From positions 2,157-66,156 of the forward strand of contig JBAZRE010000003.1 in the NCBI GenBank assembly GCA_041663025.1: a DNA stretch of 64,000 nucleotides, read 5' to 3'. Below the pieces are notes generated by a model, which did no database searches, was not told where the DNA came from, and saw only the letters and a program-made list of their open reading frames with translations. The number at the start of each line of letters is the position of its first letter. Positions within the stretch are counted from its first letter, which is position 1. Source of the DNA: Minisyncoccota bacterium. GTDB taxonomy: Bacteria > Patescibacteriota > Minisyncoccia > Phycocordibacterales > Phycocordibacteraceae. The translations under genes were made by a program, and so were the position numbers. This document shows positions 1-64,000 of this stretch, one piece after another.

Positions 1-366
1 GAGCTCAATATCTTGTAACACCAAGAGATGTTTCACTTCTTGTGTGGTGCGATTCTTGCTGTCGGTCAACGCATCAACAAGGATCGCAACACCACCCGGA
101 CCATACGCTTCATACACCACGCGCTCGAGATTCCCCGAGTCTTTTGACATACCCTTCGCGATCGCTCTCTCAATATTATCCTTCGGCATGTTCGCGGCTT
201 TTGCTCGCGCAATAACGACTGAGAGTCCTGGAGCAGAGAGAACACCATTCGCCTTCTTAGATTCAAGGGCGATAAGGCGCGCGTAGCGCGAGAAGACACG
301 ACTCTTGGCGGCATCAGTCGTCGCCTTCTGCCGTTTAATCTGAGACCACTTACTGTGTCCGGACAT
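1..366 (-). CDS. yebC: YebC/PmpR family DNA-binding protein, N-terminal 122 codons; the gene runs off the window start
   Basis: Minus-strand frame absent from the ORF track. Reverse complement from the ATG at 364-366 reads MSGHSKWSQIKRQKATTDAAKSRVFSRYARLIA...NIERAIAKGMSK, the YebC N-terminal signature, and is open to position 1. The track ORF 66..398(-) is a different frame. Confidence 0.75.
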   Translation of the reverse strand, partial: MSGHSKWSQIKRQKATTDAAKSRVFSRYARLIALESKKANGVLSAPGLSVVIARAKAANMPKDNIERAIAKGMSKDSGNLERVVYEAYGPGGVAILVDALTDSKNRTTQEVKHLLVLQDIEL

Positions 367-444
367 AGTTTAATTAAATGATACTGCTCGCGAAGCAAAG
401 GAGCAAAACAGCGGTCGCGCTCCGGGCCGCTAAGCCAAGTCTTA

Positions 445-1446
445 CTACCGCTTTTTTTGCTCCTCTGCTTCGCTTAAATATGCACGACCTTTGGGTGTGA
501 GAAGGCGACCGCGCGAAGAGCGCTCGATGAAGCCGAGGCGCAGGAGGTAGGGCTCATACACATTTTCAATAGTGTCAGGTTCTTCGTGAATGGCTGCGGC
601 GAGCGCGCGAACGCCGGCGGGGCCGCCTCTGAAGCTTTGGAGAAGGGTTTCAAGATACCGACGATCATCTTTGGTGAGGCCGAATGCGTCAATGCCAAAA
701 AGCTCACAAGCCTCATCACAGAGCTTTGCAGAGAGTTTGCGCTCGTGTACCTCAGAGAAGTCGCGAACGCGCTTCAGAAGCGCGTTCGCGACGCGCGGAG
801 TCGCACGGCTTCTTGCCGCAACACGCTCTATAACTTCTTCGGGAGCAGAGAGCTCCAGGAGTTTGGCCGAACGACGAATGATATCGCGCAAATCAGCGTC
901 TTCATAAAAGTCGAGTTGATACACACCACCACCAAAGCGCGAGCGCAGCGGCCCTGAGAGCTCCGCGACACGCGTCGTTGCGCCGACGAGTGTGAAGGGA
1001 GGGAGGGCGAGCTCCACTGTGCGTGCCGAAGGGCCTTTCCCCAACACAATGTCCAGATGCCCTGATTCAAGAGCGGGGTAGAGGAGCTCTTCTATCTTTC
1101 TCGAGAGACGGTGAATTTCATCTATAAATAAAACAGTATTTGGTTCAAGATTAGTGAGTATTGCCGCGAGATCGCCTGCGCGCTCGATAGCGACGCCAGA
1201 GGTACTCTTCAGTGGCGATTCAAGCGTTATGGCGACGAGGTGTGCGAGAGTCGTTTTGCCCACCCCTGGTGGGCCGTAGAAGAGGAAGTGTTCGGGCATG
1301 CCGCCGCGCTTCTTTGCAGCATCGATCGAGATTCGCACATTCGCTTTTACTTGTTTTTGACCCACATATTCATCCCAGTGGCTCGGGCGTAAGACTGCAT
1401 CGAGTGATGCTGAAAGTGGGGCAGAGGCTTTGGGGGGGGTTGACAT
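445..1446 (-). CDS. ruvB: Holliday junction ATP-dependent DNA helicase RuvB
   Basis: 333 aa with Walker A GPPGVGKTTLA and the RuvB-specific C-terminal winged-helix region. Full-length similarity pattern to RuvB. Confidence 0.9.
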   Translation of the reverse strand: MSTPPKASAPLSASLDAVLRPSHWDEYVGQKQVKANVRISIDAAKKRGGMPEHFLFYGPPGVGKTTLAHLVAITLESPLKSTSGVAIERAGDLAAILTNLEPNTVLFIDEIHRLSRKIEELLYPALESGHLDIVLGKGPSARTVELALPPFTLVGATTRVAELSGPLRSRFGGGVYQLDFYEDADLRDIIRRSAKLLELSAPEEVIERVAARSRATPRVANALLKRVRDFSEVHERKLSAKLCDEACELFGIDAFGLTKDDRRYLETLLQSFRGGPAGVRALAAAIHEEPDTIENVYEPYLLRLGFIERSSRGRLLTPKGRAYLSEAEEQKKR

Positions 1447-1780
1447 AAAAATGCTGTGATGCTAGCATTCTATCACGGTTTGTTGCTCCTGTTCATACTC
1501 CTCTAGGCAAGGCTTGACGGCTTTGGGCGTTTCCCCAAGGATTTTCTGGTTCAGAGCTTCGGCTGTGACGCTGGGAATCTCCTCAGGTGTTACGTCTTCC
1601 CCGCTTTACAGCGGGTTTTGCCTTGAGGATTATGGACGGGAAGAGAGGTCAGAACAATGTTGAGTAATCTCATATATTGTTCTGCGCCGAACGACCGTTC
1701 ATATGCTTACATATGGACGGGATTTTTGTTTATCCACACCCCACTTGCAGATGTATCCCAAATGGGATACACTCAGAGAT

Positions 1781-2053
1781 ATGAGTACAGCAACAGCGAA
1801 AACAACTTTTATACGGGCACGGGTTAATCCGCGTTTGAAGCGCGAGGCAGAGACGGTGTTTCGTGCTATTGGTGTAAATACTACCAGCGCGGTAACCATG
1901 TTTTTGAAACAAGTATCCATACGAAAAGGAATGCCGTTTGACGTGTGCGTACCAAACGAAGAAACCATACATGCGTTTAATGAAAAACTTAATCCCCGTT
2001 CAGCTTATATGGACGCGGATAAACTTATGGCTGATATTTTGACCGGCGCATAA
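1781..2053 (+). CDS. dinJ: RelB/DinJ family antitoxin
   Basis: Internal Met27 of track ORF 1703..2053. MSTATAKTTFIRARVNPRLKREAETVFRAIGVNTTSAVTMFLKQVSIRKGMPFDV matches the DinJ ribbon-helix-helix antitoxin pattern. It directly abuts the toxin ORF. Confidence 0.7.
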   Translation: MSTATAKTTFIRARVNPRLKREAETVFRAIGVNTTSAVTMFLKQVSIRKGMPFDVCVPNEETIHAFNEKLNPRSAYMDADKLMADILTGA

Positions 2054-2332
2054 TTGAATATCTCTATGCGCTCTGTACTCACAACTGAAAAGTACAAACG
2101 CGATGTGCGGCGATTATATAAGAAACATTACGAAGTCCGTTTTCTCTCAACAATCACAAAAATATTGCAAAGAGATGGTGTTGTTCCAATTCAATATGAA
2201 CCGCACAAACTACATGTCAAATGGTCTGGATATCTTGAGTGTCACTTAGCCAAAGATTGGTTGCTTATATATCGGACAGACGCAAGGTTTGTGTATCTCT
2301 ACAGAACCGGAAGTCACAATGATTTGTTTTGA
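2054..2332 (+). CDS. yafQ: YafQ/RelE family mRNA interferase toxin
   Basis: 92 aa. ...HKLHVKWSGYLECHLAKDWLLIYRTDARFVYLYRTGSHNDLF is the YafQ/RelE C-terminal signature. It starts immediately after the dinJ stop. Confidence 0.75.
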   Translation: MNISMRSVLTTEKYKRDVRRLYKKHYEVRFLSTITKILQRDGVVPIQYEPHKLHVKWSGYLECHLAKDWLLIYRTDARFVYLYRTGSHNDLF

Positions 2333-4018
2333 CTACCTCGGCAAATCAACCGTGTCGGCGACTTCGGAGAGGGAGGTGATGCCGGCGAGCGCCTTCAAGA
2401 TGCCATCTTGTGCCATGGTGAGGTAGCCCTGCTTCGCGGTGAGCTTCGCGATTTCATTTTCTGGAGGATTGTCGCGGAGGAAGGTTGCTAGCTCATCGTC
2501 CATAAAGATCGCTTCATAGAGGCCGACACGGCCGTGATAACCAGTCTCTTCATCACTCGCAGGAGCGGCATCCCAGATGGTCTCGATTTTTTCAGGAATG
2601 AGCGATTTGTCGGTGAGGGGCTCAAACACTTTTACAATCATCGCCTTCTCTTCATCGGTGAGAGGGCGTTCTTTTTTCTTATTCGGATCTAGCTTGCGCA
2701 AGAGGCGCTGCGCCATAGAGACGGTGACTGCCGAGCCAAACGATTTTGGATCTACACCAAGATCTGCAAGGCGTGGGAAGGTGCCTGCAGCGTTGTTGGT
2801 GTGAAGTGTCGAGAAGACGAAGTGGCCCGTGAGTGCCGCTTGGATGGCAATGTCTGCTGTCTCACCGTCGCGAATCTCGCCGACCATGATGATATCAGGG
2901 TCTTGGCGCACTATTGATTTTAGTCCTTCGGCAAATGTGTATTTCGTCCCCTCAACCTGCGTCTGTACAATACCGTCCAAGTGATATTCAACCGGATCTT
3001 CGATTGTAATTATTTTAATTTCAGGCGTGTGGATCTCGCGGAGGAATGAATAGAGCGTGGTTGTTTTACCACTGCCAGTGGGGCCGGTGGTGAGGAGCAT
3101 GCCGTTGGGGCGTCGAATCTCGGTCTCAAGTCGTGCCAAGAGTTTGGGCTGAATACCAAGCTCCTTATACGAAACCTTAGTCGCCTCTGGATTGAGCACG
3201 CGCATCACAATTGCCTCGCCATAGTTGCCGGGGATGAAGGAGACACGCATCTCGATGGCGTCACTTTCGCGCGAGACACTGAATCGACCATCTTGTGCGC
3301 GATTGGTGATATTGAGCTTGATGCCCGCGAGTAGTTTGATACGCGAGTTGAGCTGGTGATAGGTCGCTGGGTCAAAGAAATACGCATCAACCAGAACGCC
3401 GTCAATACGGAGACGCAGGCGTGTTCTCTCCTCTTCTGGCTCGAAGTGAATGTCAGAAGATCGGAGTGCGAATGCTCCAGCGAGAATGATCTCTATAATG
3501 CGCGAGACACGATCAAGCGACTTGAGCGTTGTGGCGTCGTCGATCTCTTGCTTCAATGCACCGCGTCCACCATTCTCCTTCGTGAGTTTTGCGAGCACTT
3601 CTTGACCAACCGCCACACCACCTGCCCTAGACTCAGTCGCGAATAAAAGATCAGCATACCGAACAAAGGCTTTCTCAAGACTTTTCTCTGAGACGAGAAA
3701 TTCTTGCAGCGTAAATTTGCGTTCTATAAGCTCTTTGCGAAGTTTTATGAACGCTGGATTGTTTGGATTGTGTATGGCGAGCGATAGAACCTCCGCAGCA
3801 CGCGCAAATGCCGCCACCTCCGCAGCACGCGCATCCGCTTCGGGTATGGTGCGGAGTGCGTCGCTGTCAATCTCCTTCAGTGAGAGGTCAACATAGGTCA
3901 TGCCGTATTTCTCAGATAGGATACGTGCCACATCCTCCTCTTCTCTCTCGTACACCTCGGCAAGCTTGCGTGTTTCTTGGTCAGTATCAAATGGTAGGTC
4001 CATAAGCGTATAATACAC
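2333..4018 (-). CDS. pilB: Type IV pilus assembly / type II secretion ATPase (PilB/GspE family)
   Basis: 561 aa with N-terminal GspII_E domain, Walker A GPTGSGKTTTLYS, Asp box, His box and Walker B of secretion ATPases. Confidence 0.85.
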   Translation of the reverse strand: MYYTLMDLPFDTDQETRKLAEVYEREEEDVARILSEKYGMTYVDLSLKEIDSDALRTIPEADARAAEVAAFARAAEVLSLAIHNPNNPAFIKLRKELIERKFTLQEFLVSEKSLEKAFVRYADLLFATESRAGGVAVGQEVLAKLTKENGGRGALKQEIDDATTLKSLDRVSRIIEIILAGAFALRSSDIHFEPEEERTRLRLRIDGVLVDAYFFDPATYHQLNSRIKLLAGIKLNITNRAQDGRFSVSRESDAIEMRVSFIPGNYGEAIVMRVLNPEATKVSYKELGIQPKLLARLETEIRRPNGMLLTTGPTGSGKTTTLYSFLREIHTPEIKIITIEDPVEYHLDGIVQTQVEGTKYTFAEGLKSIVRQDPDIIMVGEIRDGETADIAIQAALTGHFVFSTLHTNNAAGTFPRLADLGVDPKSFGSAVTVSMAQRLLRKLDPNKKKERPLTDEEKAMIVKVFEPLTDKSLIPEKIETIWDAAPASDEETGYHGRVGLYEAIFMDDELATFLRDNPPENEIAKLTAKQGYLTMAQDGILKALAGITSLSEVADTVDLPR

Positions 4019-4021
4019 TGA

Positions 4022-4462
4022 ATGGAGGCATTGGTTAAAACACTTGTAGAACTAGAGGCAGAAGCTGCGCGGTTTGTGGGTGTGCTCGCGCCGAGTCCGC
4101 GAGGCGCGACGCTCGTCACTCTCTCGGGCGACCTGGGGGCAGGGAAGACGGCTTTTACCAAGGCGGTCGCACGCACTCTTGGTGTTGACGAGATGGTTAC
4201 GAGCCCCACGTTCGTCCTCGAAAAGATTTATAAACTTGGACATCCGATGTCCAAGTTCAAACGGCTGGTTCATATTGATGCCTATCGGCTTGAGGCAGGA
4301 AATGATCTTGCGCCGCTTGGTTTTGACGAGCTGATGCAAGATGCTGGCAATCTGATTCTGCTTGAGTGGCCAGAAAAAGTTGCTGATGCTCTCCCTACTC
4401 CTGCCGTGCGAATATCTCTAGCGGTGCTTCCAAATGATTCACGCATGATTACCTATGGCTAA
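4022..4462 (+). CDS. tsaE: tRNA threonylcarbamoyladenosine biosynthesis ATPase TsaE
   Basis: 146 aa. LSGDLGAGKTAFTKAVARTLGV...TSPTF matches the TsaE/YjeE P-loop family. Confidence 0.8.
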   Translation: MEALVKTLVELEAEAARFVGVLAPSPRGATLVTLSGDLGAGKTAFTKAVARTLGVDEMVTSPTFVLEKIYKLGHPMSKFKRLVHIDAYRLEAGNDLAPLGFDELMQDAGNLILLEWPEKVADALPTPAVRISLAVLPNDSRMITYG

Positions 4463-6854
4463 GAAAACACCAGCGAAGAAAAGAATAGTGCTTCTTGATA
4501 CACACGCGATTATTCATCGCGCGTATCACGCCTTGCCAGAGTTTACTGGTCCCACCGGTGCGCCGACAGGCGCTCTCTACGGACTTGTCTCAATGTTGCT
4601 TAAGATTATTACCGATCTCAAGCCCGATTATATTGCTGCATGCTACGACTTGCCCAAGCCGACGATTCGTCATGAGGCATATGAGGGATATAAGGGCACG
4701 CGAGGCCCAACTGATGACGCGCTTGTTGAACAGCTCAAAGAATCGCGAAAGGTGTTTGAGGCGTTCTCTATCCCGACGTATGAAAAAGAAGGATTCGAAG
4801 CCGACGATATTCTCGGCACGATTGCCGAAAAGATAAAAAATACTGCAGATGTCATAATTGCGTCGGGTGACATGGACACGCTCCAGCTTGTCGACGATGA
4901 GCGGGTTCGAGTCTATACCTTAAAAAAGGGCATCAATGACACAATTCTCTACGACGAGAAGGAAGTCATAGCGCGATTTGGTTTCTTACCCTCTTTGATT
5001 CCCGATTGGAAGGGTCTTCGTGGCGACCCCTCTGACAACATTAAGGGCGTGAAGGGTATCGGCGAGAAGACCGCGACCGAACTTGTTACCACATTTGGCA
5101 CAATTGAAAAAATATATGTAGCATTAAAAAAGAGCGACGCGGCATTTACAAAAAAAGGTATCAAACCTCGTGTTCTTGCGCTTCTGAAAGAAGGTGAAGA
5201 AGACGCGCGCTTTTCAAAATCACTAGCCACAATACGATGCGACGCACCCGTCGCTTTTGTTTTGCCAGAAAATGACTGGAGAGAAAACGTCGAGATACAA
5301 AAAGTGCTCGCGATGTTTGATGATTTTGGTTTCAGGTCGCTGAAAGCGCGGATGAGGACCGTTCTCGGCGCACAAACGCAATTTGATGAACCTTTGGGTC
5401 CGCACACGACGGATAACGACAGATCAGACGCCACGCCAAAGCCTTCACAAATTGCGCCGGAGCGTCTTGCGGAAGCCGGCGTTATGCTCTGGCTCATTTC
5501 GTCAGACTTCACGAACCCATCGCTTGATGACATTCTCGCATTTACCAAAGAGCGAACTTTTGACGCGGCATATGCGGTGCTCGAGAAGCAGCTTGCAGAG
5601 CTCGGCAGAGTGCGTGATGTGTATGAAAAAATTGAGAAACCACTCATTCCTGTTGTTGATCAGATGGAGATACGAGGCATTCTTGTTGATCCCAAGGTAC
5701 TAAGTGACCTCGACAAGAAGTACAGCGCTGAGCTCTCAGAAATAGAAAAACGCATTTATAAAGACGCCGGACGCGAATTTAATATCAACTCGCCGAAACA
5801 ACTCGGAGAAGTGCTGTTTGACGAGTTGAAAATTATTCCAGAGAGACAAAAGAAAACAGCCGGCGGTCAGCGTTCAACACGCGAAAGCGAGCTTGAGAAA
5901 ATGCGCGAGATGCACCCGATTATCAGCGACATTCTTGAATACCGCGAGTTGAAAAAATTGCTTTCAACCTATATTAAGAATCTGCCGCCGATGCTCGACG
6001 CGGAGAATCGCCTCCACGCGGAGTTTATTCAGACCGGCGCGGTTACCGGACGCATGGCAAGTCAGAATCCGAACCTTCAGAATATCCCTCTGCGTTCAGA
6101 GCGCGGGCAGGCGATACGCCACGCATTTGTTGCGACGAATGGATTCACGCTTGTCTCAATTGATTATTCGCAAATAGAATTGCGGCTCGCCGCAATTCTC
6201 TCGGGGGATGAAAAGCTTTGCGAGATATTCCGCACCGGCAGGGATGTACACACTGAGGTTGCGGCGCGCGTCTTCCGTGTTGCGCCAGAAAAAGTTTATG
6301 CAGAGATGCGTCGCCGCGCCAAGGTGATCAACTTCGGCATTCTCTACGGCATGGGAGTAAATGCACTTCGCGCACAGCTCGGTTCGACTACTGCCGAAGC
6401 TCACCAGTATCTTGAAGATTATTTCACCACCTTCAAAACACTTGCAGAATATCTTGAAAGCACGAAAGGATTTGCGCGTAAGCATGGTTATACTGAGACC
6501 CTATTTGGCCGTCGTAGGCAGTTCCAAGAGATGAAGTCATCTCTGCCGTATGTGCGCGCGCAGGCCGAGCGCATGGCGATTAACGCGCCAATACAAGGGA
6601 CGTCGGCAGATATGATTAAGCTCGCGATGGTAGAAGTACACAAGATGCTTGAAAAGAATAGTTGGACTGAAGATGCGCACCTCCTCCTTTCTGTGCACGA
6701 TGAATTAGTGTACGAGATTCACGATAGTCAAAAAGATGAGATTGGCGCGCAGATTAAAAAAATAATGGAGTCTATGCTTTCAATCAAAGAAACAAACGGT
6801 GTGCCGATTGTTGCAACGATGAAATCAGGCCCAAACTGGGGTTCATTAACATGA
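4455..6854 (+). CDS. polA: DNA polymerase I (5'-3' exonuclease plus polymerase domains; no obvious intact 3'-5' exonuclease motifs)
   Basis: 799 aa. N-terminal FEN/5'-3' exo domain (LLDTHAIIHRAYHA), polymerase motif A (DYSQIELR) and motif C (VHDELV). It overlaps tsaE by 8 nt. Confidence 0.9.
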   Translation: MAKKTPAKKRIVLLDTHAIIHRAYHALPEFTGPTGAPTGALYGLVSMLLKIITDLKPDYIAACYDLPKPTIRHEAYEGYKGTRGPTDDALVEQLKESRKVFEAFSIPTYEKEGFEADDILGTIAEKIKNTADVIIASGDMDTLQLVDDERVRVYTLKKGINDTILYDEKEVIARFGFLPSLIPDWKGLRGDPSDNIKGVKGIGEKTATELVTTFGTIEKIYVALKKSDAAFTKKGIKPRVLALLKEGEEDARFSKSLATIRCDAPVAFVLPENDWRENVEIQKVLAMFDDFGFRSLKARMRTVLGAQTQFDEPLGPHTTDNDRSDATPKPSQIAPERLAEAGVMLWLISSDFTNPSLDDILAFTKERTFDAAYAVLEKQLAELGRVRDVYEKIEKPLIPVVDQMEIRGILVDPKVLSDLDKKYSAELSEIEKRIYKDAGREFNINSPKQLGEVLFDELKIIPERQKKTAGGQRSTRESELEKMREMHPIISDILEYRELKKLLSTYIKNLPPMLDAENRLHAEFIQTGAVTGRMASQNPNLQNIPLRSERGQAIRHAFVATNGFTLVSIDYSQIELRLAAILSGDEKLCEIFRTGRDVHTEVAARVFRVAPEKVYAEMRRRAKVINFGILYGMGVNALRAQLGSTTAEAHQYLEDYFTTFKTLAEYLESTKGFARKHGYTETLFGRRRQFQEMKSSLPYVRAQAERMAINAPIQGTSADMIKLAMVEVHKMLEKNSWTEDAHLLLSVHDELVYEIHDSQKDEIGAQIKKIMESMLSIKETNGVPIVATMKSGPNWGSLT

Positions 6855-7552
6855 TTTATCTTTTTTACGGCAGTGATAGTGAGAAGGTGCGCACAAAAGC
6901 GTTTGATTGGGTTGCGGCTGCAAGAAAGAAAGAACCGAACCTCGCATATGTACGCCTTGCGCGCGAAGAGCTCACTGACGCAGCACTTGAAGATGCTGCT
7001 CTCTCTGGAGGACTCTTTGTAAAGCGACTTTTAATATTGATTGACGATCCTTTCCATAATGTGAAGGACATCGTAAGTCCCTCATCAGATGAGGGACTTA
7101 CGATGTCCCAAAATTCAGAAGACATTATTGAAGAGCATCTTGATGCACTTTCCGCCTCTGATAATGCAATTATCATCCTCGCGCCAAAGCTCGCGGCAGC
7201 AAAAGCAAAAAAGATGCTTGCAAAAGCAAAACTTTCTTACGAATTCAATAAGGCTCCCGCGCGAGAAGAGGCGAGAGGTTTTAACGGAAATCTTGTCAAC
7301 GCGCTCGCTGCGCGCTCGCACGAAAAACTCTGGCTTGAAATTAACAGAGCATTACGAGCTGGTGATGCGCCCGAGATGTTGCATGGCCTCTTGCATTGGA
7401 AAGCGCGCGACTTAATGGAGAAGGGTAGTCGCGCATGGACTCCACAAGAATCTCGCGCTCTCTCGCTTTCTCTCATCTCTCTCCTCCAAACCTCCCGCCG
7501 CGGTGGTTTGGATTTACCTCTCTCCCTCGAGAGATTTGCTCTCGCAATTTAA
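6851..7552 (+). CDS. holA: DNA polymerase III delta subunit-like protein
   Basis: 233 aa. Starts on the ATGA overlap with the polA stop. N-terminal IYLFYGSD...KV fits the HolA N-domain. It carries an internal 43 bp palindrome; see findings. Confidence 0.5.
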   Translation: MIYLFYGSDSEKVRTKAFDWVAAARKKEPNLAYVRLAREELTDAALEDAALSGGLFVKRLLILIDDPFHNVKDIVSPSSDEGLTMSQNSEDIIEEHLDALSASDNAIIILAPKLAAAKAKKMLAKAKLSYEFNKAPAREEARGFNGNLVNALAARSHEKLWLEINRALRAGDAPEMLHGLLHWKARDLMEKGSRAWTPQESRALSLSLISLLQTSRRGGLDLPLSLERFALAI

Positions 7553-7559
7553 TTTTCTG

Positions 7560-7632
7560 TGCGCCCGCCGCGGCTCGAACGCGGGACCTTATCCTTAAAA
7601 GGGATCTGCTCTACCAACTGAGCTACGGGCGC
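7560..7632 (-). tRNA. tRNA-Lys (anticodon TTT)
   Basis: Reverse complement GCGCCCGTAGCTCAGTTGGTAGAGCAGATCCCTTTTAAGGATAAGGTCCCGCGTTCGAGCCGCGGCGGGCGCA folds as a cloverleaf. It has a 7 bp acceptor, a GTTCGAG T-loop, and anticodon loop CTTTTAA. Confidence 0.8.
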
Positions 7633-7745
7633 GAGTGAGGCAGAAAGAAACGAGCTTGCTCAATTTCTTTCTCGCCGAACGAGCGCACAGTATGGTAATC
7701 CATATGGGCGCGTAGGTACAACTTACCCTTTTTACGTTCTTTTTT

Positions 7746-8765
7746 CTAGTACCCAAACGCATCCACCGTATTGCCGCCAGTGTCGAGAAGTTTCACCAAT
7801 TCATTTTTTGTACGCCACATCGAGTTTGATCTACCGAGATAGATACGCCACGTGTTGCCGAGGAAGTCAGAATCTTTCTTATGAGCCTCAACACACCCAT
7901 TGTAGTTCATATAGTTCACCAAGAAGTTCTGGCACACACCTGAAGCTCCAATCGGCGGTGTGATGGCAATCTGGCAGCGCGGAAGTGTCTTCACATATTC
8001 AATACACGCTGAATCGCGTATGTAACCGGTACCATAGAAAGAAGCGAGTTCGTCAGATGGCATGGGGCAGTTCTGTGGCAATGACGGAGAGAATGTTTGA
8101 AAGGTGCTGAAATAGCCGATACATTTATTCTCACGGAAAGAAGCGCCGATAGGAGATCTCCCAGAGATGATGATCGCGCGGGTGCCTGGGGTGAGCACGA
8201 TGTGTTGGGACTCGTTTATTGTGCCAGATCTCGGAACCTCAGTGCCCTCAGGGATCACCGAAGTATTCCCGGACGCGTCACTCATAAGTTTCCATCCAGA
8301 GAGGTCGACCGGCATGCTGGCATTCTGAGCAACGGTTATTTCAATGTATTCATTCCCTGCACTTGCTGATGCCGCACCAGAAACAAAGTGATTCATGCTA
8401 ATGAGATTGCGATATATCGACGGGCTGCCAAATGTGCTACCTCCAACAAAAGAAGGGAGTGGTTCTGAATTCCCAGAATAGCCAGTAGTATTCGCGCCAT
8501 CAGATGATCCTGGGAGAGAAACGTTTTGACTGCCAACGCGAAACGGTGCTCGCGGCAATTGTAGGTAAGTGCCACCGCCTAACTCTTGTGGCTCAGCAAG
8601 TGTAGGGCCGGTAAAAGCTATCGGGTGCATCGGACCACCGACTGCAATCCAGATGAGGAAAATGAAAACGAAGATCCCTATGAAGAACCACGCATCGTGC
8701 ATATCACCCATAAATAAATAGTAGCAGAAAGCAGGGGCAGGCGGCAGGGGTAACTTCCAGCTCAC
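7746..8765 (-). CDS. Membrane-anchored lamin-tail-domain (LTD) protein
   Basis: 339 aa with N-terminal TM helix (FFIGIFVFIFLIWIAVGG) and C-terminal LTD-like segment (EYIEITVAQNASMPVDLSGWKLMSDASGNT...LLDTGGNTVDAF). Start codon uncertain. Confidence 0.55.
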   Translation of the reverse strand: MSWKLPLPPAPAFCYYLFMGDMHDAWFFIGIFVFIFLIWIAVGGPMHPIAFTGPTLAEPQELGGGTYLQLPRAPFRVGSQNVSLPGSSDGANTTGYSGNSEPLPSFVGGSTFGSPSIYRNLISMNHFVSGAASASAGNEYIEITVAQNASMPVDLSGWKLMSDASGNTSVIPEGTEVPRSGTINESQHIVLTPGTRAIIISGRSPIGASFRENKCIGYFSTFQTFSPSLPQNCPMPSDELASFYGTGYIRDSACIEYVKTLPRCQIAITPPIGASGVCQNFLVNYMNYNGCVEAHKKDSDFLGNTWRIYLGRSNSMWRTKNELVKLLDTGGNTVDAFGY

Positions 8766-10000
8766 TGCTCCTGCCTGCTGCCAACTAGCTTTTCAAGTTC
8801 CTCGCGGACAACATCGGCATCGCTCCAAGGTATTCTCGTGCCGCGCGCACTCATGATGAACGGGTCTGTGCCCTTGCCTGTGATGAGGACAGCATCGCCA
8901 GGGAGCGCGGCGCGGAGCGCCGCACGTATCGCTTCGCGGCGATCCATGATGATCTCAGGCGGGCGTGTCATACCGCCAGCCATTTCATCAACAATCTTTT
9001 TAGGATCTTCGTCATACGGGTCTTCGTTGGTGAGAATAACTTTTCCGCATGATTCATCGGCAATGCGACCCATCTCCGGTCGCTTCCAGGTGTCACGTCC
9101 GCCGCCGGTGTTGCCCAGCACACAGATTTTTCTATGTTTTTGAAATGCATCATATAGTGCGCGAAGCGAATCTGGTGTGTGCGCATAATCAACAATAGCG
9201 ATGAAATTTTGCCCTGCCTCAATGCGTTCGGCGCGACCACCGATGCGCAAGAGCCCAGCCAGTGCCTCTGCACAGGTCTCAAGCGGCACACCGAGCGCCT
9301 CGGCAGTCTTTAATGCTGCAAGTGCATTCATAAGGCTGAAATTTCCCGGTTGCTTGATCGAAAAATGGACGCCTTTATATGAGAAAGAGACACCATCTTC
9401 ACTTACCCGAGCATCTCCTGCATCGGCAAAAGAAAATGGGATTCTTTTTTCTACATCGAGTGCGAGAAATGCCGCACCATACGCATCATCTGCATTTGCA
9501 ACAATAGTGCGCGGACGCTTTGACGAGTGCACGAGTGCTTGGCCAATTCTAAATTTCGCATTGAAATATTTCTCCATAGAACCATGTGATTCTAAATGTT
9601 CTTTTTGGAGATTTGTGAAAATAAGCGCATCAAGCTCAAGACCGAGGTGTCGATATTGCAGGGCGGCTTCACTTGTAATCTCAATAATGGCATGGGTGCA
9701 TCCTTTACCTCTCGCCTCGGCAAGAAACTTCTGAATGAAGCCGCGTCCTGGCAGCGTCATCTTGAAGAGGTTTGGTCGAGAATCTTTTCCTGTTGCGAAA
9801 CGAATGGTGCTGGCAAGAGCTGTCTCATGGCCCGCCGCCGTGAGGATGGTGTGGAGCATCTCTGCAACTGAAGATTTGCCCTTCGTCCCTGTCACGCCGA
9901 TGACGGTGAATTTTTTTGCAGGGAAACCATGTCTGAGTGCGGCCGATGCCGCAAAAGCGTAGTGATAGGGCGTGAGAAGTGTTCGCCGCAGATGCATCAT
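8762..10000 (-). CDS. murE: Mur ligase family protein (MurE-like UDP-MurNAc-tripeptide synthetase, short N-terminus)
   Basis: 412 aa. P-loop VIGVTGTKGKSS, DYAHTPDSL (MurE signature DYAHxPD), and a C-terminal Mur ligase domain. Confidence 0.75.
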   Translation of the reverse strand: MMHLRRTLLTPYHYAFAASAALRHGFPAKKFTVIGVTGTKGKSSVAEMLHTILTAAGHETALASTIRFATGKDSRPNLFKMTLPGRGFIQKFLAEARGKGCTHAIIEITSEAALQYRHLGLELDALIFTNLQKEHLESHGSMEKYFNAKFRIGQALVHSSKRPRTIVANADDAYGAAFLALDVEKRIPFSFADAGDARVSEDGVSFSYKGVHFSIKQPGNFSLMNALAALKTAEALGVPLETCAEALAGLLRIGGRAERIEAGQNFIAIVDYAHTPDSLRALYDAFQKHRKICVLGNTGGGRDTWKRPEMGRIADESCGKVILTNEDPYDEDPKKIVDEMAGGMTRPPEIIMDRREAIRAALRAALPGDAVLITGKGTDPFIMSARGTRIPWSDADVVREELEKLVGSRQEQ

Positions 10001-10542
10001 GAGTGAGAAGAGAGCGCTGCCTTTAATCGCACGTCTTTGCCGACAGCATCATCGGGGATTGCCTGGAGTGCTTTGCGCGCCTCGCGTTCGGTGTAGCCGA
10101 GCGCGACGAGGGTATCAAAGACTTCATTGTCGGCATTGTCATGCGAGCGTGGGCCAACTTTTTCAGCGAGCTCCACCAACATTTTCTCTGCGCTTTTCTT
10201 GCCGAGCCCGACAATCTTAGTGAGATAATTAAGGTCGCGCTTGCTAATAGCACCCTCAAGCGCCTCGCGCGGCGCTCGGCGCAACACCGAGAGTGCCGTT
10301 TTGGGGCCCACACCAGAAACCGAAAGTATGAGTTCAAAAAAGTCTCTATCAGCTGCGTCTATGAACCCATAGAGATCCACACCGTCTTGTTTGATGGTGA
10401 GGTGGGTCGCGAGAGTCGCTTCACTCCCCACCAAGAGCGCCTCGGGAGCATTCATGCGCACCTCAACCCCCAGCCCCGCGACCTCAACAATCGCGCTGGC
10501 CGGACTTATAGAGAGCACCTTCCCGCGTATCTGCCGAATCAT
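9997..10542 (-). CDS. ruvA: Holliday junction DNA helicase subunit RuvA
   Basis: 181 aa. N-terminal OB domain (MIRQIRGKVLSISPASAIVEVAGLGVEV), helix-hairpin-helix pairs, and a C-terminal RuvB-interaction domain. Confidence 0.85.
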   Translation of the reverse strand: MIRQIRGKVLSISPASAIVEVAGLGVEVRMNAPEALLVGSEATLATHLTIKQDGVDLYGFIDAADRDFFELILSVSGVGPKTALSVLRRAPREALEGAISKRDLNYLTKIVGLGKKSAEKMLVELAEKVGPRSHDNADNEVFDTLVALGYTEREARKALQAIPDDAVGKDVRLKAALSSHS

Positions 10543-10591
10543 GTGTTCATCTTATCACCCACGTTGACTTTCTGGAGAATTACTGGGCTAC

Positions 10592-10619
10592 TTGACAAAA
10601 TAGCCGAGTCGTGTATACT
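10592..10619 (+). promoter_or_regulatory. Sigma70-like promoter (TTGACA-N16-TATACT) reading toward DGR-1 target gene
   Basis: TTGACA at 10592-10597 and TATACT at 10614-10619 in the ruvA/target divergent intergenic region, about 160 nt upstream of the 10779 start. Confidence 0.5.
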
Positions 10620-10778
10620 AGTAGATAGTAAGTTCTTTGACACTAATTTGCGAGTGGTCATAGCCAAAAGACGCTGTAAATACGGCCTTTTCTGGCTATG
10701 ACCACAGACGGCCATAGTTCCACCTCGGAGGAGAGGACAATTCTAATGGGCGAATAAGCCCAACGAAAGGAGAACAAA

Positions 10779-11375
10779 ATGGACTTTGCATCGAAAAACC
10801 TTACGGCTGGTCAGTTAAACGCAATCGTGAAAAAACTCGGCGGTGAAGAAATGGCTTTACGATTTCTTCGTGATGAGCTTACGGTTTCTGAACCGATTGC
10901 GAAAAAACTTCTCAACTTTGTCACCACGACCAACGTTTCCGAAGTCACCTCGTTCATCGTCAAGGACAAATTCCGCGAAGGTAAGACGACCGACGGCGTG
11001 AAAATCGCATGGCTTGGTTCCAACTTCAAAGAAAACTTCCTTGGCAAAACGGAACGGGGTATCGCTTCGGCGACACTTCGTATCCAGAAGCTAACGAAAG
11101 ACTCTTTGGACGCCCCGATTCTGACAGAACTTGGCGATACGGCGGAAACGACACTTGCACAACTCTGGGAACTGATGAAGCTGCAGGGCTCCGGCCAAGA
11201 AGGAAAACTCCTCGTTAACGGTTGGGCGAATATCGTCTATATCCGCGACAAGAACGAAAACCTCTGGGCCGTGTACGCGCGCTGGAGCTCCGGCAGCGAC
11301 GGGTGGGTCGTTGGAGCCTATTCGGTCGAGAGCCCGGGTAGGTGGGGTGCCGACTTTCAGGTCGTCTCCCGCTGA
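10779..11375 (+). CDS. DGR-1 target (variable) protein; C-terminal 37 aa encoded by the variable repeat
   Basis: 198 aa with no signal peptide. The C-terminus ...LWAVYARWSSGSDGWVVGAYSVESPGRWGADFQVVSR is encoded by VR1, which matches TR1 except at TR adenines. Confidence 0.8.
   Translation: MDFASKNLTAGQLNAIVKKLGGEEMALRFLRDELTVSEPIAKKLLNFVTTTNVSEVTSFIVKDKFREGKTTDGVKIAWLGSNFKENFLGKTERGIASATLRIQKLTKDSLDAPILTELGDTAETTLAQLWELMKLQGSGQEGKLLVNGWANIVYIRDKNENLWAVYARWSSGSDGWVVGAYSVESPGRWGADFQVVSR
11262..11374 (+). repeat. DGR-1 variable repeat (VR1), 113 bp
   Basis: Aligns base-for-base with TR1 (11688-11800). I count 17 mismatches, and every one is A in TR1 versus T, G or C in VR1. Confidence 0.9.
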
Positions 11376-11405
11376 TTCTTTTCAACTCTGATCTTTTTGA
11401 ACCTT

Positions 11406-11456
11406 AGACCCTTTGAATCTTTGCCATTTTGGCATTGAAACGAAGGGTCTTTTGTT
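11406..11456 (+). terminator. Intrinsic terminator after DGR-1 target gene
   Basis: agaccctt...gccattttggc...aagggtct nested hairpin followed by TTTTGTT. Confidence 0.55.
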
Positions 11457-11687
11457 ATAATAAAAACAAGGATGTCTTGGGTGCGGCGAGCATGCTCTTC
11501 GCACAGCGCCTTGGGAAATCAGTACTCCAGAATTGTGTCGAGCATGCTCGCCATGAGCGCGGGTACGATTGTCCAAAAAAAGATTAGAATCGGTGTGCGA
11601 TGTTGGTGGACTTTGATGTCCCGAATCAGGTACAACCTTGAGAGTATTCAAGAGGTGGTGGTATGGATGGCATCACACACAAACGTG

Positions 11688-11800
11688 CTCTGGGCCGTGA
11701 ACGCGAACTGGAACTCCGGCAACGACGGGTGGAACGTTGAAGCCAATTCGGTCGAGAACCCGAATAGGTGGAGTGCCGACAATCAGGTCGTCTCCCGCAA
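11688..11800 (+). repeat. DGR-1 template repeat (TR1), 113 bp
   Basis: Asn-codon (AAC) rich copy of VR1. Reading frame LWAVNANWNSGNDGWNVEANSVENPNRWSADNQVVSR. Followed by a hairpin plus T-run at 11812-11840. Confidence 0.9.
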
Positions 11801-12208
11801 CTCTCGTCTTTTCCCGTCTCCACTTGGAGGCGGGTTTTTCGCTATAATACCTCTCTTCCATCCACCGACCATGCGTCCTATTTCTTCAACATCTTTCCCG
11901 AGTGATATAAAATGGCTCTGCGCCATGAGTCCTGATTCCCACGCGATTTGGATAAAGAAGCGAACAGCATCAACAGCACGAATTGCTTCTTCAAGTGGGG
12001 GCAATTTTTGGTCGATCGATGCGTATGCGGTTTTACGTAGTGCGTCTAATAAGTTAAGCCAGAGCTTGTCGATCCGGTCACCAATACCGAAGCGCTCTGA
12101 ACGCGCCATTTTCCGATGAGCGACGAGCCAAATTTTGTAAGCGACTTTAGCTCGCTCAATCACCGGCAAAAGCTTCTGGGGGGGGGTTACTTCTAGGAAG
12201 AAATTCAC
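11783..12208 (-). CDS. avd: Avd-like accessory variability determinant (four-helix-bundle protein, 23S rRNA IVS protein family)
   Basis: 141 aa with heptad-rich helical pattern FGIGDRIDKLWLNLLDALRK...EEIGRMVGGWKRG resembling phage BPP-1 Avd and PF05635 proteins. It lies between TR1 and the RT but on the opposite strand. Its N-terminus overlaps the poly-G tract as poly-Pro. Confidence 0.7.
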   Translation of the reverse strand: MNFFLEVTPPQKLLPVIERAKVAYKIWLVAHRKMARSERFGIGDRIDKLWLNLLDALRKTAYASIDQKLPPLEEAIRAVDAVRFFIQIAWESGLMAQSHFISLGKDVEEIGRMVGGWKRGIIAKNPPPSGDGKRRELRETT

Positions 12209-13187
12209 TCATACGTATGAGAGTATCATTTCGGTTGAAAATATTCTCGGCGCGTGGCGAGAATTTATAAAAGGGAAGAGGAAACGTACTGACGTACAAG
12301 AATTTGAAAGATATTTGATGCATAACGTTTTAGAACTGCACCAAGAACTCGTGGCAGGCACCTATCAACATGGCGGCTATCACCATTTCAAGATCAGCGA
12401 CCCCAAGCCGCGCGACATTCATAAAGCGAGTGTGCGTGACCGACTGGTACACCACGCTCTTTATCGTCAACTCTATCCATTTTTTGACAAAACGTTCATC
12501 AGCGATTCGTATTCATGCCGAAGAGAGAAGGGGACACATAAGGCGATGAACCGCTTCAGAGCCTTTGCGCGCAAGGTTTCTAAAAATAATACGCGCACCT
12601 GTTGGGTGTTGAAGTGCGATATCAGAAAATTCTTCGCATCTATCGATCAAGCCAAACTCATACAGATTCTTAAACAGCGAATATCAGACGAACGCATTGT
12701 CCAGCTTGTTGAGAAAGTCATCACGAGTTTCTCAAGTACTGAAAAAGGGAAGGGTCTACCACTCGGGAACCTCACCTCACAACTCCTCGTAAACATCTAT
12801 ATGAACAAGTTTGATCAGTTTGTTAAACATGAGCTAAAAGCAAAGCATTATATTCGCTACGCTGATGACTTTGTATTTTTATCATCCGACCGTTCATTTC
12901 TTACCTCACTTTTGCCCCTTATTCATAATTTTCTACATGACCATCTCGCTCTTGAGTTACATCCAGGTAAGGTCTCTATCAACACGCTTGCATCCGGCAT
13001 TGATTTCCTCGGCTGGGTGCATTTTCCAGACCATCGCGTTTTACGCACCTCTACCAAAAAGCGGATGTTCCGGCGTATTATAGAAACGAAAAGTAGGAAA
13101 GAAACAGTGCAGTCATATCTCGGCCTCTTGAGTCATGGCAACACACATAAACTGCAATCAGTTGCATTTTCTGACTACAACCTATAA
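12150..13187 (+). CDS. DGR reverse transcriptase (copy 1). Track ORF starts at TTG 12315, but the conserved RT N-terminus is in frame from 12150 with no ATG/GTG/TTG
   Basis: LPLGNLTSQLLVNIY is the DGR-specific [IVL]GxxxSQ motif (replacing QGxxxSP). RYADDFVF is the YxDD active site. Upstream in-frame codons encode ...KKFTHTYESIISVENILGAWREFIKGKRKRTDVQEFERYL, the conserved N-terminal extension of DGR RTs. Confidence 0.85.
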   Translation, partial: ARSITGKSFWGGVTSRKKFTHTYESIISVENILGAWREFIKGKRKRTDVQEFERYLMHNVLELHQELVAGTYQHGGYHHFKISDPKPRDIHKASVRDRLVHHALYRQLYPFFDKTFISDSYSCRREKGTHKAMNRFRAFARKVSKNNTRTCWVLKCDIRKFFASIDQAKLIQILKQRISDERIVQLVEKVITSFSSTEKGKGLPLGNLTSQLLVNIYMNKFDQFVKHELKAKHYIRYADDFVFLSSDRSFLTSLLPLIHNFLHDHLALELHPGKVSINTLASGIDFLGWVHFPDHRVLRTSTKKRMFRRIIETKSRKETVQSYLGLLSHGNTHKLQSVAFSDYNL

Positions 13188-13210
13188 GCTACAGCCTACA
13201 ACCTATTTAT

Positions 13211-13477
13211 ATGGCAATTACCAGTTCAGCAAAGAAGGCGATCCGCTCCTCGGGGCGGAAGCATGTCTTTAACCTGCGTCGCAAGGGGGCGCTTCATGAC
13301 ACGACTAAGTCGTTCACCAAAGCGCTTGCTGCCAAGGATGTGAAGGGTGCAGAAAAGCTCCTCCCCGCAGCCTATAAGGCAATCGACAAGGCCTGCAAGA
13401 GTGGGATCATCAAGAGCAACACCGCAGATCGCAAGAAGGCGCGTCTCGCCGCCTCAATCAAACGCGCACAAGCGTAA
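13211..13477 (+). CDS. rpsT: 30S ribosomal protein S20
   Basis: 88 aa. MAITSSAKKAIRSSGRKHVFNLRRK...KARLAASIKRAQA is the typical S20 basic helical protein. Confidence 0.85.
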   Translation: MAITSSAKKAIRSSGRKHVFNLRRKGALHDTTKSFTKALAAKDVKGAEKLLPAAYKAIDKACKSGIIKSNTADRKKARLAASIKRAQA

Positions 13478-13487
13478 ACTCAAAAAG

Positions 13488-13559
13488 TGCCCTCGACAGG
13501 AATCGAACCTGTACCACCTCCTTCGGAGGGAGATATTGTATCCATTCAACTACGAGGGC
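13488..13559 (-). tRNA. tRNA-Arg (anticodon CCG)
   Basis: Reverse complement GCCCTCGTAGTTGAATGGATACAATATCTCCCTCCGAAGGAGGTGGTACAGGTTCGATTCCTGTCGAGGGCA. Anticodon stem TCTCC/GGAGG with loop CTCCGAA. Confidence 0.8.
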
Positions 13560-13757
13560 GAAGCGAGGAAACAAGAATGCGTCCTCGGATTCTTGTTCTC
13601 CGAACGAGCCCTCGTATCGAATCCGAGAAGATACGAGGGCATTCCTCAACCGATACTACACCAGTTTGTGGTCACTGATAATTCAATCGCCGTCGCAATT
13701 GAATTTCCTCGACCCCGTCTCGCGGCTCAGCTTGCTAGCTGAACATCGCTCCGACCG

Positions 13758-13805
13758 GCACAGAAATAGAAAACACCGCGCAGGCGGTGTTTTCTATTTC
13801 TGTGC
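13758..13805. terminator. Perfect 22 bp-stem hairpin abutting the 3' end of tRNA-Arg(GCG); likely terminator or processing signal
   Basis: gcacagaaatagaaaacaccgc / gcag / gcggtgttttctatttctgtgc. The last 3 nt are the tRNA 3' end. Confidence 0.5.
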
Positions 13806-13875
13806 CCCCACGAGGAATCGAACCTCGATTACGACCTCCGCAAGGTCGCGTCCTGATCCGTTGAACGACAGGGGC
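13803..13875 (-). tRNA. tRNA-Arg with anticodon read as GCG (unusual isoacceptor, tentative)
   Basis: Reverse complement GCCCCTGTCGTTCAACGGATCAGGACGCGACCTTGCGGAGGTCGTAATCGAGGTTCGATTCCTCGTGGGGGCA. Anticodon stem CGACC/GGTCG with loop TTGCGGA. T-arm CGAGG/CCTCG. Acceptor has two G-U pairs. Confidence 0.6.
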
Positions 13876-13880
13876 GGTAT

Positions 13881-14288
13881 TTACTCTTCGTACTTCTGTG
13901 CAATCTGTTGTCCGAGTGAGAGAAGCTCTCTTAGTATCGAACTACCGGAATAGACGATAGAACAGATGCCTCGAAAGTTTTTCCGAAAACGCTTCAGCAC
14001 ACTTCGCTTTTTAACATAGATTTTACCAAATTGCGACTCTGGTACCCCGAGAAGCTTTGACCAGAAGGCAATTGATTCACGATGTTTATGATAATAATGG
14101 AGGTGTAAACGGACACGGATCTTACTTTCATCTAATGAATACGATGATCGTAGGAGTGTTAAATATAATTTTGCCAACGCAGGATCCGTATTTACGAACT
14201 TCATTTGAGCTTTTGCTCCCTCTGCCCAGTACAACATGGCAAGGAGCGATTTTTGGACGTTTTTATCCTTGATTGGTAACCGTATCAA
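13881..14288 (-). CDS. Putative single-motif LAGLIDADG-family homing endonuclease; ends 5 nt upstream of tRNA-Arg(GCG)
   Basis: 135 aa. SLLAMLYWAEGAK resembles the LAG(L/F)(I/V)DGEG motif. Basic C-terminal region KIYVKKRSVLKRFRKNFRG is typical of DNA-binding endonuclease tails. Assignment is weak. Confidence 0.4.
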   Translation of the reverse strand: MIRLPIKDKNVQKSLLAMLYWAEGAKAQMKFVNTDPALAKLYLTLLRSSYSLDESKIRVRLHLHYYHKHRESIAFWSKLLGVPESQFGKIYVKKRSVLKRFRKNFRGICSIVYSGSSILRELLSLGQQIAQKYEE

Positions 14289-14343
14289 TACCTTTTTGCT
14301 TTTTCAGAAGCTAGCATCAGGCGGTCCTCATGTTGTGGATAAG

Positions 14344-14817
14344 TTAGAATCCGAGCCAGGCCGCCACTAGATCGATGAAAGAGTGTGTGTGTTCGCTTTC
14401 CTCAACGTGTTGGATGAAGTGCAGATATACCGACTCAGCATCGACCCCTTCAAGTGGGATGACGAGATGCGGCGAAAACCACGTCTCATTCTTGATAGAG
14501 AGCAGGGGCGGCAATTCGCCCTCGATATCTTCAAGGATCGAAAAGGAGATCATATGGTCAAAGGAGTGGAGATCATCTCCAATAAACAATCCCTGCTCAA
14601 CGAGGCGAAAGCGGTGCAGGGGCGGCTGTTTAGCCGCATGGAGTGCGATGGTGGCAGCAGCAACGATGACCAAGAAGGCGAGCAGATAGTTGCCGAAGAG
14701 TATCGTCGCGATTGCTATCGCTGCAGCGATGATACCGAGTACCCAGTACCAATCAGCACTCTTCGGCACATGGTCGTATTCTCTCCCTTCCCATTCTACG
14801 AGTGCGGTGCGGGGCAT
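14344..14817 (-). CDS. Hypothetical membrane protein (2 predicted TM helices)
   Basis: 157 aa with hydrophobic segment WYWVLGIIAAAIAIATILFGNYLLAFLVIVAAATIAL. No recognisable motif. Confidence 0.4.
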   Translation of the reverse strand: MPRTALVEWEGREYDHVPKSADWYWVLGIIAAAIAIATILFGNYLLAFLVIVAAATIALHAAKQPPLHRFRLVEQGLFIGDDLHSFDHMISFSILEDIEGELPPLLSIKNETWFSPHLVIPLEGVDAESVYLHFIQHVEESEHTHSFIDLVAAWLGF

Positions 14818-14844
14818 GGGGAAAGTATATCACTGCACACACGG

Positions 14845-16041
14845 TTACTGTGTCGGTACCGGCTCTCTATTGATATGTACTATCTTGGCTGGTTTGAAAC
14901 CGTTAAAGGATGTCGCAGAGGCATTTGAATACGCCCCGATATTTTCAGCATAGAGCAAATCCTCAATCTGCAAATCCTCAGGCAACTCATCGGAGAGAGA
15001 AATGGTGTCGAGTGCATCGCAGGTTGGGCCGAAGGTGGCGCACATTTTTTCCTCACCCTCTTTAAAGGCGTGAAGCGGGTAGTGCTGATGATCAAAAATC
15101 TGCCCAGAAAAGGTGTGGTACACACCATCATCCAAGTAATAACACGTCTTCCCGTCACGGATGGCTTTACCGATGATTTTAGTCACGACGGTGCATGCGG
15201 TCGCCACCATAAAACGACCTGGCTCGGCGATAATTTGAATGTTGTCATTGGCGAACCGGCGCTTTATTTCAGAATTCAATTTTTTAGCCAAAACCGCAAA
15301 CGATTTTACATCCGGCGTATATTTAACAGGGAAGCCGCCGCCGATATCGAGGACTTTAATTTTCCGTCCCTCTTTGTCAGTAAATCCTATTGAGTAGTTT
15401 CTTAATCGTGCCTCTTCAAAAATAGAGAAGGCAAAGTTCAAGGCCTGTGAATAATTATCAAAATTGCAGCACTGGCTACCCACGTGGAAGCTTATCCCCT
15501 CAACCGTCAGCCCCCTCTCGACAGCCCCTGCCAGCAGATCAATTGCTTCTCCTGGGTGGACACCAAACTTTGAAGAAAGCTCTACCATAGAGCCTGTGTT
15601 GGGCACGCGAATACGCAAAATCAGGCCAGCATCGGGGGCATACTGCTTTATCTTTTTAAGTTCTTCAACATTGTCAAACGTAACGAGGATTTTATATGGG
15701 TTTAATTTTTTCAGGATTTTAGACGGCTTGATAGTATTGGCATAAATAATTTTATCCCAGATAAAGTCCTGCCGTTCTTTTTCAGAAAAATCTTTGATAT
15801 TTTCATAGACGAGTTTAAATTCTGCAAAAGAAGCCACGTCAAAACTGGAGCCCAGGTCATACAAGGTTTTGACGATCTCAGGAAGAGAATTAGCTTTGAC
15901 GGCAAAATATGCCTGAACATCCGGCAATTTTTCCTTGAATTCTCGGTAATTTTCTCTAATTTTTTCATGGTCAACGACAAGGACTGGCGTGCCATGTTCG
16001 GCAGCAATTTTCTGTAACAATTTTTTTCGTTGTTCAGTCAT
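14845..16041 (-). CDS. PLP-dependent ornithine/lysine decarboxylase (alanine-racemase-fold, ODC-like)
   Basis: 398 aa. YAVKAN PLP-lysine motif, GGGFPV, and active-site FGPTCDALD matching the eukaryotic-type ODC signature GPTCDGLD. Confidence 0.75.
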   Translation of the reverse strand: MTEQRKKLLQKIAAEHGTPVLVVDHEKIRENYREFKEKLPDVQAYFAVKANSLPEIVKTLYDLGSSFDVASFAEFKLVYENIKDFSEKERQDFIWDKIIYANTIKPSKILKKLNPYKILVTFDNVEELKKIKQYAPDAGLILRIRVPNTGSMVELSSKFGVHPGEAIDLLAGAVERGLTVEGISFHVGSQCCNFDNYSQALNFAFSIFEEARLRNYSIGFTDKEGRKIKVLDIGGGFPVKYTPDVKSFAVLAKKLNSEIKRRFANDNIQIIAEPGRFMVATACTVVTKIIGKAIRDGKTCYYLDDGVYHTFSGQIFDHQHYPLHAFKEGEEKMCATFGPTCDALDTISLSDELPEDLQIEDLLYAENIGAYSNASATSFNGFKPAKIVHINREPVPTQ

Positions 16042-16055
16042 GGTGATTGTTGCGT

Positions 16056-17504
16056 TTAGGGTAAGAGAAGGAAGTTTTCAAATTGCCACGGATCAGGATT
16101 CGCCTTGCTCGCTGGATTTTCTTTAAAGTAGACAGTGCGATTTTTTAGCGGTGTCCAATCAGATGCGGTAGAAATAAAGTCTCCAAGATAGGGTTTGGCA
16201 ATAGTCAATACAAAATCATGCGGTAAATCATCGGGGAGGTTCACGCCCGCTCGTGGGTTATCAATCATCCAGAGCGCCGCCGCCACAATACTAATCGCCA
16301 CTTGCAGGGTGGTGGCATTTTGGCCTGGCGCAAGCACTCGTGCTTGATCGATAGAGAGAGCGCTCCCGGTCCACCAAGAGCCATAGGGGTGACCCATAAT
16401 GAGCGCCCCAAGAGTATCGGCACCTGAAGTAATTTCATCTCCCATAATCCGCAGTTTTGGCGGGAGCTCATAATTGCGGGCGCGCAATTCATAGAGTGAA
16501 GAGATAGTCTCGTGGCAGGGCATATAGGCATAGTGCACCGTCGGTCGGTATATCGCCTCTTCATTTTCCCAAACAGTCAGGCGGTCAGAAATGCCGAACG
16601 CCTCACCGTGGCGGATCACCATACCGACAATCTCCTGATCGGGTATCCACGATCTCACCAAGGTATTTATGCCCATTTGAGCCAAAGCAATTTGATTTTT
16701 AGGTCCATACGGAGGAACGTGTGCCAGAGCGGGGAGTGTTTGCTCATGAGTACCCCAACCCATCTCCGCCGGGGCAGTTCCTTCTTCGCGGAGTCCTTCA
16801 ATGCTCCAGGTACCTACAAATTCATCCACCTCCTTTGGTCGATTGGTGATTTGCGTATCTCGTTCGCTGCAATGAATAACTTTGACCCCTAATTTTTTAC
16901 TGAGCTCAGCGAAGTTCTTGTTATTTGCAAGAGCACGCAACTCACCTGCATCTTCAGGAGAAACTTTTTTGTCAGCAATCATACGCGCCGTGATATCCAA
17001 GAGGCCCTGTTTTACAAAATGAGAAATAAGACCCGGATTAGCGCCATGATCAACCACTGCGGTTGGCGCATTCTTCCATTCGCGTGAGAGCTCTTGCAAC
17101 TGCATCTGTCGCCAATACAAGGACTTCTCGAATGGGCTTTTGGTAAAGACCTCCCCCTTCGAGTCCCACACCTCAACTGAGGTGTTCATGTAGAGCACGC
17201 CATGGTCGTGACACCACTGGATAATGTCGTTGCACCCAATATTCCATGCCAAATCAATAAGTAGGCCGCCCTCGTCTACGTGTGCGGATAAAACCTGACC
17301 CAAATTTTCTGGGGTAATTTTTTCATGCACAAAATGCAATCCCTGGTCAGTATATTTTTTAAGAGCTGCTGATTTATCTTCAAAATCAAGAATGGTTACC
17401 TGAGCGGGCGGCACGTCGATTTTTTCCAACAGAATTGGAAGAGTGCATTGAGAGACCGAGCCATAGCCGATCACCAGAATCTTGTGAGCAAATTGCTTTT
17501 TCAT
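16056..17504 (-). CDS. hss: Saccharopine-dehydrogenase-family enzyme, probable homospermidine synthase (or carboxynorspermidine dehydrogenase)
   Basis: 482 aa. N-terminal Rossmann KILVIGYGSVSQ. Length and architecture fit bacterial homospermidine synthase. It is adjacent to and co-oriented with the decarboxylase. Confidence 0.6.
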   Translation of the reverse strand: MKKQFAHKILVIGYGSVSQCTLPILLEKIDVPPAQVTILDFEDKSAALKKYTDQGLHFVHEKITPENLGQVLSAHVDEGGLLIDLAWNIGCNDIIQWCHDHGVLYMNTSVEVWDSKGEVFTKSPFEKSLYWRQMQLQELSREWKNAPTAVVDHGANPGLISHFVKQGLLDITARMIADKKVSPEDAGELRALANNKNFAELSKKLGVKVIHCSERDTQITNRPKEVDEFVGTWSIEGLREEGTAPAEMGWGTHEQTLPALAHVPPYGPKNQIALAQMGINTLVRSWIPDQEIVGMVIRHGEAFGISDRLTVWENEEAIYRPTVHYAYMPCHETISSLYELRARNYELPPKLRIMGDEITSGADTLGALIMGHPYGSWWTGSALSIDQARVLAPGQNATTLQVAISIVAAALWMIDNPRAGVNLPDDLPHDFVLTIAKPYLGDFISTASDWTPLKNRTVYFKENPASKANPDPWQFENFLLLP

Positions 17505-17626
17505 TATTCATTTTATGTAACGCATTTTAAACCTCAGCGCAAGCAATCTCTACTAATAACTAGGGTGGAAATGATACGATTGTGCCAAACCTCTGGAATA
17601 TCTTGCCGAAGAAATAAAAACAAAAG

Positions 17627-17711
17627 CGGAGGAGGTGGGATTCGAACCCACGATGCCTTTCGACATGGCGGTTTTCAAGACCGCTGCACTAGACCACTAT
17701 GCGACTCCTCC
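17627..17711 (-). tRNA. tRNA-Ser (anticodon TGA)
   Basis: Reverse complement GGAGGAGTCGCATAGTGGTCTAGTGCAGCGGTCTTGAAAACCGCCATGTCGAAAGGCATCGTGGGTTCGAATCCCACCTCCTCCG. Long variable arm. Anticodon stem GCGGT/ACCGC with loop CTTGAAA. Confidence 0.8.
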
Positions 17712-17721
17712 AGAAACCTGT

Positions 17722-18003
17722 TTACTGCACCGGTGATGACGTGTGCACCGGAGCAGCTTCGTTCGACGGAGATGTGGCAGAAGATTTTGGACGATACCAG
17801 AGGAGATAAATAATCTCAAGGATGCCGAGAGTGTTGATGACGAGGAGGGCAATGAACCACCACTTCTGGCCGGCGCGTGCAGCATTCCAGAGAGAATAAC
17901 CTTTCAAAACAACAGTCCAGAGTACAACAACAAGGATAACAGGAACGAGGATAAGTGCCATCTGCGGTGTGAATGGGGAATAAAACGGTGTGAATGGTTG
18001 CAT
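17722..18003 (-). CDS. Small hypothetical membrane protein (2 TM)
   Basis: 93 aa. MALILVPVILVVVLWTVVL and WWFIALLVINTLGILEIIYLLW hydrophobic helices. No homology assigned. Confidence 0.35.
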   Translation of the reverse strand: MQPFTPFYSPFTPQMALILVPVILVVVLWTVVLKGYSLWNAARAGQKWWFIALLVINTLGILEIIYLLWYRPKSSATSPSNEAAPVHTSSPVQ

Positions 18004-18033
18004 ATACGTCGATTATACCACACACTCTGTATC

Positions 18034-18483
18034 ATGCGATACCTTGGAGTGGATTACGGGAGCAAGAAGATCGGGCTCGCTCTCTCAGATGAATCTGGCG
18101 CGATGGGCTTCCCGTACTCTATTGTGCCGAATACACCACGTCTTGTTGATGAGGTGTGTACGCTTATCGCCAGAGAACATGTCGGCGCGGTGGTTGTTGG
18201 GGATTCGCGGAATCTTGACGGCAGTGAGAACGTGATTGCGGAAGATGCGCGCGTGTTTGGCGAGCAGATTACGGCGCGTGCCGATCTGCCAGTTTTCTTT
18301 GAATCAGAAGTGTTTACGAGTGCTGAGGCGCGGCGTGCCCCAGAACCAGCCGGAGGCTGGTCCGCCCTCGGCGGAAAAGATAGAAAGTCACGTTCACCCA
18401 AACAGCACAGAGACGTGGACGCCTCGGCCGCCGCACTCATTCTTACTAGTTATCTCACGAGAAGCGCAAGGAGACACGAATAA
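18034..18483 (+). CDS. ruvX: Holliday junction resolvase-like RNase RuvX/YqgF
   Basis: Internal ATG of track ORF 17743..18483. MRYLGVDYGSKKIGLALSD...GAVVVGDSRNLDGSEN is the YqgF/RuvC-fold signature. Confidence 0.8.
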   Translation: MRYLGVDYGSKKIGLALSDESGAMGFPYSIVPNTPRLVDEVCTLIAREHVGAVVVGDSRNLDGSENVIAEDARVFGEQITARADLPVFFESEVFTSAEARRAPEPAGGWSALGGKDRKSRSPKQHRDVDASAAALILTSYLTRSARRHE

Positions 18484-18576
18484 GGTGACTCCTCGCGGAG
18501 AGAGGTGTCTCCTTGTTCGTGCTTGCTTTTGCAGGCGTAAGGTGTCACCTTACTTCGTAAGGAAACACCTTACGCT
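18484..18576. promoter_or_regulatory. Repeat element A: GGTG(A/T)C(A/T)CC half-site cluster and tandem palindromes GTAAGGTGTCACCTTAC and GTAAGG-N5-CCTTAC, immediately upstream of csaA
   Basis: 18484-18515 is the reverse complement (30/32) of 27221-27252. The palindromes end at the csaA start codon. Confidence 0.4.
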
Positions 18577-18915
18577 ATGGATAAACCAAAGATTTCAATT
18601 GAGGAATTCGGTAAGATAGAAGTGAAGATTGGCACCGTGCGCTCTGCTGAGCGCGTGCCAGATACCGACAAACTGCTTCGGCTCATGGTTGATTTTGGTG
18701 AGGAGAGCCCACGCCAGATTATTTCTGGCATTGCTGCTTACGTGTCAGAGCCCGAATCACTGGTTGGACGGCAACTTTCTTTTGTCACGAATCTTGAACC
18801 GCGTACGATACGTGGATTTGAATCAAACGGAATGCTTTTTGCGGTTGGAGAAGGTGAGTCATTTGCATTCGTGACGCCTGACAGAGAAGTCCCTCCGGGC
18901 ACCAGTGCACACTGA
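18577..18915 (+). CDS. csaA: tRNA-binding protein (CsaA/Trbp111/MetRS C-terminal EMAP-like domain)
   Basis: 112 aa. FGKIEVKIGTVRSAERVPDTDKLLRLMVDFGEESPRQIISGIA... matches the OB-fold tRNA-binding domain family. Confidence 0.75.
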   Translation: MDKPKISIEEFGKIEVKIGTVRSAERVPDTDKLLRLMVDFGEESPRQIISGIAAYVSEPESLVGRQLSFVTNLEPRTIRGFESNGMLFAVGEGESFAFVTPDREVPPGTSAH

Positions 18916-18963
18916 TGAGGTGAAACAGGCGCGACCGCTCCGCGGTCGCGCTATACTCTAGTT

Positions 18964-20058
18964 ATGTCTTCTGTTTTTAAGGAACGTCTTCATGCTGCCT
19001 TCGCACCACCACGCTATCTTGCACCTCCGCTCTCTGGCATAGATCTTTCTACGAGCGGGGTGAAGGCAGTGCGTCTTGTTGAAGGGATGCACGGCCTCAC
19101 GCTCGCGAATTATTCTGAAGTAAAGTTACCTCCTGGTGCATTCGCCGATGGCGAAATCGTTGATCGTGCTGCTGTCTCTAGCGCACTTGCCACTGCTGCA
19201 AAAACCGCCGGTATATCTGATGCCAATGTAGCATTGTCAGAATCAAAATCGTTCCTCTTTGAGGCCACCGTCAATGGTGTTGATAAACACGAGTGGCGTA
19301 TTGCGATTGAACAGCAACTTGACGAGCTTATACCGTTACCACCGCAGGAGACAGAGTTCGACATTGTTGAAGTCGGGCGAGGAGATAACGGAGTGTTCGT
19401 CGCTGGTGTCGGCTTTGCTCGCCGTATTATCAACGACACTCTTTCGGTCTTCGATAGTGTACACATTCAGACACATGTTCTTGAGGGGGAGACGTTTGCT
19501 ATGGCACGCGCTCTCCTACCTCATGAAGACTCTTCTACTGTGCTCATTATTGATATCGGCAAGACGACGACGAAGTTAGCCGTTGTTGAAGCGCGTGTAC
19601 CGCGTTTTGCCACAACAATCGGCATCGGCGGTCACGCGCTAACACTCGCTGTGCAGAAACACTTCGGGGTAACCGAAGCTGAGGCACGTAAGGTAAAAGC
19701 TGATCGTGGCATTGTCCCCGTACAAGGAAATGAAGATTATCTCGCTACTATGCTTTCGACGGTTTCTGCGATTCGTGACGAGATCTCAAGCCGACTCGAC
19801 TATTGGCAGAAAAAAGCTGCATTACAGGGAGCTCATGAACCAGTGTCACGCGCGATTCTTGTCGGTGGCAATGCTTCGGTACGGGGGCTTCCTGAATATC
19901 TTGAGGGGGCACTGCAAATCCCTGTCGTTATCGGAGACGTGTTCACAAATTTGGCTTCACGCGATACATGGATTCCTTCACTCGACTTCACCGAGGCGCT
20001 CGCGTATGCAACGTCGATAGGTCTTGCACTCCACGATCACACCACACGCCATGCATAG
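18964..20058 (+). CDS. pilM: Type IV pilus assembly protein PilM (actin-like ATPase)
   Basis: 364 aa. Actin/HSP70 fold motifs (GIDLSTSGVKAV, LIIDIGKTTTKL, VGGNASVRGL) and synteny with pilN/pilO. Confidence 0.8.
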   Translation: MSSVFKERLHAAFAPPRYLAPPLSGIDLSTSGVKAVRLVEGMHGLTLANYSEVKLPPGAFADGEIVDRAAVSSALATAAKTAGISDANVALSESKSFLFEATVNGVDKHEWRIAIEQQLDELIPLPPQETEFDIVEVGRGDNGVFVAGVGFARRIINDTLSVFDSVHIQTHVLEGETFAMARALLPHEDSSTVLIIDIGKTTTKLAVVEARVPRFATTIGIGGHALTLAVQKHFGVTEAEARKVKADRGIVPVQGNEDYLATMLSTVSAIRDEISSRLDYWQKKAALQGAHEPVSRAILVGGNASVRGLPEYLEGALQIPVVIGDVFTNLASRDTWIPSLDFTEALAYATSIGLALHDHTTRHA

Positions 20059-20605
20059 CGAACTCACCAACCTACTTCCTCTTGAGCGGCAGCAGCTACT
20101 TCGCCGCGAGTACTTCATGCGTCTCAGCGTTGTTTCTCTTTCGCTCATCGTCCTACTTACTCTCTCAGCAGCGGTACTACTCGTGCCGACATACGTATTT
20201 CTCACTGAGAGTGCTCGCGCGAAAGAAGTTCGACTTGCAAATATTGGATCCACCATTTCTTCTTCTGATGACGCAACACTTTCTAATCAACTCTCTTTAC
20301 TATCAAAAAATGCTGCTACCCTGACAACTCTCGCCGAAACACAATCAATAAGCGAAATTGTTCGTGCGGTGCTCGCCATATCACGCCCCGGAATCACTCT
20401 TTCTAGTTTCGCGTATTCGTCTGCTGCAGGTAAAAATCTGGGCACCTTGAAGATTTCTGGCAATGCCATGACGCGTGATGCATTGCGCAACTACCAACTT
20501 GCGCTCTCTGGGGCATCTTTTGCTCGTTCAGCTGATCTACCAGTTTCTGCATACGCCAAGGACAGTAATATTGCGTTTACTATCGCCATGACTCTCGCGC
20601 CATGA
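20024..20605 (+). CDS. pilN: Type IV pilus assembly protein PilN
   Basis: 193 aa. Short cytoplasmic N-terminus (LLPLERQQLLRREY), one TM helix, and a periplasmic domain. Start may be the downstream ATG at 20045. Confidence 0.65.
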   Translation: MHSTITPHAMHSELTNLLPLERQQLLRREYFMRLSVVSLSLIVLLTLSAAVLLVPTYVFLTESARAKEVRLANIGSTISSSDDATLSNQLSLLSKNAATLTTLAETQSISEIVRAVLAISRPGITLSSFAYSSAAGKNLGTLKISGNAMTRDALRNYQLALSGASFARSADLPVSAYAKDSNIAFTIAMTLAP

Positions 20606-21123
20606 AATCGCACGTTCTCAATCTCGTCATTGCACTTGCAGTAACCACTGCCGCTTTTGCATGTTATGGATTCTGGTATGCAGCCATTGTTGCCAAGAGC
20701 ACTGCAGTTGCGGACATACAAAATCAAATCGTTGCGAAGACCGCGACCGCGGATCGTGTTGCTTCTACACGAGCGACACTTTCTGAAATTGCCGGGGATG
20801 AGGCTATGATTCAAAGCCACTTTATTCCCGATACTGAAGTAGTCGCCTTCATTGACGGGCTTGAGACACAAGGGGAGAAACAAGGGACTACGGTAAGTGT
20901 TCGTTCTGTCTCCACAGGCACTGGGGCACAGCCAACCTTTCTACTCTCTCTTACTATCAACGGATCATTTGGTGCAGTGATGCGTACGATTGGTATCATT
21001 GAGTACGCTCCATACTATATTTCGATATCAGAACTTTCACTCTCGCAAGGTGATAAGAGCATATGGCAGGCCGATCTCAAACTTTTGGTCGGTTCGATAC
21101 ATGCCGCCACAAGTACCCCATGA
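20602..21123 (+). CDS. pilO: Type IV pilus assembly protein PilO
   Basis: 173 aa. N-terminal TM helix, coiled-coil and C-terminal ferredoxin-like region. ATGA overlap with pilN. Confidence 0.6.
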   Translation: MKSHVLNLVIALAVTTAAFACYGFWYAAIVAKSTAVADIQNQIVAKTATADRVASTRATLSEIAGDEAMIQSHFIPDTEVVAFIDGLETQGEKQGTTVSVRSVSTGTGAQPTFLLSLTINGSFGAVMRTIGIIEYAPYYISISELSLSQGDKSIWQADLKLLVGSIHAATSTP

Positions 21124-21425
21124 CTATTCTTGCAACCATCAATTCTTTTTTGAAGCATCTGCATCATCGACCGCTCGATCCGATACGCGATTGGATGGTC
21201 ATGCTCACACTGTCTGCAATAGCTCTTGTGAGCATCATTGTTTGGAACATATGGGCCTTCAACACCGTTGCGACAGGCGGTGTTATAGGCGTTACCGCAA
21301 CCAGTACATCACCTGTTTTCAACCAAACTGCGCTTGATACCATTCACACCATTTTTGATGAGCGTGCTAATGAGGAGATGAAATACGAAACAGGCACGTA
21401 TCGTTTCGTCGACCCTTCGCAATAA
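21120..21425 (+). CDS. Hypothetical membrane protein downstream of pilO (possible PilP-like component)
   Basis: Internal ATG overlapping the pilO stop (ATGA). MTILATINSFLKHL... with one TM helix (MVMLTLSAIALVSIIVWNIWAF). Confidence 0.4.
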   Translation: MTILATINSFLKHLHHRPLDPIRDWMVMLTLSAIALVSIIVWNIWAFNTVATGGVIGVTATSTSPVFNQTALDTIHTIFDERANEEMKYETGTYRFVDPSQ

Positions 21426-21536
21426 GCGTTGCTTGCACGCTTTCTCCCTGCGCTTGCCTCGGACGAATCAAATAAGAATTTGTTCGTCACTCGGCTCGCT
21501 TGGTAGTAACCCTAATATACGATAGTGTTAAGTTAC

Positions 21537-21608
21537 GCCCTGATAGTTCAATGGATAGAACACCGGACTTCTAAGCCGGTTATGTAGGTCCGATTCCTAC
21601 TCGGGGCA
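21537..21608 (+). tRNA. tRNA-Arg (anticodon TCT)
   Basis: GCCCTGATAGTTCAATGGATAGAACACCGGACTTCTAAGCCGGTTATGTAGGTCCGATTCCTACTCGGGGCA. D-stem GTTC/GAAC. Anticodon loop CTTCTAA. T-arm GTAGG/CCTAC. Confidence 0.8.
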
Positions 21609-21609
21609 C

Positions 21610-21691
21610 GGGCACGTGGCGGAACTGGTATACGCGTACGTCTCAGAAGCGTATGGGGCAACCCTTGAGAGTTCAAATCTCTCCGCGCCCA
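21610..21691 (+). tRNA. tRNA-Leu (anticodon CAG), class II with long variable arm
   Basis: GGGCACGTGGCGGAACTGGTATACGCGTACGTCTCAGAAGCGTATGGGGCAACCCTTGAGAGTTCAAATCTCTCCGCGCCCA. Anticodon stem TACGT/GCGTA with loop CTCAGAA. Variable arm GGG/CCC. One A-C mismatch in the acceptor. Confidence 0.7.
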
Positions 21692-21692
21692 C

Positions 21693-21765
21693 GGGCGATT
21701 AGCTCAGCTGGTAGAGCAACGAGTTTACACCTCGAAGGTCACAGGTTCGAGTCCTGTATCGCCCA
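21693..21765 (+). tRNA. tRNA-Val (anticodon TAC)
   Basis: GGGCGATTAGCTCAGCTGGTAGAGCAACGAGTTTACACCTCGAAGGTCACAGGTTCGAGTCCTGTATCGCCCA. Anticodon loop TTTACAC. Confidence 0.8.
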
Positions 21766-21771
21766 CAAAAT

Positions 21772-22452
21772 ATGAATCTCCCCATTCTCTATGAAGATAA
21801 TGATGTTGTTGCGGTCAACAAGCCCGCAGGACTGGTCACGCACTCTGATGGGAGGACAAAAGAAGAAACAGCAGAGGATTGGTTTAAAGAAAAATATATA
21901 GAAGTAAAATTAGAAAAGCCATACGTGCATCGACTGGATAGAGATACGTCGGGTGTCTTGGTGTTTGCAAAAAATGAAAAGGCGTACGACTTCTTGCGCA
22001 AAGCATTTCACGATAGGGAAGTGAAGAAGACGTATCTCGCGTTCGTGTATGGCGTGCCAAAAGAAAAGAAAGGAATAATAGATTTTGACATTGGTCGCTC
22101 ACGCAAAGACTTTCGTCTTCGAAGTGCACAGCCAAAAGCGAAAGGGCACCTGCGCGAGTCACTTACTCGCTATGAAGTGATTGGCGAAGCAGGTGAGTAT
22201 TCACTACTGAAAGTACAACCAGAAACAGGCAGGACGCATCAGATCCGTGTCCACCTGAAAGCGATTAATCATCCAATCATCGGCGACCGGCTCTACTCAC
22301 CAAAGCGAGAGCTGGCGCTAGGAATTACCAGATTAGGTCTCCATGCGCACATGATTGATTTGCCGCTGCCCTCGGGCGATCGTGTGCAAATAGAAGCTCC
22401 CATTCCACCAGATCTAGCACCAGCTTTTGCTCAATTTAAGAGGACGTGGTAG
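21772..22452 (+). CDS. RluA-family pseudouridine synthase
   Basis: 226 aa. VAVNKPAGLVTH and HRLDRDTSGVLVFAKN (catalytic Asp motif) are typical of RluA/RluD. Confidence 0.8.
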   Translation: MNLPILYEDNDVVAVNKPAGLVTHSDGRTKEETAEDWFKEKYIEVKLEKPYVHRLDRDTSGVLVFAKNEKAYDFLRKAFHDREVKKTYLAFVYGVPKEKKGIIDFDIGRSRKDFRLRSAQPKAKGHLRESLTRYEVIGEAGEYSLLKVQPETGRTHQIRVHLKAINHPIIGDRLYSPKRELALGITRLGLHAHMIDLPLPSGDRVQIEAPIPPDLAPAFAQFKRTW

Positions 22453-22464
22453 TGTGCGCAGCAC

Positions 22465-22980
22465 ATGGAGAAGGTTATAACGACAGTCAATGTAGAGGGA
22501 CGCGCGAAGCTCGGGCTTCGCGCGGGTGATACGGTACGTGTCACTCAGAACATCATTGAGCTCAAGAAGGGTCGCGGCACCGACAAGAAGGAGAAGACCA
22601 TCAAGAATGCTCGCAAGCAGGATTATGTTGGACTCGTTATGGCAGTGAAGCACGGCACAGAAGCGGGAGCATCATTCACCGTTCGTGCAGTTCTTTCGGG
22701 TGTTGGAGTTGAGAAGACCTTCCCACTTTACTCCCCGATGATCGACTCGATCGAGATCGTGAAGCGCTCGAAGGTGCGCCGCGCCAAGCTCTACTTCATC
22801 CGCGAGAAGGCAGCCAAGGCGGTGCGTCGCCAGCTCCGCAACGCGCGCATGCTCAACATGAAGAGTGATGAGGCAATGCCTTCTGTTGCAGAAGAGGTAG
22901 TTCCAGAAGCCGTTGAAGATGTTGCAGTAGCAGAAGCTGAAGTTCCGGTCGCTGAACAAACAGAAGAAGTCGCGGCATAA
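22465..22980 (+). CDS. rplS: 50S ribosomal protein L19 with acidic C-terminal extension
   Basis: 171 aa. ...TFPLYSPMIDSIEIVKRSKVRRAKLYFIR is the L19 signature. The C-terminus is an Ala/Glu/Val-rich tail. Confidence 0.85.
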   Translation: MEKVITTVNVEGRAKLGLRAGDTVRVTQNIIELKKGRGTDKKEKTIKNARKQDYVGLVMAVKHGTEAGASFTVRAVLSGVGVEKTFPLYSPMIDSIEIVKRSKVRRAKLYFIREKAAKAVRRQLRNARMLNMKSDEAMPSVAEEVVPEAVEDVAVAEAEVPVAEQTEEVAA

Positions 22981-22991
22981 ATTTACAGACA

Positions 22992-23025
22992 AAAAAATCG
23001 AGTTATCCACTCGATTTTTCTTTAT
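22992..23025 (+). terminator. Intrinsic terminator after rplS
   Basis: aaaaaaatcgagt tatcc actcgatttttc: 7 bp stem followed by T-run. Confidence 0.6.
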
Positions 23026-23055
23026 ATATTATTGGTATACGCTTATACTTGAGGT

Positions 23056-23766
23056 ATGGGGTTGCGTGGACCAAAGCCTAGGAGAAGGGAAGTAATCTGG
23101 TCGCCAGAATTGGCGTACGCGATCGGGCTTATTGCGACTGACGGTTGTCTCTCAAATGATGGTAGACATTTATTATTCGTTTCTAAAGATCTTGAGCAGA
23201 TTAAAAATCTTAAGAAAGCGCTCGGACTTAAAGTAAAAATTGGTATCCATCGAGCAGGTGCTAGAATGAAAAACCGGCTTTATCACAGAGTGCAGTGGGG
23301 CGATGTCGTTTTCTATAACTTTTTACTTGAAATAGGACTTACACAGAACAAGTCTAAAACAATTGGAGTACTCGCTATACCAGACAAATACTTTTTCGAC
23401 TTCTTGCGTGGCAGCTTCGATGGCGATGGCTCCTTTTACAGTTATTTTGACCCACGTTGGAAATCGAGCTTTATGTATTACGTCAGTATAACTTCTGCAA
23501 GTTCATTGCACATCGATTGGTTGAGAGAAACACTTCATCGTCTACTTAGTGTAGACGGGCACATATCAAAAATGGGAGAAAATAGAGAAGATCGGAATCC
23601 AATATTTAATCTAAGGTTTGCAAAAAGAGAATCACTGCTAGTTATGAACGCCATGTACTCCACTTCTTGCTTGATACACCTATCTCGCAAAAGATTGAAA
23701 ATAGCGCGCGCTTTGCGTATAGTAGGGGAGTCATTGCTTTCGCGTAGAAAGAAATTGACGAAGTAA
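23056..23766 (+). CDS. Double-motif LAGLIDADG homing endonuclease; stop codon 1 nt before tRNA-Leu
   Basis: 236 aa with two canonical motifs LAYAIGLIATDGCLS and FLRGSFDGDGSF separated by about 95 aa. Confidence 0.8.
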   Translation: MGLRGPKPRRREVIWSPELAYAIGLIATDGCLSNDGRHLLFVSKDLEQIKNLKKALGLKVKIGIHRAGARMKNRLYHRVQWGDVVFYNFLLEIGLTQNKSKTIGVLAIPDKYFFDFLRGSFDGDGSFYSYFDPRWKSSFMYYVSITSASSLHIDWLRETLHRLLSVDGHISKMGENREDRNPIFNLRFAKRESLLVMNAMYSTSCLIHLSRKRLKIARALRIVGESLLSRRKKLTK

Positions 23767-23767
23767 T

Positions 23768-23851
23768 GCCCAGGTGGCGCAATTGGTACCCGCGCAGCCT
23801 TGAGGTGGCTGTGGTCGCAAGACCGTGGAGGTTCAAGTCCTCTCCTGGGCA
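23768..23851 (+). tRNA. tRNA-Leu (anticodon GAG), class II
   Basis: GCCCAGGTGGCGCAATTGGTACCCGCGCAGCCTTGAGGTGGCTGTGGTCGCAAGACCGTGGAGGTTCAAGTCCTCTCCTGGGCA. Anticodon stem CAGCC/GGCTG with loop TTGAGGT. Variable arm GGTC/GACC. Confidence 0.8.
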
Positions 23852-23962
23852 CTAAAACTAAATCGTGTTGCAGAACTTGTGTTCCTGCGGCTGGTCTGGT
23901 ATGACAGACAAAAGAAAAGAAAGATGGAAAAGGTCTTTGTACTTCAACAAAGGAGGTGACGA

Positions 23963-24472
23963 ATGAGAGATTTTCAGGGTAGTGTAGATGAATCAGCAAT
24001 TGTTTTAGAGGGAGTCTTCCCAGAAAGTGATTTAATTGTTTCTTCACCGCTTGAATTTTCCAGTCCACGTTCCGGGGTTTATGTTGAAGGTAGCCTCGAG
24101 CATGTGGAAATTATTTTCAAGCAACTTTTCGGTCTTTTGAATGTGTACATTGACGAAAAGCTTTTTGGCCGCTGGATTGGAGTAACTCCGCCTGCGGAAG
24201 ATTCGGCTCGCACAATCCTGCACTATGAAGCTGTGGCCGACTTTGAAAAAGTGAGACTGTTAAATTTCGTTTTTCGGGAACAGTTGGCAAAGATCTGTAA
24301 CATGCACCTATCTACTATCGCAGTTCTTTTCATCAAATTTGAGGGTAAGGAACTTGATCGGCGATGGGTCGCTTTGCCGGAGGGATTCGTGAACGGCAGC
24401 ATTCGTTTGCCGAAGTTAAAAACGAAAAAACCAGAAACCAGTTCTTGTCCCGCAGGAGAAAGCCTGCAGTAA
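23963..24472 (+). CDS. Hypothetical protein
   Basis: 169 aa ORF with no recognisable motifs. Followed by a strong terminator. Confidence 0.35.
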   Translation: MRDFQGSVDESAIVLEGVFPESDLIVSSPLEFSSPRSGVYVEGSLEHVEIIFKQLFGLLNVYIDEKLFGRWIGVTPPAEDSARTILHYEAVADFEKVRLLNFVFREQLAKICNMHLSTIAVLFIKFEGKELDRRWVALPEGFVNGSIRLPKLKTKKPETSSCPAGESLQ

Positions 24473-24475
24473 AAA

Positions 24476-24510
24476 AGCCCCGGTTCTGCATAATGCAGAA
24501 TCGGGGCTCC
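24476..24510. terminator. Near-perfect 33 bp palindrome, probable bidirectional terminator
   Basis: agccccggttctgcat a atgcagaatcggggct (1 mismatch), flanked by A-run and T-containing sequence. Confidence 0.55.
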
Positions 24511-24542
24511 GTTGTTTCTTGAACAACTGATAGTATTGTCTC

Positions 24543-25076
24543 ATGCTCTACACCGGCACCGGCGATGATGGGAAGACGAAATTATTTAACTGCGATCAGC
24601 AGCGGGTATCAAAGTCATCTGAAGTGCCAGAGGCGCTGGGCGCGCTTGATGAATTAAATGCGTTTTTGGGATTGGTGAAAATAAAAGCGGCAGGAGAACC
24701 GCGAATCGCTTTAGCGATTCGCGAAATACAAGAAAATCTTTTTATCATTCAGGCAGAAGTTGCAGGAGCCGGTAAGAAAATAGGGGAGGACGCGATAATC
24801 GGTGTTGAAAAACTAATAGGCGAAATAGAAAAAGAAATTCCGCCAATCACTGGCTTCTCTATTGCCGGTGGGACTGAACTCTCTGCTCTTCTTGATGTCG
24901 CGCGCACGCTCGCACGCCGTGCTGAACGCGCGTTAATTGCCGCCAAAGACGCAAAAGCAGTCACTCTATCGAGCGGCACTTTGGCATATATGAACCGCCT
25001 CTCGTCGCTCCTCTTCGCTCTCGCTCGCATCGCGAATCATCTCGCGGGCGTGCCAGAAGAAAACCCGCGCTACTAA
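24543..25076 (+). CDS. PduO-type ATP:cob(I)alamin adenosyltransferase
   Basis: 177 aa. MLYTGTGDDGKTKLF N-terminus and helical bundle match PduO/MMAB-type corrinoid adenosyltransferases. Confidence 0.7.
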   Translation: MLYTGTGDDGKTKLFNCDQQRVSKSSEVPEALGALDELNAFLGLVKIKAAGEPRIALAIREIQENLFIIQAEVAGAGKKIGEDAIIGVEKLIGEIEKEIPPITGFSIAGGTELSALLDVARTLARRAERALIAAKDAKAVTLSSGTLAYMNRLSSLLFALARIANHLAGVPEENPRY

Positions 25077-25120
25077 GGCATTCTTTCGATATTTGTGTTA
25101 TAAAAACTCTGTGCGCACAT

Positions 25121-25197
25121 GGTGGTCGTAGCTCAATTGGTAGAGCATCTGCTTGTGGAGCAGAAGGTTGTGGGATCGTGACCCATCGACCACCCCA
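25121..25197 (+). tRNA. tRNA-His (anticodon GTG) with genomically encoded G-1 and 3' CCA
   Basis: G-GTGGTCGTAGCTCAATTGGTAGAGCATCTGCTTGTGGAGCAGAAGGTTGTGGGATCGTGACCCATCGACCAC-C-CCA. Anticodon loop TTGTGGA. Discriminator C73. Atypical T-loop ATCGTGA (A54). Confidence 0.7.
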
Positions 25198-25722
25198 ATG
25201 ATGACAATCCAAAAAGCCGTTCCAGAAGACGCTCTTGGAGTAGGGGAGGTATTTTACAAAACATGGCTCGCGACATATCCCAATGAAGAGTTCGGCATAA
25301 CCGTTGATGACATTGAAGACCGATGGAAAGACAGAAATAAAGCAGATGGCAGCAGAATCAGAAACGCTCCAGATAACGAATTACTTCTCACCGCGAAAGA
25401 TGGCGACAAAATTGTTGGAGTGTGTCGTGCAGTCAAACATACAGATAAAAATAATCTGCAGGCAATTTACATTCTTCCTGAATATCAAGGGCAAGGACTT
25501 GGTAATAGTTTTTGGAAAGAAGCTCTAAAGTTTTTTGATCCAAAAAAAGATATTACCGTCGAAGTCGCGATCTATAACGCCAATGCAATAGAGTTTTATG
25601 AAAAGCTTGGTTTTAAAGACTCTGGCAAAAGATTTTCAAATGAAAGACTGAAAATGAAAAGCGGTGCCATACTTCCCGAAATGGAGATGGTTATAAAAGC
25701 GAGTGAGCGTGATACTATTTGA
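25198..25722 (+). CDS. GNAT family N-acetyltransferase
   Basis: Internal ATG of track ORF 25153..25722, which overlaps tRNA-His. Acetyl-CoA binding motif QGQGLGNSFW and the GNAT beta-bulge region. Confidence 0.7.
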   Translation: MMTIQKAVPEDALGVGEVFYKTWLATYPNEEFGITVDDIEDRWKDRNKADGSRIRNAPDNELLLTAKDGDKIVGVCRAVKHTDKNNLQAIYILPEYQGQGLGNSFWKEALKFFDPKKDITVEVAIYNANAIEFYEKLGFKDSGKRFSNERLKMKSGAILPEMEMVIKASERDTI

Positions 25723-26369
25723 AGATGAAAAACTTCTTTTTCGGTGTTTTTCTCACAGCTGTTGTGGTGGCTGGCGGGCTCATATACCGCAATGTGCTTG
25801 AGCACCCTTCGCAGCCGATAGTGTGCCCGATGGACGCGCTTGTGTGTCCTGACGGCACTTCGGTATCGCGTGTTGGCTCATCCTGCACATTTCCAGTATG
25901 CCCGCCGCCAAATGTTTCATTTTCTAATATCGGCATTTCGTTTGCAGTTCCAGCAGGCTTTGTGATTGCGTCATTGCCAGATTCTGCAAGCGTCGCCGCG
26001 TATCAGATGCCAATACCGACAGCTTCTTCAACTGCTGATATCACAATACGTCGCTTTGCGATTCAAGCATCTTCAACCGCGCTTGCGACCATCAAACAGA
26101 CAGCTATTGGTGGCGCCTCTGGAGCGCCAGTCGGTGCGACTTCATTTTCTTCCAAAACTCTCGGATCGTATCGCTTCACGGTCGTCGCGATAGAACGCTT
26201 CGAGGGAGTTATTGATACGGCGTATTATCTCGCTCGCAGCACTGACGTACTCCGCTTTGACGCGATTGACCGAGGAGCTGATTGGACCAATCCGAACCTT
26301 AACGTTTCAACTCTTCCTGCAGCTGCGGCACTCGAGAAGCTCCTCGCGACCCTGCAAGGGCAGGGGTAA
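25719..26369 (+). CDS. Hypothetical membrane-anchored/secreted Cys-rich protein
   Basis: 216 aa. N-terminal TM/signal FFFGVFLTAVVVAGG, then 6 Cys in 40 aa (CPMDALVCPDGTSVSRVGSSCTFPVCPPP). Confidence 0.4.
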   Translation: MKMKNFFFGVFLTAVVVAGGLIYRNVLEHPSQPIVCPMDALVCPDGTSVSRVGSSCTFPVCPPPNVSFSNIGISFAVPAGFVIASLPDSASVAAYQMPIPTASSTADITIRRFAIQASSTALATIKQTAIGGASGAPVGATSFSSKTLGSYRFTVVAIERFEGVIDTAYYLARSTDVLRFDAIDRGADWTNPNLNVSTLPAAAALEKLLATLQGQG

Positions 26370-26409
26370 AGTGCTATAGTTTTGGCAGTTACTCAATAAC
26401 CATTTTGCC

Positions 26410-27213
26410 ATGAATGACAACCCTTTTTGTAAGATCTGTGATAATGGTGTTGCACGTGTCGCATTTATAAGCACGATCGTGATACTTGCACTCTTCTTGC
26501 TCGCACAGACGATGAATACTTTGGGGAACATTGGTCGCTCGGGTGTACCGGCGACCGACACCATTACGGTACAGGGCGATGGCCAGGCGACACTCCCGCC
26601 GGATGTCGCGCGTATTTCTTTCACCGTTGATAATACGAAGGTCACTGTTGCAGATGCGCAAGACGCCACCACCAAACAAGCAAATGCCGCAATCGCGTTT
26701 GTAAAAGAGCAGGGTGTTGCAGACAAAGATGTAAAAACACTCTCGTACAACATCAGTCCACAGTATTCGTATCCAAATCCGTGCCAGCCTGGAATGCTTT
26801 GTCCGACATATACCGGTACACCGAAGATAACGGGCTATCAAGTCTCTGAAACAATTCAAGTGACCATGCGTGACCTCACGAAGGTTGGCGAAATGTTGGG
26901 CGGACTCGGGAAACTTGAAGTACAGAATGTAAATGGCCCTGCTTTTGCGCTCGATGACTCAACTGCCGGCTACGATGCCGCGCGCGCCGATGCGATTACC
27001 AAAGCAAAGACGCAGGCGAAACTTCTCTCAAAGCAGCTCGGTGTTTCTCTCGGCAAAATAGTGAACTTCAGCGAGTCATCGGGCGGCTACGCTTATCCGA
27101 TGTACGGTCTTGGCATGGGCGTGTCGAGTACGAAAGCAGAATCTGCACCAAATGTTCCGGTAGGTGAGAACACCTACAACGCATCAGTCTCTATCACCTA
27201 CGAGATTCGCTAG
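26410..27213 (+). CDS. SIMPL-domain (DUF541) periplasmic protein
   Basis: 267 aa. TM anchor then ITVQGDGQATLPPDVARISFTV... and C-terminal VSITYEI match the SIMPL/BP26 family pattern. Confidence 0.65.
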   Translation: MNDNPFCKICDNGVARVAFISTIVILALFLLAQTMNTLGNIGRSGVPATDTITVQGDGQATLPPDVARISFTVDNTKVTVADAQDATTKQANAAIAFVKEQGVADKDVKTLSYNISPQYSYPNPCQPGMLCPTYTGTPKITGYQVSETIQVTMRDLTKVGEMLGGLGKLEVQNVNGPAFALDDSTAGYDAARADAITKAKTQAKLLSKQLGVSLGKIVNFSESSGGYAYPMYGLGMGVSSTKAESAPNVPVGENTYNASVSITYEIR

Positions 27214-27220
27214 CAGCAAG

Positions 27221-27290
27221 CAAGGAGACACCTCCCTCCGTGAGGAGTCACCTTGATTGCTGGGGGTGTCACCTTGTGGACGACCGTTGA
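27221..27290. promoter_or_regulatory. Repeat element B (inverted copy of element A) plus GGTGTCACCTT half-palindrome, upstream of a promoter-like TTGACG-N17-TATGCT and a hairpin plus T-run before secE
   Basis: 27221-27252 caaggagacacctccctccgtgaggagtcacc equals the reverse complement of 18484-18515 with 2 mismatches. Both variants keep a CUCC-GNRA-GGAG hairpin (GUGA versus GCGA loop). Confidence 0.4.
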
Positions 27291-27363
27291 CGTACACTTT
27301 GTGCTGTAGTATGCTCTTGAAATACAGAGCCCGCAGGGCTTTTTTATTTACCAAACACTTGCT

Positions 27364-27549
27364 ATGACATCACTCTTCACCTATCTGAAGCATGTTCGCG
27401 AAGAATTCACGCATATCGTCTGGCCGACACGGCACACAGCGATCGCGCATACACTCGTGGTCATTTTTATCGCGGCGGTCATCGCTCTTCTTGTGGGGTT
27501 GCTCGACTACATCTTCGGTTTGGGAGTGAGTCGCGCCATTATCGGCTAA
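27364..27549 (+). CDS. secE: Preprotein translocase subunit SecE
   Basis: 61 aa with single TM helix. Conserved position directly upstream of nusG. Confidence 0.75.
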   Translation: MTSLFTYLKHVREEFTHIVWPTRHTAIAHTLVVIFIAAVIALLVGLLDYIFGLGVSRAIIG

Positions 27550-27559
27550 CTTTTCTTAT

Positions 27560-28198
27560 ATGGATGAACAATACTCACCGCGAGAAGAGATGGAGATGCC
27601 TGATGAAGTTGGCATGGCAGATATTGCGCCCTCAGTGAAAAAGGAGGTTCGTGATGAAGTTGTACAAAACGAATCAGATGCGCGCTGGTACACCATTCAT
27701 ACGTATGCCGGTTATGAGAACGCCGTTGAACGCAACTTGAAGCAGCGCATTGAGTCTCTCGGTATGGAGGAGAAGATTTTTGATGTCATTGTCCCAACCG
27801 AAAAGAAGATTCGCGTGAAGGGAGGCAAGCGCATTGTTGAAGAAGAGAAAATATACCCAGGATATATTCTCGTGCGGATGATTGTTGATGATGATTCGTG
27901 GTTCGTGGTGCGCAATACTCCGCGCGTGACAGGCTTTGTCGGCGCGGGCAACACACCCGTCCCTATGGAGGAGTCTGAAGTGACATCCCTGATGAAGCGT
28001 ATGACAGCCGAGGCGCCCAAGCATCGTATTGACCTCGTCAAAGAGGATCCGGTCGTTATCGCCGATGGTCCCTTCAAGGATCTTGAGGGCAAGGTGAGCG
28101 AAATTGATGAAGATCGAGGGAAGGTGAAGGTGATGGTCTCGATGTTCGGGCGCGAGACGCCAGTAGAATTAGATTTCCTTCAGATAAGGAAACTCTAA
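27560..28198 (+). CDS. nusG: Transcription termination/antitermination factor NusG (with N-terminal acidic extension)
   Basis: 212 aa. NGN domain (WYTIHTYAGYENAV), KOW motif (VRVKGGKRIVEEEKIYPGYILVRM...VSEIDEDRGKVKVMVSMFGRETPVEL). Confidence 0.85.
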   Translation: MDEQYSPREEMEMPDEVGMADIAPSVKKEVRDEVVQNESDARWYTIHTYAGYENAVERNLKQRIESLGMEEKIFDVIVPTEKKIRVKGGKRIVEEEKIYPGYILVRMIVDDDSWFVVRNTPRVTGFVGAGNTPVPMEESEVTSLMKRMTAEAPKHRIDLVKEDPVVIADGPFKDLEGKVSEIDEDRGKVKVMVSMFGRETPVELDFLQIRKL

Positions 28199-28217
28199 TT
28201 CTAAGCACCAAGCACCA

Positions 28218-28690
28218 AATTCGAAATCCCAAATAAGCACCAAGCACGAAATCATAAATGATGCCAAAGCTCAAAAAATGAAATCTGAAAAGAAATTTGA
28301 CTTAGAGGAGCGAACACTTGATTTTGCGAAAGATGTTCGCAAGCTTGTTAAAGCACTCCCGAAATCAGTTGCACTTATTGAAGACGGGAAACAATTAGTA
28401 CGTTCGTCAGGATCAGTAGGAGCGAATTATATCGAAGCGAATGAGGCGTTGAGCAAAAAGGATTTTATGATGCGAGTCAAAATCGCACGCAAAGAAGCAA
28501 AGGAGAGCCGCTACTGGCTGAAACTAATCGAGGTCTCGGAACAGTTTGAAAAAGATCGTGCTAATTTGGAACAAGAAGCAGTCGAACTCACGAAGATCTT
28601 GAGCACAATTTTGCAAAAAGCTACAGTTTAATCCTGTGTTTATTATTTTGAACTTGTTTCGTGCTTGGTGCTTGAGATTTGGAATTTTTT
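28218..28690. mobile_element. IR-flanked insertion between nusG and rplK carrying a four-helix-bundle (PF05635-like) gene
   Basis: Left arm aaattcgaaatcccaaataagcaccaagcacgaaa (28218-28252) and right arm (reverse complement) aaattccaaatctcaagcaccaagcacgaaa (28657-28690). The core 17 bp aagcaccaagcacgaaa is a perfect inverted repeat. A partial direct copy aagcaccaagcac lies at 28203-28215. Confidence 0.5.
28278..28631 (+). CDS. Four-helix-bundle protein (23S rRNA intervening-sequence protein / Avd-like family), stand-alone
   Basis: 117 aa. ...SVGANYIEANEALSKKDFMMRVKIARKEAKESRYWLKLI... is the family pattern shared with avd1 and avd2 in this window. Confidence 0.65.
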   Translation: MKSEKKFDLEERTLDFAKDVRKLVKALPKSVALIEDGKQLVRSSGSVGANYIEANEALSKKDFMMRVKIARKEAKESRYWLKLIEVSEQFEKDRANLEQEAVELTKILSTILQKATV

Positions 28691-28716
28691 CCACGCCGTG
28701 GTAGCGTGGGGACACT

Positions 28717-29136
28717 ATGGCTAAAGTAGTAAAAAAGATAAAACTTCAGATCCCGGGCGGCAAGGCTACGCCTGCGCCTCCTGTCGGCACTGCGCTTGGG
28801 CCAGCCGGCGTGAACATTGGTCAATTTGTGACCCAGTTTAACGACGCGACCAAGGACAAGATGGGCATCATCATCCCGGTTGAGCTCTCGGTCTTTGATG
28901 ATCGTACCTTCACCTTCATCATGAAGAATCCGCCGGCCTCGCGCCTTATCCTCAAGGCGCTCGGTATCGAGAAGGGCTCGATGAAACCAAAAGAAACTAA
29001 AGTGGGCACACTGACGAAGGCGCAGGTCGCCGAGATTGTCGCGGAGAAGATCCCAGACATGAACGCAAGCTCGCCCGAGGCAGCAGCCCGCACGATCGAG
29101 GGCACAGCACGAAGCATGGGCATTTCAGTAAAATAA
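28717..29136 (+). CDS. rplK: 50S ribosomal protein L11
   Basis: 139 aa. [43 protein letters not shown] is the L11 N-terminal signature. Confidence 0.9.
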
Positions 29137-29172
29137 GGCTAACTTTGTGGAAGTCCGACTTCCACAGAAACA

Positions 29173-29203
29173 GAAAAGGCGCTTTTGAGGCGCCTTTTTG
29201 TTT
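29173..29203. terminator. Bidirectional intrinsic terminator between rplK (+) and folA (-)
   Basis: aaaaggcgc ttttgag gcgcc tttttgttt: GC stem flanked by A-run upstream and T-run downstream. Confidence 0.6.
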
Positions 29204-29209
29204 GATCAA

Positions 29210-29734
29210 CTAACGCGAATAGGTTTCAAATAACGTTTCATATTCATCATTTGGATTCCACTTGCGCCGGCCAGAGCTTCTTATACTTTTCCATTCCATG
29301 CTCGTTATCGCTGGGAAGTACACGTCGCCACACAGCTCTGGTGCGTAAACGGTGGTGAGGCACAACCTCTTTACGTGTTGCATCGGTAGAAAAAGATTAA
29401 AGATTTCTCCTCCGCCGATTACACAAGCACGTCCCCCATGTTCGGCAACTTTCTCAAGTGCTTTTTGAATCGAGTCAACAAACTGCACTAAGTCGTGATT
29501 GGAACGAACATATCTTCTCGTAAGCACAATATGCTTCCGATCAGGAAGCGGTCTTGCATTACGACGGAGAATTGACTCATACGTCTTACGTCCCATCACC
29601 ACAACTCCCGCTTCTGTGGTGATTTGTTTGAATCGAGCCAAATCGCTTGGCAGCTTCTGCCACGGCAGTTTGCCGTTGTTCCCGATAACCCGCTCTTGTG
29701 TCATCGCTACGATGATAGAAAGATCAATATCCAT
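29210..29734 (-). CDS. folA: Dihydrofolate reductase
   Basis: Internal Met20 of track ORF. MDIDLSIIVAMTQERVIGNNGKLPWQKLPSDLARFKQITTEAGVVVMGRKTYESI is the DHFR signature. Confidence 0.85.
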   Translation of the reverse strand: MDIDLSIIVAMTQERVIGNNGKLPWQKLPSDLARFKQITTEAGVVVMGRKTYESILRRNARPLPDRKHIVLTRRYVRSNHDLVQFVDSIQKALEKVAEHGGRACVIGGGEIFNLFLPMQHVKRLCLTTVYAPELCGDVYFPAITSMEWKSIRSSGRRKWNPNDEYETLFETYSR

Positions 29735-29896
29735 ACAAACCTCCTCTTGTGAATTTATTTTCCTTCTGCACCTTCTCGCACATGCCGCCAAATGTCAAAT
29801 TGGCACCATTTGTTATTTGGCTCGCTTGGTAGTAGAGTCTGCGCCAGACAGTCTGTACAAATAAACCACATAAAACATAGAAAGGGAGGGTGAGAA

Positions 29897-30571
29897 ATGA
29901 CAAAAAAGGTAAAGGAGACACATTCTCTTATGTATCAAGCGGTTGAACCTGATAAGGTTCTGCGGAGAGCGTCGCGGATTATTAAAGGCACGGCTACATT
30001 TGAGGACCGGTTCGTGCCAGAGCACGGGATACTCTTACAACTCATTCAGTCATTACGTTCGATGGGATGTACGATTTGTTTCGTAACTGGGGTGTGGGAC
30101 TTAATTCACATTGGTCACGCCGAGTACATCGCACGTGGGAAAAAAGAGGCCATCAAACTCTATCCAGAGACCGATCATATGATTATGGTCGTCGGGGTAG
30201 ACACTGATGAGTTTACCAAGCTGCGAAAGGGTCCGGATCGGCCAGTTGTCCCACAAGACGAACGTCTGAGGATGCTCGGACACCTACGGGCGGTTGATAT
30301 TCTCACGTTGCAATACGAAGAAGATCAACTCTTCCAGATTGTCGCTCATGACGTACGAATCATCTCAGAATCCACCAAAGATCTCCCGGCACTCGAGAAG
30401 ATACAAAAACAATGCGCACACATTGTGAATCTTCCGCCACAGGCGGAGACGAGCACAACGGCGCGTATCCGGCGACTTTCTTTTGATGGCGCCGCAAACG
30501 TTCTCTTGAAGGCCGAGAAGGCACTCTTAACTGCTCTGAAGGAGGTGCGAGATGAAATCGAGAAACAGTGA
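29897..30571 (+). CDS. Cytidylyltransferase-like (HxGH) nucleotidyltransferase
   Basis: 224 aa. FVTGVWDLIHIGHAEYI matches the (T/H)xGH motif of the CTP/ATP nucleotidyltransferase superfamily (TagD/RfaE/NMNAT-like). Confidence 0.55.
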   Translation: MTKKVKETHSLMYQAVEPDKVLRRASRIIKGTATFEDRFVPEHGILLQLIQSLRSMGCTICFVTGVWDLIHIGHAEYIARGKKEAIKLYPETDHMIMVVGVDTDEFTKLRKGPDRPVVPQDERLRMLGHLRAVDILTLQYEEDQLFQIVAHDVRIISESTKDLPALEKIQKQCAHIVNLPPQAETSTTARIRRLSFDGAANVLLKAEKALLTALKEVRDEIEKQ

Positions 30572-31400
30572 TGTTGTATTAGTCGCGTATGTACCGGTGC
30601 CGCACGCGGGGTATCTGAAGTTCTTCAGAGCATACAAGGGAAGTACGTTGTATGTTCTTGGAGACGAGTTCATTCAGCAGTTTCAACCTCTCGTTCGGAA
30701 CTTGCCGGCCGTAACGCCAGAAGAAGTGCGGAAGATGATTGTGCCACTCGATATCTTTGAGAGCATTCGCATTCTTACCCCAAGAAGCATCAGTGTCGTG
30801 CAGCAATCAAATGTTGTTGTTATGCCTGATGAAGATGTATCACATGCTATGGCAGAGAAATATCTCTCTGGCGTATCGGTCACCTTTGACGGTAGTTGGC
30901 GGCTTCGCTGGGACTGGGGCTCGACACAGGCGAAGCGGCGACCTGAAGGTGAACGTGTGGTTTCGAAAGAAATCATCGACCACTACTTCATGCGAACCTC
31001 TTTTGCTCTCGCAGAAAAAAGCCCTGACTGGTGGCGACAGATAGGTTCGCTGCTTGTACGAGATGGGAGAACCCTCCTTTCTGCCTTCAATCAACATGTG
31101 CCAAGCGAGCAGAGCTGTTACTGCTACGGTGATCCTCGCAGCAACTTCGAACCGGGACAATGCATAGATGCTTCGTGTGCATTACATGCTGAAACGGGAA
31201 TTATTGCCGAAGCGGCACGTCGTGGCGTCGCCATGGAGGGGTGCGACCTGTACGTCACTACTTTCCCTTGTCCGCCCTGCGCATATGCCTGTGCACGTAC
31301 CGGCATCAAGCGACTCTTCTATGCCGACGGATATGCATTAATCTCTGGAGCTGAAGAGCTTGAGGCGAGAGGTGTGAAGATTATTCGTGTGGAGATGTAG
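30552..31400 (+). CDS. dCMP/CMP deaminase-family protein with about 130 aa N-terminal extension of unknown function
   Basis: 282 aa. C-terminal zinc-binding motifs CALHAETGII...TTFPCPPCAYAC (HAE...PCxxC). No motif recognised in the N-terminal half. Confidence 0.6.
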   Translation: MKSRNSDVVLVAYVPVPHAGYLKFFRAYKGSTLYVLGDEFIQQFQPLVRNLPAVTPEEVRKMIVPLDIFESIRILTPRSISVVQQSNVVVMPDEDVSHAMAEKYLSGVSVTFDGSWRLRWDWGSTQAKRRPEGERVVSKEIIDHYFMRTSFALAEKSPDWWRQIGSLLVRDGRTLLSAFNQHVPSEQSCYCYGDPRSNFEPGQCIDASCALHAETGIIAEAARRGVAMEGCDLYVTTFPCPPCAYACARTGIKRLFYADGYALISGAEELEARGVKIIRVEM

Positions 31401-31416
31401 TTCTGTAAGTATAAGA

Positions 31417-31447
31417 AAACCCCCAGTCCTAGGACTGGGGGTTTTGT
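31417..31447. terminator. Bidirectional intrinsic terminator (deaminase + / HIT -)
   Basis: aaaaccccc agtcctaggact gggggttttg: palindromic stem with A-run/T-run flanks. Confidence 0.6.
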
Positions 31448-31448
31448 G

Positions 31449-31907
31449 TCACTTCTCAAATCCAACAAGTGCTTTGATCGGTTTTGAATGTGCTGTTCGC
31501 GGGCCGCCAACAACGAGATGTGCGTGCAGATGGATCACTGATGCTCCGGTTATACCCATAATGCCAGATCGAATAAAGAATGTTCCGCCTTGAATAACAT
31601 ATTCTTCCACAAATTTTCGATGAAGGTCCTTGAGATCAAGCCATTCTGTAGCAGACATTTCTTCTATTCTTTCAATATGTCGCCGTGCTATGAATAGAAT
31701 GTGAAATTCTGTTCCTTCGTATGGCCACGAATTTCTTGTGACGAGCCAGTGCTTGGATTTATACAACAATGGCCTGCGGTGATGATAATCAAGGTTTTCC
31801 TCGCAAAAAGGACAGAACCCTTTTGCGATAATCATCTCGAGAGTTTGAACATAATCATCGCGTGACACAACTTGTGCATTTCCTACATCAACTTGTTTTT
31901 TCTCCAC
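31449..31907 (-). CDS. HIT (histidine triad) family hydrolase
   Basis: 152 aa. HxHxHxx motif VIHLHAHLVVG near the C-terminus. Confidence 0.75.
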   Translation of the reverse strand: MEKKQVDVGNAQVVSRDDYVQTLEMIIAKGFCPFCEENLDYHHRRPLLYKSKHWLVTRNSWPYEGTEFHILFIARRHIERIEEMSATEWLDLKDLHRKFVEEYVIQGGTFFIRSGIMGITGASVIHLHAHLVVGGPRTAHSKPIKALVGFEK

Positions 31908-31921
31908 GTTCTCCTCCTTTC

Positions 31922-32827
31922 TTACGGGCTGTAGGGAATCTTCATTGCCGGATGCGGATGATACTCTTCGAGCTCAAAGTGTTCGACTCTGAAGTCAAAG
32001 AGATTGTGCACCATAGGGTCGAGTCTCAAGATGGGGAAGGCGTGAGCCTTCCGTTCGATGAGTCTGTGTACACTCTCAATCTGGTTTTCGTAGATGTGTG
32101 CATTGCCGATGAATCCATGCACATAGTTCCCTGGAGGGAAACCGGTTACCTGACTCATCATTAGTAACAATGCTGCATACTGAATCATATTTGAAGGTAC
32201 TCCGACGGGAAAGTCTGCCGAACGCTGATTCATGAGCATATCCAACCTTCCGTTCATGACACCGAAATGTAGCCATCCGTGACAAGGCGCTACTATAACC
32301 TTCCGATTCGGACCACGTGCCGTGTAGTAGGGCTTCCATGGTGTTACGAGATGTGTGCGCATTGTCGGATAAAGCCGGATTTGTTCGAGCACCTGCTTAA
32401 ACTGGTCCAGTGTCTGACGGCTATTCAGGGTTTTGTAGAACGGCGTCTCGAAGTCGTGGAATGCCGGACCATACGAACCCGGACCCATATCATCAGGATC
32501 GAGACCAAGCGTTGCTCCTTTACCACGGTAATCTTCCCAGAAATCGCACCCATAGGCTGCAATTTCATCGAGAGTTCTTGCCCCATTGATGAAAGCGATA
32601 ATCTCTCCAACAGCTTTCCTCCAGAAGCCGTTTGCACTGCGCTCAGTGATGAGCGGCACGCCGTTTGTTAGGTCAAAGACCATTTGCGGCAGGGTGCCGA
32701 AGCAGGTAAGAGCCCCGACTCCTTGTGGCGTTTCCTTCACCATCTCTCCGTGTTCGAGAATGTGCCGAAGCCTATCTCGATATTGTGTGTCCGGTGTCCG
32801 TCTTTCGAGCGGTTTATACGTTTCCAT
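31922..32827 (-). CDS. thyA: Thymidylate synthase ThyA
   Basis: C-terminal 301 codons of track ORF 31922..33439 starting METYKPLERR. RBS-like gaggaggc upstream. Catalytic Cys region PCHGWLHFGV and ...GNAHIYENQ. Confidence 0.85.
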   Translation of the reverse strand: METYKPLERRTPDTQYRDRLRHILEHGEMVKETPQGVGALTCFGTLPQMVFDLTNGVPLITERSANGFWRKAVGEIIAFINGARTLDEIAAYGCDFWEDYRGKGATLGLDPDDMGPGSYGPAFHDFETPFYKTLNSRQTLDQFKQVLEQIRLYPTMRTHLVTPWKPYYTARGPNRKVIVAPCHGWLHFGVMNGRLDMLMNQRSADFPVGVPSNMIQYAALLLMMSQVTGFPPGNYVHGFIGNAHIYENQIESVHRLIERKAHAFPILRLDPMVHNLFDFRVEHFELEEYHPHPAMKIPYSP

Positions 32828-32938
32828 ATAATGCCTCCTCTCTATCGTTGTGTGTTTGTTAAGAACAGTATTGTCCTGCCGCATCCTACCGAACGTACGC
32901 AAATAGTCAAACGCGCCAGATATCGCTATACTCACTCT

Positions 32939-34597
32939 ATGGAAGAGCGAATCAAAAAAGCAGTTGGCGAGGCACTCATGAAGATGGGTGCTGGCGAGGT
33001 CGCGTTTGTGGTCGAACGGCCTGCAGACATGCGGCACGGCGACTACACGACCAATGCCGCGATGGCGGCAGCAAAGAAGCTGGGGAAGAACTCGCGCGAG
33101 CTTGCTGATGAGCTTGCGCGAGTATTGATCGATGAACTGGACAAAGACACCGCGAGCTATGTTGCCGTTGCGGGGCCAGGATTTGTGAACATCACTCTCG
33201 CACCAGAAGCGATTGCACTTGCTGTTGCCGAGGCGGATGCAAAAAAAGAAGAGTGGGGTATGGGTAGCGTGAATAGTGAGCAAAGAGTGCTGATTGAATA
33301 CACTGACCCGAATCCGTTTAAAGAGATGCACATCGGGCACTTGATGAGCAATGTAATTGGCGAGTCGCTCGCGCGACTTATCGAGAATGAGAATGCAACA
33401 GTCATTCGTGCCAATTATCAAGGCGACGTCGGGCCGCACGTCGCTAAGGCGCTTTGGGGCTTGCAGAGGGCGGGCACGAGCGAGCCGGTAACCGCAAAAG
33501 AAATCGGCACCGCCTATGCCGCAGGATCGCTCGCATATGAAGACTCGCCTGAAGCAAAAGCAGAAGTTGATGCATTAAATCAAGAAATCTATGCAGGTAA
33601 GAATCATGAGCTGATGGAGCTCTGGCGCAAGGGTCGTGACGTGTCGCTCGAGGCGTTTGAACAACTCTACAAAATATTAGGGACGCATTTTGATTACTAT
33701 TTCTACGAGAGTGAAACAGCGGATCCAGGATTGCGTATCGTGCATGATGGTATCAAACAGGGAGTTTTTGAAGAAAGCGAGGGCGCGATTATTTATCGCG
33801 GCGAAAAGAAAGGATTGCACACGCTTGTTTTCATCACAAGCAAAGGCACACCAACGTATGAGGCAAAGGATATTGGTCTCGCTTTTTTGAAAGAGGAACG
33901 GGTGCAGAGCGACCGTTCGATTATCGTGACCGCATCAGAACAGATTGGGCATTTTAAGGTATTTCTTGCGGCGCTTAATGAAATCGCGCATCTCATTGCA
34001 AAGAAAACAGTGCATGTGCCGCATGGATTCTTGCGGCTCACAACAGGGAAGATGTCTTCGCGCGAAGGTAATGTCATCACGGCGGAATCGCTCATAAAAG
34101 ACATTATCAAGAAGGCAAGCGAGAAGAATGCGGATCCGCTTATCGCCGAGCAGGTCGCGCTCGGCGCGATTAAATACATGATTCTGCGACAAGCGCCGGG
34201 CTCGGACATCATTTTTGATCCGGAGAAGTCACTCTCGCTTGAGGGTGACTCTGGGCCGTATCTGCAGTATGCACTAGTCCGAGCACGTTCCGTGCTCGAG
34301 AAAGCACGAAGCACGAAGCACGAAGCACGAAACGAAAAACCAGAAATGCCGTACCGATTAGAGCGCCTGGTCGTGCATTTCCCTGAAGTTACTGCGCGTG
34401 CAGCGAGCGAGCTCGCGCCAAACTTGCTGGTGAACTATCTCACCGAGCTCGCGGGAGAGTGGAACTCATTTTATGCACAAGAAAAAATCATTGGCGGCGA
34501 GAATGAAGCACATAAACTTATGATTGCGCGTGCATTCATCAACACAATGACCAGAGGTCTAGCTCTCCTGGGTATCCCCACACCAGAGAGGATGTAA
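32939..34597 (+). CDS. argS: Arginyl-tRNA synthetase
   Basis: Internal ATG (MEERIKKAVGEAL) of track ORF 32684..34597. HIGH-region variant PNPFKEMHIGHLMS, a KMSSRE-like degenerate KMSKS, and a DALR anticodon-binding domain. Confidence 0.85.
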   Translation: MEERIKKAVGEALMKMGAGEVAFVVERPADMRHGDYTTNAAMAAAKKLGKNSRELADELARVLIDELDKDTASYVAVAGPGFVNITLAPEAIALAVAEADAKKEEWGMGSVNSEQRVLIEYTDPNPFKEMHIGHLMSNVIGESLARLIENENATVIRANYQGDVGPHVAKALWGLQRAGTSEPVTAKEIGTAYAAGSLAYEDSPEAKAEVDALNQEIYAGKNHELMELWRKGRDVSLEAFEQLYKILGTHFDYYFYESETADPGLRIVHDGIKQGVFEESEGAIIYRGEKKGLHTLVFITSKGTPTYEAKDIGLAFLKEERVQSDRSIIVTASEQIGHFKVFLAALNEIAHLIAKKTVHVPHGFLRLTTGKMSSREGNVITAESLIKDIIKKASEKNADPLIAEQVALGAIKYMILRQAPGSDIIFDPEKSLSLEGDSGPYLQYALVRARSVLEKARSTKHEARNEKPEMPYRLERLVVHFPEVTARAASELAPNLLVNYLTELAGEWNSFYAQEKIIGGENEAHKLMIARAFINTMTRGLALLGIPTPERM

Positions 34598-34697
34598 GTT
34601 TGGTAGTGAACATTGCGTGAAGTTTTTTGCGTGCTATATTCTCAATCGGACTGCACAGTTCCATAAACCCTTAAATCCAGACAAGGAGGAGGAAGGT

Positions 34698-35024
34698 ATG
34701 ACAAAAAGAGAAAAGAATTCCCTTCACACGGTTAAACAAGCGATAAAGAAAATCGGTTGTACCCCACAGGAATTTTTTGAGCGTGCGGTGGCTGAAAAGA
34801 CCACTCCGCGCAACTTCAGTCTCAGTACCGAGGTGGAGAACTTTTTTCGTTTGGAAAGGGGAAAGGGAATAAAAATTCCGCACGAAATCCCGAGAGTTAT
34901 CGTCGCCCATGCTGAGGAGATAAATCTACAAAAGGACTACAGTGCAAGATTTAGTCACCTTCATCCGAGCATAATAATGGCTCGAGTTTCGTCAGGCAGA
35001 GTAACGTCTGGTATTTCGGCATAA
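34698..35024 (+). CDS. Hypothetical small protein
   Basis: Internal ATG preceded by strong RBS caaggaggaggaagg. 108 aa with no motif. Confidence 0.4.
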   Translation: MTKREKNSLHTVKQAIKKIGCTPQEFFERAVAEKTTPRNFSLSTEVENFFRLERGKGIKIPHEIPRVIVAHAEEINLQKDYSARFSHLHPSIIMARVSSGRVTSGISA

Positions 35025-35113
35025 TTCCGAAAACAAAAAGATTCGATTTAGTGGCCGCAAAAGTAATTGCGGCCATTTTCATTTTTGCCCAATCAACGCT
35101 AGGATAAACGATT

Positions 35114-38100
35114 ATGGCTGACACCACCTTGAAGTCAGAGGTCGCGAAGCGCGAAGAGGCGATTCTCGCCTTTTGGGAGCGCGAGCACATCTTCGAGAAG
35201 TCACTCGCCAAGGACGCCCCCAAAGGCGATTTCATATTTTATGAAGGGCCACCGACTGCCAATGGCAAACCAGGCATTCACCACCTCGAGGCGCGCGCTT
35301 TCAAAGACGCGATTCCGCGCTACAAGACAATGCGTGGGTATCGTGTAAATCGCCGTGCTGGTTGGGACACGCACGGTCTCCCTGTTGAGTTGCAAGTCGA
35401 AAAAGAGCTTGGCTTCTCGGGGAAGCCGGACATAGAGAAATACGGCATCGCCGCATTCAACAAAAAATGTCGAGAGAGTGTTTTCACATATATCGATCTT
35501 TGGGCAAAATTTACCAAACGTATTGGCTATTGGGTCGATGAGACAAAAGCATATTTCACCTTCGATAGCGCGTATATGGAGGTGCTCTGGTACCTCTTCG
35601 CGCAGACGGCGAAGGACGGCCGGCTCTATAAAGACTACAAGGTGGTGCCTTGGTGTCCGCGCTGCGGCACAGCACTCTCTTCGCACGAGCTCGCGCAGGG
35701 CTATGAAGATGTAAAAGATCTCACCATCACGGCGAAGTTTGAATTAGTTAATGAACCGGGGACTTTTCTTCTTGCATGGACGACAACACCATGGACACTT
35801 CCTGGTAACGTTGCTCTCGCGATCGGTGGAAATATTGCATATGGTAAGTACGAGAGAGACGGAGTACTCGTTATTCTTGCAGACACACGGGCAGCAGAGG
35901 TGCTTGGGGAAGAATGGAGACGTGTCGAAGGAGTTTCGGCATCGTTACTGGTCGGCAAAACATATAAGCCGCTTTACGATTTTGCAAAAAATCTTGCAGC
36001 AGAAAGTGAAAAGCCAAAATTTCAAAAGGCATTTCAAGTATATGCGGCAGACTTCGTCACCACTGAAGAGGGTACAGGCATCGTGCATACCGCGGTGATG
36101 TATGGACAAGAAGATTTTGAATTAGGAAATAAAATTGGTTTGCCGAAGGTTCACCTCGTGAATCCAGAAGGAAAGTTTATTGAAGGGACAGAGCTTCTCT
36201 CTGGGGTGTCGGTTGTGGAAGAAGAAACATCAGTTGAGATACTCAAAGACCTACAGGCACGCGGTCTTCTTTTCAAAAAAGAGCCATACACGCACTCATA
36301 TCCATTTTGTTGGCGCTGCAAGACGCGACTCATCTATTATGCGCGCGATTCGTGGTATATCCGTATGGATGATTTACGCGAGAAGCTTGTTGCGGAGAAT
36401 AAGAAAATTAATTGGGAACCAAAATATATCCGCGATGGGCGCATGGGTGAGTGGCTTGCGAATGCTAAAGATTGGGCGATAAGCCGTGAGCGCTATTGGG
36501 GTACACCGCTCCCGATCTGGCGCAGCGCTGACGGGAGTGAACAGGTAGTCGTTGATTCGATTGACATGCTGAAGAAGCACATCAAAAAATCTGGTAACAC
36601 CTATTTCGTCATGCGTCATGGCGAATGCGAAAGTAATGTTCAGAAGATTTTTGATGTGAATAGCCGGACAACTAATGGTCTGACTGAAAAAGGGAAGAGT
36701 GAGGCGGAAGCGAGCGGAAAAGATATTGTGGCGAAGGGTATCACCAAGATATATGCGTCACCACTCTTGCGAACGCGCGAAACGGCAGAGATCGTTGCTG
36801 AAAAAGTCGGTATCTCGAAAGACGACATTGTGTACGACGAGCGACTGCACGAGCTTAACGTTGGAGCGTTTGACGGCACGGCTGCGATAGAAGATTTCTG
36901 CGAATTTAGACGCGTGCACGGCATCACAGAACCAATCGAAGGAGGGGAGAGTTATCTTGATGCCATACGGCGTTTCGGCTCATTCCTATATGAAATTGAA
37001 GAGACCCTTCATGATGAACGAGTGCTGATTGTTTCGCATGGCGTCTCGTGGAAAGCATTCATTGCGATCGTCGAGGGTCTCGGACAAAAGGAGGCATGGG
37101 AGGGTGTCCTCTCGAAAGAAACCAAACTGAAAAAAGCAGAATTTCGCGAAATACCTTTCATCTCGTTACCCCATAATGAGAACTATGAACTCGATCTCCA
37201 TCGACCATACATTGACGATGTCGTACTTGTTTCTGAGAATGGCACGGAATTACGGAGAACGTCTGAAGTGATGGACGTGTGGTTTGACTCGGGTGCGATG
37301 CCATTTGCGCAGGCGGCCAAAGAGTGTGAGTGTGAATCAGTTGAAGCTTTCCTAAAGAAGATAGAATATCCAGCAGACTTTATTTGTGAAGCGATCGATC
37401 AAACGCGCGGTTGGTTTTATACGCTTCTTGCGGTCGGAACACTTGCAGGGCGTGGTGCTGCTTTTAAGAACGTCATCTCACTCGGACACCTACTTGATGC
37501 TGAAGGTCAGAAGATGAGTAAGTCAAAAGGGAACGTGGTTGATCCGTGGGTTGAAATTGATAGATGGGGTGTCGATGCAGTGCGCTTCTGGATGTACAGC
37601 GTGACACAGGCGGGCGACACAAAAAATTATGATGAGAAGACAATGCGCGAAGCCGCGAGAGTTCTTTCTTGGATAGAGAACAGCGCAAAGTTTTATGAAT
37701 TATTTAAAGATACTCCTAAGAACAAAACTGAATCGACCGTGATTGATCGTTGGATGCAAGCACGAGTAGATCAGGCGGTCTCAATTGTCACGAACTCTAT
37801 GGATGTCTACCGACCATACGACGCAACACGCGCAATTGCTAATCTCGCTGAGGATCTTTCACAGTGGTATGTGCGCCGCATTCGCGATCGTGTGCGCGAG
37901 GGTGATAGTGCCGCGCTCGCAACACTACGCGACACGCTTCAAGTTTCAGTACTACTTCTCGCACCATTCGCACCATTTATTGCCGAGGATATATATAAGA
38001 AAATGAAGAGCGATAGTGACCCAGAGAGCGTGCATCTCGCTGATTGGCCAAAGATAAAAAAACACTGGAATCTTTTCAGCAGTCCAGAAAAGCTCATTTC

Positions 38101-38479
38101 AGACATGCAAAAAGTACGTGCACTCGCCTCAGAGGCACTCATGCTACGACAAAAAGCTGGGATTAAAGTGCGCCAGCCGCTTGCGAGCCTGACTATCCCA
38201 GACACTCTGACAGATGAACTTTCCGCGATTCTAGCAGAAGAAGTAAATGTGAAAAAAATAATTGTCGGCAAAGAGCTCGCGCTCGACACAAACCTCACAC
38301 CAGAACTTATCAAAGAGGGCGATGAACGCGAGATGGCTCGCGCAGTCGCTGAAGCGCGTAAGACAGAAGGGTTTTCTCAAAAAGATAATGTGCACGAAGA
38401 AGCCAATGCAGAAGGGAAATACACCGTTCTCTTATCAACTGGCGAAGTGCGATTCAACCTGATTCGCAATGCATCATAA
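35114..38479 (+). CDS. ileS: Isoleucyl-tRNA synthetase carrying an in-frame ~190 aa histidine-phosphatase (PGAM-like) domain insertion
   Basis: 1121 aa. HIGH ([14 protein letters not shown]), editing CP1 (TTPWTLPGN), [20 protein letters not shown] (QKMSKSKGN) and the anticodon-binding domain are all present. An extra domain lies between ...PIW and DLHRPYIDD. Confidence 0.9.
36611..37192 (+). other. Embedded histidine phosphatase superfamily domain within ileS
   Basis: [11 protein letters not shown] (RHG catalytic His motif), [12 protein letters not shown] (phosphate-binding Arg), IVSHGVSW (second catalytic His): the three hallmark motifs in the correct order and spacing. Confidence 0.75.
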
Positions 38480-39038
38480 ATACGAAACACGCGGTATTGT
38501 GCTCTCACGCACACCTATGGGAGAAGCGAATGCGCTGGTCACCGTGCTCACGCCAGAAGTAGGGCTTGTGCGGGCTCGTGCACAAGGGGTGCGTCGGATG
38601 GGTGCCAAGCTTGCGGCTGCTCTCGCAACGTTTGCTGAGAGCGAATTGGTGCTGGTGCGCGGGAAGGAGAGCTGGCGTATCGCAGGTGCGGTGCTTTATG
38701 AAAATTGGTTTTCGCGAATGAACTGCACTTCAGCACGATTGAGGGCAGCACGTGTTTCTGGTCTCCTCTTGCGACTCGTAGCTGGCGAATCAAATGATGA
38801 AAAACTTTTTTCTATTCTTACTGGATTTTTTGCCGCTCTCGCGACTTTTCCTGAAGAGCTTCATGAGGCTGCCGAAACGCTCGCAGTGCTCCGCATTCTC
38901 TCTATACTCGGGCTCGACACCGGAAGTATTCCCGGAGACGAGATCCTCTTTGCACAATCAACACTTGCTGCCGTTAAGAACGATCGTGTGAAGTACCTGA
39001 CGCGCATTAATCACGGTATTGAAGCCTCAGGTCTTTGA
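38469..39038 (+). CDS. recO: DNA repair protein RecO (short form)
   Basis: 189 aa. N-terminal OB fold [39 protein letters not shown] typical of RecO. Confidence 0.7.
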
Positions 39039-40929
39039 TATACTACATTCCATGCCAACGTTCCCCGAAGATGATACCGGTTCGCTTGAGAAGGCACGAG
39101 CGCGTTTGTATACACCTGGCACACAACAACAAAGTTCGCGCATGCCGCTTTCTGTATCTAAGGAGCGCACACTCCAGCACATGTGGAAAGGAACGTCAGG
39201 AAACACGCCATATTTTGGCAAGCGACATATGCGGCTCGCAAGTGTCTTCTTCACCGCCGCATTTCTTTTCTTCATCGTATCGCTTGGTGTCGCAGGGTAC
39301 CTTCTCTATTACGGCGGTAATGCGGTATCGATCGACAAAGTATCAGTTGATATCCAGGGCCCAACCACGATTGCTGGAGGCGATACAGTTCCACTCTCCC
39401 TTATCATCACAAATAAGAATGCCGTTGCAGTCGAAAACGCTACTATTGAAATTGATTTTCCTGATGGGACACGGAGCGCAGCTGACGTGCAGAACACCTA
39501 TCCTCGCTACATAGAGAATCTTGGAACACTCGCGAGTGGGGCAACGGTGACTCGTTCGGTGAAAGTCATCTTATTCGGTGGCGCTGGAGAGGCATTGACA
39601 CTGCCGGTCTCTCTATCTTATGGAACGGCCGCTTCAAATGCGGTGTTTGTGAAAAAGACCTCGTATGCACTCGCAGTTTCCTCGACACCACTCTCGGTCT
39701 CCGTTGATGCGCCGACCGAGATTGTCGCTGGCAAACCATTCACGCTCACGCTCACTGCTCGCAGCAACGCGACCGTACCGTTGAATAATGTAGTACTCGC
39801 TGGAGCGTTCCCATTCGGTTTTTCAGTTACTTCATCTTCAGTTCCTCTCACTGACTCGAGCTTTTTGCTCGGAACACTTTCACCAAACACCAGCAAGATC
39901 GTTACATTGACGGGAGTGCTTATCGGTCAAGACAATGAGCAGCGAGTCTTTCATTTCACCATTGGAACAGCGAAGACCGCGGATGATTCTGAACTTGCCG
40001 TGACCTATCTGACTCAGGATGCGACAGTGACAGTTGCTTCTCCATTCATCAACACGACATTAGCGGTCAATGGTGACACCTCAGATACTGTTGTTGTAGG
40101 TCCCGGGAGTCGTCAGAGTGTGTCGGTCTCTTATACAAACACGCTTCCAATAAGCGTTATGAATGCAACAGTAGCTATCGCCATCTCCGGATCAGCGATT
40201 GACTACAGCAGTATTCAGACATCACGCGGTTTTTACCGTTCGAGTGACCACACGATTGTTTTCAGTCGGGATACCGACCCATCTCTCGCTACTCTCGCGC
40301 CAGGTGCTTCAGGTATCGGCGTGTTCACATTCTCGACACTCGCGTCTAGCATGCTCTCTGCATCACCGATGATAACGTTCACTGTTTCAGCATCTGGCAC
40401 ACAATCGGGGCAAACGAGTGCCACCGAGGACATGAGTGCCTCGACGATTAAAACGGTGAAAGTTGCGACATCTGTAGCTCTCACATCCTCATCTCTCCAT
40501 AACACGGGGTCTTTGAACAACATCGGTCCCATCCCACCGCGTGCTGATCAGGCGACGACCTACACTATCGTTTGGAATGTAAAGAATTCGGGGAGCTCTG
40601 TTGCAGGCGGCACAGTTTCAGCCACCCTTCCTAGCTATGTCTCCTATACCGGCGTGGCAACTGGAGGATTTTCTTATAACGAGAGCTCCCATTCTATGAC
40701 GTGGAGCACAGGCGATCTAGCACAGGGCACAACTGCGCAAGGGGCATTCCAAGTCTCTCTCACCCCATCTACTTCACAGAAGGGGATGGCGCCTATGATT
40801 GCAAGCGCAGCATCATTCTCGGGGTATGATCGTTTTGCTGGCGTGAAAGTCTCTGCGAGAGCGGATGCGGTGACGACAGAAACGAAGGAAGATCTTGGGT
40901 ATACCGGTGCGAACGCAATTGTGCAGTGA
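39019..40929 (+). CDS. Membrane-anchored surface protein with repeated beta-rich domains (DUF11/CARDB-like)
   Basis: 636 aa. One TM helix (LASVFFTAAFLFFIVSLGVAGYLLYY) then Ser/Thr/Val-rich repeated about 100 aa modules. Start codon uncertain. Confidence 0.5.
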   Translation: MKPQVFDILHSMPTFPEDDTGSLEKARARLYTPGTQQQSSRMPLSVSKERTLQHMWKGTSGNTPYFGKRHMRLASVFFTAAFLFFIVSLGVAGYLLYYGGNAVSIDKVSVDIQGPTTIAGGDTVPLSLIITNKNAVAVENATIEIDFPDGTRSAADVQNTYPRYIENLGTLASGATVTRSVKVILFGGAGEALTLPVSLSYGTAASNAVFVKKTSYALAVSSTPLSVSVDAPTEIVAGKPFTLTLTARSNATVPLNNVVLAGAFPFGFSVTSSSVPLTDSSFLLGTLSPNTSKIVTLTGVLIGQDNEQRVFHFTIGTAKTADDSELAVTYLTQDATVTVASPFINTTLAVNGDTSDTVVVGPGSRQSVSVSYTNTLPISVMNATVAIAISGSAIDYSSIQTSRGFYRSSDHTIVFSRDTDPSLATLAPGASGIGVFTFSTLASSMLSASPMITFTVSASGTQSGQTSATEDMSASTIKTVKVATSVALTSSSLHNTGSLNNIGPIPPRADQATTYTIVWNVKNSGSSVAGGTVSATLPSYVSYTGVATGGFSYNESSHSMTWSTGDLAQGTTAQGAFQVSLTPSTSQKGMAPMIASAASFSGYDRFAGVKVSARADAVTTETKEDLGYTGANAIVQ

Positions 40930-41069
40930 GCACGATAAAAAATCCTCATCTGCTGCGTTATGGGTCCCAATGATTTTTTCCGTCGTACCTCTGGTACGCC
41001 TCCAAAAATCATTTGCCCATGCCTTGCATCTAAGGGCTTTTTACCGCACTCTATAGTATATAACTCTAT

Positions 41070-42470
41070 ATGACTGACTCAAACTTGATGGAAAAAATAG
41101 TCTCGCTCTGCAAGCGTCGCGGATTCGTGTTTCCCTCATCTGACATATATGGAGGATTCGCTGGTGTGTATGACTTCGGTCCACTTGGCGTCGAACTCGA
41201 GAATAATCTCAAGGCACAGTGGTGGCGCAAGATGGTATATGAGCGAGACGATATTGTCGGGCTCGATTCGAGTATCTTCATGCATCCAAAGATTTGGGAG
41301 GCAAGTGGGCATACGAATGGATTTTCTGATCCTATGGCGGAGTGCAAAGATTGCAATACTCGCATCCGTGTCGATAAGGCGCTTGAATCCATCGGCATTA
41401 CTGCTGACGAGAAGATGAGCGAGAACGAGATAAACGATCTCTTTGATGCACATCGAAAAGAAATTGCTTGTGAGAAATGTGGAAATCACAATTTCTCGAA
41501 TGCGCGGAAATTTAATTTGCTCGTGCAATCAAATCTCGGTGACTTCACTGAGCAGGGTACCAATCCTTCGTATCTGCGCGGAGAAACATGCCAGGGTATT
41601 TATGTAAATTATAAAAACGTGCTTGATTCAAATCCGATGAAATTGCCGTTTGGCATCGCACAGATCGGGAAAGCATTTCGAAATGAGATATCACCGCGGC
41701 AATTCCTCTTCCGCACACGTGAGTTTGAGCAGATGGAAATGCAGTATTTCACGCGACCAGAACAGGAAATGGAGGAATATAAAAAACTAAAAGAATATCG
41801 TTGGAATGCAGTTCTAGATCTTGGTCTGCAAGAAAAGAATCTTCGCTGGAAACAGCATGAAAATCTCGTGTTTTATGCGAAGGACGCGTGGGACATCGAA
41901 TACGCATTCCCTTGGGGCTTTGATGAACTTGAGGGTGTTCATGCGCGTGGCGACTATGATCTCACACAGCATTCAAAAGGGAGTGGAAAGACACTTGATT
42001 ATTTTGACCAAGATACCAATGAGCGTTTCATCCCGCACATCATAGAATCTTCTGGAGGTGTTGGGCGCTTATTCCTCGCAGTGCTCACTGATGCATATCG
42101 CGAAGATGAGTTGGGTGGAGAGGTGCGCACCTATCTCGCGCTCGCGCCGAAGATCGCGCCGGTGAAGGCGATGGTCTCGCCGCTTTTGAAAAATAAACCA
42201 GAGCTCGTCGAGAAGGCGCGCGAGGTGCGCACGGAACTACAGAAAATTCATCCAGCCATCGCGTGGGACGACAACGGCAATATCGGCAAGCGTTATCGCC
42301 GTCAAGATGAGATCGGTACACCATTCTGCATCACAATCGACTTCGACACTTTGGGAGAAAACCCAGAATTAACAGACACTGTCACTCTGCGTCATCGCGA
42401 CACCGGCGAACAAGAACGTCTTACCATTTCTCAAATACTTGACAAGATAAAAGAAGCGTGTATACTTTAA
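41070..42470 (+). CDS. glyQS: Glycyl-tRNA synthetase (alpha2 dimeric type)
   Basis: 466 aa. Class II motifs, GlyRS-specific N-terminus (KRRGFVFPSSDIYGGFAGVYDFGPLG) and a C-terminal anticodon-binding domain. Confidence 0.9.
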   Translation: MTDSNLMEKIVSLCKRRGFVFPSSDIYGGFAGVYDFGPLGVELENNLKAQWWRKMVYERDDIVGLDSSIFMHPKIWEASGHTNGFSDPMAECKDCNTRIRVDKALESIGITADEKMSENEINDLFDAHRKEIACEKCGNHNFSNARKFNLLVQSNLGDFTEQGTNPSYLRGETCQGIYVNYKNVLDSNPMKLPFGIAQIGKAFRNEISPRQFLFRTREFEQMEMQYFTRPEQEMEEYKKLKEYRWNAVLDLGLQEKNLRWKQHENLVFYAKDAWDIEYAFPWGFDELEGVHARGDYDLTQHSKGSGKTLDYFDQDTNERFIPHIIESSGGVGRLFLAVLTDAYREDELGGEVRTYLALAPKIAPVKAMVSPLLKNKPELVEKAREVRTELQKIHPAIAWDDNGNIGKRYRRQDEIGTPFCITIDFDTLGENPELTDTVTLRHRDTGEQERLTISQILDKIKEACIL

Positions 42471-42553
42471 TATAGACAGTACGTTGAAAGGTGCAAGAGG
42501 AATAATCCGCTTGCAAGACATGCATGCCCTGAGAAAGGGAAAGGAGAGCGGAA

Positions 42554-43252
42554 ATGAAGAAAGACATGTTAGGTTCGATAGTACGCGCGGCAGTGGGTGT
42601 CCCTCAAAATCGGCTTGAAGTGCTCGCCAAAATCGCGAGTGCGATCGCAGAGGACAACCCGAATGGCAACGAGTGGTTCTCTCGTTTCGAGAATCTACTC
42701 AAAGAAGAGTTGTCTTCTAAAACGGCAGTCGTATTCGAGCGCAATGAATATGGCCACATCGTGTTCACGATCACAGGTCTCGATCTCACTGGCGCACAAG
42801 AGATTACACGGCTCACGGATGCAAAGTATCGCATCGGCGACTACGCTAAGCAGATGCTCACGAGCACGAAGCCCGATGGGTATGATGCGAAGCATAGACT
42901 CGTCGCGGGGCAGTCGTACATGATCGTTCTCATTCCTGGTAAGGAGATTGAGAACGACTCCGGCCGCACGACTGCAAATCTGCAGAAGCTCGGTGAAAAG
43001 CTCGGCTACGACAAACCGCTTGCCGGAATCGTCCAGCGCATTCGCGAGGCGGTCTCTGACAAACAGATGGAAGAAATGGGGTTCTGGTATATCGCCGGGC
43101 TTCATAATCCCATCACGGGTGCCGATGGCCGCCCGGGCGTGCTGGGTGCGGGTCGCGACGATGATGGTCGTTGGCTCTTCGGCTATTGGGGCATTCCCGA
43201 TGGTCATTGGGACGGCGATGGCGCGTTCGCCTTCGTCCTCCCTGCAAGTTAG
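42554..43252 (+). CDS. DGR-2 target (variable) protein; C-terminal ~45 aa encoded by VR2
   Basis: 232 aa with no signal peptide. C-terminus ...ADGRPGVLGAGRDDDGRWLFGYWGIPDGHWDGDGAFAFVLPAS is encoded by VR2. Confidence 0.8.
   Translation: MKKDMLGSIVRAAVGVPQNRLEVLAKIASAIAEDNPNGNEWFSRFENLLKEELSSKTAVVFERNEYGHIVFTITGLDLTGAQEITRLTDAKYRIGDYAKQMLTSTKPDGYDAKHRLVAGQSYMIVLIPGKEIENDSGRTTANLQKLGEKLGYDKPLAGIVQRIREAVSDKQMEEMGFWYIAGLHNPITGADGRPGVLGAGRDDDGRWLFGYWGIPDGHWDGDGAFAFVLPAS
43112..43247 (+). repeat. DGR-2 variable repeat (VR2), 136 bp
   Basis: Aligns with TR2 (43579-43714). I count 22 mismatches, and all are TR adenine to G/T/C in VR. Confidence 0.9.
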
Positions 43253-43302
43253 AACTTGTACCTTCGAATCTTAGGGCTTGCCCTTGGATTCTTAACTCTT
43301 AA

Positions 43303-43328
43303 TCCCGCACTTTAGTGCGGGATTTTGT
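43303..43328 (+). terminator. Intrinsic terminator after DGR-2 target gene
   Basis: cccgcac ttta gtgcggg followed by ATTTTGTT. Confidence 0.6.
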
Positions 43329-43578
43329 TATATTGAAAGAGGTAGTAGGTGAATACGCGGGCGATCACTAGAGCACTAGAGCAATCTTAGGTTTCTCGCT
43401 ACCGAGGCCAGTATCCGTACATTGAGAGCCTGTTAGATTACGGTTTAATAGGGGGGATGTATGCAGACACTTCAAAAATGAAGATACTTGGTGCGCTCGC
43501 TTGGTCCATTTCGATGGCAGATACGATTCAACTCGGAGAGTATTCTATGGGTGGTGGCATTGATGAGCGAGCGTACAA

Positions 43579-43714
43579 ATCACGGATGCCGATGGCAACC
43601 CGAACGTGCTGAATGCGAATCGCAACGATGATGGTCAATGGCTCAACAGCTATTGGGACAATCCCGATAATCATTGGAACGACAATGGCGCGTTCGCCTT
43701 CGTCCTCCCTGCAA
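43579..43714 (+). repeat. DGR-2 template repeat (TR2), 136 bp
   Basis: AAC-rich (ADGNPNVLNANRNDDGQWLNSYWDNPDNHWNDNGAFAFVLPA). Followed by hairpin ctcgctcgt...acgagcgag plus TTTTGTTTTG at 43726-43760. Confidence 0.9.
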
Positions 43715-43738
43715 CTCTCTTCATTTCTCGCTCGTACC

Positions 43739-44089
43739 TCACGGCACGAGCGAGTTTTGTTTTGTGAGCTGACCATTCCAACCGCCAAGCATCTTGCCGA
43801 TTTCTTCGAGCGGAATGGAGAGTGCAACATATTCTTTCGTCTCAAGCGATTTGGTCTCCCAGAGAATCAACAGAAATATTTTCAACGTTTCAAGCTTGCG
43901 TATGGCGAGCCGCACCCATGGTTGCTTCTCGGTTTTTGAGAGGAATGTTGCGCTCGCGACTGCCTCAATCAGTGTGACAAATTCTGCATCTATCTTGCCA
44001 CCGAGCGTATAGCGATGAGTCTTAGGGATTGTCTGATAAAATGTATACCATAGGATATACGCATGCTTAATTCTCTCCAAAACAGGCAA
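43739..44089 (-). CDS. avd: Avd-like accessory variability determinant (copy 2)
   Basis: 116 aa starting at TTG. IPKTHRYTLGGKIDAEFVTLIEA...EEIGKMLGGWNGQL matches avd1 and the BPP-1 Avd pattern. Antisense to TR2 and RT2. Confidence 0.7.
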   Translation of the reverse strand: MPVLERIKHAYILWYTFYQTIPKTHRYTLGGKIDAEFVTLIEAVASATFLSKTEKQPWVRLAIRKLETLKIFLLILWETKSLETKEYVALSIPLEEIGKMLGGWNGQLTKQNSLVP

Positions 44090-45126
44090 GAGCTTCTGGG
44101 GGGGGGGTTACTTCTAGGAAGAAATTCACTCATTCATCCGAGCATATCATTTCAGTTGAAAATTTACTCGGAGCGTGGCAAGAATTTATAAGGGGCAAAC
44201 GCAAACGTGATGACGTACAAGAATTCGAACGGTATTTGATGCACAATGTTTTAGAATTGCATCGCGAGCTTGCTGCTGGCACCTATAAACACGGCGGCTA
44301 CCATCACTTTAAGATCAGCGACCCGAAACCACGCGATATTCATAAAGCGAGCGTGCGAGATCGGCTCATTCATCACGCTCTCTATCGCCAACTTTATCCA
44401 TTCTTTGACCGTACATTCATACTAGACTCGTATTCGTGCCGCCTCAACAGAGGCACTCATCGGGCGATGAACCGCTTTCGAGCTTTCGCATATCAAGTAT
44501 CTAAAAACGACACGTGCACTTGCTGGGTTCTCAAATGCGATATACGAAAGTTCTTCGCTTCCATCGATCAAGAAATATTGATGGAGATTATTAGTACCTA
44601 TATATCAGATAAACGCATCTGTGTACTTATCCAAAATATCATCACCAGCTTCAACTCTTGTGCAACAAGGAAGGGTTTGCCACTCGGGAACCTTACCTCG
44701 CAACTGCTTGTGAATATCTATATGGGTGAATTTGACCAGTTTGTTAAACATAAACTAAAAGTGAAGTATTATATCCGCTACGCAGACGACTTTGTGATTC
44801 TTTCTGCTAACAAAAATTATTTGTTGCGAGTACTACCATATATGGAAGCATTTTTGCATGACCAACTAAAGCTCAGTCTGCATCCAGACAAAGTATTCAT
44901 AAGAACCCTTGCCTCAGGGATTGATTTTCTTGGTTGGATGCATCGCCCCAATTATCGCGTATTACGGACGGCAACCAAAAATAGGATGTTCCGCACGATC
45001 AAAAAGAGCGAAGGGAAGCCTGAAGTGCTGCACTCTTATCTTGGCATGTTGAGTCATGGAAACACACAGAGACTTCAAGAGAAAGCAATTTCTTTCGCAA
45101 ATATGCTAGGATGCCCGTATGGATAA
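44071..45126 (+). CDS. DGR reverse transcriptase (copy 2). Track ORF starts at TTG 44236; conserved N-terminal coding is in frame from 44071 without a canonical start
   Basis: LPLGNLTSQLLVNIY ([IVL]GxxxSQ) and RYADDFVIL. About 75% aa identity to RT1. Upstream in-frame ...KKFTHSSEHIISVENLLGAWQEFIRGKRKRDDVQEFERYL. Confidence 0.85.
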   Translation, partial: FSPKQARASGGGVTSRKKFTHSSEHIISVENLLGAWQEFIRGKRKRDDVQEFERYLMHNVLELHRELAAGTYKHGGYHHFKISDPKPRDIHKASVRDRLIHHALYRQLYPFFDRTFILDSYSCRLNRGTHRAMNRFRAFAYQVSKNDTCTCWVLKCDIRKFFASIDQEILMEIISTYISDKRICVLIQNIITSFNSCATRKGLPLGNLTSQLLVNIYMGEFDQFVKHKLKVKYYIRYADDFVILSANKNYLLRVLPYMEAFLHDQLKLSLHPDKVFIRTLASGIDFLGWMHRPNYRVLRTATKNRMFRTIKKSEGKPEVLHSYLGMLSHGNTQRLQEKAISFANMLGCPYG

Positions 45127-46132
45127 GGAAATGCGGATATCTATCACCGCGAATACCATTACCACCGCGCTGTTTATCGTCGTTGGGGCATACGTGCTCT
45201 GGCTCTTGCGCGACCTCGTGCTCCTAGTGCTCACTGCCATTGTTATAGCCTCAGCCATTGAGCCATGGATCGCCTTCTTGATTCGGAGACACATCCCACG
45301 TTTCTTTTCGGCAATCTTGGTGTATGTGCTCCTCTTAGGTTCGATTTTTTCGCTACTCTATTTCTTCTTCCCGCCGATTATCGCGGATGCGGCAAACATG
45401 TTCTCAGCAATGCCGCAGTATCTCGATACGCTCAATGTCCCCAGTTCTCTATCTGGGATTACCAATACACTGCTCTCATTCCAAGCCATCTTTTCTGCGG
45501 ATTCGATGGGTGTGTTGCAGCTCCTCATTACATTCTTTGGTAGCATCTCAGCGTTGATGCTAATCGTCGTGCTCTCATTCTATTTTGCACTGCAGGATAC
45601 CGGAGTTGATGATTTTCTTCGTTTCGTGATGCCTGTCGCCTATGAGGACTACTCTGTTGACCTCTGGAGAAGGTCGCAAAAGAAAATAGGGCTATGGATG
45701 CAAGGGCAAATCCTTCTCTCGGTTCTTGTCGGCATACTCGTCTACCTCGGCCTTCTTATTATCGGCATTCCGTACGCGTTGCTGCTCTCTGTCTTCACCG
45801 CGCTGGCAGAAATCATCCCCATCTTCGGCGCTTTGATTGCCGGCGTGGTGGCGGTCGCTGTCGGATATTCTGACGGTGGTGTTGCACTCGGCGCGATTGT
45901 CGCCGGCCTTTTCATCGTGGTCAACCAATTTGAGGCCAATCTTATCTACCCGCTTATTGTGAAGAAAGTCGTCGGCGTCCCACCGCTCTTGGTCATCATT
46001 GCGCTCATCGCAGGTTACACGCTTGCCGGATTCTTGGGGGCCCTTCTCTCGGTGCCGGTCGCGGCGGTTATGCTTGAGTTCATCTCGGACTTCGATAAAC
46101 GCAAGCGCCGCATTCATCACGCGCAGACTTAA
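45119..46132 (+). CDS. AI-2E family (PerM/YhhT, UPF0118) transporter
   Basis: 337 aa with about 8 TM helices and the conserved C-terminal glycine-rich segments typical of AI-2E. Confidence 0.65.
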   Translation: MDKEMRISITANTITTALFIVVGAYVLWLLRDLVLLVLTAIVIASAIEPWIAFLIRRHIPRFFSAILVYVLLLGSIFSLLYFFFPPIIADAANMFSAMPQYLDTLNVPSSLSGITNTLLSFQAIFSADSMGVLQLLITFFGSISALMLIVVLSFYFALQDTGVDDFLRFVMPVAYEDYSVDLWRRSQKKIGLWMQGQILLSVLVGILVYLGLLIIGIPYALLLSVFTALAEIIPIFGALIAGVVAVAVGYSDGGVALGAIVAGLFIVVNQFEANLIYPLIVKKVVGVPPLLVIIALIAGYTLAGFLGALLSVPVAAVMLEFISDFDKRKRRIHHAQT

Positions 46133-46137
46133 TAACC

Positions 46138-47550
46138 ATGAGTGCGCGCTACATCACCACCACGCTGCCATATGTGAACGCGAGCCCGCATATCGGCTTC
46201 GCGCTCGAGCTTGTACAGGCAGACGCGCTCGCACGCACGTGGCGCAATGATGGAGAGGAAGTATTTTTTTCGACTGGCACTGATGAACATGGACAGAAGA
46301 TATTTGAAGCTGCAGAGAAGTCAGGGCAAGATCCACAAGCATACGTGGATCAGTATGCCGCTGAGTTTGAGAAGTTAAAGAGCGCGCTCGATATCAGTTA
46401 TGATTCGTTCATTCGGACGACGAGCCCAATGCACAGCAAAGCAGTACAAGAAATGTGGCGCCGCTGTGCAGAAAGGGGTGATATTTATAAAAAAGAATAT
46501 GAGGGGTTGTATTGTGTTGGACACGAAGCTTTTGTGACCGAGAAGGATCTCGTTGGCGGGATGTGTGTCGATCATGGTACAAAACCAGAGCTCTTGAAAG
46601 AGACGAATTACTTTTTCAAATTTTCAAATTACCAAGATCGCCTTATCCAATATTTGGAACAGCCGGGAGTTATTGTGCCAGAATGGCGACGATCCGAGGC
46701 GATTAATTTTGTAAAAAGTGGCCTTGAAGATTTCAGTATTTCTCGTGAGAAGGCACGCCTCACATGGGGGATCCCTGTGCCGGGAGATGATTCGCAAGTG
46801 ATGTATGTGTGGTTTGACGCACTCACGAACTACATCTCTACTCTCGGCTGGCCATCTGACGCGGAGGGGAATTTTAAGAAGTTTTGGGTTGAAGGTAACA
46901 CACTACAAATAGCAGGGAAGGACCAAGTGCGCTTCCAGTCACTCATGTGGCAGGCGATGCTCATGTCTGCCGAGATAAGAAATACCGACACGATCTTTTA
47001 TCACGGATTTATCAACTCGTCGGGTGGACAGAAGATGAGCAAATCGCTCGGGAACGTCATTAGTCCCTATGACTTGGTGAAGAAATATGGCACCGATGCC
47101 ACACGCTACATACTCTTGCGGCACATCCATCCAACAGAAGATTCTGATGTAACTTGGGAACGCCTTGATGAATGGTATACGGCGAATCTCACCAATGGCC
47201 TTGGTAATCTTGTCGCGCGCGTGATGAAACTTTCAGAAAGTCATCTAGACTCATATTCTGTAATTAATCCACGAGAGGACTTAGTAGCACTTGAGCAGTT
47301 TAACTTCCAGGGCGCGATGGACAGTATTTGGGCTCGCATACAGAAACTTGATCAAGAAATTACAGAAAAAGAACCGTTCAAAATAATTAAATCAGACCCA
47401 GAAAAGGGAAAGCAGATCATTGATAATTTAAGAACAGAATTGTTTTTTATCGCGCATACGCTCAAAGCATATATGCCAAAGACTAGCGAAACGATAGAAA
47501 TGGCTGTGCTTGAAAATAAAAAACCCGAGAATCTTTTCCCGAGGTTATGA
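46138..47550 (+). CDS. metG: Methionyl-tRNA synthetase (short form, no C-terminal tRNA-binding domain)
   Basis: 470 aa. Degenerate HIGH (PYVNASPHIGFA), KMSKS (QKMSKSLGN), connective-peptide Cys region (CVGHEAFVTEKD...CVDHG). Confidence 0.85.
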   Translation: MSARYITTTLPYVNASPHIGFALELVQADALARTWRNDGEEVFFSTGTDEHGQKIFEAAEKSGQDPQAYVDQYAAEFEKLKSALDISYDSFIRTTSPMHSKAVQEMWRRCAERGDIYKKEYEGLYCVGHEAFVTEKDLVGGMCVDHGTKPELLKETNYFFKFSNYQDRLIQYLEQPGVIVPEWRRSEAINFVKSGLEDFSISREKARLTWGIPVPGDDSQVMYVWFDALTNYISTLGWPSDAEGNFKKFWVEGNTLQIAGKDQVRFQSLMWQAMLMSAEIRNTDTIFYHGFINSSGGQKMSKSLGNVISPYDLVKKYGTDATRYILLRHIHPTEDSDVTWERLDEWYTANLTNGLGNLVARVMKLSESHLDSYSVINPREDLVALEQFNFQGAMDSIWARIQKLDQEITEKEPFKIIKSDPEKGKQIIDNLRTELFFIAHTLKAYMPKTSETIEMAVLENKKPENLFPRL

Positions 47551-48329
47551 TTCCAAAATATATTGATGCACACTGCCACTTACAATTTGAGCAGTATGCG
47601 CAGGACAGGGATGAAATAATAGAGAAAATGCGCAAAGAGGGGATTGGAGCCATTGTCGTCGGCACTGACCTTGCGTCATCACAAGAGGCGATCGCGCTCG
47701 CGGAGAAATATGAGCATTTGTATGCTTCTGTTGGTTTGCATCCGAGCCACGCCACACAAAAAGATTTCAATATAGAAAAATTTAAAAAACTTGCACAGCA
47801 TTCTAAAGTGGTTGCGGTCGGGGAATGCGGCCTAGATTATTTCCACACAGAGAAAAACGATCAGCAGGAAGAGATTTTAAAAAAACATATTACCCTTGCT
47901 GCAGAGCTGGAGAAACCGCTCATTATTCATGCGCGTTCAAGTACAACAGAGAACGCCTATCAAGACTTAATTCAAATTCTTAAAAAAGTAAAAATAGAAT
48001 ATCCAAACCTGCGCGGAGACATCCACTTCTTCTCTGGCAGTCTCGCCGAAGCTCAAACGCTCATTGCACTTGATTTCACCATTTCATTTACCGCCGTTAT
48101 CACCTTTGCACGCACATATGATGAAATTATAAAAGCGGTTCCGATCGCGAGTATTCTCTCAGAGACTGACGCTCCGTATGTGGCGCCCGCTTCTCGTCGC
48201 GGGCAGCGCAACGACCCTCTCGCGATTGTTGAGGTTGTCGCGATGATTGCGAGCATTAGGGGTGAGGATCTCGAGGGTGTCCGGGCGGCACTTTTGGCCA
48301 GCGCCCAGCGCCTGTTGCGGTGGTCGTAA
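47547..48329 (+). CDS. tatD: TatD-family metal-dependent hydrolase
   Basis: 260 aa. YIDAHCHL N-terminal metal-binding motif and TIM-barrel His/Glu/Asp pattern. Confidence 0.8.
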   Translation: MIPKYIDAHCHLQFEQYAQDRDEIIEKMRKEGIGAIVVGTDLASSQEAIALAEKYEHLYASVGLHPSHATQKDFNIEKFKKLAQHSKVVAVGECGLDYFHTEKNDQQEEILKKHITLAAELEKPLIIHARSSTTENAYQDLIQILKKVKIEYPNLRGDIHFFSGSLAEAQTLIALDFTISFTAVITFARTYDEIIKAVPIASILSETDAPYVAPASRRGQRNDPLAIVEVVAMIASIRGEDLEGVRAALLASAQRLLRWS

Positions 48330-48352
48330 TCTCGTGCTAAGGTGCCATTATT

Positions 48353-48838
48353 ATGGCGAAAAAGGAAATGGAAATAGACGAGCAAGAAATCCTCGAAGAT
48401 AGCGCAGAGCCGCGCGTCTACGAGCTCGGTTTTCACCTCGACCCGGAACTCCCTTCTGAAGAGGTGAAGAAGGCGTATCAGGCAATAAAGGGGCTTATCG
48501 CGAGCAAGGGAACGCTCATTGCAGAGGGTGAGCCGCAGTCAATACCGCTTGCGTACACAATCTCTCTTCAAGAGACATCTGGTCGTCGCGACTTTGACTC
48601 CGCTCACTTCTGCTGGATTGTCTACGAGACATCAGCGCTTTCTCATGCAGAGCTACTGGGTGCAGCAGGTGCCGACAAACACATCATCCGCTTTATTGAT
48701 CTATTGACGACGAAGGACGCAGCTCGTCATGCGGTTGAGATCCGCGAGTTTTCACTCAAGGCGCCAGAGAGAACAAAAGATCCAGAGGCGACTATTGGTG
48801 TCGAGCTTGATGCTGCACTTGAGCACGCTGCGGTATAA
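48353..48838 (+). CDS. rpsF: 30S ribosomal protein S6 (with N- and C-terminal extensions)
   Basis: 161 aa. Core RVYELGFHLDPELPSEE...PLAYTI resembles S6. Conserved rpsF-ssb-rpsR order. Confidence 0.6.
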   Translation: MAKKEMEIDEQEILEDSAEPRVYELGFHLDPELPSEEVKKAYQAIKGLIASKGTLIAEGEPQSIPLAYTISLQETSGRRDFDSAHFCWIVYETSALSHAELLGAAGADKHIIRFIDLLTTKDAARHAVEIREFSLKAPERTKDPEATIGVELDAALEHAAV

Positions 48839-48846
48839 TCACTATC

Positions 48847-49296
48847 ATGTACCTCAACAAAGTATTTCTCTACGGCAATCTTACCCGCGACCCAGAGCTC
48901 AAGGCGCTTCCTTCTGGTGGGCAGGTGGTGAATTTCGGTCTCGCGACGAATCGCACCTACAAAGACAAGAGTGGAGCAAAACAAGAATCAACAGAGTTTC
49001 ATAATGTTGTTGCATTCGGTCGCACCGCAGAAGTCATCGCACAGTATGTAAAGAAAGGCCGCCCCATTTTCATTGAGGGGCGCATTCAGACACGATCATG
49101 GGATGGTAAAGAAGATGGGAAGAAGCAATACCGCACCGAGATTATCGCTGAGACCTTCCAGTTTGGCGCTGACGCGAAGGGTGGTGGTGATTCTACTAGC
49201 CACCGATCTTCGTCTGGAGAACAGACAGCACCTAAAGATGCGAATGAAATTCAGTATCCCGACGAAGAGATAAATCCGGAAGACATTCCGTTTTAG
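48847..49296 (+). CDS. ssb: Single-stranded DNA-binding protein
   Basis: 149 aa. OB fold (NKVFLYGNLTRDPELK...FGLATNRTYKD...FHNVVAFGRTAE) and acidic C-terminal tail ending DIPF. Confidence 0.9.
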   Translation: MYLNKVFLYGNLTRDPELKALPSGGQVVNFGLATNRTYKDKSGAKQESTEFHNVVAFGRTAEVIAQYVKKGRPIFIEGRIQTRSWDGKEDGKKQYRTEIIAETFQFGADAKGGGDSTSHRSSSGEQTAPKDANEIQYPDEEINPEDIPF

Positions 49297-49336
49297 TATC
49301 CCTTTATACCTTATACTTACCCCTTAATACTTTTGT

Positions 49337-49543
49337 ATGGCATATCAAGCAGAACGTGAAGAAATAGAGCTCAAGAAGTTTACCGACTATAAAGATGTCG
49401 CGTATTTGAAGCAGTTCACCAACCCGCATGCCAAGATGCTCTCAAAGAAGCGCACCGGCATCCCAGCAGGGAAACAGCGCGACATCTCTCAAGCGATCAA
49501 GCGTGCCCGCTTCATGGCACTCATGCCGTACGTTTCTGCATAA
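49337..49543 (+). CDS. rpsR: 30S ribosomal protein S18
   Basis: 68 aa. KDVAYLKQFTNPHAKMLSKKRTGIPAGKQRDISQAIKRARFMALMPY is the S18 signature. Confidence 0.9.
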   Translation: MAYQAEREEIELKKFTDYKDVAYLKQFTNPHAKMLSKKRTGIPAGKQRDISQAIKRARFMALMPYVSA

Positions 49544-49554
49544 CGTATAAAATA

Positions 49555-49586
49555 CAAAAAAGCCCCGCTTGAGCGGGGCTTTTTTG
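49555..49586. terminator. Bidirectional intrinsic terminator (rpsR + / efp -)
   Basis: aaaaaagccccgc ttga gcggggcttttttg. Confidence 0.65.
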
Positions 49587-49588
49587 TA

Positions 49589-50164
49589 TTACGCCTTCTC
49601 GACGCGTTCGGTATATTCTCCAGAGTCAGTGTTGATGCGGACGATGTCGCCCGCATTGATAAAGAGTGGGACATCTACCTTTGCACCAGTGACGAGGGTG
49701 ACGAGCTTGTTGCCACCGGTTGCGGTGTTACCTTTGGTGCTCGGCGGGGCCTCTTTAACTTCGAGCTCAACCTTCACCGGTATTTTTATCGTCGTCGGCT
49801 TTTCTTCATAGGTCATTACTTCAACAACACTGTTCGGTGCGAGCCACTGTATTTTGTCATGTACCGAGTCCTCGGGAAATGAAAAACGATTCTTCGCATT
49901 CTTCTCTTCAGCGAACCAGCTCTCACCACGATTGGTGTACAAGTATTGGGCATACATTCTGCCGATATCCGCTTCGGTTACCGACTCATTTTGGTGAAAA
50001 GAAATTTCAGTCACTTTGCCAGAAATAAGGTGGCGCAGCTTCGTCTGATTTACCGGTTTGCGCTGTTGCATACGAAAAATATGCGAGGAGAGTACCTCAT
50101 ATGGCTCGTTGTTGTAGTTGATAATGCACTTGGGGAGGATTTCGTTGTAGCTGAGTACTGCCAT
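49589..50164 (-). CDS. efp: Elongation factor P
   Basis: 191 aa with three OB/KOW-like domains. KPGKG loop region appears as RKPVNQTKLRHL. Confidence 0.8.
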   Translation of the reverse strand: MAVLSYNEILPKCIINYNNEPYEVLSSHIFRMQQRKPVNQTKLRHLISGKVTEISFHQNESVTEADIGRMYAQYLYTNRGESWFAEEKNAKNRFSFPEDSVHDKIQWLAPNSVVEVMTYEEKPTTIKIPVKVELEVKEAPPSTKGNTATGGNKLVTLVTGAKVDVPLFINAGDIVRINTDSGEYTERVEKA

Positions 50165-50299
50165 AGATCTGAAACTAATGTCGAATAATGATTGTTATAA
50201 AAAGTGCCCAAAAAGGGCGATTCATGTATGCCCCGTAGCACAATCCTCTAACAGTGCCACGGAGGCGACAAGTGCGATTATAAGTCATTTCCTTAAATT

Positions 50300-50908
50300 G
50301 TGCTACGGGGTATGCTAGCAGATACCATGAGTTTTTCAACTGCTGAGGACCTCGGTGCTCTCTCGGACGCTGAAGTGCTTGCGCGTTCAAGGTGTGAGCC
50401 AGAGCTGTTTGCGGTGCTCGTTCGCCGCTACGAAGCAGCTCTACTGCGTCGTGCGCGCAAAATCTTATTTTCTCCAGAGGACGCCGAGGAAGCAGTGCAG
50501 GATGCATTTACAAAGATGTATCTCTATGCGGATAAGTATCAAGAGCAATCAGGCGCATCATTTTCTTCATGGGCATACACGATTCTCAATCGTGTTGCCT
50601 ACACCAAATACACAGCACGACGGAAAGAGAGTGGGCAAGTGGCGGAGCTAGAACCAGAGCACTACGAATCACTCCCAGATGCGCGGGCAGAATTTCTTGA
50701 AGATCTATCGATACGAGATGAAGTCATTGCGGCGCTCTCAAAATTGCCTGAAACTGCGGCTAGGATATTGCGGTTGCAGTTTATTGAAGGCAAGAGTCAA
50801 GAAGAGATTGCCGAATCAGAGAATCTCTCAATTCCCGCAGTGAAAACGCGCGTGCATCGCGCCAAAAAACTTTTCAAACAGACCTATGACGAACAACGCT
50901 ATGAATGA
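50300..50908 (+). CDS. Sigma-70 family (ECF-type) RNA polymerase sigma factor
   Basis: Region 2 (AVQDAFTKMYLYADKY...FSSWAYTILNRV) and region 4 HTH (QEEIAESENLSIPAVKTRVHRAKKLF). True start is probably the downstream ATG near 50324. Confidence 0.75.
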   Translation: MLRGMLADTMSFSTAEDLGALSDAEVLARSRCEPELFAVLVRRYEAALLRRARKILFSPEDAEEAVQDAFTKMYLYADKYQEQSGASFSSWAYTILNRVAYTKYTARRKESGQVAELEPEHYESLPDARAEFLEDLSIRDEVIAALSKLPETAARILRLQFIEGKSQEEIAESENLSIPAVKTRVHRAKKLFKQTYDEQRYE

Positions 50909-51233
50909 CCAATCAAACATCGAGCGCATTGTAATGCGCCGCGTGCATTTAATGCGCATATTGGGGCTCATTATTTCAACAGCAGTCCTCGCTCTTCTGA
51001 CGCTCATTCTTGCGCTCTGGGGAATCGGCAGGGAAGTGTGGGTCGCGCGCATCTTCGAGAATATGCCCCATTCGGGCGACTTTGCTGCAGTTGGTCGTTT
51101 CTATCTTGATGCATTTGGTCATACACGGCTCGTTGTTCAGGTGCTTACCCTCCTCTCTCTTGCTGCATGCATCTACCTCGCTCGCAAGACCGCTCGCGCA
51201 CTCATCTCTTTCTTCACTCCACCGCATGTCTAG
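50886..51233 (+). CDS. Putative membrane anti-sigma factor
   Basis: 115 aa overlapping the sigma factor gene end, with two TM helices. Position and topology are typical of ECF anti-sigma partners. Confidence 0.4.
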   Translation: MTNNAMNDQSNIERIVMRRVHLMRILGLIISTAVLALLTLILALWGIGREVWVARIFENMPHSGDFAAVGRFYLDAFGHTRLVVQVLTLLSLAACIYLARKTARALISFFTPPHV

Positions 51234-51276
51234 TTTTTAACTAAGATTTTTCACGATTATCCACAAACCAAATGCA

Positions 51277-51297
51277 CCTTAATTTACGCTATAGCGT
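51277..51297. promoter_or_regulatory. Operator-like repeat ccttaatttacgctatagcgt containing 14 bp palindrome TACGCTATAGCGTA; an identical second copy lies at 51974-51994
   Basis: Two identical 21-mers flank the PaaX-like regulator gene, each followed by ggtacatgg. The first lies upstream of the regulator and the second upstream of ORF 52085. Confidence 0.6.
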
Positions 51298-51309
51298 AGA
51301 ATATGGTAC

Positions 51310-51954
51310 ATGGAAATGAAAGGTAAAAAGAAGGAGGGGAATCTAGATCGTAAGGCGGTCGGAAAGATTGTTGCGCGAACACGGGGGAATAAGCGCATCC
51401 CGCTTCAGACGATTATTCTCGGGACACTTTCGGTGACCGGCGTTCTCGCTGTAGCACTTGTGGCGCCAAATGCGTTGCGCCTTTTTGATTACCTCAATCC
51501 GATCTCTCGCTCAAACACCATCCGGTTCAATCAGCGTATTGCACAAGCACTTTTGCGACTTGAAAGACGTGGACTTATTCACATAACGGGCGAGGGAAGG
51601 AAACGTGAAATACACCTGACGACTCAAGGAGAAGAACTTATTAATGATTTGTATACGGGCGCATATGTTATTCCTCTGCCGGTTCGTTGGGATGGGAAGT
51701 GGCGACTCGTTATGTTTGATGTACCGGAGAAACGCAAGAAAGTTCGTGATACATTGCGCATGCTCTTACGAAGTGCAGGTTTTATTCATTTCCAAGATAG
51801 CGCGTGGATACAACCATATCCCTGCAATGAGCTCGTCACTCTGCTCCGTTCGCATCTCGGAAGCGGTAAGGGCGAAATACGCTACCTCACGGCCTCATTT
51901 GCAGACGAAAGCGACTACTTCTTCCGTAAACACTTCGATCTTATTACCATTTAA
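51310..51954 (+). CDS. PaaX-like transcriptional regulator (winged HTH plus Cas2-like C-terminal domain)
   Basis: 214 aa. wHTH RFNQRIAQALLRLERRGLIHITGEGRKREIHLTTQGEELIN. C-terminal WDGKWRLVMFDVPEKRKKVRDTLRMLLRSAGFIHFQDSAWI matches the PaaX C-domain / Cas2 fold. Confidence 0.55.
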   Translation: MEMKGKKKEGNLDRKAVGKIVARTRGNKRIPLQTIILGTLSVTGVLAVALVAPNALRLFDYLNPISRSNTIRFNQRIAQALLRLERRGLIHITGEGRKREIHLTTQGEELINDLYTGAYVIPLPVRWDGKWRLVMFDVPEKRKKVRDTLRMLLRSAGFIHFQDSAWIQPYPCNELVTLLRSHLGSGKGEIRYLTASFADESDYFFRKHFDLITI

Positions 51955-52084
51955 GCTCGATTTCTTCGTGTACCTTAATTTACGCTATAGCGTGGTACAT
52001 GGTACATTTCCATTTGTATTTTTTAGAGTTGTCCTGTAGAGTCAGTTTGGATTAGCTGTTCTAAATCATAATGAAAAGGAGGAA

Positions 52085-52570
52085 GTGAAGATGAATCTGA
52101 CAAAGAATTTCGTCAAGGTGTCAGGAGATGCACTTAGAAATCCAGCATTTCATGACTGGATTGCGGATGTTTACAAGAGGCCCTGTATCATTACTTGTTG
52201 TGTTGGTGGAGGAACTGATATTAACAGGGAGTTTCTACGTATGGAATTTCCCGTTAAGAAAAAAGGACCGCTCGGGCGCGAACCAAAAACACATCTACAA
52301 CTTCAAATTGCGAGAAATGTTCTGGAGAAAAATGCAATGGAATTGAAGGATACCCTCACCAGTAAGGGCGTCCATCATATCCGTATAATCACTCCGTTCC
52401 TTTATATCGGAGAAGAACTTTGTCCGCTTGATGGAGATGAAATGGTTCGTGCCGCCTATCTTGGGTATGACAAACTCTTCGTTATCACAACTCCGGAACG
52501 CAAGGCGGAGAAAGAGCGAAAGTTTAAACCCTTAAAGAAAAAGGTACAAATTCTTGCTTTTGACGAGTAA
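52085..52570 (+). CDS. Hypothetical protein (amino-acid-kinase-like N-terminus, truncated length)
   Basis: 161 aa. FVKVSGDAL...CCVGGGTD resembles the start of carbamate/amino-acid kinase folds, but the protein is too short. Assignment is weak. Confidence 0.35.
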   Translation: MKMNLTKNFVKVSGDALRNPAFHDWIADVYKRPCIITCCVGGGTDINREFLRMEFPVKKKGPLGREPKTHLQLQIARNVLEKNAMELKDTLTSKGVHHIRIITPFLYIGEELCPLDGDEMVRAAYLGYDKLFVITTPERKAEKERKFKPLKKKVQILAFDE

Positions 52571-52633
52571 ACACTCACCAAACCGTTCGCCTCAGAAGTC
52601 ACTCGGCTTCTTGAGTCGGGCGGTTTCTGTTTT

Positions 52634-53707
52634 TTACGCTTCGGCGAGTTTCGCTTTGATTTGTTTGAGGAGATCGTTAGCGATTGGTTTGTTGGTGGCG
52701 AGGAAGGTGCGAGAGGCGTCATAGCCGACGCCGAGCTTCGTTTCTGTCGCCCCCTGCCTGCCGGCAGGCAGGATCTTGTAGGTGGCACCAGATTTCGCTA
52801 CGAGGCCGTACTTCTCACCCAGCGCGAGAAGCTCGCCCTCGCGGCTGATTCCCTCGTTATAGAGAAGATCAAACTCAGTAGTTCTGAAGGGTGCAGCAAC
52901 TTTATTCTTCACTACTTTTACGCGCACTCTGCCGCCAACAACTTCTTCACCCTTCTTGATGCTCGCGATGCGGCGGATGTCCAAACGCACTGAGGTGTAG
53001 AACTTGAGTGCCTTTCCGCCCGGTGTTGTCTCCGGATTACCGAACATCACGCCGATTTGCATTCTAATTTGATTAATAAAAATAACGATGGTTTTGGAGC
53101 GTGAGACAATGGCAGTCAATTTGCGCAAAGCCTGACTCATGAGTCGCGCTTGTTTGCCAACGTGTTGCTGGCCCATCTCCCCCTCAATCTCATCTTTCGG
53201 TGTGAGTGCAGCGACCGAATCGATGACAATAATATCAACATTGCCACTGCGTACGAGCGATTCAACTATATCAAGCGCCTGTTCGCCAGTGTCCGGCTGC
53301 GATATTAGAAGTTCAGCGAGCTTCACTCCAATACGGCGTGCATATTCAGGATCGAGCGCATGTTCTGCATCAACAAATGCGGCGATGCCACCAGCCTTCT
53401 GTGCCTCGGCGATGACATGGAGCGCAAGCGTCGTTTTACCCGAAGATTCTGGCCCAAAGATTTCAATGATGCGTCCGCATGGGAGACCTCCAACGCCAAG
53501 TGCGGCGTCCAGGCCAATGGATCCTGTTGATATAGATGGGATCTTCTTTGGAGTTCCTGCTCCGAAGACCGTGATTGCTTCATCACCGAATTTGGTGCGA
53601 ATCTCTTTGAGTGCGTGTTCGATCGATTTCTGACGTTCATCTTTATCCGTACTCGTTGCCGTGACGGTCTTTAAAACTTTTTCTTTTTTTGGTTTTCCGA
53701 AGGCCAT
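52634..53707 (-). CDS. recA: Recombinase RecA
   Basis: 357 aa. [13 protein letters not shown] (Walker A), [10 protein letters not shown]2 loop region, C-terminal domain. Confidence 0.95.
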
Positions 53708-53734
53708 AATGTCAATAATTTTAATTTACAATTT

Positions 53735-54067
53735 TCAATTTTCAAACGGCACAAAAACGTCTCTCGTAGCGGTCACCCGTTTTCCGAATCGGTCGGTTGC
53801 CACAAAGGTAAGTATAGACCCTCCACGCGGTAGCGTAAGAACGGATGAAAAGCTCCCATCCTCTTGATGCAGAATAGCAGCACCGTTCAGTGTGAGCACA
53901 GCGGCTCGTGCAGCTTTTCCAGAGACAGTAACAATACCATTCGGGAATGCCCCATCGTTTGAAGGGGAGGCGATGGAGAGATTGGGGCCGACTATGACCG
54001 GCAGAGCTTCAACAAGACCGTATACAACTAGGATGACCAGAACGACGAGGATGAGATACCGAGTCAT
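53735..54067 (-). CDS. Hypothetical membrane-anchored protein
   Basis: 110 aa with N-terminal TM (YLILVVLVILVVYGLVEALPVIV). Confidence 0.35.
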   Translation of the reverse strand: MTRYLILVVLVILVVYGLVEALPVIVGPNLSIASPSNDGAFPNGIVTVSGKAARAAVLTLNGAAILHQEDGSFSSVLTLPRGGSILTFVATDRFGKRVTATRDVFVPFEN

Positions 54068-54075
54068 GGGTTATA

Positions 54076-56361
54076 TCAGAAGTGTTCTACGTCATCATTA
54101 TTCTGGGTTTTGGAAACAGAAGTTAGGATCTCACGAGGTTTCGATCCATCAGCAGCACCGATAACGCCCTTCGCTTCGAGTACGTCCATAAGTCGTGCCG
54201 CTCTTGAGTATCCAATCTTCAATTTGCGCTGCAGATACGAGGTTGAAGCACGCCCGACTTCTTCGACAGCGACTCTAGCATCCTCATAGAGATCATCATC
54301 AATGTCATCATCATCGAAACTACCATTCATAAGTCCAATAACATCGCTCGGTTCTGATACAGAAGTTCCGTTCCCGCCGAAATCTATGCTCGAGAGATCA
54401 CCCGCATTGTGACTCTTTATGTAGCTCACTACTCTCTTCACCTCATTCTCACTAATGAAAGCAGTCTGAATGCGCACCGGCTTCTGCATGTCACTCGAGA
54501 GATAGAGCATGTCTCCAGCTCCGAGCAAGGTCTCCGCGCCTGCGCCATCAAGGATGGTGCGCGAATCTATTTGAGAAGCGACTTGAAGAGCCATGCGTGT
54601 CGGCACGTTTGCCTTAATAAGACCTGTAATAACATTCACTGAAGGACGTTGGGTGGATAGAACGAGGTGAATACCGACCGCGCGAGACATCTGCGCGAGG
54701 CGGACAATAGAAGCTTCAAGCTCTCGCGGGAAGCTATGCATAATATCGGCGAGCTCATCGATGACTATGACGATGTAGGGAAGCGCCTCTGGCATTTCTA
54801 CAGCTCCTTTCTTCTTTGCAGGTTCATAAATAGTTGAGTGATAAGAATTGATATCACGTACATGTTCTGCTTCCAGGATGTTATATCGGCGCTCCATTTC
54901 TTTTGCCGCCCACTTGAGAGAGAATATTGTCTTCTTCGGGTCGGTGATGACTGGAGTGAGCAGATGCGGAATACCATTGTATGCGGTGAGCTCGACACGC
55001 TTCGGGTCTATCATAATGAAGCGCAGCTGATTAGGGCTATTGCGATAGAGCAGAGAAGTGATGATTGCATGGATAGCAACTGATTTTCCTGACCCTGTTG
55101 CACCAGCAACGAGGGCATGCGGCATCTTAGCGATGTTGACGTAATGCGGTGTGCCGGTGATATCGCGACCAAGAGCGGCGAGCAAGGGCTTCGTACTCTC
55201 ATTCCATTCGGGCGACGAGAGTAGGCCTCCGAGCCCTACCATTGCCTTGACGGTATTTGGGACTTCGATACCAACGAGGGACTTCCCAGGAATTGGTGCC
55301 TCGATGCGTACTGGGTGTGCGGCAAGCGCGAGTTCAAGGTTATTCGCGAGAGAGACTATCTTTGAGAGTCGCACACCTTCAGCGGGCTTGACCGCATAGC
55401 GCGTGACGGTCGGACCGACTGATACCTCATCCATCTCAAGATTGATGCCGAAGTTCTGGAATGTGCGCTTGATGATGTTCGCATTCGCTTTTATATCTCC
55501 AACACCAGGTTTCCCTTTGTCTGCACCAAGTATCGAGAGTGGGGGAGGATCATATTCGGCATCAAAGTTCGCGATACCAGTGCCATGCACACTAACTACT
55601 GGATCATCGGAGGCACGATTAAAAATAGTTACCACTGGTGAGTGTTCTGACGCAGACACACCCTTGAAGCCATCATCCGTATCTTCTTGAGGAACACCGA
55701 CAACGCTACCATCGTCTTCATCAAAAAATTCTTCCTCTTCATTTTTTCGTGAACGCAGGCGTTCCCAGAGCGATAGTACATTTTCACCGAGAAATACCCC
55801 GATTGCTTCAAGGTCAATCACGATCGCGACACCGATGGCGATGGTTGCGAGGAGCAACACTAGTGCACCCCAAAAACCAAAGAAGCTGGAGAGTACCCCG
55901 CCAAGCCATGTGCCAGTCTTGCCACCAAATTGTGTTCCAGGGAAAAGTCCAGCGAAAGAAAGAAATGATGCAAGCATGAGTATGAGGCCAGAAGCAGTGA
56001 GTGGCGCAAGGAGTGAACAACGGAACCCAGCATAGACACCAATTGCGATTAGGGCGAGTGGTAAGAAGAATGATCCAATGCCGACTATCGTATAACTCGT
56101 GGTAAAGATCGTGTCACCAACAGGACCGGCTTTACCGAAAATGGCGAGGATAAGGAGAACTCCTGCAGCTAAGAGAACGACCGCAGAAGCGTAGCGGACA
56201 AGTGTGTCATATTCTCGTACTTCTTTCTCACGAACACGTCCTTGTTTAGTGCTCGTATCATTTTTGCGGCTCATAATATGTATAGTGTACCACCGCAATG
56301 TGCACCAAGAGAAGTTTTGCAGCTTGCCCCGTATCAAATGCATTTGATACGGGGCTTGCAC
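54076..56361 (-). CDS. ftsK: DNA translocase FtsK/SpoIIIE
   Basis: N-terminal TM segments, motor domain Walker A GATGSGKSVAIHAII, C-terminal gamma wHTH (TSYLQRKLKIGYSRAARLMDVLEAKGVIG). True start is probably the internal MSRKNDTS. Confidence 0.9.
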   Translation of the reverse strand: MQAPYQMHLIRGKLQNFSWCTLRWYTIHIMSRKNDTSTKQGRVREKEVREYDTLVRYASAVVLLAAGVLLILAIFGKAGPVGDTIFTTSYTIVGIGSFFLPLALIAIGVYAGFRCSLLAPLTASGLILMLASFLSFAGLFPGTQFGGKTGTWLGGVLSSFFGFWGALVLLLATIAIGVAIVIDLEAIGVFLGENVLSLWERLRSRKNEEEEFFDEDDGSVVGVPQEDTDDGFKGVSASEHSPVVTIFNRASDDPVVSVHGTGIANFDAEYDPPPLSILGADKGKPGVGDIKANANIIKRTFQNFGINLEMDEVSVGPTVTRYAVKPAEGVRLSKIVSLANNLELALAAHPVRIEAPIPGKSLVGIEVPNTVKAMVGLGGLLSSPEWNESTKPLLAALGRDITGTPHYVNIAKMPHALVAGATGSGKSVAIHAIITSLLYRNSPNQLRFIMIDPKRVELTAYNGIPHLLTPVITDPKKTIFSLKWAAKEMERRYNILEAEHVRDINSYHSTIYEPAKKKGAVEMPEALPYIVIVIDELADIMHSFPRELEASIVRLAQMSRAVGIHLVLSTQRPSVNVITGLIKANVPTRMALQVASQIDSRTILDGAGAETLLGAGDMLYLSSDMQKPVRIQTAFISENEVKRVVSYIKSHNAGDLSSIDFGGNGTSVSEPSDVIGLMNGSFDDDDIDDDLYEDARVAVEEVGRASTSYLQRKLKIGYSRAARLMDVLEAKGVIGAADGSKPREILTSVSKTQNNDDVEHF

Positions 56362-56396
56362 ACTATCTAATAGGACATATACTGCTCATATAACCT

Positions 56397-57176
56397 ATGC
56401 AAAAAGGACAAAATATAGGACAGAGCATGGAACTCAAGCAAATCCAGACGAGGACAAAAGACACGCATCTAGAAGATTTTGTCCTAGAAAAAAGCATATT
56501 TAATAACGTATTTGAAAAAGACATACGCCGTGTATTTATCTATAAGAAAGCCGAGAGACTCGCAAAAGCAATCCATCTCATCTCACCAGCTTTCTCAGAG
56601 TCAGCGTCCTTGAGGAATCGTGTTGATGCGATTGCAATCGGTCTTGTTGATGCAGCGATTCTTCCTCTCAACTCTACACTCCCTCGTGAACTTCTAGCAC
56701 TCTCAAGCATACTCTCTATCGCGCGATCGGGGGGTCTTCTTTCAACAATGAACACCGAGCTCATAACTCGCGAAGCACACACACTACTTCAGGAGGTTGC
56801 TAGTTATGAAGAGCCTCGACTCTTCCTCGACGATGCACCAACGCTCTCCAGCATAGCGAAGAGTGCTCTATCGCAAGATTCTCGCCAAAGTTTAGATGCC
56901 CGAACGCTGAAACACATAGTGCCAAATATTTCGGCGAAGGCTAAGCACACTCCAAGCAATAAAGGACATATAAAGGACACGGAACAAGTAAAGGACAGAC
57001 GCGAGACGATATTGTCCGTTATAAAAAACAAACATAAAGCTAGTATAAAGGACATTTCTACCCATATTCGTGGTGTCTCCGAGAAGACAATTCAACGTGA
57101 GCTCGCCTCTCTTATTGAGATCGGTATGGTGTTAAAAGATGGGGAACGGCGTTGGAGCACATATTCTCTCGCCTAA
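56397..57176 (+). CDS. Hypothetical protein with C-terminal winged-helix DNA-binding domain (putative regulator)
   Basis: 259 aa. C-terminus RRETILSVIKNKHKASIKDISTHIRGVSEKTIQRELASLIEIGMVLKDGERRWSTYSL resembles DeoR/HTH_DeoR N-domains. Confidence 0.45.
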   Translation: MQKGQNIGQSMELKQIQTRTKDTHLEDFVLEKSIFNNVFEKDIRRVFIYKKAERLAKAIHLISPAFSESASLRNRVDAIAIGLVDAAILPLNSTLPRELLALSSILSIARSGGLLSTMNTELITREAHTLLQEVASYEEPRLFLDDAPTLSSIAKSALSQDSRQSLDARTLKHIVPNISAKAKHTPSNKGHIKDTEQVKDRRETILSVIKNKHKASIKDISTHIRGVSEKTIQRELASLIEIGMVLKDGERRWSTYSLA

Positions 57177-57191
57177 CTTGGCTTGTAAGCT

Positions 57192-57220
57192 TTGACTTAG
57201 TAGGACGTATTTGATAGTAT
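57192..57220 (+). promoter_or_regulatory. Sigma70-like promoter TTGACT-N17-TAGTAT in long leader of surface-protein gene
   Basis: Exact -35 and near-consensus -10 spacing, 320 nt upstream of the 57544 start. Confidence 0.5.
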
Positions 57221-57543
57221 GCAGTTTGTGGTAGCGACTCAAGAATAAGTGCGAAATAGGCCGGAAACGGTCTCTTTCGCTTTGCATTTCTTCGTCGTTA
57301 TCCACAAGCAGCATTCATAACATGCTTGCCTCCGCTATATACTAGGAGGCAGTCCTTACGAGGACATTTTGTTCTCGAGAGGGCGTACTTTGATAACTAA
57401 ATAGTCCCGCTACAGCGGGACATCAACTCTTGCCAACTAACCCATGGCGCACTGGTCGATACCGTTCGCTGTGGGGTAGTGTAAAAGTGCTTTGTGCGAA
57501 AAACTTGATTACTCATGTGCTCTTAAAATAATTAATAATTGTT

Positions 57544-60500
57544 ATGCAAACAGTAACTATGAAAGCGACCGCGAAGATTGCAGCAGTAGCGACTGGACTC
57601 GCGATGGCGACGTCAATGCTCTCACTTGCGCCTATAGCGCACGCGGCAGCTCTGACAAGCTCGCAAATCTCGTCGATTCTCTCGTTGCTCTCTTCATTCG
57701 GTGCAGGTGCTGACACGATCGCAAATGTCAATGCGGCCCTCAACGGCCAGGCGACGAGCGGTACGACCACCACCACGACAGGAACTTCAGCTTGCTCGTT
57801 CTCGCGCGATCTCACGATTGGCGCGACAGGTGCTGACGTAAAGTGCCTCCAACAGGCACTTATCGCAGGAGGCTTCTCGATCCCTGCTGGCGCAACGAGC
57901 TACTTCGGTACTCAGACGCGCGCAGCTGTTGCTTCTTGGCAGTCGTCTAAGAATGTTGCTCCCGCAGTTGGATACTTCGGTCCCATCTCGCGCGCAGCGT
58001 TCAATCTCGGCGGCGGCGGTTCAACAACCACGACAACCACGACAACCACGACACAGACAGCAGGTACGGGCAATGGCCTGAAGGTCACGCTCGCATCTGA
58101 CTCACCGAACGGCATCGCACTTGTTCAGACACAAGCGATTGGCGAACTCGCAAAGTTCACCTTCGCGAATCCAACCAGTGCTGATGTAAAGGTGACGAAT
58201 GTTGCCTTCAAGCGTATTGGTGTGTCATCTGACTCAACACTGTCAGCGGTATACCTCTACAACGGTGCAAGTCGTCTCACTGACGCTGCGAGCATCACTT
58301 CTGGTGCTTTCAACTTCAACGATTCAGCTGGTCTCTTCACGGTGCCGGCAGGCCAGACTTATACAGTCTCGGTCCGCTCCAACATCTTGACAGGCACAAA
58401 CGGTCAACAGATCGGCGTCCAGCTTGTATCGGTCACTTCGTCCGGTACGCTTGACTCTTCTGTAGTCTTCCCAATTACGGGCGGCATCCAGACCATCTCG
58501 TCCGCATCCATGGGTACGGTAGTAGTCACCTACACTGGCCCTACGAGTGCAACGGAGGATCCTGGCAATGATGTCCGCGTCTTTGAAGGTTCAACAGTAG
58601 TCTCAACTCATGCCGCTGACCTTAGTTCAATCACCTTTGAAAATCGCGGCACTTCTAGTGATGGCGACCTCAAGAACTTCCGTCTCTATGTAGACGGTGT
58701 TGTTGTTGGCTCAACGGTAAGCCAGTCAGTCAATGATAAGGTAACCTTCGATCTTACTGCTAGCCCTGTTCGCCTAGCGACGGGTACGCGTATCATCAAG
58801 GTGCTTGCTGATATCGTCGGCGGTTCAAGCTATACCTATGACATCCAGATTCGCCGTGCAGTAGATGCGCGCTTTGTGGATGCTGAACTAGGTCAGCCGA
58901 TTCTTGCCACTGGTACTATGGCAGCTGCAGCCGCGAATACTATCGCTGGAGGCACGCTCTCTATCACTAAGGCAACGAATTCTCCGAGCGATAACGTCGG
59001 ACTCTCTTCTACCAACGTCAAGTGGGCGACCTATGAGGTTCGTGCCGCTGGCGAGGATGTGAAGGTTGAGGCGGCTACTATTGCGGCATATTATGCTGCT
59101 GGGGTTACAGCTACAACGACGGATAACGCGAAAGTATTCTTGAATGGTGTGCAGATCGGTTCAACTGCCGACATTGCTGCCGCAGGAACTGAATTCACAT
59201 TCGGTTCATCATTCATCGCTCGCCACGGTGTGGTTGAGATCTTGGATATCTACGGTGATGCAAAGACATCTGGAGCAGTAGATTATCCTGCAGCATCTGA
59301 CATTACCGTTGGTATCGCGGTTGCTTCTGCAGACACTGAAGGTATGAGCTCTGGTGACGCAGTAACTGCCATCACAGAAAAGGATGGCAATGCTCGCACA
59401 ATCTCGGCTTCTACCCTAACGGCGTCTAAGTACTCCGGCTACGGTGATCAAACAATGATTGCAGGCACGAATAATGCCAAGCTCGGTTCGTTCACTCTCT
59501 CTGCGGGTTCAACCGAGGGTGTGAATGTCAACACCATCGCTATCAACCTTTCTGCTGTAGAAGCGGCTAGCGTCACGGACCTTCGGCTCGTAGACTCGGT
59601 CACTGGTGCACAGATTGGTTCAACGAAGGTTACTCCATCAGGTAGTGCTACTGGAGCAGGAGACAACTCCTACTCGGTCAACGTCGCAATACCGGCAAAC
59701 GGCACTAAGACGATTGACCTTGTTGGTAACATCAAATCTGCCGCGGAACTTGGTCCGTGGACAGCTCAACTTGATGACACGACAGGTGGCACAGGCGCGG
59801 TAACTGCACAGTCAGTTACAGTCTCTGCTACCACTCTTCAGACGATTACTCTTTCTACAGCTGTTCTCACGGCTGCAGTAGGTGTATCGCCTGATAACGC
59901 AAACGTGATTGCAGGTTCTGTCATGGTGAAAGTCGGCTCGTTCGACTTCACTTCGCAGTACTCTGCGTTCACAGTAGACAAGATTGCAGTGAAGATTCCG
60001 AATAACTCAGCAACATCTGTTGCTTCGGTTACCTTGAGGTATCCGAATGCAAGCGGTGTCTCTACGGACACGAGTGCGACTCTCGCATCTCCTCTGTCTA
60101 CAGAGGCATACGCGACAGCTTCCTTCACTGGTCTCACGTTCTACATTCCGCAGAACACGACCAAGAAAGTTGATGTCTATGTCAACTTGGCTTCTATCCA
60201 AGCTGACGGTGATTCAGGTAAGTCGGTTACTGTCCTTCTCAGTGACTTTGGAGGCTTCCGCAAGACGGACTCCGCAGGCACGGCCAACACAACCCTTACA
60301 GGTTCTGGAGACCTTGCCTCGGCTTCAACTGGCAAGGGCACGATGTATGTGAGGAAGTCAATTCCGACCCTCTCTGCAGTCGCTCTTGATAGCTCAACTC
60401 TCACTGCTGGCACGAACAAGGCATTTGCCCGTGTGAAGGTCACAGCAGATGCGGCTGGAGATATTAGTTGGGATAAGATTGCTTTCGTGGTCAACAAGAC

Positions 60501-61014
60501 CTACGGAATAACGATCGGTGCTACAACAACTCTTAAGTTGTGGCAGGGTTCCAACTCTATCGCTGGCTTCTTCGCAACGACAACTGCTGGAGGTACAATT
60601 ACTGCTGCTGCAGCTATTGAGGCCTTCCCGGCTGTTGACACAGCAGTTGCTAAGACCGACTTGAATCTCGTCTTCCTCCCAGATGCGGAGCAGACGGTTT
60701 CGGCTGGCACAAGCGTTACCTACGAGCTCCGTGGTACCATTGGTGGTATAGCGGCGAACTCGAACGTTCTCGATGTTTCGATTGCGAATAAGCAGACGAC
60801 AGCTAGCACAACTGCTTCGGCCTTGGCGGTCGGTGGTGGTGGTACTGCAGGTCATGAAAACACCGGCGGTACAAGTGCAACTCCGTCCTTCACTTGGTCT
60901 GACAGGTCTATTGTTAGCGCGCCTCACACAACGAGCACCGCTGACTGGACAGATGATTACCTCGTGAAGGCTCTGCCGCTCACAATCGGCAACCTATCGG
61001 TGATAGGTAGCTAA
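57544..61014 (+). CDS. Large secreted cell-surface protein with N-proximal peptidoglycan-binding domain flanked by poly-Thr linkers
   Basis: 1156 aa. Signal peptide (MKATAKIAAVATGLAMATSMLSLAPIAHA). PG_binding_1-like CSFSRDLTIGATGADVKCLQQALIAGGF...FGTQTRAAVASWQ. TTTTTTTTTTQ linkers. About 900 aa of Thr/Ser/Ala/Val-rich beta-repeat region. Confidence 0.65.
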   Translation: MQTVTMKATAKIAAVATGLAMATSMLSLAPIAHAAALTSSQISSILSLLSSFGAGADTIANVNAALNGQATSGTTTTTTGTSACSFSRDLTIGATGADVKCLQQALIAGGFSIPAGATSYFGTQTRAAVASWQSSKNVAPAVGYFGPISRAAFNLGGGGSTTTTTTTTTTQTAGTGNGLKVTLASDSPNGIALVQTQAIGELAKFTFANPTSADVKVTNVAFKRIGVSSDSTLSAVYLYNGASRLTDAASITSGAFNFNDSAGLFTVPAGQTYTVSVRSNILTGTNGQQIGVQLVSVTSSGTLDSSVVFPITGGIQTISSASMGTVVVTYTGPTSATEDPGNDVRVFEGSTVVSTHAADLSSITFENRGTSSDGDLKNFRLYVDGVVVGSTVSQSVNDKVTFDLTASPVRLATGTRIIKVLADIVGGSSYTYDIQIRRAVDARFVDAELGQPILATGTMAAAAANTIAGGTLSITKATNSPSDNVGLSSTNVKWATYEVRAAGEDVKVEAATIAAYYAAGVTATTTDNAKVFLNGVQIGSTADIAAAGTEFTFGSSFIARHGVVEILDIYGDAKTSGAVDYPAASDITVGIAVASADTEGMSSGDAVTAITEKDGNARTISASTLTASKYSGYGDQTMIAGTNNAKLGSFTLSAGSTEGVNVNTIAINLSAVEAASVTDLRLVDSVTGAQIGSTKVTPSGSATGAGDNSYSVNVAIPANGTKTIDLVGNIKSAAELGPWTAQLDDTTGGTGAVTAQSVTVSATTLQTITLSTAVLTAAVGVSPDNANVIAGSVMVKVGSFDFTSQYSAFTVDKIAVKIPNNSATSVASVTLRYPNASGVSTDTSATLASPLSTEAYATASFTGLTFYIPQNTTKKVDVYVNLASIQADGDSGKSVTVLLSDFGGFRKTDSAGTANTTLTGSGDLASASTGKGTMYVRKSIPTLSAVALDSSTLTAGTNKAFARVKVTADAAGDISWDKIAFVVNKTYGITIGATTTLKLWQGSNSIAGFFATTTAGGTITAAAAIEAFPAVDTAVAKTDLNLVFLPDAEQTVSAGTSVTYELRGTIGGIAANSNVLDVSIANKQTTASTTASALAVGGGGTAGHENTGGTSATPSFTWSDRSIVSAPHTTSTADWTDDYLVKALPLTIGNLSVIGS

Positions 61015-61072
61015 CCTAGTCACTCGTGTATAAAAAGTGCTTATCCAGCTAGGACATTGGCCTAGCAAACGA

Positions 61073-61109
61073 AAAACCATCCCGCCATCGGCGCGGATGG
61101 TTTTTTCGT
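61073..61109 (+). terminator. Intrinsic terminator after surface-protein gene
   Basis: aaaaaccatcccgcc atcg gcgcggatgg ttttttcg. Confidence 0.55.
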
Positions 61110-61256
61110 TTGCCAAGAATGAAACTATTCAGCATCAGGCGTGGTTATCCACAGTTCCTTCAAAAAACCCTATCTCTATAAGTAGGTAGGAGTACAATTG
61201 GTATTAAAGGCACTCGCGCCTTTATTATTCGTCTGTAATAAAGCCATTATAAATTT

Positions 61257-61886
61257 ATGAATCGCATCAAAAGTTTTCTCGTAGGTCTCGGGAGGAGTAC
61301 TCGTGTCCTTATCCTTGCGCTCGCAGTTATGGTTGTCGGCTCTGGTATCGTCCAGGCCGCGACGACCATCAGCACGAACATAACTACGGCTGGTAATATA
61401 AGCACGACAGGCACTGGTACGCTTACTGCAGCAGGCCTGTCTACGCTGACAGGAGGTTTTATATCTATAGCTTCTTCAACTGCTGTCGCGGCTTTCAACG
61501 TTACTGGTAGTTCAACGCTTGCCTCAACAACAGTAACTTCATTAAAGATGGGACAGGTTGGGACAAAAGTATCGCAAGTGGTATCCGGATATTGTGTTGC
61601 GACAACACTAACTGATCTCGTTGCTACCACAACTGGGGTGTATGCGGACTGTGTACCTTACACTTCTGGTGGTGTAGCCATAACTACCCTTACTTCTGGG
61701 ACCGATAAAGTGCTCGTCCAAGCAACCAGCTCTCTTCCCGGTTATGTTGTCCTACAAGCCGCCTCCACGACAGGAACCGCCAAGATAAATGTACGGTTAA
61801 CCAATGTCAGCACCACAACCACAGGTGCGGCCGCTGGTGCCATCTACACGTTCAACTTCTGGGCGTTCCAGTCCTCCACTCTATAG
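61257..61886 (+). CDS. Secreted Thr/Ser/Gly-rich protein
   Basis: 209 aa. Signal peptide (LVGLGRSTRVLILALAVMVVGSGIVQA) then low-complexity T/S/A/G-rich sequence. Confidence 0.5.
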   Translation: MNRIKSFLVGLGRSTRVLILALAVMVVGSGIVQAATTISTNITTAGNISTTGTGTLTAAGLSTLTGGFISIASSTAVAAFNVTGSSTLASTTVTSLKMGQVGTKVSQVVSGYCVATTLTDLVATTTGVYADCVPYTSGGVAITTLTSGTDKVLVQATSSLPGYVVLQAASTTGTAKINVRLTNVSTTTTGAAAGAIYTFNFWAFQSSTL

Positions 61887-61924
61887 TCGCATAGCGAGTT
61901 ACTTACTAATTAAATAAACTCACT

Positions 61925-62842
61925 ATGCCACGAATGCTCAAAGGCGCAGGAATTCTAGTGGCGCTACTCGCACCCGCATTGGCGTTCGCCGCATATAACG
62001 ATGTATCGTTGGTGGCAGACACGATCTTGAGTGTGAACGGCATTACGCTCACTGTGTCTGGTTCAAATGCCTCAATTGCGTCAATTACCGTAAATGCTAC
62101 GGACTTCAGTGTAACTCTAGCGTCAGGCTCGTCAATTCAAGTGACCGCTGCAGGTCTAGAAAAAGTGACAACGGACACATCAACTGGTAGAACGAGCTAT
62201 GTCTGCGATGCCAACCAGTCACTGGTCAAATATGAGGCAGCTACGGATGTAACTGTTACTTTTTCACCATCAGCGACTCTCTGTTCTTCAACCTCTGATG
62301 CTGGTGGCGGTAATTCAACAACTGTCTCAAGTGGTCCAAGTAGCGGTAGTTCAGGAACAACTCCTGCGACACCTGCTACTCCGGCAACGCCTGCAACTGC
62401 AACGACACCTGCAGTGCCTGCCACTCCGGCGACACCTGCAGTCACTACCACCACCACATCATCATCAGGACTGTCTGCATCTCAAATCCAGTCCATTCTT
62501 GACGTGCTCACGTCATTTGACGTTGACGCGGCAACTATGGCGAGTGTGAGAGCGGCGCTTGAAGGTACTACTACCGGCTCGGTAACGAGCGCGGCTGTAC
62601 ATGCATTCAAGTCTAATCTCGAGCTCGGCTCTCTCGGTAGTGAAGTAAAGGCTTTGCAAGAGTTCCTAAACTCTCATGGCTACACCATCGCGACGAGTGG
62701 TGCAGGATCCTCAGGAAATGAAACAACCAAATTCGGCGGCCTGACAAAGGCAGCACTCATTAAGTATCAGAAAGCTAAGGGCATCACCCCTGCTGTCGGA
62801 TACTTCGGTCCTAAGACGCGAGCAGCTGTTGAAGCTGACTAA
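61925..62842 (+). CDS. Secreted protein with TPA-repeat linker and C-terminal peptidoglycan-binding domain
   Basis: 305 aa. Signal peptide. (TPA)n linker encoded by tandem 9 nt repeats at about 62355-62450. C-terminal GSLGSEVKALQEFLNSHGY...FGGLTKAALIKYQKAKGITPAVGYFGPKTRAAV matches PG_binding_1. Confidence 0.65.
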   Translation: MPRMLKGAGILVALLAPALAFAAYNDVSLVADTILSVNGITLTVSGSNASIASITVNATDFSVTLASGSSIQVTAAGLEKVTTDTSTGRTSYVCDANQSLVKYEAATDVTVTFSPSATLCSSTSDAGGGNSTTVSSGPSSGSSGTTPATPATPATPATATTPAVPATPATPAVTTTTTSSSGLSASQIQSILDVLTSFDVDAATMASVRAALEGTTTGSVTSAAVHAFKSNLELGSLGSEVKALQEFLNSHGYTIATSGAGSSGNETTKFGGLTKAALIKYQKAKGITPAVGYFGPKTRAAVEAD

Positions 62843-62963
62843 CTCCTAATATTTTTAACACCACCCCGCCTTTGGCGGGGTGGTGTTCGTTATGATATGC
62901 TCTCGTTATATGAGCCCCGTTAGAGACTTTATGTAATAGACATATTATGCAATCGAAACTACT

Positions 62964-63692
62964 ATGAACTTTATGAACGGAGTCTCTAACGGGGTGAGCA
63001 AAACATGGATTATTATCATAGGAGTCGCCATTATTTTATTAGCTACTGGTGTTGTACAGTTCTTATTCCCACGATCCGCTGTATCACCAACCTTACCAGT
63101 TGCTTCATCTCCTAGTGTAGAAAATAACAGTGCTACCTCTTCAGATTCTATACAGGTAACAGCGAGTGTTTCAACTAATAAAAAAACTCTGGATCTGCCA
63201 TCAATTGCAAAAGGCGACACTATTGCTTCGTGGAATTTCAAGGGAGTGTATTCTGATAATCCAGAACTAATGACAAAGGCGGCTGTAGAAATCAAACGTC
63301 TGTTGAATCTAATCGGTAAAGGCACATATCCCGATATGAGTCTCTATGTTGGCATAGCGAATCAATATGAACTTCTTGGCGATGGGAAGCAGCAATACGA
63401 TTACTTAGGTCGTGCTATCGGAGTGTCTGGCGGAGGATCAGGTCTGCCTTGGCACAATCTTGGGGTGCTTATGGAGCGATTGGGTGCTCTTGAAACTGCG
63501 CGTGTCGCGTATGAAAAATCAACATTTATTCAGCCAGAATTTAAGTTTTATCACTATGCGTATCTTGAGTTCCTAGTGGCGCGTATGAAAGATAATACAA
63601 TTGCTATTGAAAAAGAATATGCGTCAGCTATAGAGAATCTCGGTCAGGATGCGGACATACTCCAGCTCTACTCAGAGTGGAAAAAATCATGA
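62964..63692 (+). CDS. Hypothetical membrane-anchored protein
   Basis: 242 aa. N-terminal TM (WIIIIGVAIILLATGVVQFLF) then helical repeat-like C-terminal half. Confidence 0.4.
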   Translation: MNFMNGVSNGVSKTWIIIIGVAIILLATGVVQFLFPRSAVSPTLPVASSPSVENNSATSSDSIQVTASVSTNKKTLDLPSIAKGDTIASWNFKGVYSDNPELMTKAAVEIKRLLNLIGKGTYPDMSLYVGIANQYELLGDGKQQYDYLGRAIGVSGGGSGLPWHNLGVLMERLGALETARVAYEKSTFIQPEFKFYHYAYLEFLVARMKDNTIAIEKEYASAIENLGQDADILQLYSEWKKS

Positions 63693-64000
63693 CGCGTTTG
63701 AAACAGGCATTTAATTATATTCTCCTCGCCCCAGTAGTTCTGCCGCTAATCTACATAAGTGGGGTCGTTTATCCATACATCACGCCAAAAACATTTCTGC
63801 TACAAGGGTTAGGTATTGTGACGCTCGCTGTTTTCTCGTATTTATCACTCAAGGGGCATCCATTCTTTTATGGACGCCTTCGCGCCAAAGTCACATGGAT
63901 TCCTGCTTTACTGCTCATCGTAGCTTATATCACTTCATTTTTTGGCATCGATTTTTATCATAGTTTCTGGGGGCTCTTTGGGCGCGGTGATGGACTCTTA
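63689..64000 (+). CDS. Integral membrane protein, N-terminal fragment (gene continues past window end)
   Basis: ATG at 63689 overlapping the previous stop (ATGA). Frame is open to the window end and encodes consecutive hydrophobic helices (LLAPVVLPLIYISGVVYPYI..., LGIVTLAVFSYLSL..., IPALLLIVAYITSFF). Not in the ORF track because it has no stop in the window. Confidence 0.5.
   Translation, partial: MTRLKQAFNYILLAPVVLPLIYISGVVYPYITPKTFLLQGLGIVTLAVFSYLSLKGHPFFYGRLRAKVTWIPALLLIVAYITSFFGIDFYHSFWGLFGRGDGLL

Follow-up and report, generated by a model that had tools for sequence, protein, structure and literature searches.

A poly-G tract crossed by both the RT and avd frames of a Patescibacteria DGR: a candidate switch for diversification

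Introduction

How might a cell hold in check a mutagenic cassette that it carries in its core genome? Little is known of how cells curb DGR mutagenesis or set its timing. We analysed a stretch of 64,000 nucleotides from a Minisyncoccota bacterium (GCA_041663025.1, contig JBAZRE010000003.1; hereafter the window, to which all positions refer) that holds two paralogous cassettes. An earlier note on this DNA had read cassette 1 (10779-13187) as a DGR with a target gene, a VR/TR repeat pair, an antisense avd and an RT. It did not mention that RT and avd depend on the length of a G tract at 12178-12186. As assembled, neither gene is in frame with its ATG, and the tract is one base from an in-frame length.

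Results

The repeat pair carries an adenine-specific signature. An ungapped alignment of VR (11262-11374) with TR (11688-11800), which the earlier note had named as the check on its claim of 17 mismatches confined to TR adenines, gives 17 mismatches over 113 nt, 17 of 17 at TR adenines (A>G 10, A>T 6, A>C 1). TR has 28 adenines over this length. The final two mismatches (11799-11800 against 11373-11374) fall on the TGA stop of the target, where similarity ends, and the repeat is therefore better stated as 111 nt: VR1 (11262-11372, plus strand), the last 37 codons of the target, and TR1 (11688-11798, plus strand), which lies 426 nt downstream and shares the frame of VR. In this core, all 15 differences fall on TR adenines (26 in number) and all 85 non-A positions are identical. 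If mismatches fell at random, all of them would lie on A with a hypergeometric probability of 5.7e-12 (111 nt) or 3.4e-13 (113 nt). Every mutated TR adenine is at codon position 1 or 2, and the in-frame TR codons comprise seven AAC and three AAT. The same bias is seen elsewhere: 22 of 22 VR/TR mismatches in cassette 2 are at A, as are 1,070 of 1,153 in 66 related VR/TR pairs.

The 3′ end of VR is a GC-rich, IMH-like block, CAGGTCGTCTCCCGC (11358-11372, plus strand), identical in TR at 11784-11798; alignment of the 3′ flanks shows that VR and TR diverge directly after these shared 15 nt. This end would act as the IMH, as the corresponding block does in the Bordetella phage DGR (PMC5758913). A terminator-like hairpin with a T-run follows the target gene (11406-11453, plus strand; the fold of 11376-11455 has -24.3 kcal/mol). 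It is a candidate equivalent of the post-IMH inverted repeat, and an equivalent hairpin also lies 3′ of VR2 in cassette 2 and of the relatives' VRs. The IMH, IMH* and optional downstream inverted repeat of DGRs are present in cassette 1 as a sequence pattern.

The target gene (10779-11375, plus strand) encodes a variable protein of 198 aa. Its putative promoter is a TTGACA-16 nt-TATACT site (10592-10619, plus strand) with 11 of 12 consensus matches, and cassette 2 has a conserved counterpart of 10589-10640 at 42436-42487. Structure prediction, suggested by the earlier note for the C-terminus, models this end as a C-type-lectin fold, preceded by a helical N-terminal part. DGRs typically carry VR at the C-terminus of a target with a C-type-lectin or Ig fold, and their TR adenines fall on the first two codon positions; cassette 1 shows this arrangement. 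Profile searches of the target matched no Pfam or NCBIfam family. It has no hydrophobic N-terminus or TM-like stretch (maximum Kyte-Doolittle 19-residue mean 0.83), in agreement with the note's claim that a signal peptide is lacking. In 56 target homologues, entropy is 2.74 bits at columns whose TR codon has A at position 1 or 2, versus 0.94 bits elsewhere.

Two further readings of the note, a DGR-type RT with LGNLTSQ and YADD and an antisense Avd homologue between TR and RT, are borne out. In the RT gene (12116-13187, plus strand, from the start proposed below), DGR-RT conservation runs from about 12204 to 13184, with LGNLTSQ at 12762-12782 and YADD at 12858-12869. The gene product matches the RVT_1 model in a profile search. 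Its best solved relative is Bordetella bRT (8ub7, E 2.4e-51, bRT residues 10-302); group II intron RTs reach 8e-19. These motifs and this match place the RT in the DGR clade. The avd gene (11783-12212, minus strand; 11783-12208 in a GenBank-style call beginning at GTG 12208) has a body conserved from codon TTG 12169. Profile matches mark it as a clear Avd homologue: NCBIfam DivGenRetAVD at E 6e-14 (52 bits, curated cut-off 80) and Pfam bAvd at E 9.7e-9 (36.1 bits, cut-off 40), with avd2 of cassette 2 above the bAvd cut-off at 44.5 bits. Position 1 of the DivGenRetAVD model aligns to residue 14 of the GTG ORF.

As a DGR, cassette 1 is ordinary, of a type already known as common in ultra-small CPR/Patescibacteria bacteria. 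It lies between ruvA (9997-10542, minus strand) and rpsT (13211-13477). The earlier note had these flanks right; its view of the cassette as inserted between them does not hold in the sense of a fresh insertion, because the ruvA..rpsT context recurs in other genomes and the locus is thus an inherited one. The layout of target-VR, TR, (avd) and RT is shared by about 145 relatives, mostly Patescibacteria by record title and source name; avd is divergent in 147 of the 148 relatives that could be examined for it, and the RT is 65-79% identical to about 160 Patescibacteria/CPR DGR loci. Architecture B3, TR-(avd)-RT, makes up 90% of CPR DGRs (Wu et al. 2018, PMC5758913), and the targets of DGR clade 2 lack TM segments and known domains (Roux et al. 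2021, PMC8144416). Cassette 1 has the same gene order, orientation, host lineage, small domain-less target and chromosomal site, without any difference in gene-level anatomy. Because its layout is that of the published B3 and clade 2, it belongs to a known kind of DGR. The antisense avd, the target without a signal peptide and the core-genome site highlighted by the note are indeed present, but these features, like the small size of the target and the chromosomal location, are the norm in published Patescibacteria DGRs (PMC5758913, PMC8144416) and nothing special. We consider it very probable that cassette 1 is a chromosomal DGR of the Patescibacteria (CPR) lineage in which target-VR and TR are followed by an antisense avd and by RT. 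If it works as the Bordetella phage DGR does, its TR RNA would be bound by an RT-Avd complex and copied to cDNA with random nucleotides opposite adenines; the cDNA would take the place of VR as far as its GC-rich, IMH-like end and thereby alter 16 codons at the surface of the lectin fold.

TR appears to be part of a discrete, transcription-unit-like RNA of ~370 nt with its own -10 box, a leader of ~220 nt and its own terminator. The extended -10 box, TGTTATAAT (11453-11461, plus strand), is a conserved column in 63 loci, and its spacing to TR is 235-257 nt in most loci. The leader (11468-11687, plus strand) is conserved and structured, with helices H1 (11482-11490/11495-11503), H2 (11523-11526/11562-11565), H4 (11533-11542/11547-11556), H5 (11593-11604/11669-11680), H6 (11608-11611/11618-11621) and H7 (11635-11642/11649-11656). 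RNAalifold covariation analysis of 59 sequences finds compensatory changes in 39 of 45 pairs. Of the cells tested, 95.3% are paired, versus 36-54% when partners are slid; the covariation score is 0.778 versus 0.12-0.20, and none of 500 shuffles reaches the observed value. The leader belongs to no Rfam family, and the Rfam search of both cassettes gave only two tRNAs. An intrinsic-terminator-like hairpin with a T-run (11813-11839, plus strand) follows 14 nt after TR and overlaps the 3′ end of the convergent avd. It is found in cassette 2 and in most of the 63 loci (40 of 63 in an automatic test, with most of the remaining loci positive by eye).

RT and avd share a simple-sequence tract. The tract is G9 (C9 on the avd strand; 12178-12186) and lies inside both reading frames. 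Poly-G of G6-G13 stands between avd and RT in 142 of 147 loci, with lengths clustered tightly at 9-10. Where it is replaced, in L032, L121, L078 and L068, only other repeats take its place, namely (GT)n, (CTGG)n or a 7-mer, with units of 2, 4 or 7 nt, all of them G-rich on the RT strand. Of 22 pairs whose 240-nt flanks are identical, eight differ in nothing but tract length, and (CA)n repeat number differs between L032 and L121; both comparisons are between assemblies and may include sequencing error, and homopolymer lengths in short-read assemblies may be miscalled. As at contingency loci, the tract is within ORFs and its length is polymorphic among otherwise identical sequences. The tract boundary shows a codon-phase bias (91 of 142 loci, p 7e-14) across many spacer lengths, and in 23 loci the tract adjoins a TAnnnT hexamer located 7 nt before the RT ATG.

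Codon-level evidence suggests where avd begins. We propose that its true start is a leaderless ATG (12212-12210) antisense to an RT His codon. This His codon is CAT in 112 loci and CAC in one (p 5e-35), the ORF from the avd ATG to the tract is open in 106 of 107 loci, and in L054, the sole relative without any repeat, the ATG is in frame with Avd. An extended -10 element, TGATACTCT (12220-12228, minus strand), lies 7 nt upstream of ATG 12212, within RT codons 6-9. The minus-strand profile over 112 loci reads TG-A-TA..cT, 7 nt, ATG. This antisense -10 is kept at synonymous RT sites: the third base of codon 7 is T in 108 of 112 loci regardless of the amino acid, and Ile8 is ATC in 97 of 109. In 49 of 142 loci, moreover, the interval from the tract to Avd residue 4 holds no canonical start. 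At Avd residue 1, TTG accounts for 60 of 122 Leu codons versus a background of 16%, and at G9 GTG 12208 is in frame with Avd; some Avd could therefore arise without any switch. Termination of a leader ORF coupled to re-initiation at the Avd NTG was considered and rejected, a near stop being found in 33 of 83 observed and 32 of 84 alternative off-frames.

At its conserved N-terminus the RT ORF lacks a canonical start codon, and none directly follows the tract; the first in-frame one at the assembled G9 is TTG 12315. We propose that RT starts upstream of the tract at ATG 12116, which is in frame only at G8 or G11. In 39 loci RT has no start of its own, and 37 of these (95%) have an upstream ATG in matching phase, versus 19% of controls (p 3.6e-15). 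The 43 RT codons before TTG 12315 are under purifying selection (dN/dS 0.17), and RT1 against RT2 of cassette 2 gives 0.11 with the region upstream of the first canonical start included. A leaderless -10 geometry is clear before the upstream RT ATG in the sub-types with this ATG at avd residue 15 or 6; it was not seen in the sub-type of cassette 1, where no convincing promoter was found upstream of ATG 12116. Nor did a single conserved avd His codon supply the RT ATG, which is at avd residue 6, 9, 13, 15 or 18 depending on the sub-clade. Two other ideas were rejected: an RT start at ATG 12217 with a frameshift, this ATG being missing in cassette 2, and a UGA = Gly code to account for the frame-0 ORF 11472-12119 and the TGA after VR, because neighbouring genes are complete in code 11 and the ORF is an antisense shadow of avd.

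In cassettes of this sort RT would start at an ATG on the far side of the tract, so the RT and avd ORFs would cross the tract in the same phase. Explicit translations at G7-G12 give full-length RT (356 aa at G8) and Avd (142 aa) at G8 or G11. The assembled G9 gives stubs of 26 and 18 aa, and G9 here and G10 in cassette 2 both give stubs of ≤50 aa. Outside the tract, neither gene has internal stops or frameshifts. Among 107 loci, 23 are in frame, 45 need one base fewer and 39 need one base more. Selection for the in-frame length was not found in these consensus genomes; 23 of 107 is a depletion relative to one third (binomial p 0.005). This rarity fits a switch that is mostly off, and it equally fits a frame that is irrelevant. 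When metagenome contigs were scanned with the exact flanks of the cassette 1 tract to find length variants of this locus, none matched. The only other contig with the same target protein is 100% identical, G9 tract included, and therefore carries no independent information on tract length.

Alternative explanations

The tract could act at the level of RNA or the ribosome, with no heritable switch in the DNA. Slippage of RNA polymerase, or frameshifting by ribosomes, on a G/C run of 9-13 nt would always yield a small in-frame fraction of RT and Avd, and a constant low DGR level whatever the DNA length. The near-random consensus frames, with the in-frame state not enriched (23 versus 45 and 39), are in keeping with this, as are the clustering of lengths at 9-10 and the crossing of the tract by both ORFs. 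Homopolymers of 9-10 nt are in the range where polymerase slippage becomes appreciable. However, the di-, tetra- and heptanucleotide replacements are typical of DNA contingency loci and would be a poor substrate for transcriptional slippage, and tract and repeat numbers vary at the DNA level between otherwise identical loci. We judge this explanation unlikely, though far from negligible. Slippage at the RNA level and a DNA switch are not mutually exclusive. Less probable again, and improbable in our view, is a tract that serves as promoter, spacer or structural element (G-quadruplex, insulator) between divergent genes, with Avd made from TTG 12169 downstream of it, RT from a non-canonical codon after it, and the crossing frames irrelevant. 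NTG enrichment at Avd residue 1, where the NCBIfam Avd model begins, would agree with this, and so would the tract abutting TAnnnT 7 nt before the RT ATG in 23 loci and the G-richness of all replacement repeats on the RT strand. It leaves unexplained the 112:1 preference for CAT, the open ATG-to-tract frames, the phase bias of the tract boundary across spacer lengths, the co-phased upstream ATGs in loci without their own RT start and the in-frame ATG of the repeat-less L054; it is also at odds with the 49 loci in which the interval from tract to Avd residue 4 is free of canonical starts.

Might the cassette simply be dying? At the assembled length both ATG-initiated ORFs stop after ≤26 codons, and RT lacks a canonical start at its N-terminus, as expected if RT and avd were frameshifted pseudogenes and the VR/TR differences relics of an inactive DGR. 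Yet the dN/dS of 0.11 between RT1 and RT2, the lack of lesions elsewhere in RT or avd, and the complete non-A identity of VR and TR, which argues for recent homing, make decay very improbable. Furthermore, the out-of-frame state occurs in about 80% of 107 independent relatives and is always confined to the repeat, the signature of a switch and not of random decay. We give almost no credence to the idea that the element is not a DGR at all and that a chance or duplicated direct repeat sits beside a retron, group II intron or defence RT. The RT does have sub-threshold NCBIfam matches to group II intron, Drt3a and retron RT models, but these are far below the cut-offs, and bRT is the best match by >30 orders of magnitude. 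Moreover, Avd is present and mismatches exclusive to A (p about 1e-12) are reproduced in 66 related loci.

Discussion

On balance, we favour the view that the G9 tract at 12178-12186 controls whether the mutagenic machinery is expressed, a reading drawn from sequence. RT would be read from ATG 12116 and avd from the leaderless ATG 12212. The two ORFs would begin on opposite sides of the tract and overlap antisense across it (as poly-Pro and poly-Gly), and slipped-strand changes in tract length would turn diversification on or off in a subpopulation, because G8 and G11 give full-length RT and Avd and G9 gives stubs. More tentatively, and with somewhat less conviction, we extend this to a large clade of Patescibacteria DGRs. 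In such elements, antisense-overlapping and leaderless or near-leaderless RT and avd genes, co-phased across a hypermutable tract of poly-G:C or another simple sequence, may form a phase-variable "mutator of the mutator" that is OFF in most cells, both cassettes here included, and a structured RNA of ~220 nt 5′ of TR may replace the 3′ spacer of the Bordetella type.

Among the closest known systems are Treponema denticola TvpA and other DGR variable proteins of the FGE/CLec fold. The Bordetella phage BPP-1 DGR (mtd-VR, avd, TR, brt) shares with cassette 1 the adenine-specific transfer from TR to VR, the C-terminal VR in a C-type-lectin fold, the GC-rich IMH-like 3′ boundary and the pairing of Avd with RT. 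Unlike BPP-1, cassette 1 is cellular and not phage-borne, its target is not a tail fibre, its avd is antisense and downstream of TR, and its TR RNA is equipped with a promoter-like box and a terminator of its own. The structured RNA is 5′ of TR in cassette 1, whereas BPP-1 has a 3′ spacer running into the RT gene.

Contingency loci of Neisseria, Haemophilus, Campylobacter and Bordetella have poly-G/C or tetranucleotide repeats at the 5′ ends of ORFs, and a (TA)n repeat stands between the divergent hifA and hifB promoters. Cassette 1 and its relatives resemble them in having a 6-13-nt homopolymer a few codons into an ORF that is evolutionarily interchangeable with di-, tetra- and heptanucleotide repeats. 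By the same analogy, tract length can be the sole difference between otherwise identical sequences, and a divergent gene pair would be under its control. Unlike contingency loci, a single tract lies in two antisense-overlapping ORFs and sets both frames together, and the switched product would be a mutagenesis machine instead of a surface antigen. In the DGR literature that we searched, which left out the primary CPR survey (Paul et al. 2017) and in which a prior description is thus possible, we found no earlier report of a poly-G/SSR tract, of overlapping divergent RT/avd starts or of a structured TR leader, and no report of an avd/RT homopolymer, phase variation or covariation.

In themselves, cassettes 1 and 2 are two more examples in a well-catalogued lineage of Patescibacteria DGRs. 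Their covariation-supported leader offers a handle for finding TRs and for studying template recognition by RT-Avd in this architecture. Automated annotation will place the starts of such RT and avd genes wrongly or cut the genes short, as public calls for the cassette 1 locus do, and surveys that score "intact RT/avd" will misjudge DGR activity. A conserved tract that sets the frames of RT and Avd would be a concrete and testable answer, for hundreds of CPR elements, to the question of how DGR mutagenesis is restrained.

A diversity-generating retroelement of a known kind

Cassette 1 (10779-13187) is a real diversity-generating retroelement (DGR), and it belongs to an already known kind. An earlier note had described a 113-nt repeat pair, variable region VR1 (11262-11374) and template region TR1 (11688-11800), with 17 mismatches solely at TR adenines, and alignment with tabulation by TR base agrees. 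The pairwise comparison is ungapped; 17 of 113 positions differ, and all 17 fall on an A of the downstream copy (A>G 10, A>T 6, A>C 1). The final two differences sit on the TGA stop of the target gene, where similarity ends, so we took 111 nt (11262-11372 and 11688-11798) as a conservative core. Here 15 of 15 differences are at A and 85 of 85 non-A positions are identical; the probability of all core differences landing on A is 5.7e-12. This A-confined pattern is the diagnostic DGR signature. Every changed adenine occupies codon position 1 or 2, and TR1 read in frame holds seven AAC and three AAT codons. Complete identity at non-A sites argues for a recent latest homing event at VR1, as judged from sequence.

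The reverse transcriptase RT1, encoded on the plus strand by an ORF that stops at 13187, contains an RVT_1 domain and carries LGNLTSQ (12762-12782, plus strand) and YADD (12858-12869, plus strand). Among solved structures it is closest to bRT, the DGR enzyme of a Bordetella phage (8ub7; E 2.4e-51, alignment beginning at bRT residue 10); matches to group II intron and retron RTs reach 1e-18 at best. With motifs located and bRT the closest solved structure, the earlier assignment as a DGR-type RT holds. A homologue of the accessory protein Avd is encoded antisense between TR1 and RT1, as the note had it: the minus-strand ORF avd1 (11783-12208) matches two Avd models, Pfam bAvd (E 1e-8) and NCBIfam DivGenRetAVD (E 6e-14), with scores under the curated cut-offs. 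Its paralogue avd2, in the second DGR of the window (cassette 2), passes the Pfam cut-off.

The avd1 ORF extends 16-18 nt into TR1, through the post-TR terminator hairpin (11783-11839), giving a C-terminal tail, AKNPPPSGDGKRRELRETT, absent from Avd2. The hairpin in this interval may end both convergent transcripts, TR RNA and avd. A plus-strand ORF of 215 aa (11472-12119), in the target-gene frame, stretches over the leader, TR and the strand opposite avd. Rather than a gene, it is the shadow of avd combined with the in-frame TR, and a likely cause of mis-annotation.

The 198-aa target matched no Pfam or NCBIfam family. Hydropathy reveals neither a hydrophobic N-terminus nor a TM segment, as expected of a protein said to lack a signal peptide. 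It has 324 homologues, and those with a named source are all from Patescibacteria. An AlphaFold model, with an alignment of 56 homologues as input, is confident (pLDDT 90.9). Across these 56 homologues, VR columns whose TR codon bears A in its first or second position show an entropy of 2.74 bits, versus 0.94 bits for the others. The target 5' UTR (~150 nt, 10620-10778) folds in its entirety at -54.7 kcal/mol and contains a long near-perfect hairpin (10654-10705); an Rfam search of this UTR gave no match. Its sequence is not kept in the cassette 2 UTR; the promoter just upstream is.

Two inherited chromosomal loci

Both flanks of cassette 1 were identified as ruvA and rpsT, the placement originally proposed. 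Next, just 3' of rpsT, are two minus-strand tRNA-Arg genes with anticodons CCG (13487-13559) and GCG (13802-13875), and beyond them two hypothetical minus-strand ORFs (13881-14288 and 14344-14817) without a match in a Pfam search. Cassette 2 (42436-45126) is a paralogous DGR between glyS and an AI-2E transporter gene. Its target (42554-43252) has 232 aa and an N-terminal part unrelated to target 1, and VR2 (43112-43247) and TR2 (43579-43714) differ by 22 mismatches, all 22 at A. DNA identity between RT2 (44063/44107-45126) and RT1 is ~75-82%, and Avd2 (43739-44089(-44133)) is strongly diverged from Avd1 (dN 0.71).

We used the RT to scan species-representative genomes (>530 relatives) and metagenome contigs (>570 relatives). 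RT identity of the best 160 is 65-79%, and among those with a taxon in the record the majority are Patescibacteria MAGs. Of 148 loci where a search was possible, 147 have an antisense avd immediately upstream of the RT; 66 loci have a VR/TR pair in the same layout, with 1070 of 1153 mismatches at TR adenines. The ruvA..rpsT context recurs in three related loci (L002, L040, L126) and the glyS..AI-2E transporter context in six (L003, L009, L017, L086, L091, L099). Recurrence of both contexts in other Patescibacteria genomes implies that the cassettes are chromosomal loci under long-term vertical inheritance, not recent insertions.

Cassette 1 and its relatives share the gene layout of published architecture B3, "TR-(avd)-RT", which makes up 90% of DGRs in the candidate phyla radiation (CPR) (PMC5758913), and cassette 1 belongs with published DGR clade 2, whose targets are typically without TM segments or known domains (PMC8144416). 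Overall, then, the DGR interpretation of the earlier note is supported, but the traits it thought striking are the known norm of this Patescibacteria lineage.

A structured RNA carries the template

On the plus strand, the first element 3' of the target stop is a hairpin with T-run (11406-11453). After it come an extended -10 box, TGTTATAAT (11453-11461), and a leader of ~220 nt (11468-11687) that fills the space up to TR1; 14 nt beyond TR1 lies a terminator-like hairpin with T-run (11813-11839). Of 63 loci, most keep a near-constant 235-257 nt from -10 box to TR, and most also have the post-TR hairpin and T-run. A -10 box of its own and a terminator after TR appear to define a discrete non-coding RNA of ~370 nt.

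RNAalifold applied to 59 leaders predicted 45 pairs, with compensatory changes in 39. Under the fixed structure 95.3% of cells are paired; sliding the partners by 1-3 columns lowers this to 36-54%. Covariation scores 0.778, versus 0.12-0.20 in the slid controls, and 0 of 500 shuffles equalled the real values. A long-range helix (11593-11604/11669-11680) encloses a multi-helix domain that stops 7 nt short of TR1. In cassette 2 the TR2 RNA has a -10 box (43329) ahead of the same structured leader (43341-43578), which lies directly 5' of TR2. An Rfam search of both cassettes returned no family for the leader. By analogy, we infer that the leader would be a recognition scaffold for RT and Avd. In Bordetella this is RNA flanking TR, whereas the putative functional analogue here sits 5' of the template.

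Proposed overlapping starts at a poly-G tract

Read from their proposed starts, avd1 and RT1 both run in the same phase through a G9 tract (12178-12186), and avd2 and RT2 through a G10 tract (44098-44107) in otherwise identical surroundings. Runs of G6-G13 (mode 9-10) occupy the avd/RT junction in 142 of 147 relatives. Other simple repeats replace the tract in four loci: (GT)n, differing in copy number, in L032 and L121, (CTGG)n in L078 and a 7-mer in L068. A single locus of the 147, L054, has no repeat there.

The stretch of RT that encodes (D/E)-x-I-I and His3 reads, on the minus strand, as an extended -10 box (TG-n-TAnnnT), 7 nt and ATG. At this His codon CAT outnumbers CAC by 112 loci to 1, whereas the other His codons of these RT genes split 724:795 (p 5e-35). 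RT codon 7 ends in T in 108 of 112 loci irrespective of the amino acid, and Ile8 is ATC in 97 of 109. Because of this synonymous-site bias we consider the antisense geometry to be selected. It predicts a leaderless avd mRNA starting at ATG 12212. The frame from this ATG to the tract is open in 106 of 107 loci, the tract boundary holds one codon phase in 91 of 142 loci over many spacer lengths (p 7e-14), and L054, the locus with no repeat, has the ATG in the Avd frame, all in agreement with such a start. TTG codons are over-represented at Avd residue 1, and with the G9 tract the GTG at 12208 is in frame; some Avd could therefore be made in any case.

The RT has its own start 3' of the tract in 79 of 142 loci, and in 23 of those 79 the exact order is G-tract, TAnnnT, 7 nt, ATG; in these the RT looks leaderless too. 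In the other 63, both cassettes included, a canonical start after the tract is missing. The RT1 frame has no ATG, GTG or TTG from stop 12138 to TTG 12315, and the conserved N-terminus begins at ~12204. RT1 versus RT2 dN/dS is 0.17 in the 43 codons preceding TTG 12315 and 0.11 for the whole gene, pointing to purifying selection on those codons. For start-less RTs, an ATG 5' of the tract opens a frame through it into the RT in 37 of 39 loci, exactly the frame co-phased with the avd ATG (controls: 19% in the other two frames, 19% among RTs with a start of their own; Fisher p 3.6e-15). In a second sub-type (the L017 kind), RT and avd are co-phased in 9 of 9 loci. We looked for a clear promoter before ATG 12116 and found none. 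In the public annotation of the identical contig, RT begins at ATG 12318 (289 aa) and avd at GTG 12208 (141 aa), start choices that are probably workarounds by the gene caller.

A candidate contingency switch

Explicit translation places both cassettes 1 base away from an in-frame tract length. At G8 or G11, cassette 1 would encode an RT of 356-357 aa from ATG 12116 and an Avd of 142-143 aa from ATG 12212; at the observed G9 these are stubs of 26 and 18 aa. For cassette 2, G8 or G11 gives an RT of 353-354 aa from ATG 44063 and an Avd of 130-131 aa from ATG 44133, and the observed G10 gives stubs of 42 and 47 aa. Cassette 1 is an intact element, but in the assembled sequence a conserved repeat puts both of its enzymes out of frame.

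The simplest reading of these sequences is that the tract is a contingency switch for RT and avd. Its length is the sole difference in 8 of 22 locus pairs with identical 240-nt flanks, a comparison in which several length-concordant pairs seem to be one assembly present in two collections. Counting against a switch, in-frame tracts are rarer in consensus assemblies than tracts in either other frame (23 of 107, p 0.005 versus one third), and homopolymer lengths may be miscalled there. Transcriptional slippage could also make the DNA frame less decisive. A test of coupling, with a leader-ORF stop close to the Avd start, led us to reject that model.

The 64-kb window has only one other G/C run of at least 7, and no A/T run of at least 9. 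This third homopolymer, G8 on the plus strand (1432-1439; C8 in the gene), covers codons 3-5 of a 333-aa minus-strand ORF (445-1446; ATG TCA ACC CCC CCC AAA) that we take, judging by its sequence, to be ruvB, and may be another slippage-prone start region.

The searched literature, which the primary CPR DGR survey lay outside, contained no description of the switch, the overlapping starts or the TR leader, and we regard their novelty as provisional. Under the switch reading, RT and avd would overlap antisense over a hypermutable tract that reads as poly-Gly in one direction and poly-Pro in the other; a single change in tract length would turn RT and Avd on or off together.

Follow-up and report, generated by a model that had tools for sequence, protein, structure and literature searches.

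The window analysed here, a stretch of 64,000 nt to which all coordinates below refer, contains two complete DGR cassettes, C1 and C2, with the CPR-type gene order known as B3. We hold, with moderate confidence, that in such cassettes the template repeat (TR) belongs to a self-contained gene for a non-coding RNA, on which RT and Avd would act in trans. Because a U-run behind a stem-loop 3′ of the TR, a −10 box, a covarying leader and a pairing between this leader and the 3′ flank of the TR are all conserved in the family, the TR is most likely part of a discrete RNA of approximately 370–425 nt with a predicted intrinsic terminator at its end.

Two DGR cassettes in the window

In both loci, the elements follow one another in the order given by a first-pass annotation of this DNA: a target gene ending in a VR (plus strand), a terminator, the TR (plus strand), a hairpin with a T-run, avd on the minus strand and RT on the plus strand. 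Target gene 1 (10779–11375, plus strand; 198 aa), which has no Pfam or NCBIfam match, carries VR1 at 11262–11372, and target gene 2 (42554–43252, plus strand; 232 aa) carries VR2 at 43112–43247; the two VRs end 3 and 5 nt, respectively, ahead of the stop codons of their genes. The template repeats lie on the same strand at 11688–11800 (TR1) and 43579–43714 (TR2). TR1 differs from VR1 at 15 positions and TR2 from VR2 at 22, and every one of these mismatches falls at a plus-strand adenine of the TR. Because differences confined to TR adenines are the signature of a DGR, this footprint shows that both elements have been active in the past. Each cassette has a DGR-type RT, an adenine-only TR/VR pair at the 3′ end of the target gene and an Avd; judged by sequence, C1 and C2 are chromosomal CPR-type DGRs, in which mutagenic retrohoming is visible only through its footprint.

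The two minus-strand ORFs can be assigned to avd. The product of avd1 (11783–12169, minus strand) matches the Pfam family bAvd with E 9.7e-9 and a score of 36.1, below the gathering cut-off of 40, and that of avd2 (43739–44089, minus strand; start codon TTG 44089) with E 2.4e-11 and a score of 44.5, above it. Both match the NCBIfam model NF033474 (‘DGR protein Avd’) over its full length, at 52 bits for avd1 and 60 bits for avd2, each below the curated cut-off of 80; a PDB sequence search with the Avd pair found nothing. The avd1 ORF is open back to GTG 12208, and because its NF033474 match begins at residue 14, which corresponds to the start of avd2, translation most likely starts at TTG 12169. 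At the opposite end, the avd1 stop codon (11783–11785) lies 18 nt inside TR1, and the avd2 stop codon lies inside the loop of the second hairpin described below. An overlap of about 18 nt between the 3′ ends of TR1 and avd1 on opposite strands had been claimed, as had the convergence of an antisense avd on the TR; both claims hold.

RT1 (12222–13187, plus strand) and RT2 (44143–45126, plus strand) match RVT_1 with E 4e-24 and 4e-23, and RT1 is 34.8% identical to the bRT of BPP-1 over 97% of its length (E 1e-50). The program-listed RT ORFs, with starts at 12315 and 44236, are truncated at the N-terminus: the conserved RT N-terminus (IISVENILGAW...), which aligns from bRT residue 12, lies upstream of the first ATG, GTG or TTG. 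The RT1 frame is open from 12141, with its first ATG/TTG at 12315/12318, and the RT2 frame, which is open from 44071, lacks a canonical start codon upstream of 44236. Among the relatives described below, a canonical start codon after the G-rich tract that separates avd from RT is absent from RT in 20 of 66 loci, C1 and C2 among these, and in 19 of the 20 the RT frame is open through the tract.

When the two cassettes are compared with each other, their DNA identity is approximately 45% across the leader, TR and avd, rises to 80–87% exactly at the avd start and remains high into RT. At the protein level, identity is 30% between the two Avds and 72% between the two RTs.

Gene order in related cassettes

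An RT-based scan of species-representative genomes yielded 14 loci, all of them in Patescibacteria (CPR), with Kaiser-, Yanofsky-, Vogel-, Taylor- and Falkowbacteria and Paceibacterota included, and a second scan, of metagenomes, yielded more than 486 loci, 80 of which were kept; the Hainich and Rifle samples were the origin of many of the loci. An Avd homologue is encoded on the strand opposite RT in all 84 cassettes where one could be found; 12 further loci were left out of this count for want of upstream DNA. The TR is on the RT strand and adjoins the 3′ end of avd in each of the 61 non-redundant cassettes with a detectable TR/VR. This comparison with related DGR loci, which the first-pass annotation had proposed, thus bears out the inverted avd in 84 of 84 cassettes, none having it on the same strand as RT, and at the same time removes the label ‘non-canonical’ that had been attached to it: the order is the known architecture B3, TR-(avd)-RT, to which 90% of CPR DGRs belong (Wu et al. 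2018, NAR, PMC5758913). Because 90% of the published CPR set and all 84 relatives share this order, the antisense avd is the norm for the lineage. A Patescibacteria-restricted, cell-encoded DGR clade 2, to which B3 corresponds and whose targets lack recognisable domains, has also been described (Roux et al. 2021, PMC8144416), and the window cassettes are like B3 and this clade in order and orientation, in their CPR hosts, in their chromosomal location and in their domain-less targets.

A stem-loop and U-run 3′ of the TR

The 3′ flank of TR1 (11801–11839, plus strand) comprises a conserved motif, the pairing strand GTCTTTT (11806–11812), a stem-loop (11813–11834) and T5, and that of TR2 (43715–43763, plus strand) comprises the pairing strand TCTTCATTT (43718–43726), a stem-loop (43727–43754) and TTTTGTTTT; the two flanks score 48 and 49 bits, respectively, against the flank model. 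The first stem-loop has 9 bp and the tetraloop ACUU and folds at −17.4 kcal/mol (z −3.8), and the second folds at −21.6 kcal/mol (z −3.4). At both TRs, a GC-rich stem-loop thus runs straight into a U-tract on the transcribed strand, which is the form of an intrinsic terminator. Gene terminators elsewhere in the window, at 29178, 31420, 35052, 43303 and 49560, have the same shape, with a GC stem of 7–9 bp, a tetraloop and TTTTGT.

A terminator-like element, defined as a stable hairpin ending directly ahead of a T-rich tail, is present in 59 of the 61 non-redundant post-TR windows, as against 6.6% of random windows; in the family, the tail after the stem-loop reads U4-5(N)U3-4 and is followed by the antisense avd. 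A covariance model of flank, hairpin and U-run matches once per locus, always on the plus strand 3′ of the TR, and in the 64-kb window it finds the two post-TR sites and one weak match, at the target-2 terminator. In the stem, 98.4% of cells are paired, compensatory cells number 72 against 14.6 in shuffles, and seven of the nine pairs covary with double changes, the closing CUC/GAG being invariant; all of these counts come from the covariance-model alignment, which is itself fitted to the model and was used in place of plain MAFFT with RNAalifold, where register shifts left only six pairs in the post-TR region. Rfam searches with the hairpin and with the avd–RT junction, at gathering and E-value thresholds, gave no match.

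At least two avd frames cross the U-run in antisense (35, 12 and 1 loci). Of 48 loci, 35 have their avd stop codon past the hairpin, towards the TR, and the other 13 have it within the hairpin. Because the U-run is kept whatever the avd frame and wherever avd stops, the constraint is on the nucleic acid and not on the protein. A K-Q-N tail of Avd was considered as a protein-level cause of the U-run and was rejected, given the use of at least two reading frames and tails that are otherwise unrelated.

In Bordetella, an 11-bp stem-loop capped by a tetraloop is formed by the first 33 nt downstream of the TR, and all five Avd protomers bind it; among 278 Avd-containing DGRs, those of CPR included, 207 have been predicted to carry a stem-loop just downstream of the TR, in most cases with 9 bp and a tetraloop (Handa et al., bioRxiv 10.1101/2023.10.23.563531). 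The first-pass annotation had placed an intrinsic terminator after each TR. The hairpin and U-run are real and conserved, and they are most likely the terminator of the TR RNA; the element would not be only a terminator, however, since by position, size and tetraloop it also fits the Avd-binding stem-loop, and it is probably the counterpart of the one in Bordetella.

A predicted promoter and a structured leader 5′ of the TR

The terminator of target gene 1, read from the sequence as GACCCTT...AAGGGTC plus TTTTGTT, occupies 11407–11456 (plus strand), and an extended −10 box, TGTTATAAT, at 11453–11461 (plus strand) is the predicted promoter of the TR1 RNA. At target gene 2, the terminator (43301–43324 plus a T-run, plus strand) is overlapped by the extended −10 box TGTTATATT at 43326–43334 (plus strand), the predicted promoter of the TR2 RNA. 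In 37 of 46 relatives, a −10 box precedes the start of the leader by 8–18 nt, as against 20% of control windows; it is often TGn-extended and stands directly after the target gene terminator. A promoter for the TR RNA at this position is plausible.

The region from the target terminator to the TR, 250–480 nt in length, is conserved across the family. The predicted leader spans 11468–11687 in the TR1 RNA, with helix H3 at 11593–11604 : 11669–11680, and 43337–43578 in the TR2 RNA, with H3 at 43491–43502 : 43565–43576 (both on the plus strand). A profile HMM built from C2 finds the leader in all 75 loci with upstream DNA, once in each and on the plus strand. In the window, it has two matches only, 43337–43609 and 11519–11712; the C1 leader matches from profile position ~59, and C1 belongs to a subgroup in which the first ~58 profile positions have diverged.

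From the HMM alignment of the leader, RNAalifold predicts several helices, in which as many as six pair types occur at a position. The 3′ domain of the leader was tested on a plain MAFFT alignment of 42 sequences with the structure named by hand: a 12-bp long-range helix closes a three-way junction just before the TR, and there are two hairpins, one with a UNCG-like loop and the other with GAGUAUUC at its tip. In this domain, 95.1% of cells are paired, compared with 76.3% in shuffles (none of 500 shuffles reaches 95.1%) and with 32–49% when the partner columns are slid; compensatory cells number 251 against 68 in shuffles, and 21 of the 26 pairs change on both sides. Rfam searches with the leader, at gathering and E-value thresholds, gave no match. 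On this comparative evidence, the leader of about 250 nt is a genuine structured RNA.

A duplex between the leader and the 3′ flank

The segment AAAUGAAGA of the leader pairs with a stretch located between the TR and the terminal stem-loop, UCUUCAUUU. In this 9-bp duplex, 87.7% of cells are paired, compared with 78.8 ± 1.0% after shuffling of the partners across loci (1000 shuffles, maximum 81.8%) and 41–51% after sliding them, and compensatory variants such as GUGAG:CUCAC, AAAUC:GAUUU and AAACG:CGUUU occur. In C1, the duplex is formed by AAAAGAU (11578–11584) and GUCUUUU (11806–11812); in C2, where the leader strand reads AAATGAAGA in the DNA, it is formed by AAAUGAAG:CUUCAUUU (43476–43484 : 43718–43726), which differs from C1 in a compensatory way. 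The upstream strand lies ~95–105 nt before the TR (104 nt in C1 and 95 nt in C2), not within 20 nt of it. An extension of the duplex into the end of the TR (UUG:CAA) is conserved in sequence, without covariation.

A different pairing, between GAGAGU before the TR and ACUCUC after it, was dropped, since the variants ACUUAC and ACUCAC occur without compensating change. GAGAGUAUUC forms a local hairpin tip instead, with the pairs G79–C87 and A80–U86.

Discrete TR RNA or read-through transcript?

In the model that we favour, transcription of the TR RNA would start at the −10 promoter, often extended, directly after the target gene terminator. The RNA would consist, in order, of the folded leader of ~250 nt, the TR, the 3′ flank pairing back to the leader and the stem-loop; the GC stem-loop of 9–12 bp with U4(N)U4 would end the transcript as an intrinsic terminator and, by analogy with Bordetella, would double as an Avd-binding site. 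RT and Avd, encoded by the head-to-head gene pair downstream, would then act on this RNA in trans, and the last 12–25 codons of avd would be simply the antisense of its 3′ end. The RNAs predicted in this way measure ~373 nt in C1 (11468–11840) and 424 nt in C2 (43341–43764). Folding of the TR RNA together with its downstream hairpin, a check suggested at the outset, gives whole-RNA z-scores of −2.1 (modest) for C1 and −3.4 for C2, beside those of −3.8 and −3.4 for the hairpins themselves. The earlier picture of a short, separately terminated TR RNA survives in so far as a promoter and a terminator of its own look likely; the RNA would not be short, given its covarying leader.

The alternative that survives best, although we consider it rather unlikely, is that the stem-loop has no more than a structural, Avd-binding role, or is at most a leaky attenuator, and that one functional transcript extends from the TR promoter across the antisense avd as far as RT, which would thus be co-transcribed with the TR. 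A search around the G tract for positioned −10 boxes belonging to RT or avd found none, which leaves room for a transcript running from the TR into RT, and the starts of avd and RT, ~30–60 nt apart, leave no room for two conventional promoters. Furthermore, TR and RT are co-transcribed in canonical DGRs, and an RNA ending ~50 nt after the TR would lack the downstream Sp (~140 nt) of the Bordetella type, unless the leader substitutes for it. This class of stem-loop has also been described as Avd-binding rather than as a terminator, yet the one in Bordetella is followed by GGCCUUUCCUC, without a U-run, whereas U4(N)U4 is retained here whatever the avd frame and the element is shaped like the gene terminators of the same genome. 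A read-through transcript would, moreover, be antisense to the entire avd gene, although both proteins are needed together. Nor is a separate TR transcript without parallel, in that some DGRs have been noted to require at least two transcription units, co-transcription of TR and RT not being obligatory (Wu et al. 2018, PMC5758913).

We regard it as very unlikely that the hairpin is mainly, or bidirectionally, a terminator of avd that ends the convergent avd mRNA and not the TR RNA. The 3′ end of avd does coincide with the hairpin in every locus, and the minus-strand versions of the hairpin are also stable, at −14 and −26 kcal/mol; on the minus strand, however, the hairpin is followed by GAGAAAUGAAGAG in C2 and AAAAGACGAG in C1, and because neither is a U-run, the hairpin is not an avd terminator. 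In the 35 loci where avd stops beyond the hairpin, the avd mRNA must read through it. Finally, the idea that the minus-strand ORFs are an annotation artefact and that the hairpins arose by chance, for which one could cite the Pfam score of avd1 below its cut-off and the empty PDB search, is already refuted by the full-length NCBIfam Avd matches of both ORFs, the homologues at the corresponding position of all 84 cassettes and the covariation of the hairpin.

Comparison with known template RNAs

A TR RNA with its own promoter is known from Trichodesmium erythraeum, in which the TR is a discrete RNA with a main species of 265 nt (Pfreundt et al. 2014, PMC4143802). The discrete RNA that we propose is similar in being separate from RT and in having its own promoter; the Trichodesmium system differs in being cyanobacterial, in serving many remote targets and in being documented by experimental RNA data, whereas the window cassettes are known from sequence alone.

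The best-studied counterpart is BPP-1, whose RT (34.8% identity) and Avd are homologous to those of the window. Two features of the RNA are alike: a stem-loop of 9–12 bp, usually with a tetraloop, a few nucleotides after the TR, and a duplex between sequences upstream and downstream of the TR, which in the Bordetella RNA is the ‘cPRT stop’. The layout differs. BPP-1 carries avd, TR and brt on a single strand, and its DGR RNA comprises the avd 3′ end, the TR and the spacer Sp, whereas avd is inverted in the window. The BPP-1 stem-loop is followed by GGCCUUUCCUCAAUAGG and a structured spacer of 144 nt up to brt, with no U-run, whereas in the window it is followed by the U-run and then by 350–390 nt of antisense avd, with no counterpart of the structured spacer of ~140 nt. 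It is in this spacer (Sp, ~140 nt in length and downstream of the TR) that the Bordetella RNA has its primer A56, cPRT stop, thumb ring and RT-binding stem (Handa et al. 2018, PMC6182149). BPP-1 needs only 20 nt upstream of the TR; the window family, by contrast, has a conserved structure of ~250 nt there. More speculatively, the structure that recruits RT and serves priming may in this family lie in the leader, 5′ of the TR.

In the msr-msd RNA of retrons, a structured RNA lies 5′ of the template, a 5′ strand base-pairs with the sequence that immediately follows the template, and the RT primes from a 2′-OH at the duplex that closes around the template. The topology in the window is the same, as a resemblance only; the window RT is of the DGR clade and is accompanied by Avd and a VR target. 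With the leader strand AAAUGAAGA paired in a retron-like manner with the flank 3′ of the TR, a nucleotide of the leader could serve as the cis-primer.

A G-rich repeat tract between avd and RT

Nearly all relatives have a G-rich simple repeat that separates the avd start from the RT N-terminus. In the window, a G9 tract (12178–12186) lies between the avd1 start and the RT1 N-terminus, and a G10 tract (44098–44107) lies between avd2 and RT2; their flanks are otherwise identical for 42 nt, and only one other G tract of at least 7 occurs in the 64 kb. Among 78 junctions with a repeat, 71 have poly-G (at least G6), five (GT)n, one (GA)n and one (CTGG)n, and in a subset of junctions the poly-G lengths range from G6 to G12 with a mode of 9–10. 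The repeat precedes the start codon of avd by 8–12 nt and the start of RT typically by 13 nt, and it is conserved in position and not in length or motif, as is expected of a mutable 5′-region repeat. One of six pairs of loci with identical flanks differs in tract length (G9 versus G10). Exact-protein look-ups for strain variants returned none for avd1, avd2 and GlyRS, and for S20 the same sequence only.

The tract resembles, in sequence, a phase-variation switch on the RT/Avd pair. Such a switch may operate via the 5′ UTRs, or it may shift the frame of RT in some 30% of loci, C1 and C2 included. With a change of ±1 in the tract, an upstream ATG would enter the RT frame in 19 of the 20 loci without a canonical start; in C1, this is ATG 12116, with G8 or G11, and in C2 ATG 44063, with G11 or G8. 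Because similar ATGs occur in 70% of control loci, this evidence for a frame shift is weak.

Significance

The antisense order of avd and the stem-loop after the TR are both already published, and the observation from which this study started mostly restates a published architecture; the comparative anatomy adds RNA features of which we found no earlier description. The surveys of B3 and of Roux clade 2, in which the gene order is identical, make no mention of a post-TR terminator, a 5′ leader or an avd–RT repeat tract, and the terminator screen of Wu et al. 2018 (PMC5758913) was limited to the region after VR/IMH. In the literature searched, outside which lies Paul et al. 2017 (Nat Microbiol), we found no description of the post-TR U-run, the −10 box, the covarying leader or the leader:flank duplex, nor of the avd–RT repeat tract. 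We tentatively put forward, as a wider idea about which we are doubtful, that the CPR template RNA is a permuted form of the Bordetella RNA, in which the terminator is the Avd-binding stem-loop, and that it is combined with a G-rich phase-variation switch on avd and RT.

The mechanism of DGRs is known almost entirely from BPP-1, where the RNA that recruits RT–Avd and primes cDNA synthesis lies downstream of the TR; the CPR clade is one of the largest reservoirs of DGRs. If the TR of this clade is indeed carried by a promoter-to-terminator RNA with its structure upstream of the TR, the cis-priming rules of Bordetella would not be universal, the coordinates given here would define a minimal RNA for reconstituting or engineering compact CPR DGRs, and the leader would be a new and easily searched RNA motif that marks TRs. 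Likewise, a repeat-based on/off switch of RT and Avd, if it exists, would be a simple way for cells to limit the cost of a resident mutator.

Genomic setting and RNA elements of the two cassettes

The two DGR cassettes of the window, C1 and C2, lie in ordinary chromosomal surroundings. C1 is set among housekeeping genes, with ruvA and a Mur ligase gene upstream and, directly 3′ of RT1 (12222-13187, plus strand), the genes for ribosomal protein S20 and two tRNA-Arg (features 13211-13477, 13487-13559 and 13802-13875), and C2 is flanked by the glycyl- and methionyl-tRNA synthetase genes. Given these neighbours, both DGRs are chromosomal, with no obvious mobile element around them.

Upstream of each TR is a conserved RNA leader of approximately 250 nt with strong covariation (11468-11687 in C1, preceding TR1 at 11688-11800; 43337-43578 in C2, preceding TR2 at 43579-43714). 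This leader, found in every one of the 75 related loci for which upstream DNA is available, has no Rfam family and so is a candidate new RNA motif marking CPR-type TRs. The Avd type and the type of leader and stem-loop appear to be linked, for example in the C1-like relatives L001, L002 and L018. For 35 of 48 relatives, avd has its stop codon on the TR-proximal side of the hairpin that follows the TR. In many of these, the stop is a TGA antisense to the conserved post-TR motif UUCAUUUCUC (43720-43729 in the window), and the Avd tails then end in GEK. In such loci, the bases at the end of the avd reading frame also form, on the opposite strand, the part of the TR RNA that pairs with the leader. 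The stretch from the end of the VR to the terminator of the target gene (11376-11450 in C1, 43253-43300 in C2) has recurring short motifs such as CTTAG, CCTTTGA and CCTTGGA in many of the aligned loci, and these might be related to target-site recognition.

A G-rich simple repeat between avd and RT

How similar are the two cassettes? When 12160-12900 was compared with 44085-44830, the DNA identity rose from approximately 45% in the leader, TR and avd to 80-87%; the step falls exactly at the avd start and a G tract, and the high level continues through the 5′ half of the RT gene. At the protein level, identity is 30% for the Avds (11783-12169 and 43739-44089, minus strand) and 72% for the RTs. 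Such a pattern is suggestive of gene conversion between the two RT genes or, alternatively, of highly unequal constraint.

The G tract itself is G9 in C1 (12178-12186) and G10 in C2 (44098-44107), the surrounding flanks being otherwise identical over 42 nt; the related loci L056 and L058 likewise differ as G9 versus G10 between identical flanks. At 78 related junctions, a G-rich simple repeat separates the start of avd from the divergent start of RT; it is poly-G at 71 of them (at least G6; G6-G12 in a subset of loci), (GT)n at five, (GA)n at one and (CTGG)n at one.

The conserved RT N-terminus (IISVENILGAW...) aligns to the Bordetella phage RT (bRT) from residue 12 onward, and no ATG, GTG or TTG precedes it in either window RT (12141-12318; 44071-44239), a situation shared by 20 of 66 related loci. 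The start of RT1 chosen by gene callers (ATG 12318) removes approximately 30 conserved residues. In both RTs (RT2, 44143-45126, plus strand), the reading frame is open upstream through the G tract, and an upstream ATG would be in the RT frame if the tract were G8 or G11 (ATG 12116, C1; ATG 44063, C2).

Elsewhere in the 64 kb, a single tract reaches seven or more G: this G8 (1432-1439), C8 in the coding sense, falls in codons 3-5 of a RuvB-like gene located at 445-1446 on the minus strand (protein beginning MSTPPKAS...), where a length change would cause a ruvB frameshift. No link between DGRs and such simple repeats emerged from our literature search. The avd-RT repeat may be a phase-variation switch acting on the DGR machinery.

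Follow-up and report, generated by a model that had tools for sequence, protein, structure and literature searches.

A conserved G/C tract in the overlap of divergent avd and reverse transcriptase genes as a probable hypermutable frameshift switch of DGR activity

Introduction

How is a reverse transcriptase (RT) produced when the frame that encodes its conserved N-terminus contains no start codon? The question is raised by both DGR copies in the window (the whole stretch of 64 000 nucleotides analysed here), in each of which the RT coding sequence emerges from a run of G residues. To our knowledge, the natural regulation of DGR mutagenesis is largely unknown, and we know of no homopolymer tract in the avd and RT genes of Bordetella phage BPP-1, whereas one lies in the overlap of these genes here. 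The arrangement was not found to be reported in the literature on DGRs or Patescibacteria with homopolymer phase variation; one 2026 preprint mentions DGR and poly-G. Simple-repeat phase variation by slipped-strand mispairing, as at poly-G/C contingency loci, is treated as a general concept in PMC2831843 and PMC8355987. The run in the window is, on balance, probably a conserved hypermutable frameshift tract in the overlap of two divergent genes that gates DGR activity. A more specific version is put forward tentatively, namely that one tract, which two overlapping leaderless genes read in opposite directions, switches Avd and RT together and is conserved in this role across Patescibacteria.

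Materials and methods

Homopolymer runs were counted by script. The window copies were compared with a set of ∼160 related Patescibacteria DGR loci and counts were made on anchored subsets of these. Class I denotes loci with a separate RT start past the tract, and class II, the subtype of the window, those in which the RT is read through the tract. A metagenome scan for a near-identical strain of the organism retrieved none (best match 78%), and an Rfam scan of the whole window returned tRNAs only, with no match at the tract. The features of both copies are given in Table 1.

Table 1. Coordinates of the DGR features in the window
Feature	Copy	Position	Strand	Description
Homopolymer	1	12178..12186	+/−	G9 on +, C9 on −
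Homopolymer	2	44098..44107	+/−	G10 on +, C10 on −
avd leader	1	12187..12212	−	ATG 12212..12210, antisense of RT His CAT; MSEFLPRSN, then C run as Pro codons
avd leader	2	44108..44133	−	ATG 44133..44131; MSEFLPRSN and Pro run; 26 nt same as copy 1
avd extended −10-like box	1	12220..12228	−	TGATACTCT, 7 nt 5′ of ATG; made of RT codons AGT ATC A
avd extended −10-like box	2	44141..44149	−	TGATATGCT, 7 nt 5′ of ATG
Avd body	1	11783..12177	−	QKLLPVIERAK… to TGA 11785..11783; bAvd four-helix bundle
Avd body	2	43739..44097	−	PF22296, 44.5 bits
RT	1	12186..13187	+	Pfam RVT_1, 8ub7 match, homolog N-termini, codon-position pattern
RT with conserved N-terminus	2	44107..45126	+	
Upstream leader ORF	1	12116..12177	+	ATG 12116, MSDEPNFVSDFSSLNHRQKLL; enters tract
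Upstream leader ORF	2	44063..44097	+	ATG 44063, MLNSLQNRQELL
Template repeat (TR)	1	11688..11825	+	From TR/VR alignment
TR extended −10	1	11453–11461		TGTTATAAT
Terminator-like hairpin	1	11813–11834		
TR	2	43579..43761	+	
TR extended −10	2	43326–43334		TGTTATATT
Variable repeat (VR)	1	11262..11395	+	3′ end of target gene 10779–11375
VR	2	43112..43293	+	3′ end of target gene 42554–43252

Results and discussion

Two DGRs and a start-less RT N-terminus

Both copies combine a DGR-clade RT, an adenine-specific TR/VR pair and Avd. The RT scored with Pfam RVT_1, and its best match among solved structures was the Bordetella DGR RT 8ub7 (bRT; E = 1.2e-51, query 8–314 against bRT 6–302). Between TR and VR, 18 of the 24 mismatches fall at TR adenines in copy 1 and 26 of 46 are A-to-N in copy 2, where the alignment overruns the repeat ends. 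The mismatches are A-specific, and both DGRs have been active.

The conserved N-terminus of the copy 1 RT (VTSRKKFTHTYESIISVEN…) begins at the last G of the run, and the annotated start at 12315/12318 removes 44 conserved codons. The start-less stretch (12186–12317 in copy 1 and 44107–44238 in copy 2, 44 codons each) aligns to structured bRT residues 6–44 and to hundreds of homologous N-termini. Between the copies 30 of the 44 codons are identical, with seven synonymous and seven non-synonymous changes, and the differences are distributed 6/5/11 over the three codon positions; the 44 codons are under purifying selection. An earlier note on this DNA had placed a conserved in-frame RT N-terminus upstream of the annotated TTG/ATG, which is borne out by the 8ub7 match, the homologs and the divergence between the copies. 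It had also found the frame free of ATG, GTG and TTG, and none was detected in either copy between the preceding stop and 12315 or 44236. The stop itself had been misplaced in copy 1: positions 12147–12149 read TTA, the stop with nine G residues is TAA at 12138–12140, and the one named earlier is TAG at 12148–12150, in the frame that a tenth G would give.

Upstream of the run, the ATG at 44063 lies one frame off the RT, as had been noted. Copy 1 had been described as lacking such a codon, but ATG 12116 (MSDEPNFVSDFSSLNHRQKLLGGG) is present, its frame is open through the run and it stands in the same relative frame as ATG 44063. Homologs with in-frame MNDEP…RGGG leaders exist (P0035, P0050 and P0057). 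The sequence TAGGAT at 44051–44056, 6 nt 5′ of ATG 44063, is a −10 of leaderless type as at other window genes, and TAGGAT-N6-ATG recurs at gene 45119; no −10-like box was found before ATG 12116. Such a box precedes the RT leader ATG in 12 of 32 RT-through-tract loci, copy 2 having one and copy 1 not. AGGAAG, 3′ of the run, was rejected as a ribosome-binding site since no start codon lies at usable spacing, and the G run as a ribosome-binding motif would suit only relatives in which TTG or GTG abuts the run, not this window.

The run and its immediate surroundings

The run differs in length between the copies. A second assembly of the contig, in ENA (ERZ27249449), likewise has G9 in copy 1, and copy 2 has G10; the earlier count of ten G residues in both copies holds for copy 2 (44098–44107) and fails for copy 1, where nine begin at 12178 and not at 12177. 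The identical block that had been seen at the start of both regions was recovered as 7 nt, the run and 26 nt. About 0.3 G/C runs of nine or more are expected per 64 kb and two were observed, both at homologous positions; their placement is not due to chance. A shorter run, C8, lies in ruvB (1432–1439). The earlier note overlooked the differing run lengths, the upstream ATG of copy 1 and the position of the tract inside the 5′ end of avd.

The tract within the 5′ end of avd

On the minus strand the run lies between a short avd leader and the Avd body. Against PF22296 (bAvd, cut-off 40) the copy 2 product exceeded the cut-off; that of copy 1 scored 36.4 bits, below the cut-off, though its homologs carry PF22296. 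The RT codons opposite the putative avd start are constrained at synonymous sites. CAT encodes the RT His residue in 66/66 loci (52% elsewhere in RT; p∼2e-19), the codon preceding RT Ile1 ends in T (NNT) in 80/80 (p∼2e-23) and Ile1 itself uses ATC in 77/87 (39% elsewhere; p∼6e-22), the loci being related and not statistically independent; the adjacent Tyr and Ile2 codons are unbiased. The three fixed sites spell TGnTAnnnT-N7-ATG on the minus strand, which appears to be a leaderless avd start with a predicted transcription start: the −10 element stands at a fixed short distance from a strictly conserved avd ATG and no ribosome-binding motif is present. Leaderless genes are frequent in this genome: in the window many genes have TAnnnT 6–7 nt before the ATG, and only ∼10 of the 54 long ORFs have a ribosome-binding motif.

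The leader ORF from ATG to tract is open in 62/62 loci and reads through the C run. In-frame MSE…PPP…LLPV Avd homologs exist (for example P0175, MSEFLPQSNPPPKLLPVIERAK), and the leader is kept without an intact tract in P0228 and in P0177, where the tract is interrupted. It is argued from these proteins and the open frame that the avd leader is probably translated through the tract. An avd start at the post-tract TTG (12169/44089), where the Pfam alignment begins, was considered and rejected as a conserved start. Across loci this Leu codon is TTG in 28, CTG in 15, TTA in seven and CTA in five, with others, and 23/74 loci are without a canonical start nearby; since the codon varies, the position is internal. 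In one locus (L152) avd and RT share a strand and are 1.6 kb apart, and avd still has C12 after the MSE leader. Placed within the 5′ end of avd and kept where avd is not beside RT, the tract is primarily an avd feature and not an RT-only switch.

Conservation and length variation in related loci

A pure G6–G13 run is present at the equivalent place in ∼160 related loci, and among the anchored ones (RT 64–78% identical) in 102/107, with the mode at 9–10; it follows the relocated avd in L152. A junction run was found in 85/92 anchored loci, against eight other G/C runs of seven or more in 442 kb. The G9 and G10 of the window are within the length range of hypermutability (∼8 or more for mononucleotides). 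Five clusters with 0–1 mismatch in 1.4 kb differ only in the run (G11/G10, G12/G11, G11/G9, G12/G13 and G11/G10), with the proviso that run-length calls for G/C in metagenome assemblies carry some technical error. Within clusters of 90% RT identity the N-termini switch among all three upstream frames or are truncated. In L071 the tract is replaced by (GGCT)n and in L059 by (GGCGGCT)n, both units being 1 mod 3.

The check that the earlier note had proposed, a comparison of homologous RT loci, thus located the run in the same place in more than 100 related assemblies. The run is conserved and yet changes in length in more than 100 related genomes, which makes it probably a slippage switch of the mutation machinery. 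The slippage or phase-variable option of that note is favoured by the conserved pure tract, the length variation and the substitute repeats, but not in the form of a switch on the RT only. Selection for a Pro-Pro-Pro or Gly-Gly-Gly peptide was rejected as the cause of the tract, since the tract is invariably pure and mostly out of frame.

Frame geometry and proposed mechanism

When run lengths from G8 to G12 were modelled, G8 and G11 were the only ones that placed both Avd and RT in frame with their respective ATGs, in both copies. The codons of each leader stand in exact antisense register with those of the other gene, so that a length of 2 modulo 3 frames both proteins. At the assembled G9 and G10 the RT is without a start in both copies and avd is off its leaderless ATG. 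The copy 1 avd body at G9 is in frame only with GTG 12208, four nucleotides inside the putative leaderless mRNA, so copy 1 Avd may be not fully off. A change of one unit alters the frame within the 5′ ORF, a statement about frame geometry only and not about expression.

Across 85 loci the ATG and the body of avd share a frame in 16, while the body is shifted by +1 in 37 and by −1 in 32, so that neither a single direction nor the fixed frame relation of programmed frameshifting or transcriptional slippage is seen. The in-frame state accounts for 14/54 class I and 2/31 class II loci, and the class I tract lengths, taken modulo 3, look random. There is no enrichment of in-frame lengths, although more would be expected if they were simply the working state; their rarity may reflect counter-selection, or expression that normally proceeds via RNA-level slippage.

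In the proposed mechanism an extended −10 hidden in RT codons would drive a leaderless avd mRNA from the ATG antisense to the RT His codon, and about nine leader codons would lead into the tract, itself read as Pro codons, and from there into the Avd four-helix bundle. In the opposite direction the class II RT N-terminus starts at the tract and is reachable only from the far-side ATG (12116; 44063). Slipped-strand mispairing that gains or loses one G:C pair would toggle both of these proteins, which are essential for mutagenic retrohoming. DNA slippage is the likely driver, and slippage of RNA polymerase or the ribosome may contribute. DGR activity would then be a stochastic, reversible, mostly-off trait. 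The tract-spanning peptides MSEFLPRSNPPPQK (Avd) and …LLGGGVTSR (RT) are predicted.

Alternative explanations

An unlikely alternative is that RNA-level decoding is the normal route and that the out-of-frame DNA tract acts as an expression attenuator, not as an ON/OFF DNA switch. Polymerase slippage on a run of 9–13 nt, or ribosomal +1/−1 slippage on CCC/GGG (with a Pro-Pro-Pro stall), would supply a small in-frame fraction. This would suit the depletion of in-frame alleles among the RT-through-tract loci (0/16 in the CSWSL subgroup), tract lengths centred on 9–10, which is about the RNA:DNA hybrid length, and gene bodies that are both intact and under purifying selection though out of frame. 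However, the shift is without consistent direction (+1 versus −1, 15 versus 14), programmed frameshift sites normally have one fixed frame relation and stimulatory elements, and the length differences are directly seen at the DNA level. Bacterial RNA polymerase slippage is, in addition, best documented on A/T runs and not on G/C, which also counts against it.

The tract might instead be a non-translated promoter or 5′-UTR element, for example a bidirectional −35/−10 spacer, whose length tunes transcription and for which the frames are irrelevant. This is improbable. The class I RT does have its own ATG/GTG past the tract, and the tract directly adjoins a TAnnnT box from which the start codon is separated by 7 nt (in the 23 loci where the spacing is 13 nt, T 17/23, A 20/23 and T 22/23). 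In L031 and L033 additional G runs lie next to the −10 boxes of adjacent genes, and the random length modulo 3 in class I points the same way. The window RT, on the other hand, has no start past the tract. The antisense ATG, strictly conserved and preceded by a −10 box of its own, the always-open leader ORF and the existence of Avd proteins containing the leader speak for a translated tract. A promoter role can hold for class I RT and still be phase variation.

It is very doubtful that RT translation begins on a non-canonical codon, either at the tract or after it, or that a truncated RT from 12315/12318 is functional and the tract incidental. TTG or GTG directly abuts the run in some relatives (L011, L019, L022, L084 and L087), and both copies contain a promoter-like TTGAAA-18-GAGAAT within the stretch that encodes the N-terminus. 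The window copies (W1 and W2) nevertheless read GTT ACT TCT AGG AAG at and after the run, none of which is a start or a near-cognate codon with a suitably spaced ribosome-binding motif, and the 44 upstream codons described above match structured bRT residues. The non-AUG initiation that the earlier note had suggested thus finds no conserved near-cognate codon or ribosome-binding site after the run. The promoter match is at chance level (two found against 1.2–1.5 expected), and hits of this two-hexamer scan inside RT coding sequence were discarded; the scan missed −10-only boxes.

Hardly any weight is given to homopolymer sequencing or assembly error, which would mean that the true length frames an ATG in both copies and that the genes are ordinary. 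G/C runs of 9–13 are error-prone, poly-C/G artefacts do occur at contig ends (L065 with C49, L160 and L114, all discarded as assembly artefacts) and some MAGs may be long-read, as assumed from their names. The second assembly nevertheless repeats G9, the tract is internal and keeps its position across more than 100 assemblies that stem from many projects, with about three quarters out of frame, and the two copies differ, neither being one step from the other's in-frame solution in the same direction. The error option of the earlier note cannot explain such conservation.

That both copies are decaying pseudogenes killed by homopolymer frameshifts is just as improbable: avd and RT both lack an in-frame ATG at the assembled lengths, but other lesions are absent, the long ORFs are intact, the divergence between the copies is biased to synonymous sites, the TR/VR pairs are intact with an A-specific signature and the same `defect' is conserved at the same site family-wide.

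Comparison with known systems

The proposed frameshift switch resembles the poly-G/C loci of Campylobacter jejuni, Neisseria and Haemophilus in having a pure G/C run of ∼8–12 nt near the 5′ end of an ORF, at a conserved orthologous position, with lengths that differ in near-identical genomes and a frame that shifts with a one-unit change. It differs from them in affecting DGR core enzymes (Avd and RT) and not surface, restriction–modification or virulence genes, in a single tract that is read oppositely by two overlapping genes, and in hosts that are uncultured Patescibacteria. In Haemophilus influenzae hifA/hifB, TA repeats in overlapping divergent promoters set the −35/−10 spacing and thereby act on transcription. 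There too a single simple repeat between divergently transcribed genes co-regulates both, whereas the present tract lies inside both 5′ coding regions and would act on frame, a promoter-spacer role being possible only for class I RT.

Genes decoded by transcriptional slippage (Thermus thermophilus dnaX with A9, IS transposases and endosymbiont poly(A) rescue) use A/T runs with a fixed frame relation. They share with the present loci a homopolymer of hybrid length between an upstream start and an out-of-frame body; here, in contrast, the run consists of G/C and a shift of +1 is as frequent as one of −1. The DGR of phage BPP-1 (avd-TR-brt; 8ub7 to 8ube) has a homologous RT, a bAvd-family protein and an adenine-specific TR/VR system. 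Unlike in BPP-1, avd is encoded here between TR and RT on the other strand, in head-to-head overlap with RT. Further differences are that the TR is equipped with a promoter of its own and a terminator-like hairpin and that both genes appear leaderless. Contingency loci in phage genomes are presented in part of PMC12633550 as hypermutable, frameshift-prone repeats that extend bet-hedging beyond pathogen surface genes; that part deals with other genes and hosts and draws no link to DGRs.

Significance

If the tract gates Avd and RT, DGR activity would be stochastic, heritable and mostly off, not constitutive or signal-regulated, in very abundant small-genome bacteria. In that case control of a targeted hypermutation system would lie with a simple contingency locus, the two together forming a two-tier evolvability device. 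Many DGRs that look silent in time-series metagenomes would be explained, and tract length modulo 3 would be a testable predictor of activity. The head-to-head overlap also offers an unusually clean dual-strand constraint, with the start signals of each gene in the synonymous sites of the other.

At the tract, gene callers shorten hundreds of RT and Avd genes or assign them a wrong start, as in the 289-aa RT here, the 95–103-aa `MARSERF…' Avd entries and N-terminal extensions in three frames, and DGR catalogues of Patescibacteria are systematically distorted by these errors. As a separate observation among the related loci, the protein P0064 was present on at least 24 contigs.

DGR cassettes and G-runs in the window

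Two DGR cassettes of the same layout were identified in the window from ORFs, profile matches and alignment of the template repeat (TR) with the variable repeat (VR); the order in each is target gene with a C-terminal VR (+), TR (+), avd (accessory variability determinant, −) and RT (+). Both TR/VR pairs carry an adenine-specific mismatch signature, and the element qualifies as a genuine DGR by its RT, its Avd and its TR/VR pairs. RT and avd overlap head to head, and the overlap contains a run of G (C on the − strand), hereafter the tract. An earlier note made from the sequence alone had counted ten G in both copies; this was right for copy 2, whereas copy 1 has nine, a count repeated in the ENA assembly of the same contig. 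One stop codon given in that note was also corrected.

The RT N-terminal stretch was confirmed as coding and conserved: the 44 codons between the run and the annotated TTG/ATG align with residues 6–44 of the solved Bordetella DGR RT and match the N-termini of hundreds of RT homologs. Between the two copies 30 of these codons are identical, seven differ synonymously and seven non-synonymously, with differences most frequent at third codon positions. The 26 nt block after the run is identical between the copies, which would be explained by its double role as coding sequence for the RT N-terminus and for the putative avd leader described below. ATG, GTG and TTG are indeed absent from both RT frames upstream of the annotated starts, but copy 1, said to have no upstream ATG, does have one that is open through the run; it lies in the same relative frame as that of copy 2, and a run of G8 or G11 joins either ATG to RT.

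Coordinates of features in the two DGR copies
Feature	Copy 1	Copy 2
Extended −10 box before TR (+)	11453–11461, TGTTATAAT	43326–43334, TGTTATATT
ORF of 215 aa (+)	11472–12119	
Terminator-like hairpin after TR	11813–11834	about 43733–43760
Perfect TATAAT (+)	11841–11846	
RT leader ATG	12116	44063
G-run	12178–12186 (G9)	44098–44107 (G10)
GTG in frame with avd at G9	12208	
Putative avd start (−)	12212	44133
Promoter-like TTGAAA-18-GAGAAT/AAGAAT (+)	12235–12264	44156–44185
Annotated RT start	12315	44236

Ahead of the annotated start, the conserved RT N-terminal coding stretch of both copies contains a promoter-like motif; a match of this kind is expected by chance, and it tracks the conserved codons. 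The TR RNA is apparently transcribed as a short unit of its own and not together with RT, because each TR has its own extended −10 box and is followed by terminator-like hairpins, which overlap the avd 3′ end. Directly after the TR hairpin of copy 1, opposite the 3′ end of avd, lies a perfect TATAAT, a possible promoter for an RT mRNA with a long leader; nothing equivalent occurs in copy 2. The 215-aa ORF begins just past the TR promoter, crosses the TR and the antisense of avd, and its stop overlaps the RT leader ATG (ATGA); it is not conserved in copy 2 and probably results from an open VR frame combined with the open antisense register.

Only three G/C runs of at least 8 nt occur in the window, namely the two tracts and a C8 in ruvB (445–1446, −). 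The ruvB run (1432–1439) is in frame at codons 3–5 (ATG TCA ACC CCC CCC AAA, MSTPPK) and could be another slippage-prone 5′ tract, in a DNA-repair gene.

The tract in related loci

Related loci (160; RT 64–78% identical to copy 1) were fetched from genome and metagenome collections, and 107 were anchored on the IISxEN motif. A pure run of G6–G13 was found just upstream of the RT N-terminus in 102 of the 107, with G10 (31), G9 (27), G8 (14) and G11 (11) the commonest lengths; only eight other G/C runs of at least 7 nt occur in 442 kb of related loci. In two loci the homopolymer is replaced, just upstream of the RT ATG, by (GGCT) × about 11 (L071) or (GGCGGCT) × about 7 (L059), each with a unit length of 1 mod 3.

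In class I, about 60% of loci, RT can start at an ATG or GTG of its own on the downstream side of the tract. The commonest class I layout, seen in 23 loci, is tract, TAnnnT, 7 nt and start codon (T 17/23, A 20/23, T 22/23), in which TAnnnT looks like a −10 box that would drive a leaderless RT mRNA. In class II, which includes the window, this start-bearing segment is absent, and the RT frame could be entered only from 5′ of the tract; at the assembled length, an in-frame RT start is lacking in 18 of 31 class II loci.

Two extra G-runs lie beside a related DGR in the near-identical loci L031 (3404–3413 and 5253–5262) and L033 (3557–3565 and 5405–5414): the first adjoins the TATAAT-N6-ATG of a gene for a secreted protein and differs between them (G10 versus G9), and the other precedes a second avd-like gene by 12 nt. 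Very long poly-C/G stretches adjoining the RT gene at contig ends (L065 1–49, L160 1–54, L114 23–90) are very probably artefacts of assembly or sequencing, perhaps seeded at a real tract.

Start of avd

In the RT N-terminal codons three synonymous sites hardly vary. The His of F-x-H is CAT in 66/66 loci (52% CAT elsewhere in the same RTs), the codon before Ile1 ends in T in 80/80 (52% elsewhere) and Ile1 is ATC in 77/87 (39% elsewhere); the adjacent Tyr (TAT 32, TAC 43) and Ile2 (ATC 32, ATT 46), used as controls, show no bias. On the − strand these three near-invariant sites correspond to A in an ATG, A in a −10 box and G in an extended −10 'TG', giving TGnTAnnnT-N7-ATG. The ORF from the antisense ATG stays open up to the tract in 62/62 loci, and in-frame Avd proteins exist in databases, e.g. 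MSEFLPQSNPPPKLLPVIERAK. In L152, where avd lies 1.6 kb upstream of RT on the same strand, an MSE leader (ATG AGC GAA) is followed 37 nt later by C12 (363–411), a length that puts leader and Avd body in different frames. Two Avd homologs that lack an intact tract still carry the MSE leader (P0228 and P0177, the latter with an interrupted tract). Many window genes have TAnnnT 6–7 nt before the ATG (e.g. ATGs 4022, 18964, 23056, 24543, 45119, 48847 and 51310) and a ribosome-binding motif was found for only about 10 of 54 long ORFs in the window; leaderless mRNAs appear to be common in the source organism. Given the fixed synonymous sites, the widespread layout, the open leader ORF, the in-frame Avd forms and L152, avd is most likely a leaderless gene whose first codons would cross the tract as prolines.

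The Leu codon after the tract on the − strand, which gene callers take as the avd start in the window (TTG in both copies), was rejected as a conserved start since it varies across loci (TTG 28, CTG 15, TTA 7, CTA 5, CTC 5, CTT 3). No canonical avd start is present near it in 23/74 loci.

Frame geometry and the in-frame deficit

The avd leader lies in the exact antisense register of RT, and the RT leaders in that of avd; a single tract length class therefore brings both genes in frame. At G8 or G11 the modelled products are MSEFLPRSNPP(P)QKLLPV... for Avd, MSDEPNF...LLGG(G)VTSRKKFTH... for RT of copy 1 and MLNSLQNRQELLGG(G)VTSRKKFTH... for RT of copy 2. At the assembled G9 and G10 both copies of RT are without a start and avd is off the frame of its ATG, the sole qualification being the in-frame GTG of copy 1, 4 nt into the putative leaderless mRNA. 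A TAGGAT box lies 6 nt upstream of the RT leader ATG in copy 2; such a box was looked for upstream of that in copy 1 and none was found.

Frames were counted over 85 de-duplicated loci (54 class I, 31 class II). avd was in frame with its ATG in 14/54 class I loci, close to the 1/3 expected by chance, and in only 2/31 class II loci (p about 0.0005), with +1 and −1 states equally common; in the CSWSL subgroup the tract was always one step off (in frame 0/16). About 25 of 63 Avd homologs from the protein search were called from an internal 'MARSERF' Met, which means that they showed no usable start further upstream.

Two readings fit the class II deficit. On balance we think it probable that the tract is a DNA-level frameshift switch: a conserved hypermutable tract common to avd and RT would gate DGR activity, and a fully-on state selected against in the population consensus fits a mostly-off contingency switch. 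The slippage switch on RT that the earlier note offered as one possibility is supported in outline and was too narrow, since the tract is common to both genes. Alternatively, productive expression would normally proceed via RNA polymerase or ribosome slippage on the same tract; this RNA-level version also fits the deficit, but the lack of a fixed shift direction speaks against a classical programmed frameshift. We consider the RNA-level version rather unlikely.

Variation in tract length

Tract length proved unstable. In five clusters of loci with 0–1 mismatch over 1.4 kb of flank the tract lengths were unequal (G11/G10, G12/G11, G11/G9, G12/G13 and G11/G10); six independent identical-flank pairs had equal lengths. 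Within RT protein clusters at 90% identity, N-terminal extensions come from all three upstream frames, and some members differ by one Gly or are truncated to an internal Met. The variation reflects either natural hypervariability of the tract or systematic mis-assembly; mis-assembly leaves both the positional conservation of the tract and the dominance of out-of-frame states unaccounted for.

Comparison with known systems and effect on annotation

The tract has every sequence-testable property of a simple-repeat contingency locus, its switching being putative. The two have in common their length and purity, a 5′ position, polymorphism where backgrounds are identical and conservation at orthologous sites; unlike known contingency loci, it would control the core of another diversification system, and two divergent, overlapping genes read it. 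In architecture the hifA/hifB repeat of H. influenzae comes closest, but it affects promoter spacing and not reading frame. No report of repeat-gated DGRs was found in the open-access literature.

In many assemblies gene callers have cut Avd to 73–103 aa with a 'MARSERF...' start (L162 818–1039; P0200–P0226) and RT to about 290–320 aa. These systematic truncations arise because of the tract, which explains why the starts of RT and Avd are widely mis-annotated in Patescibacteria.
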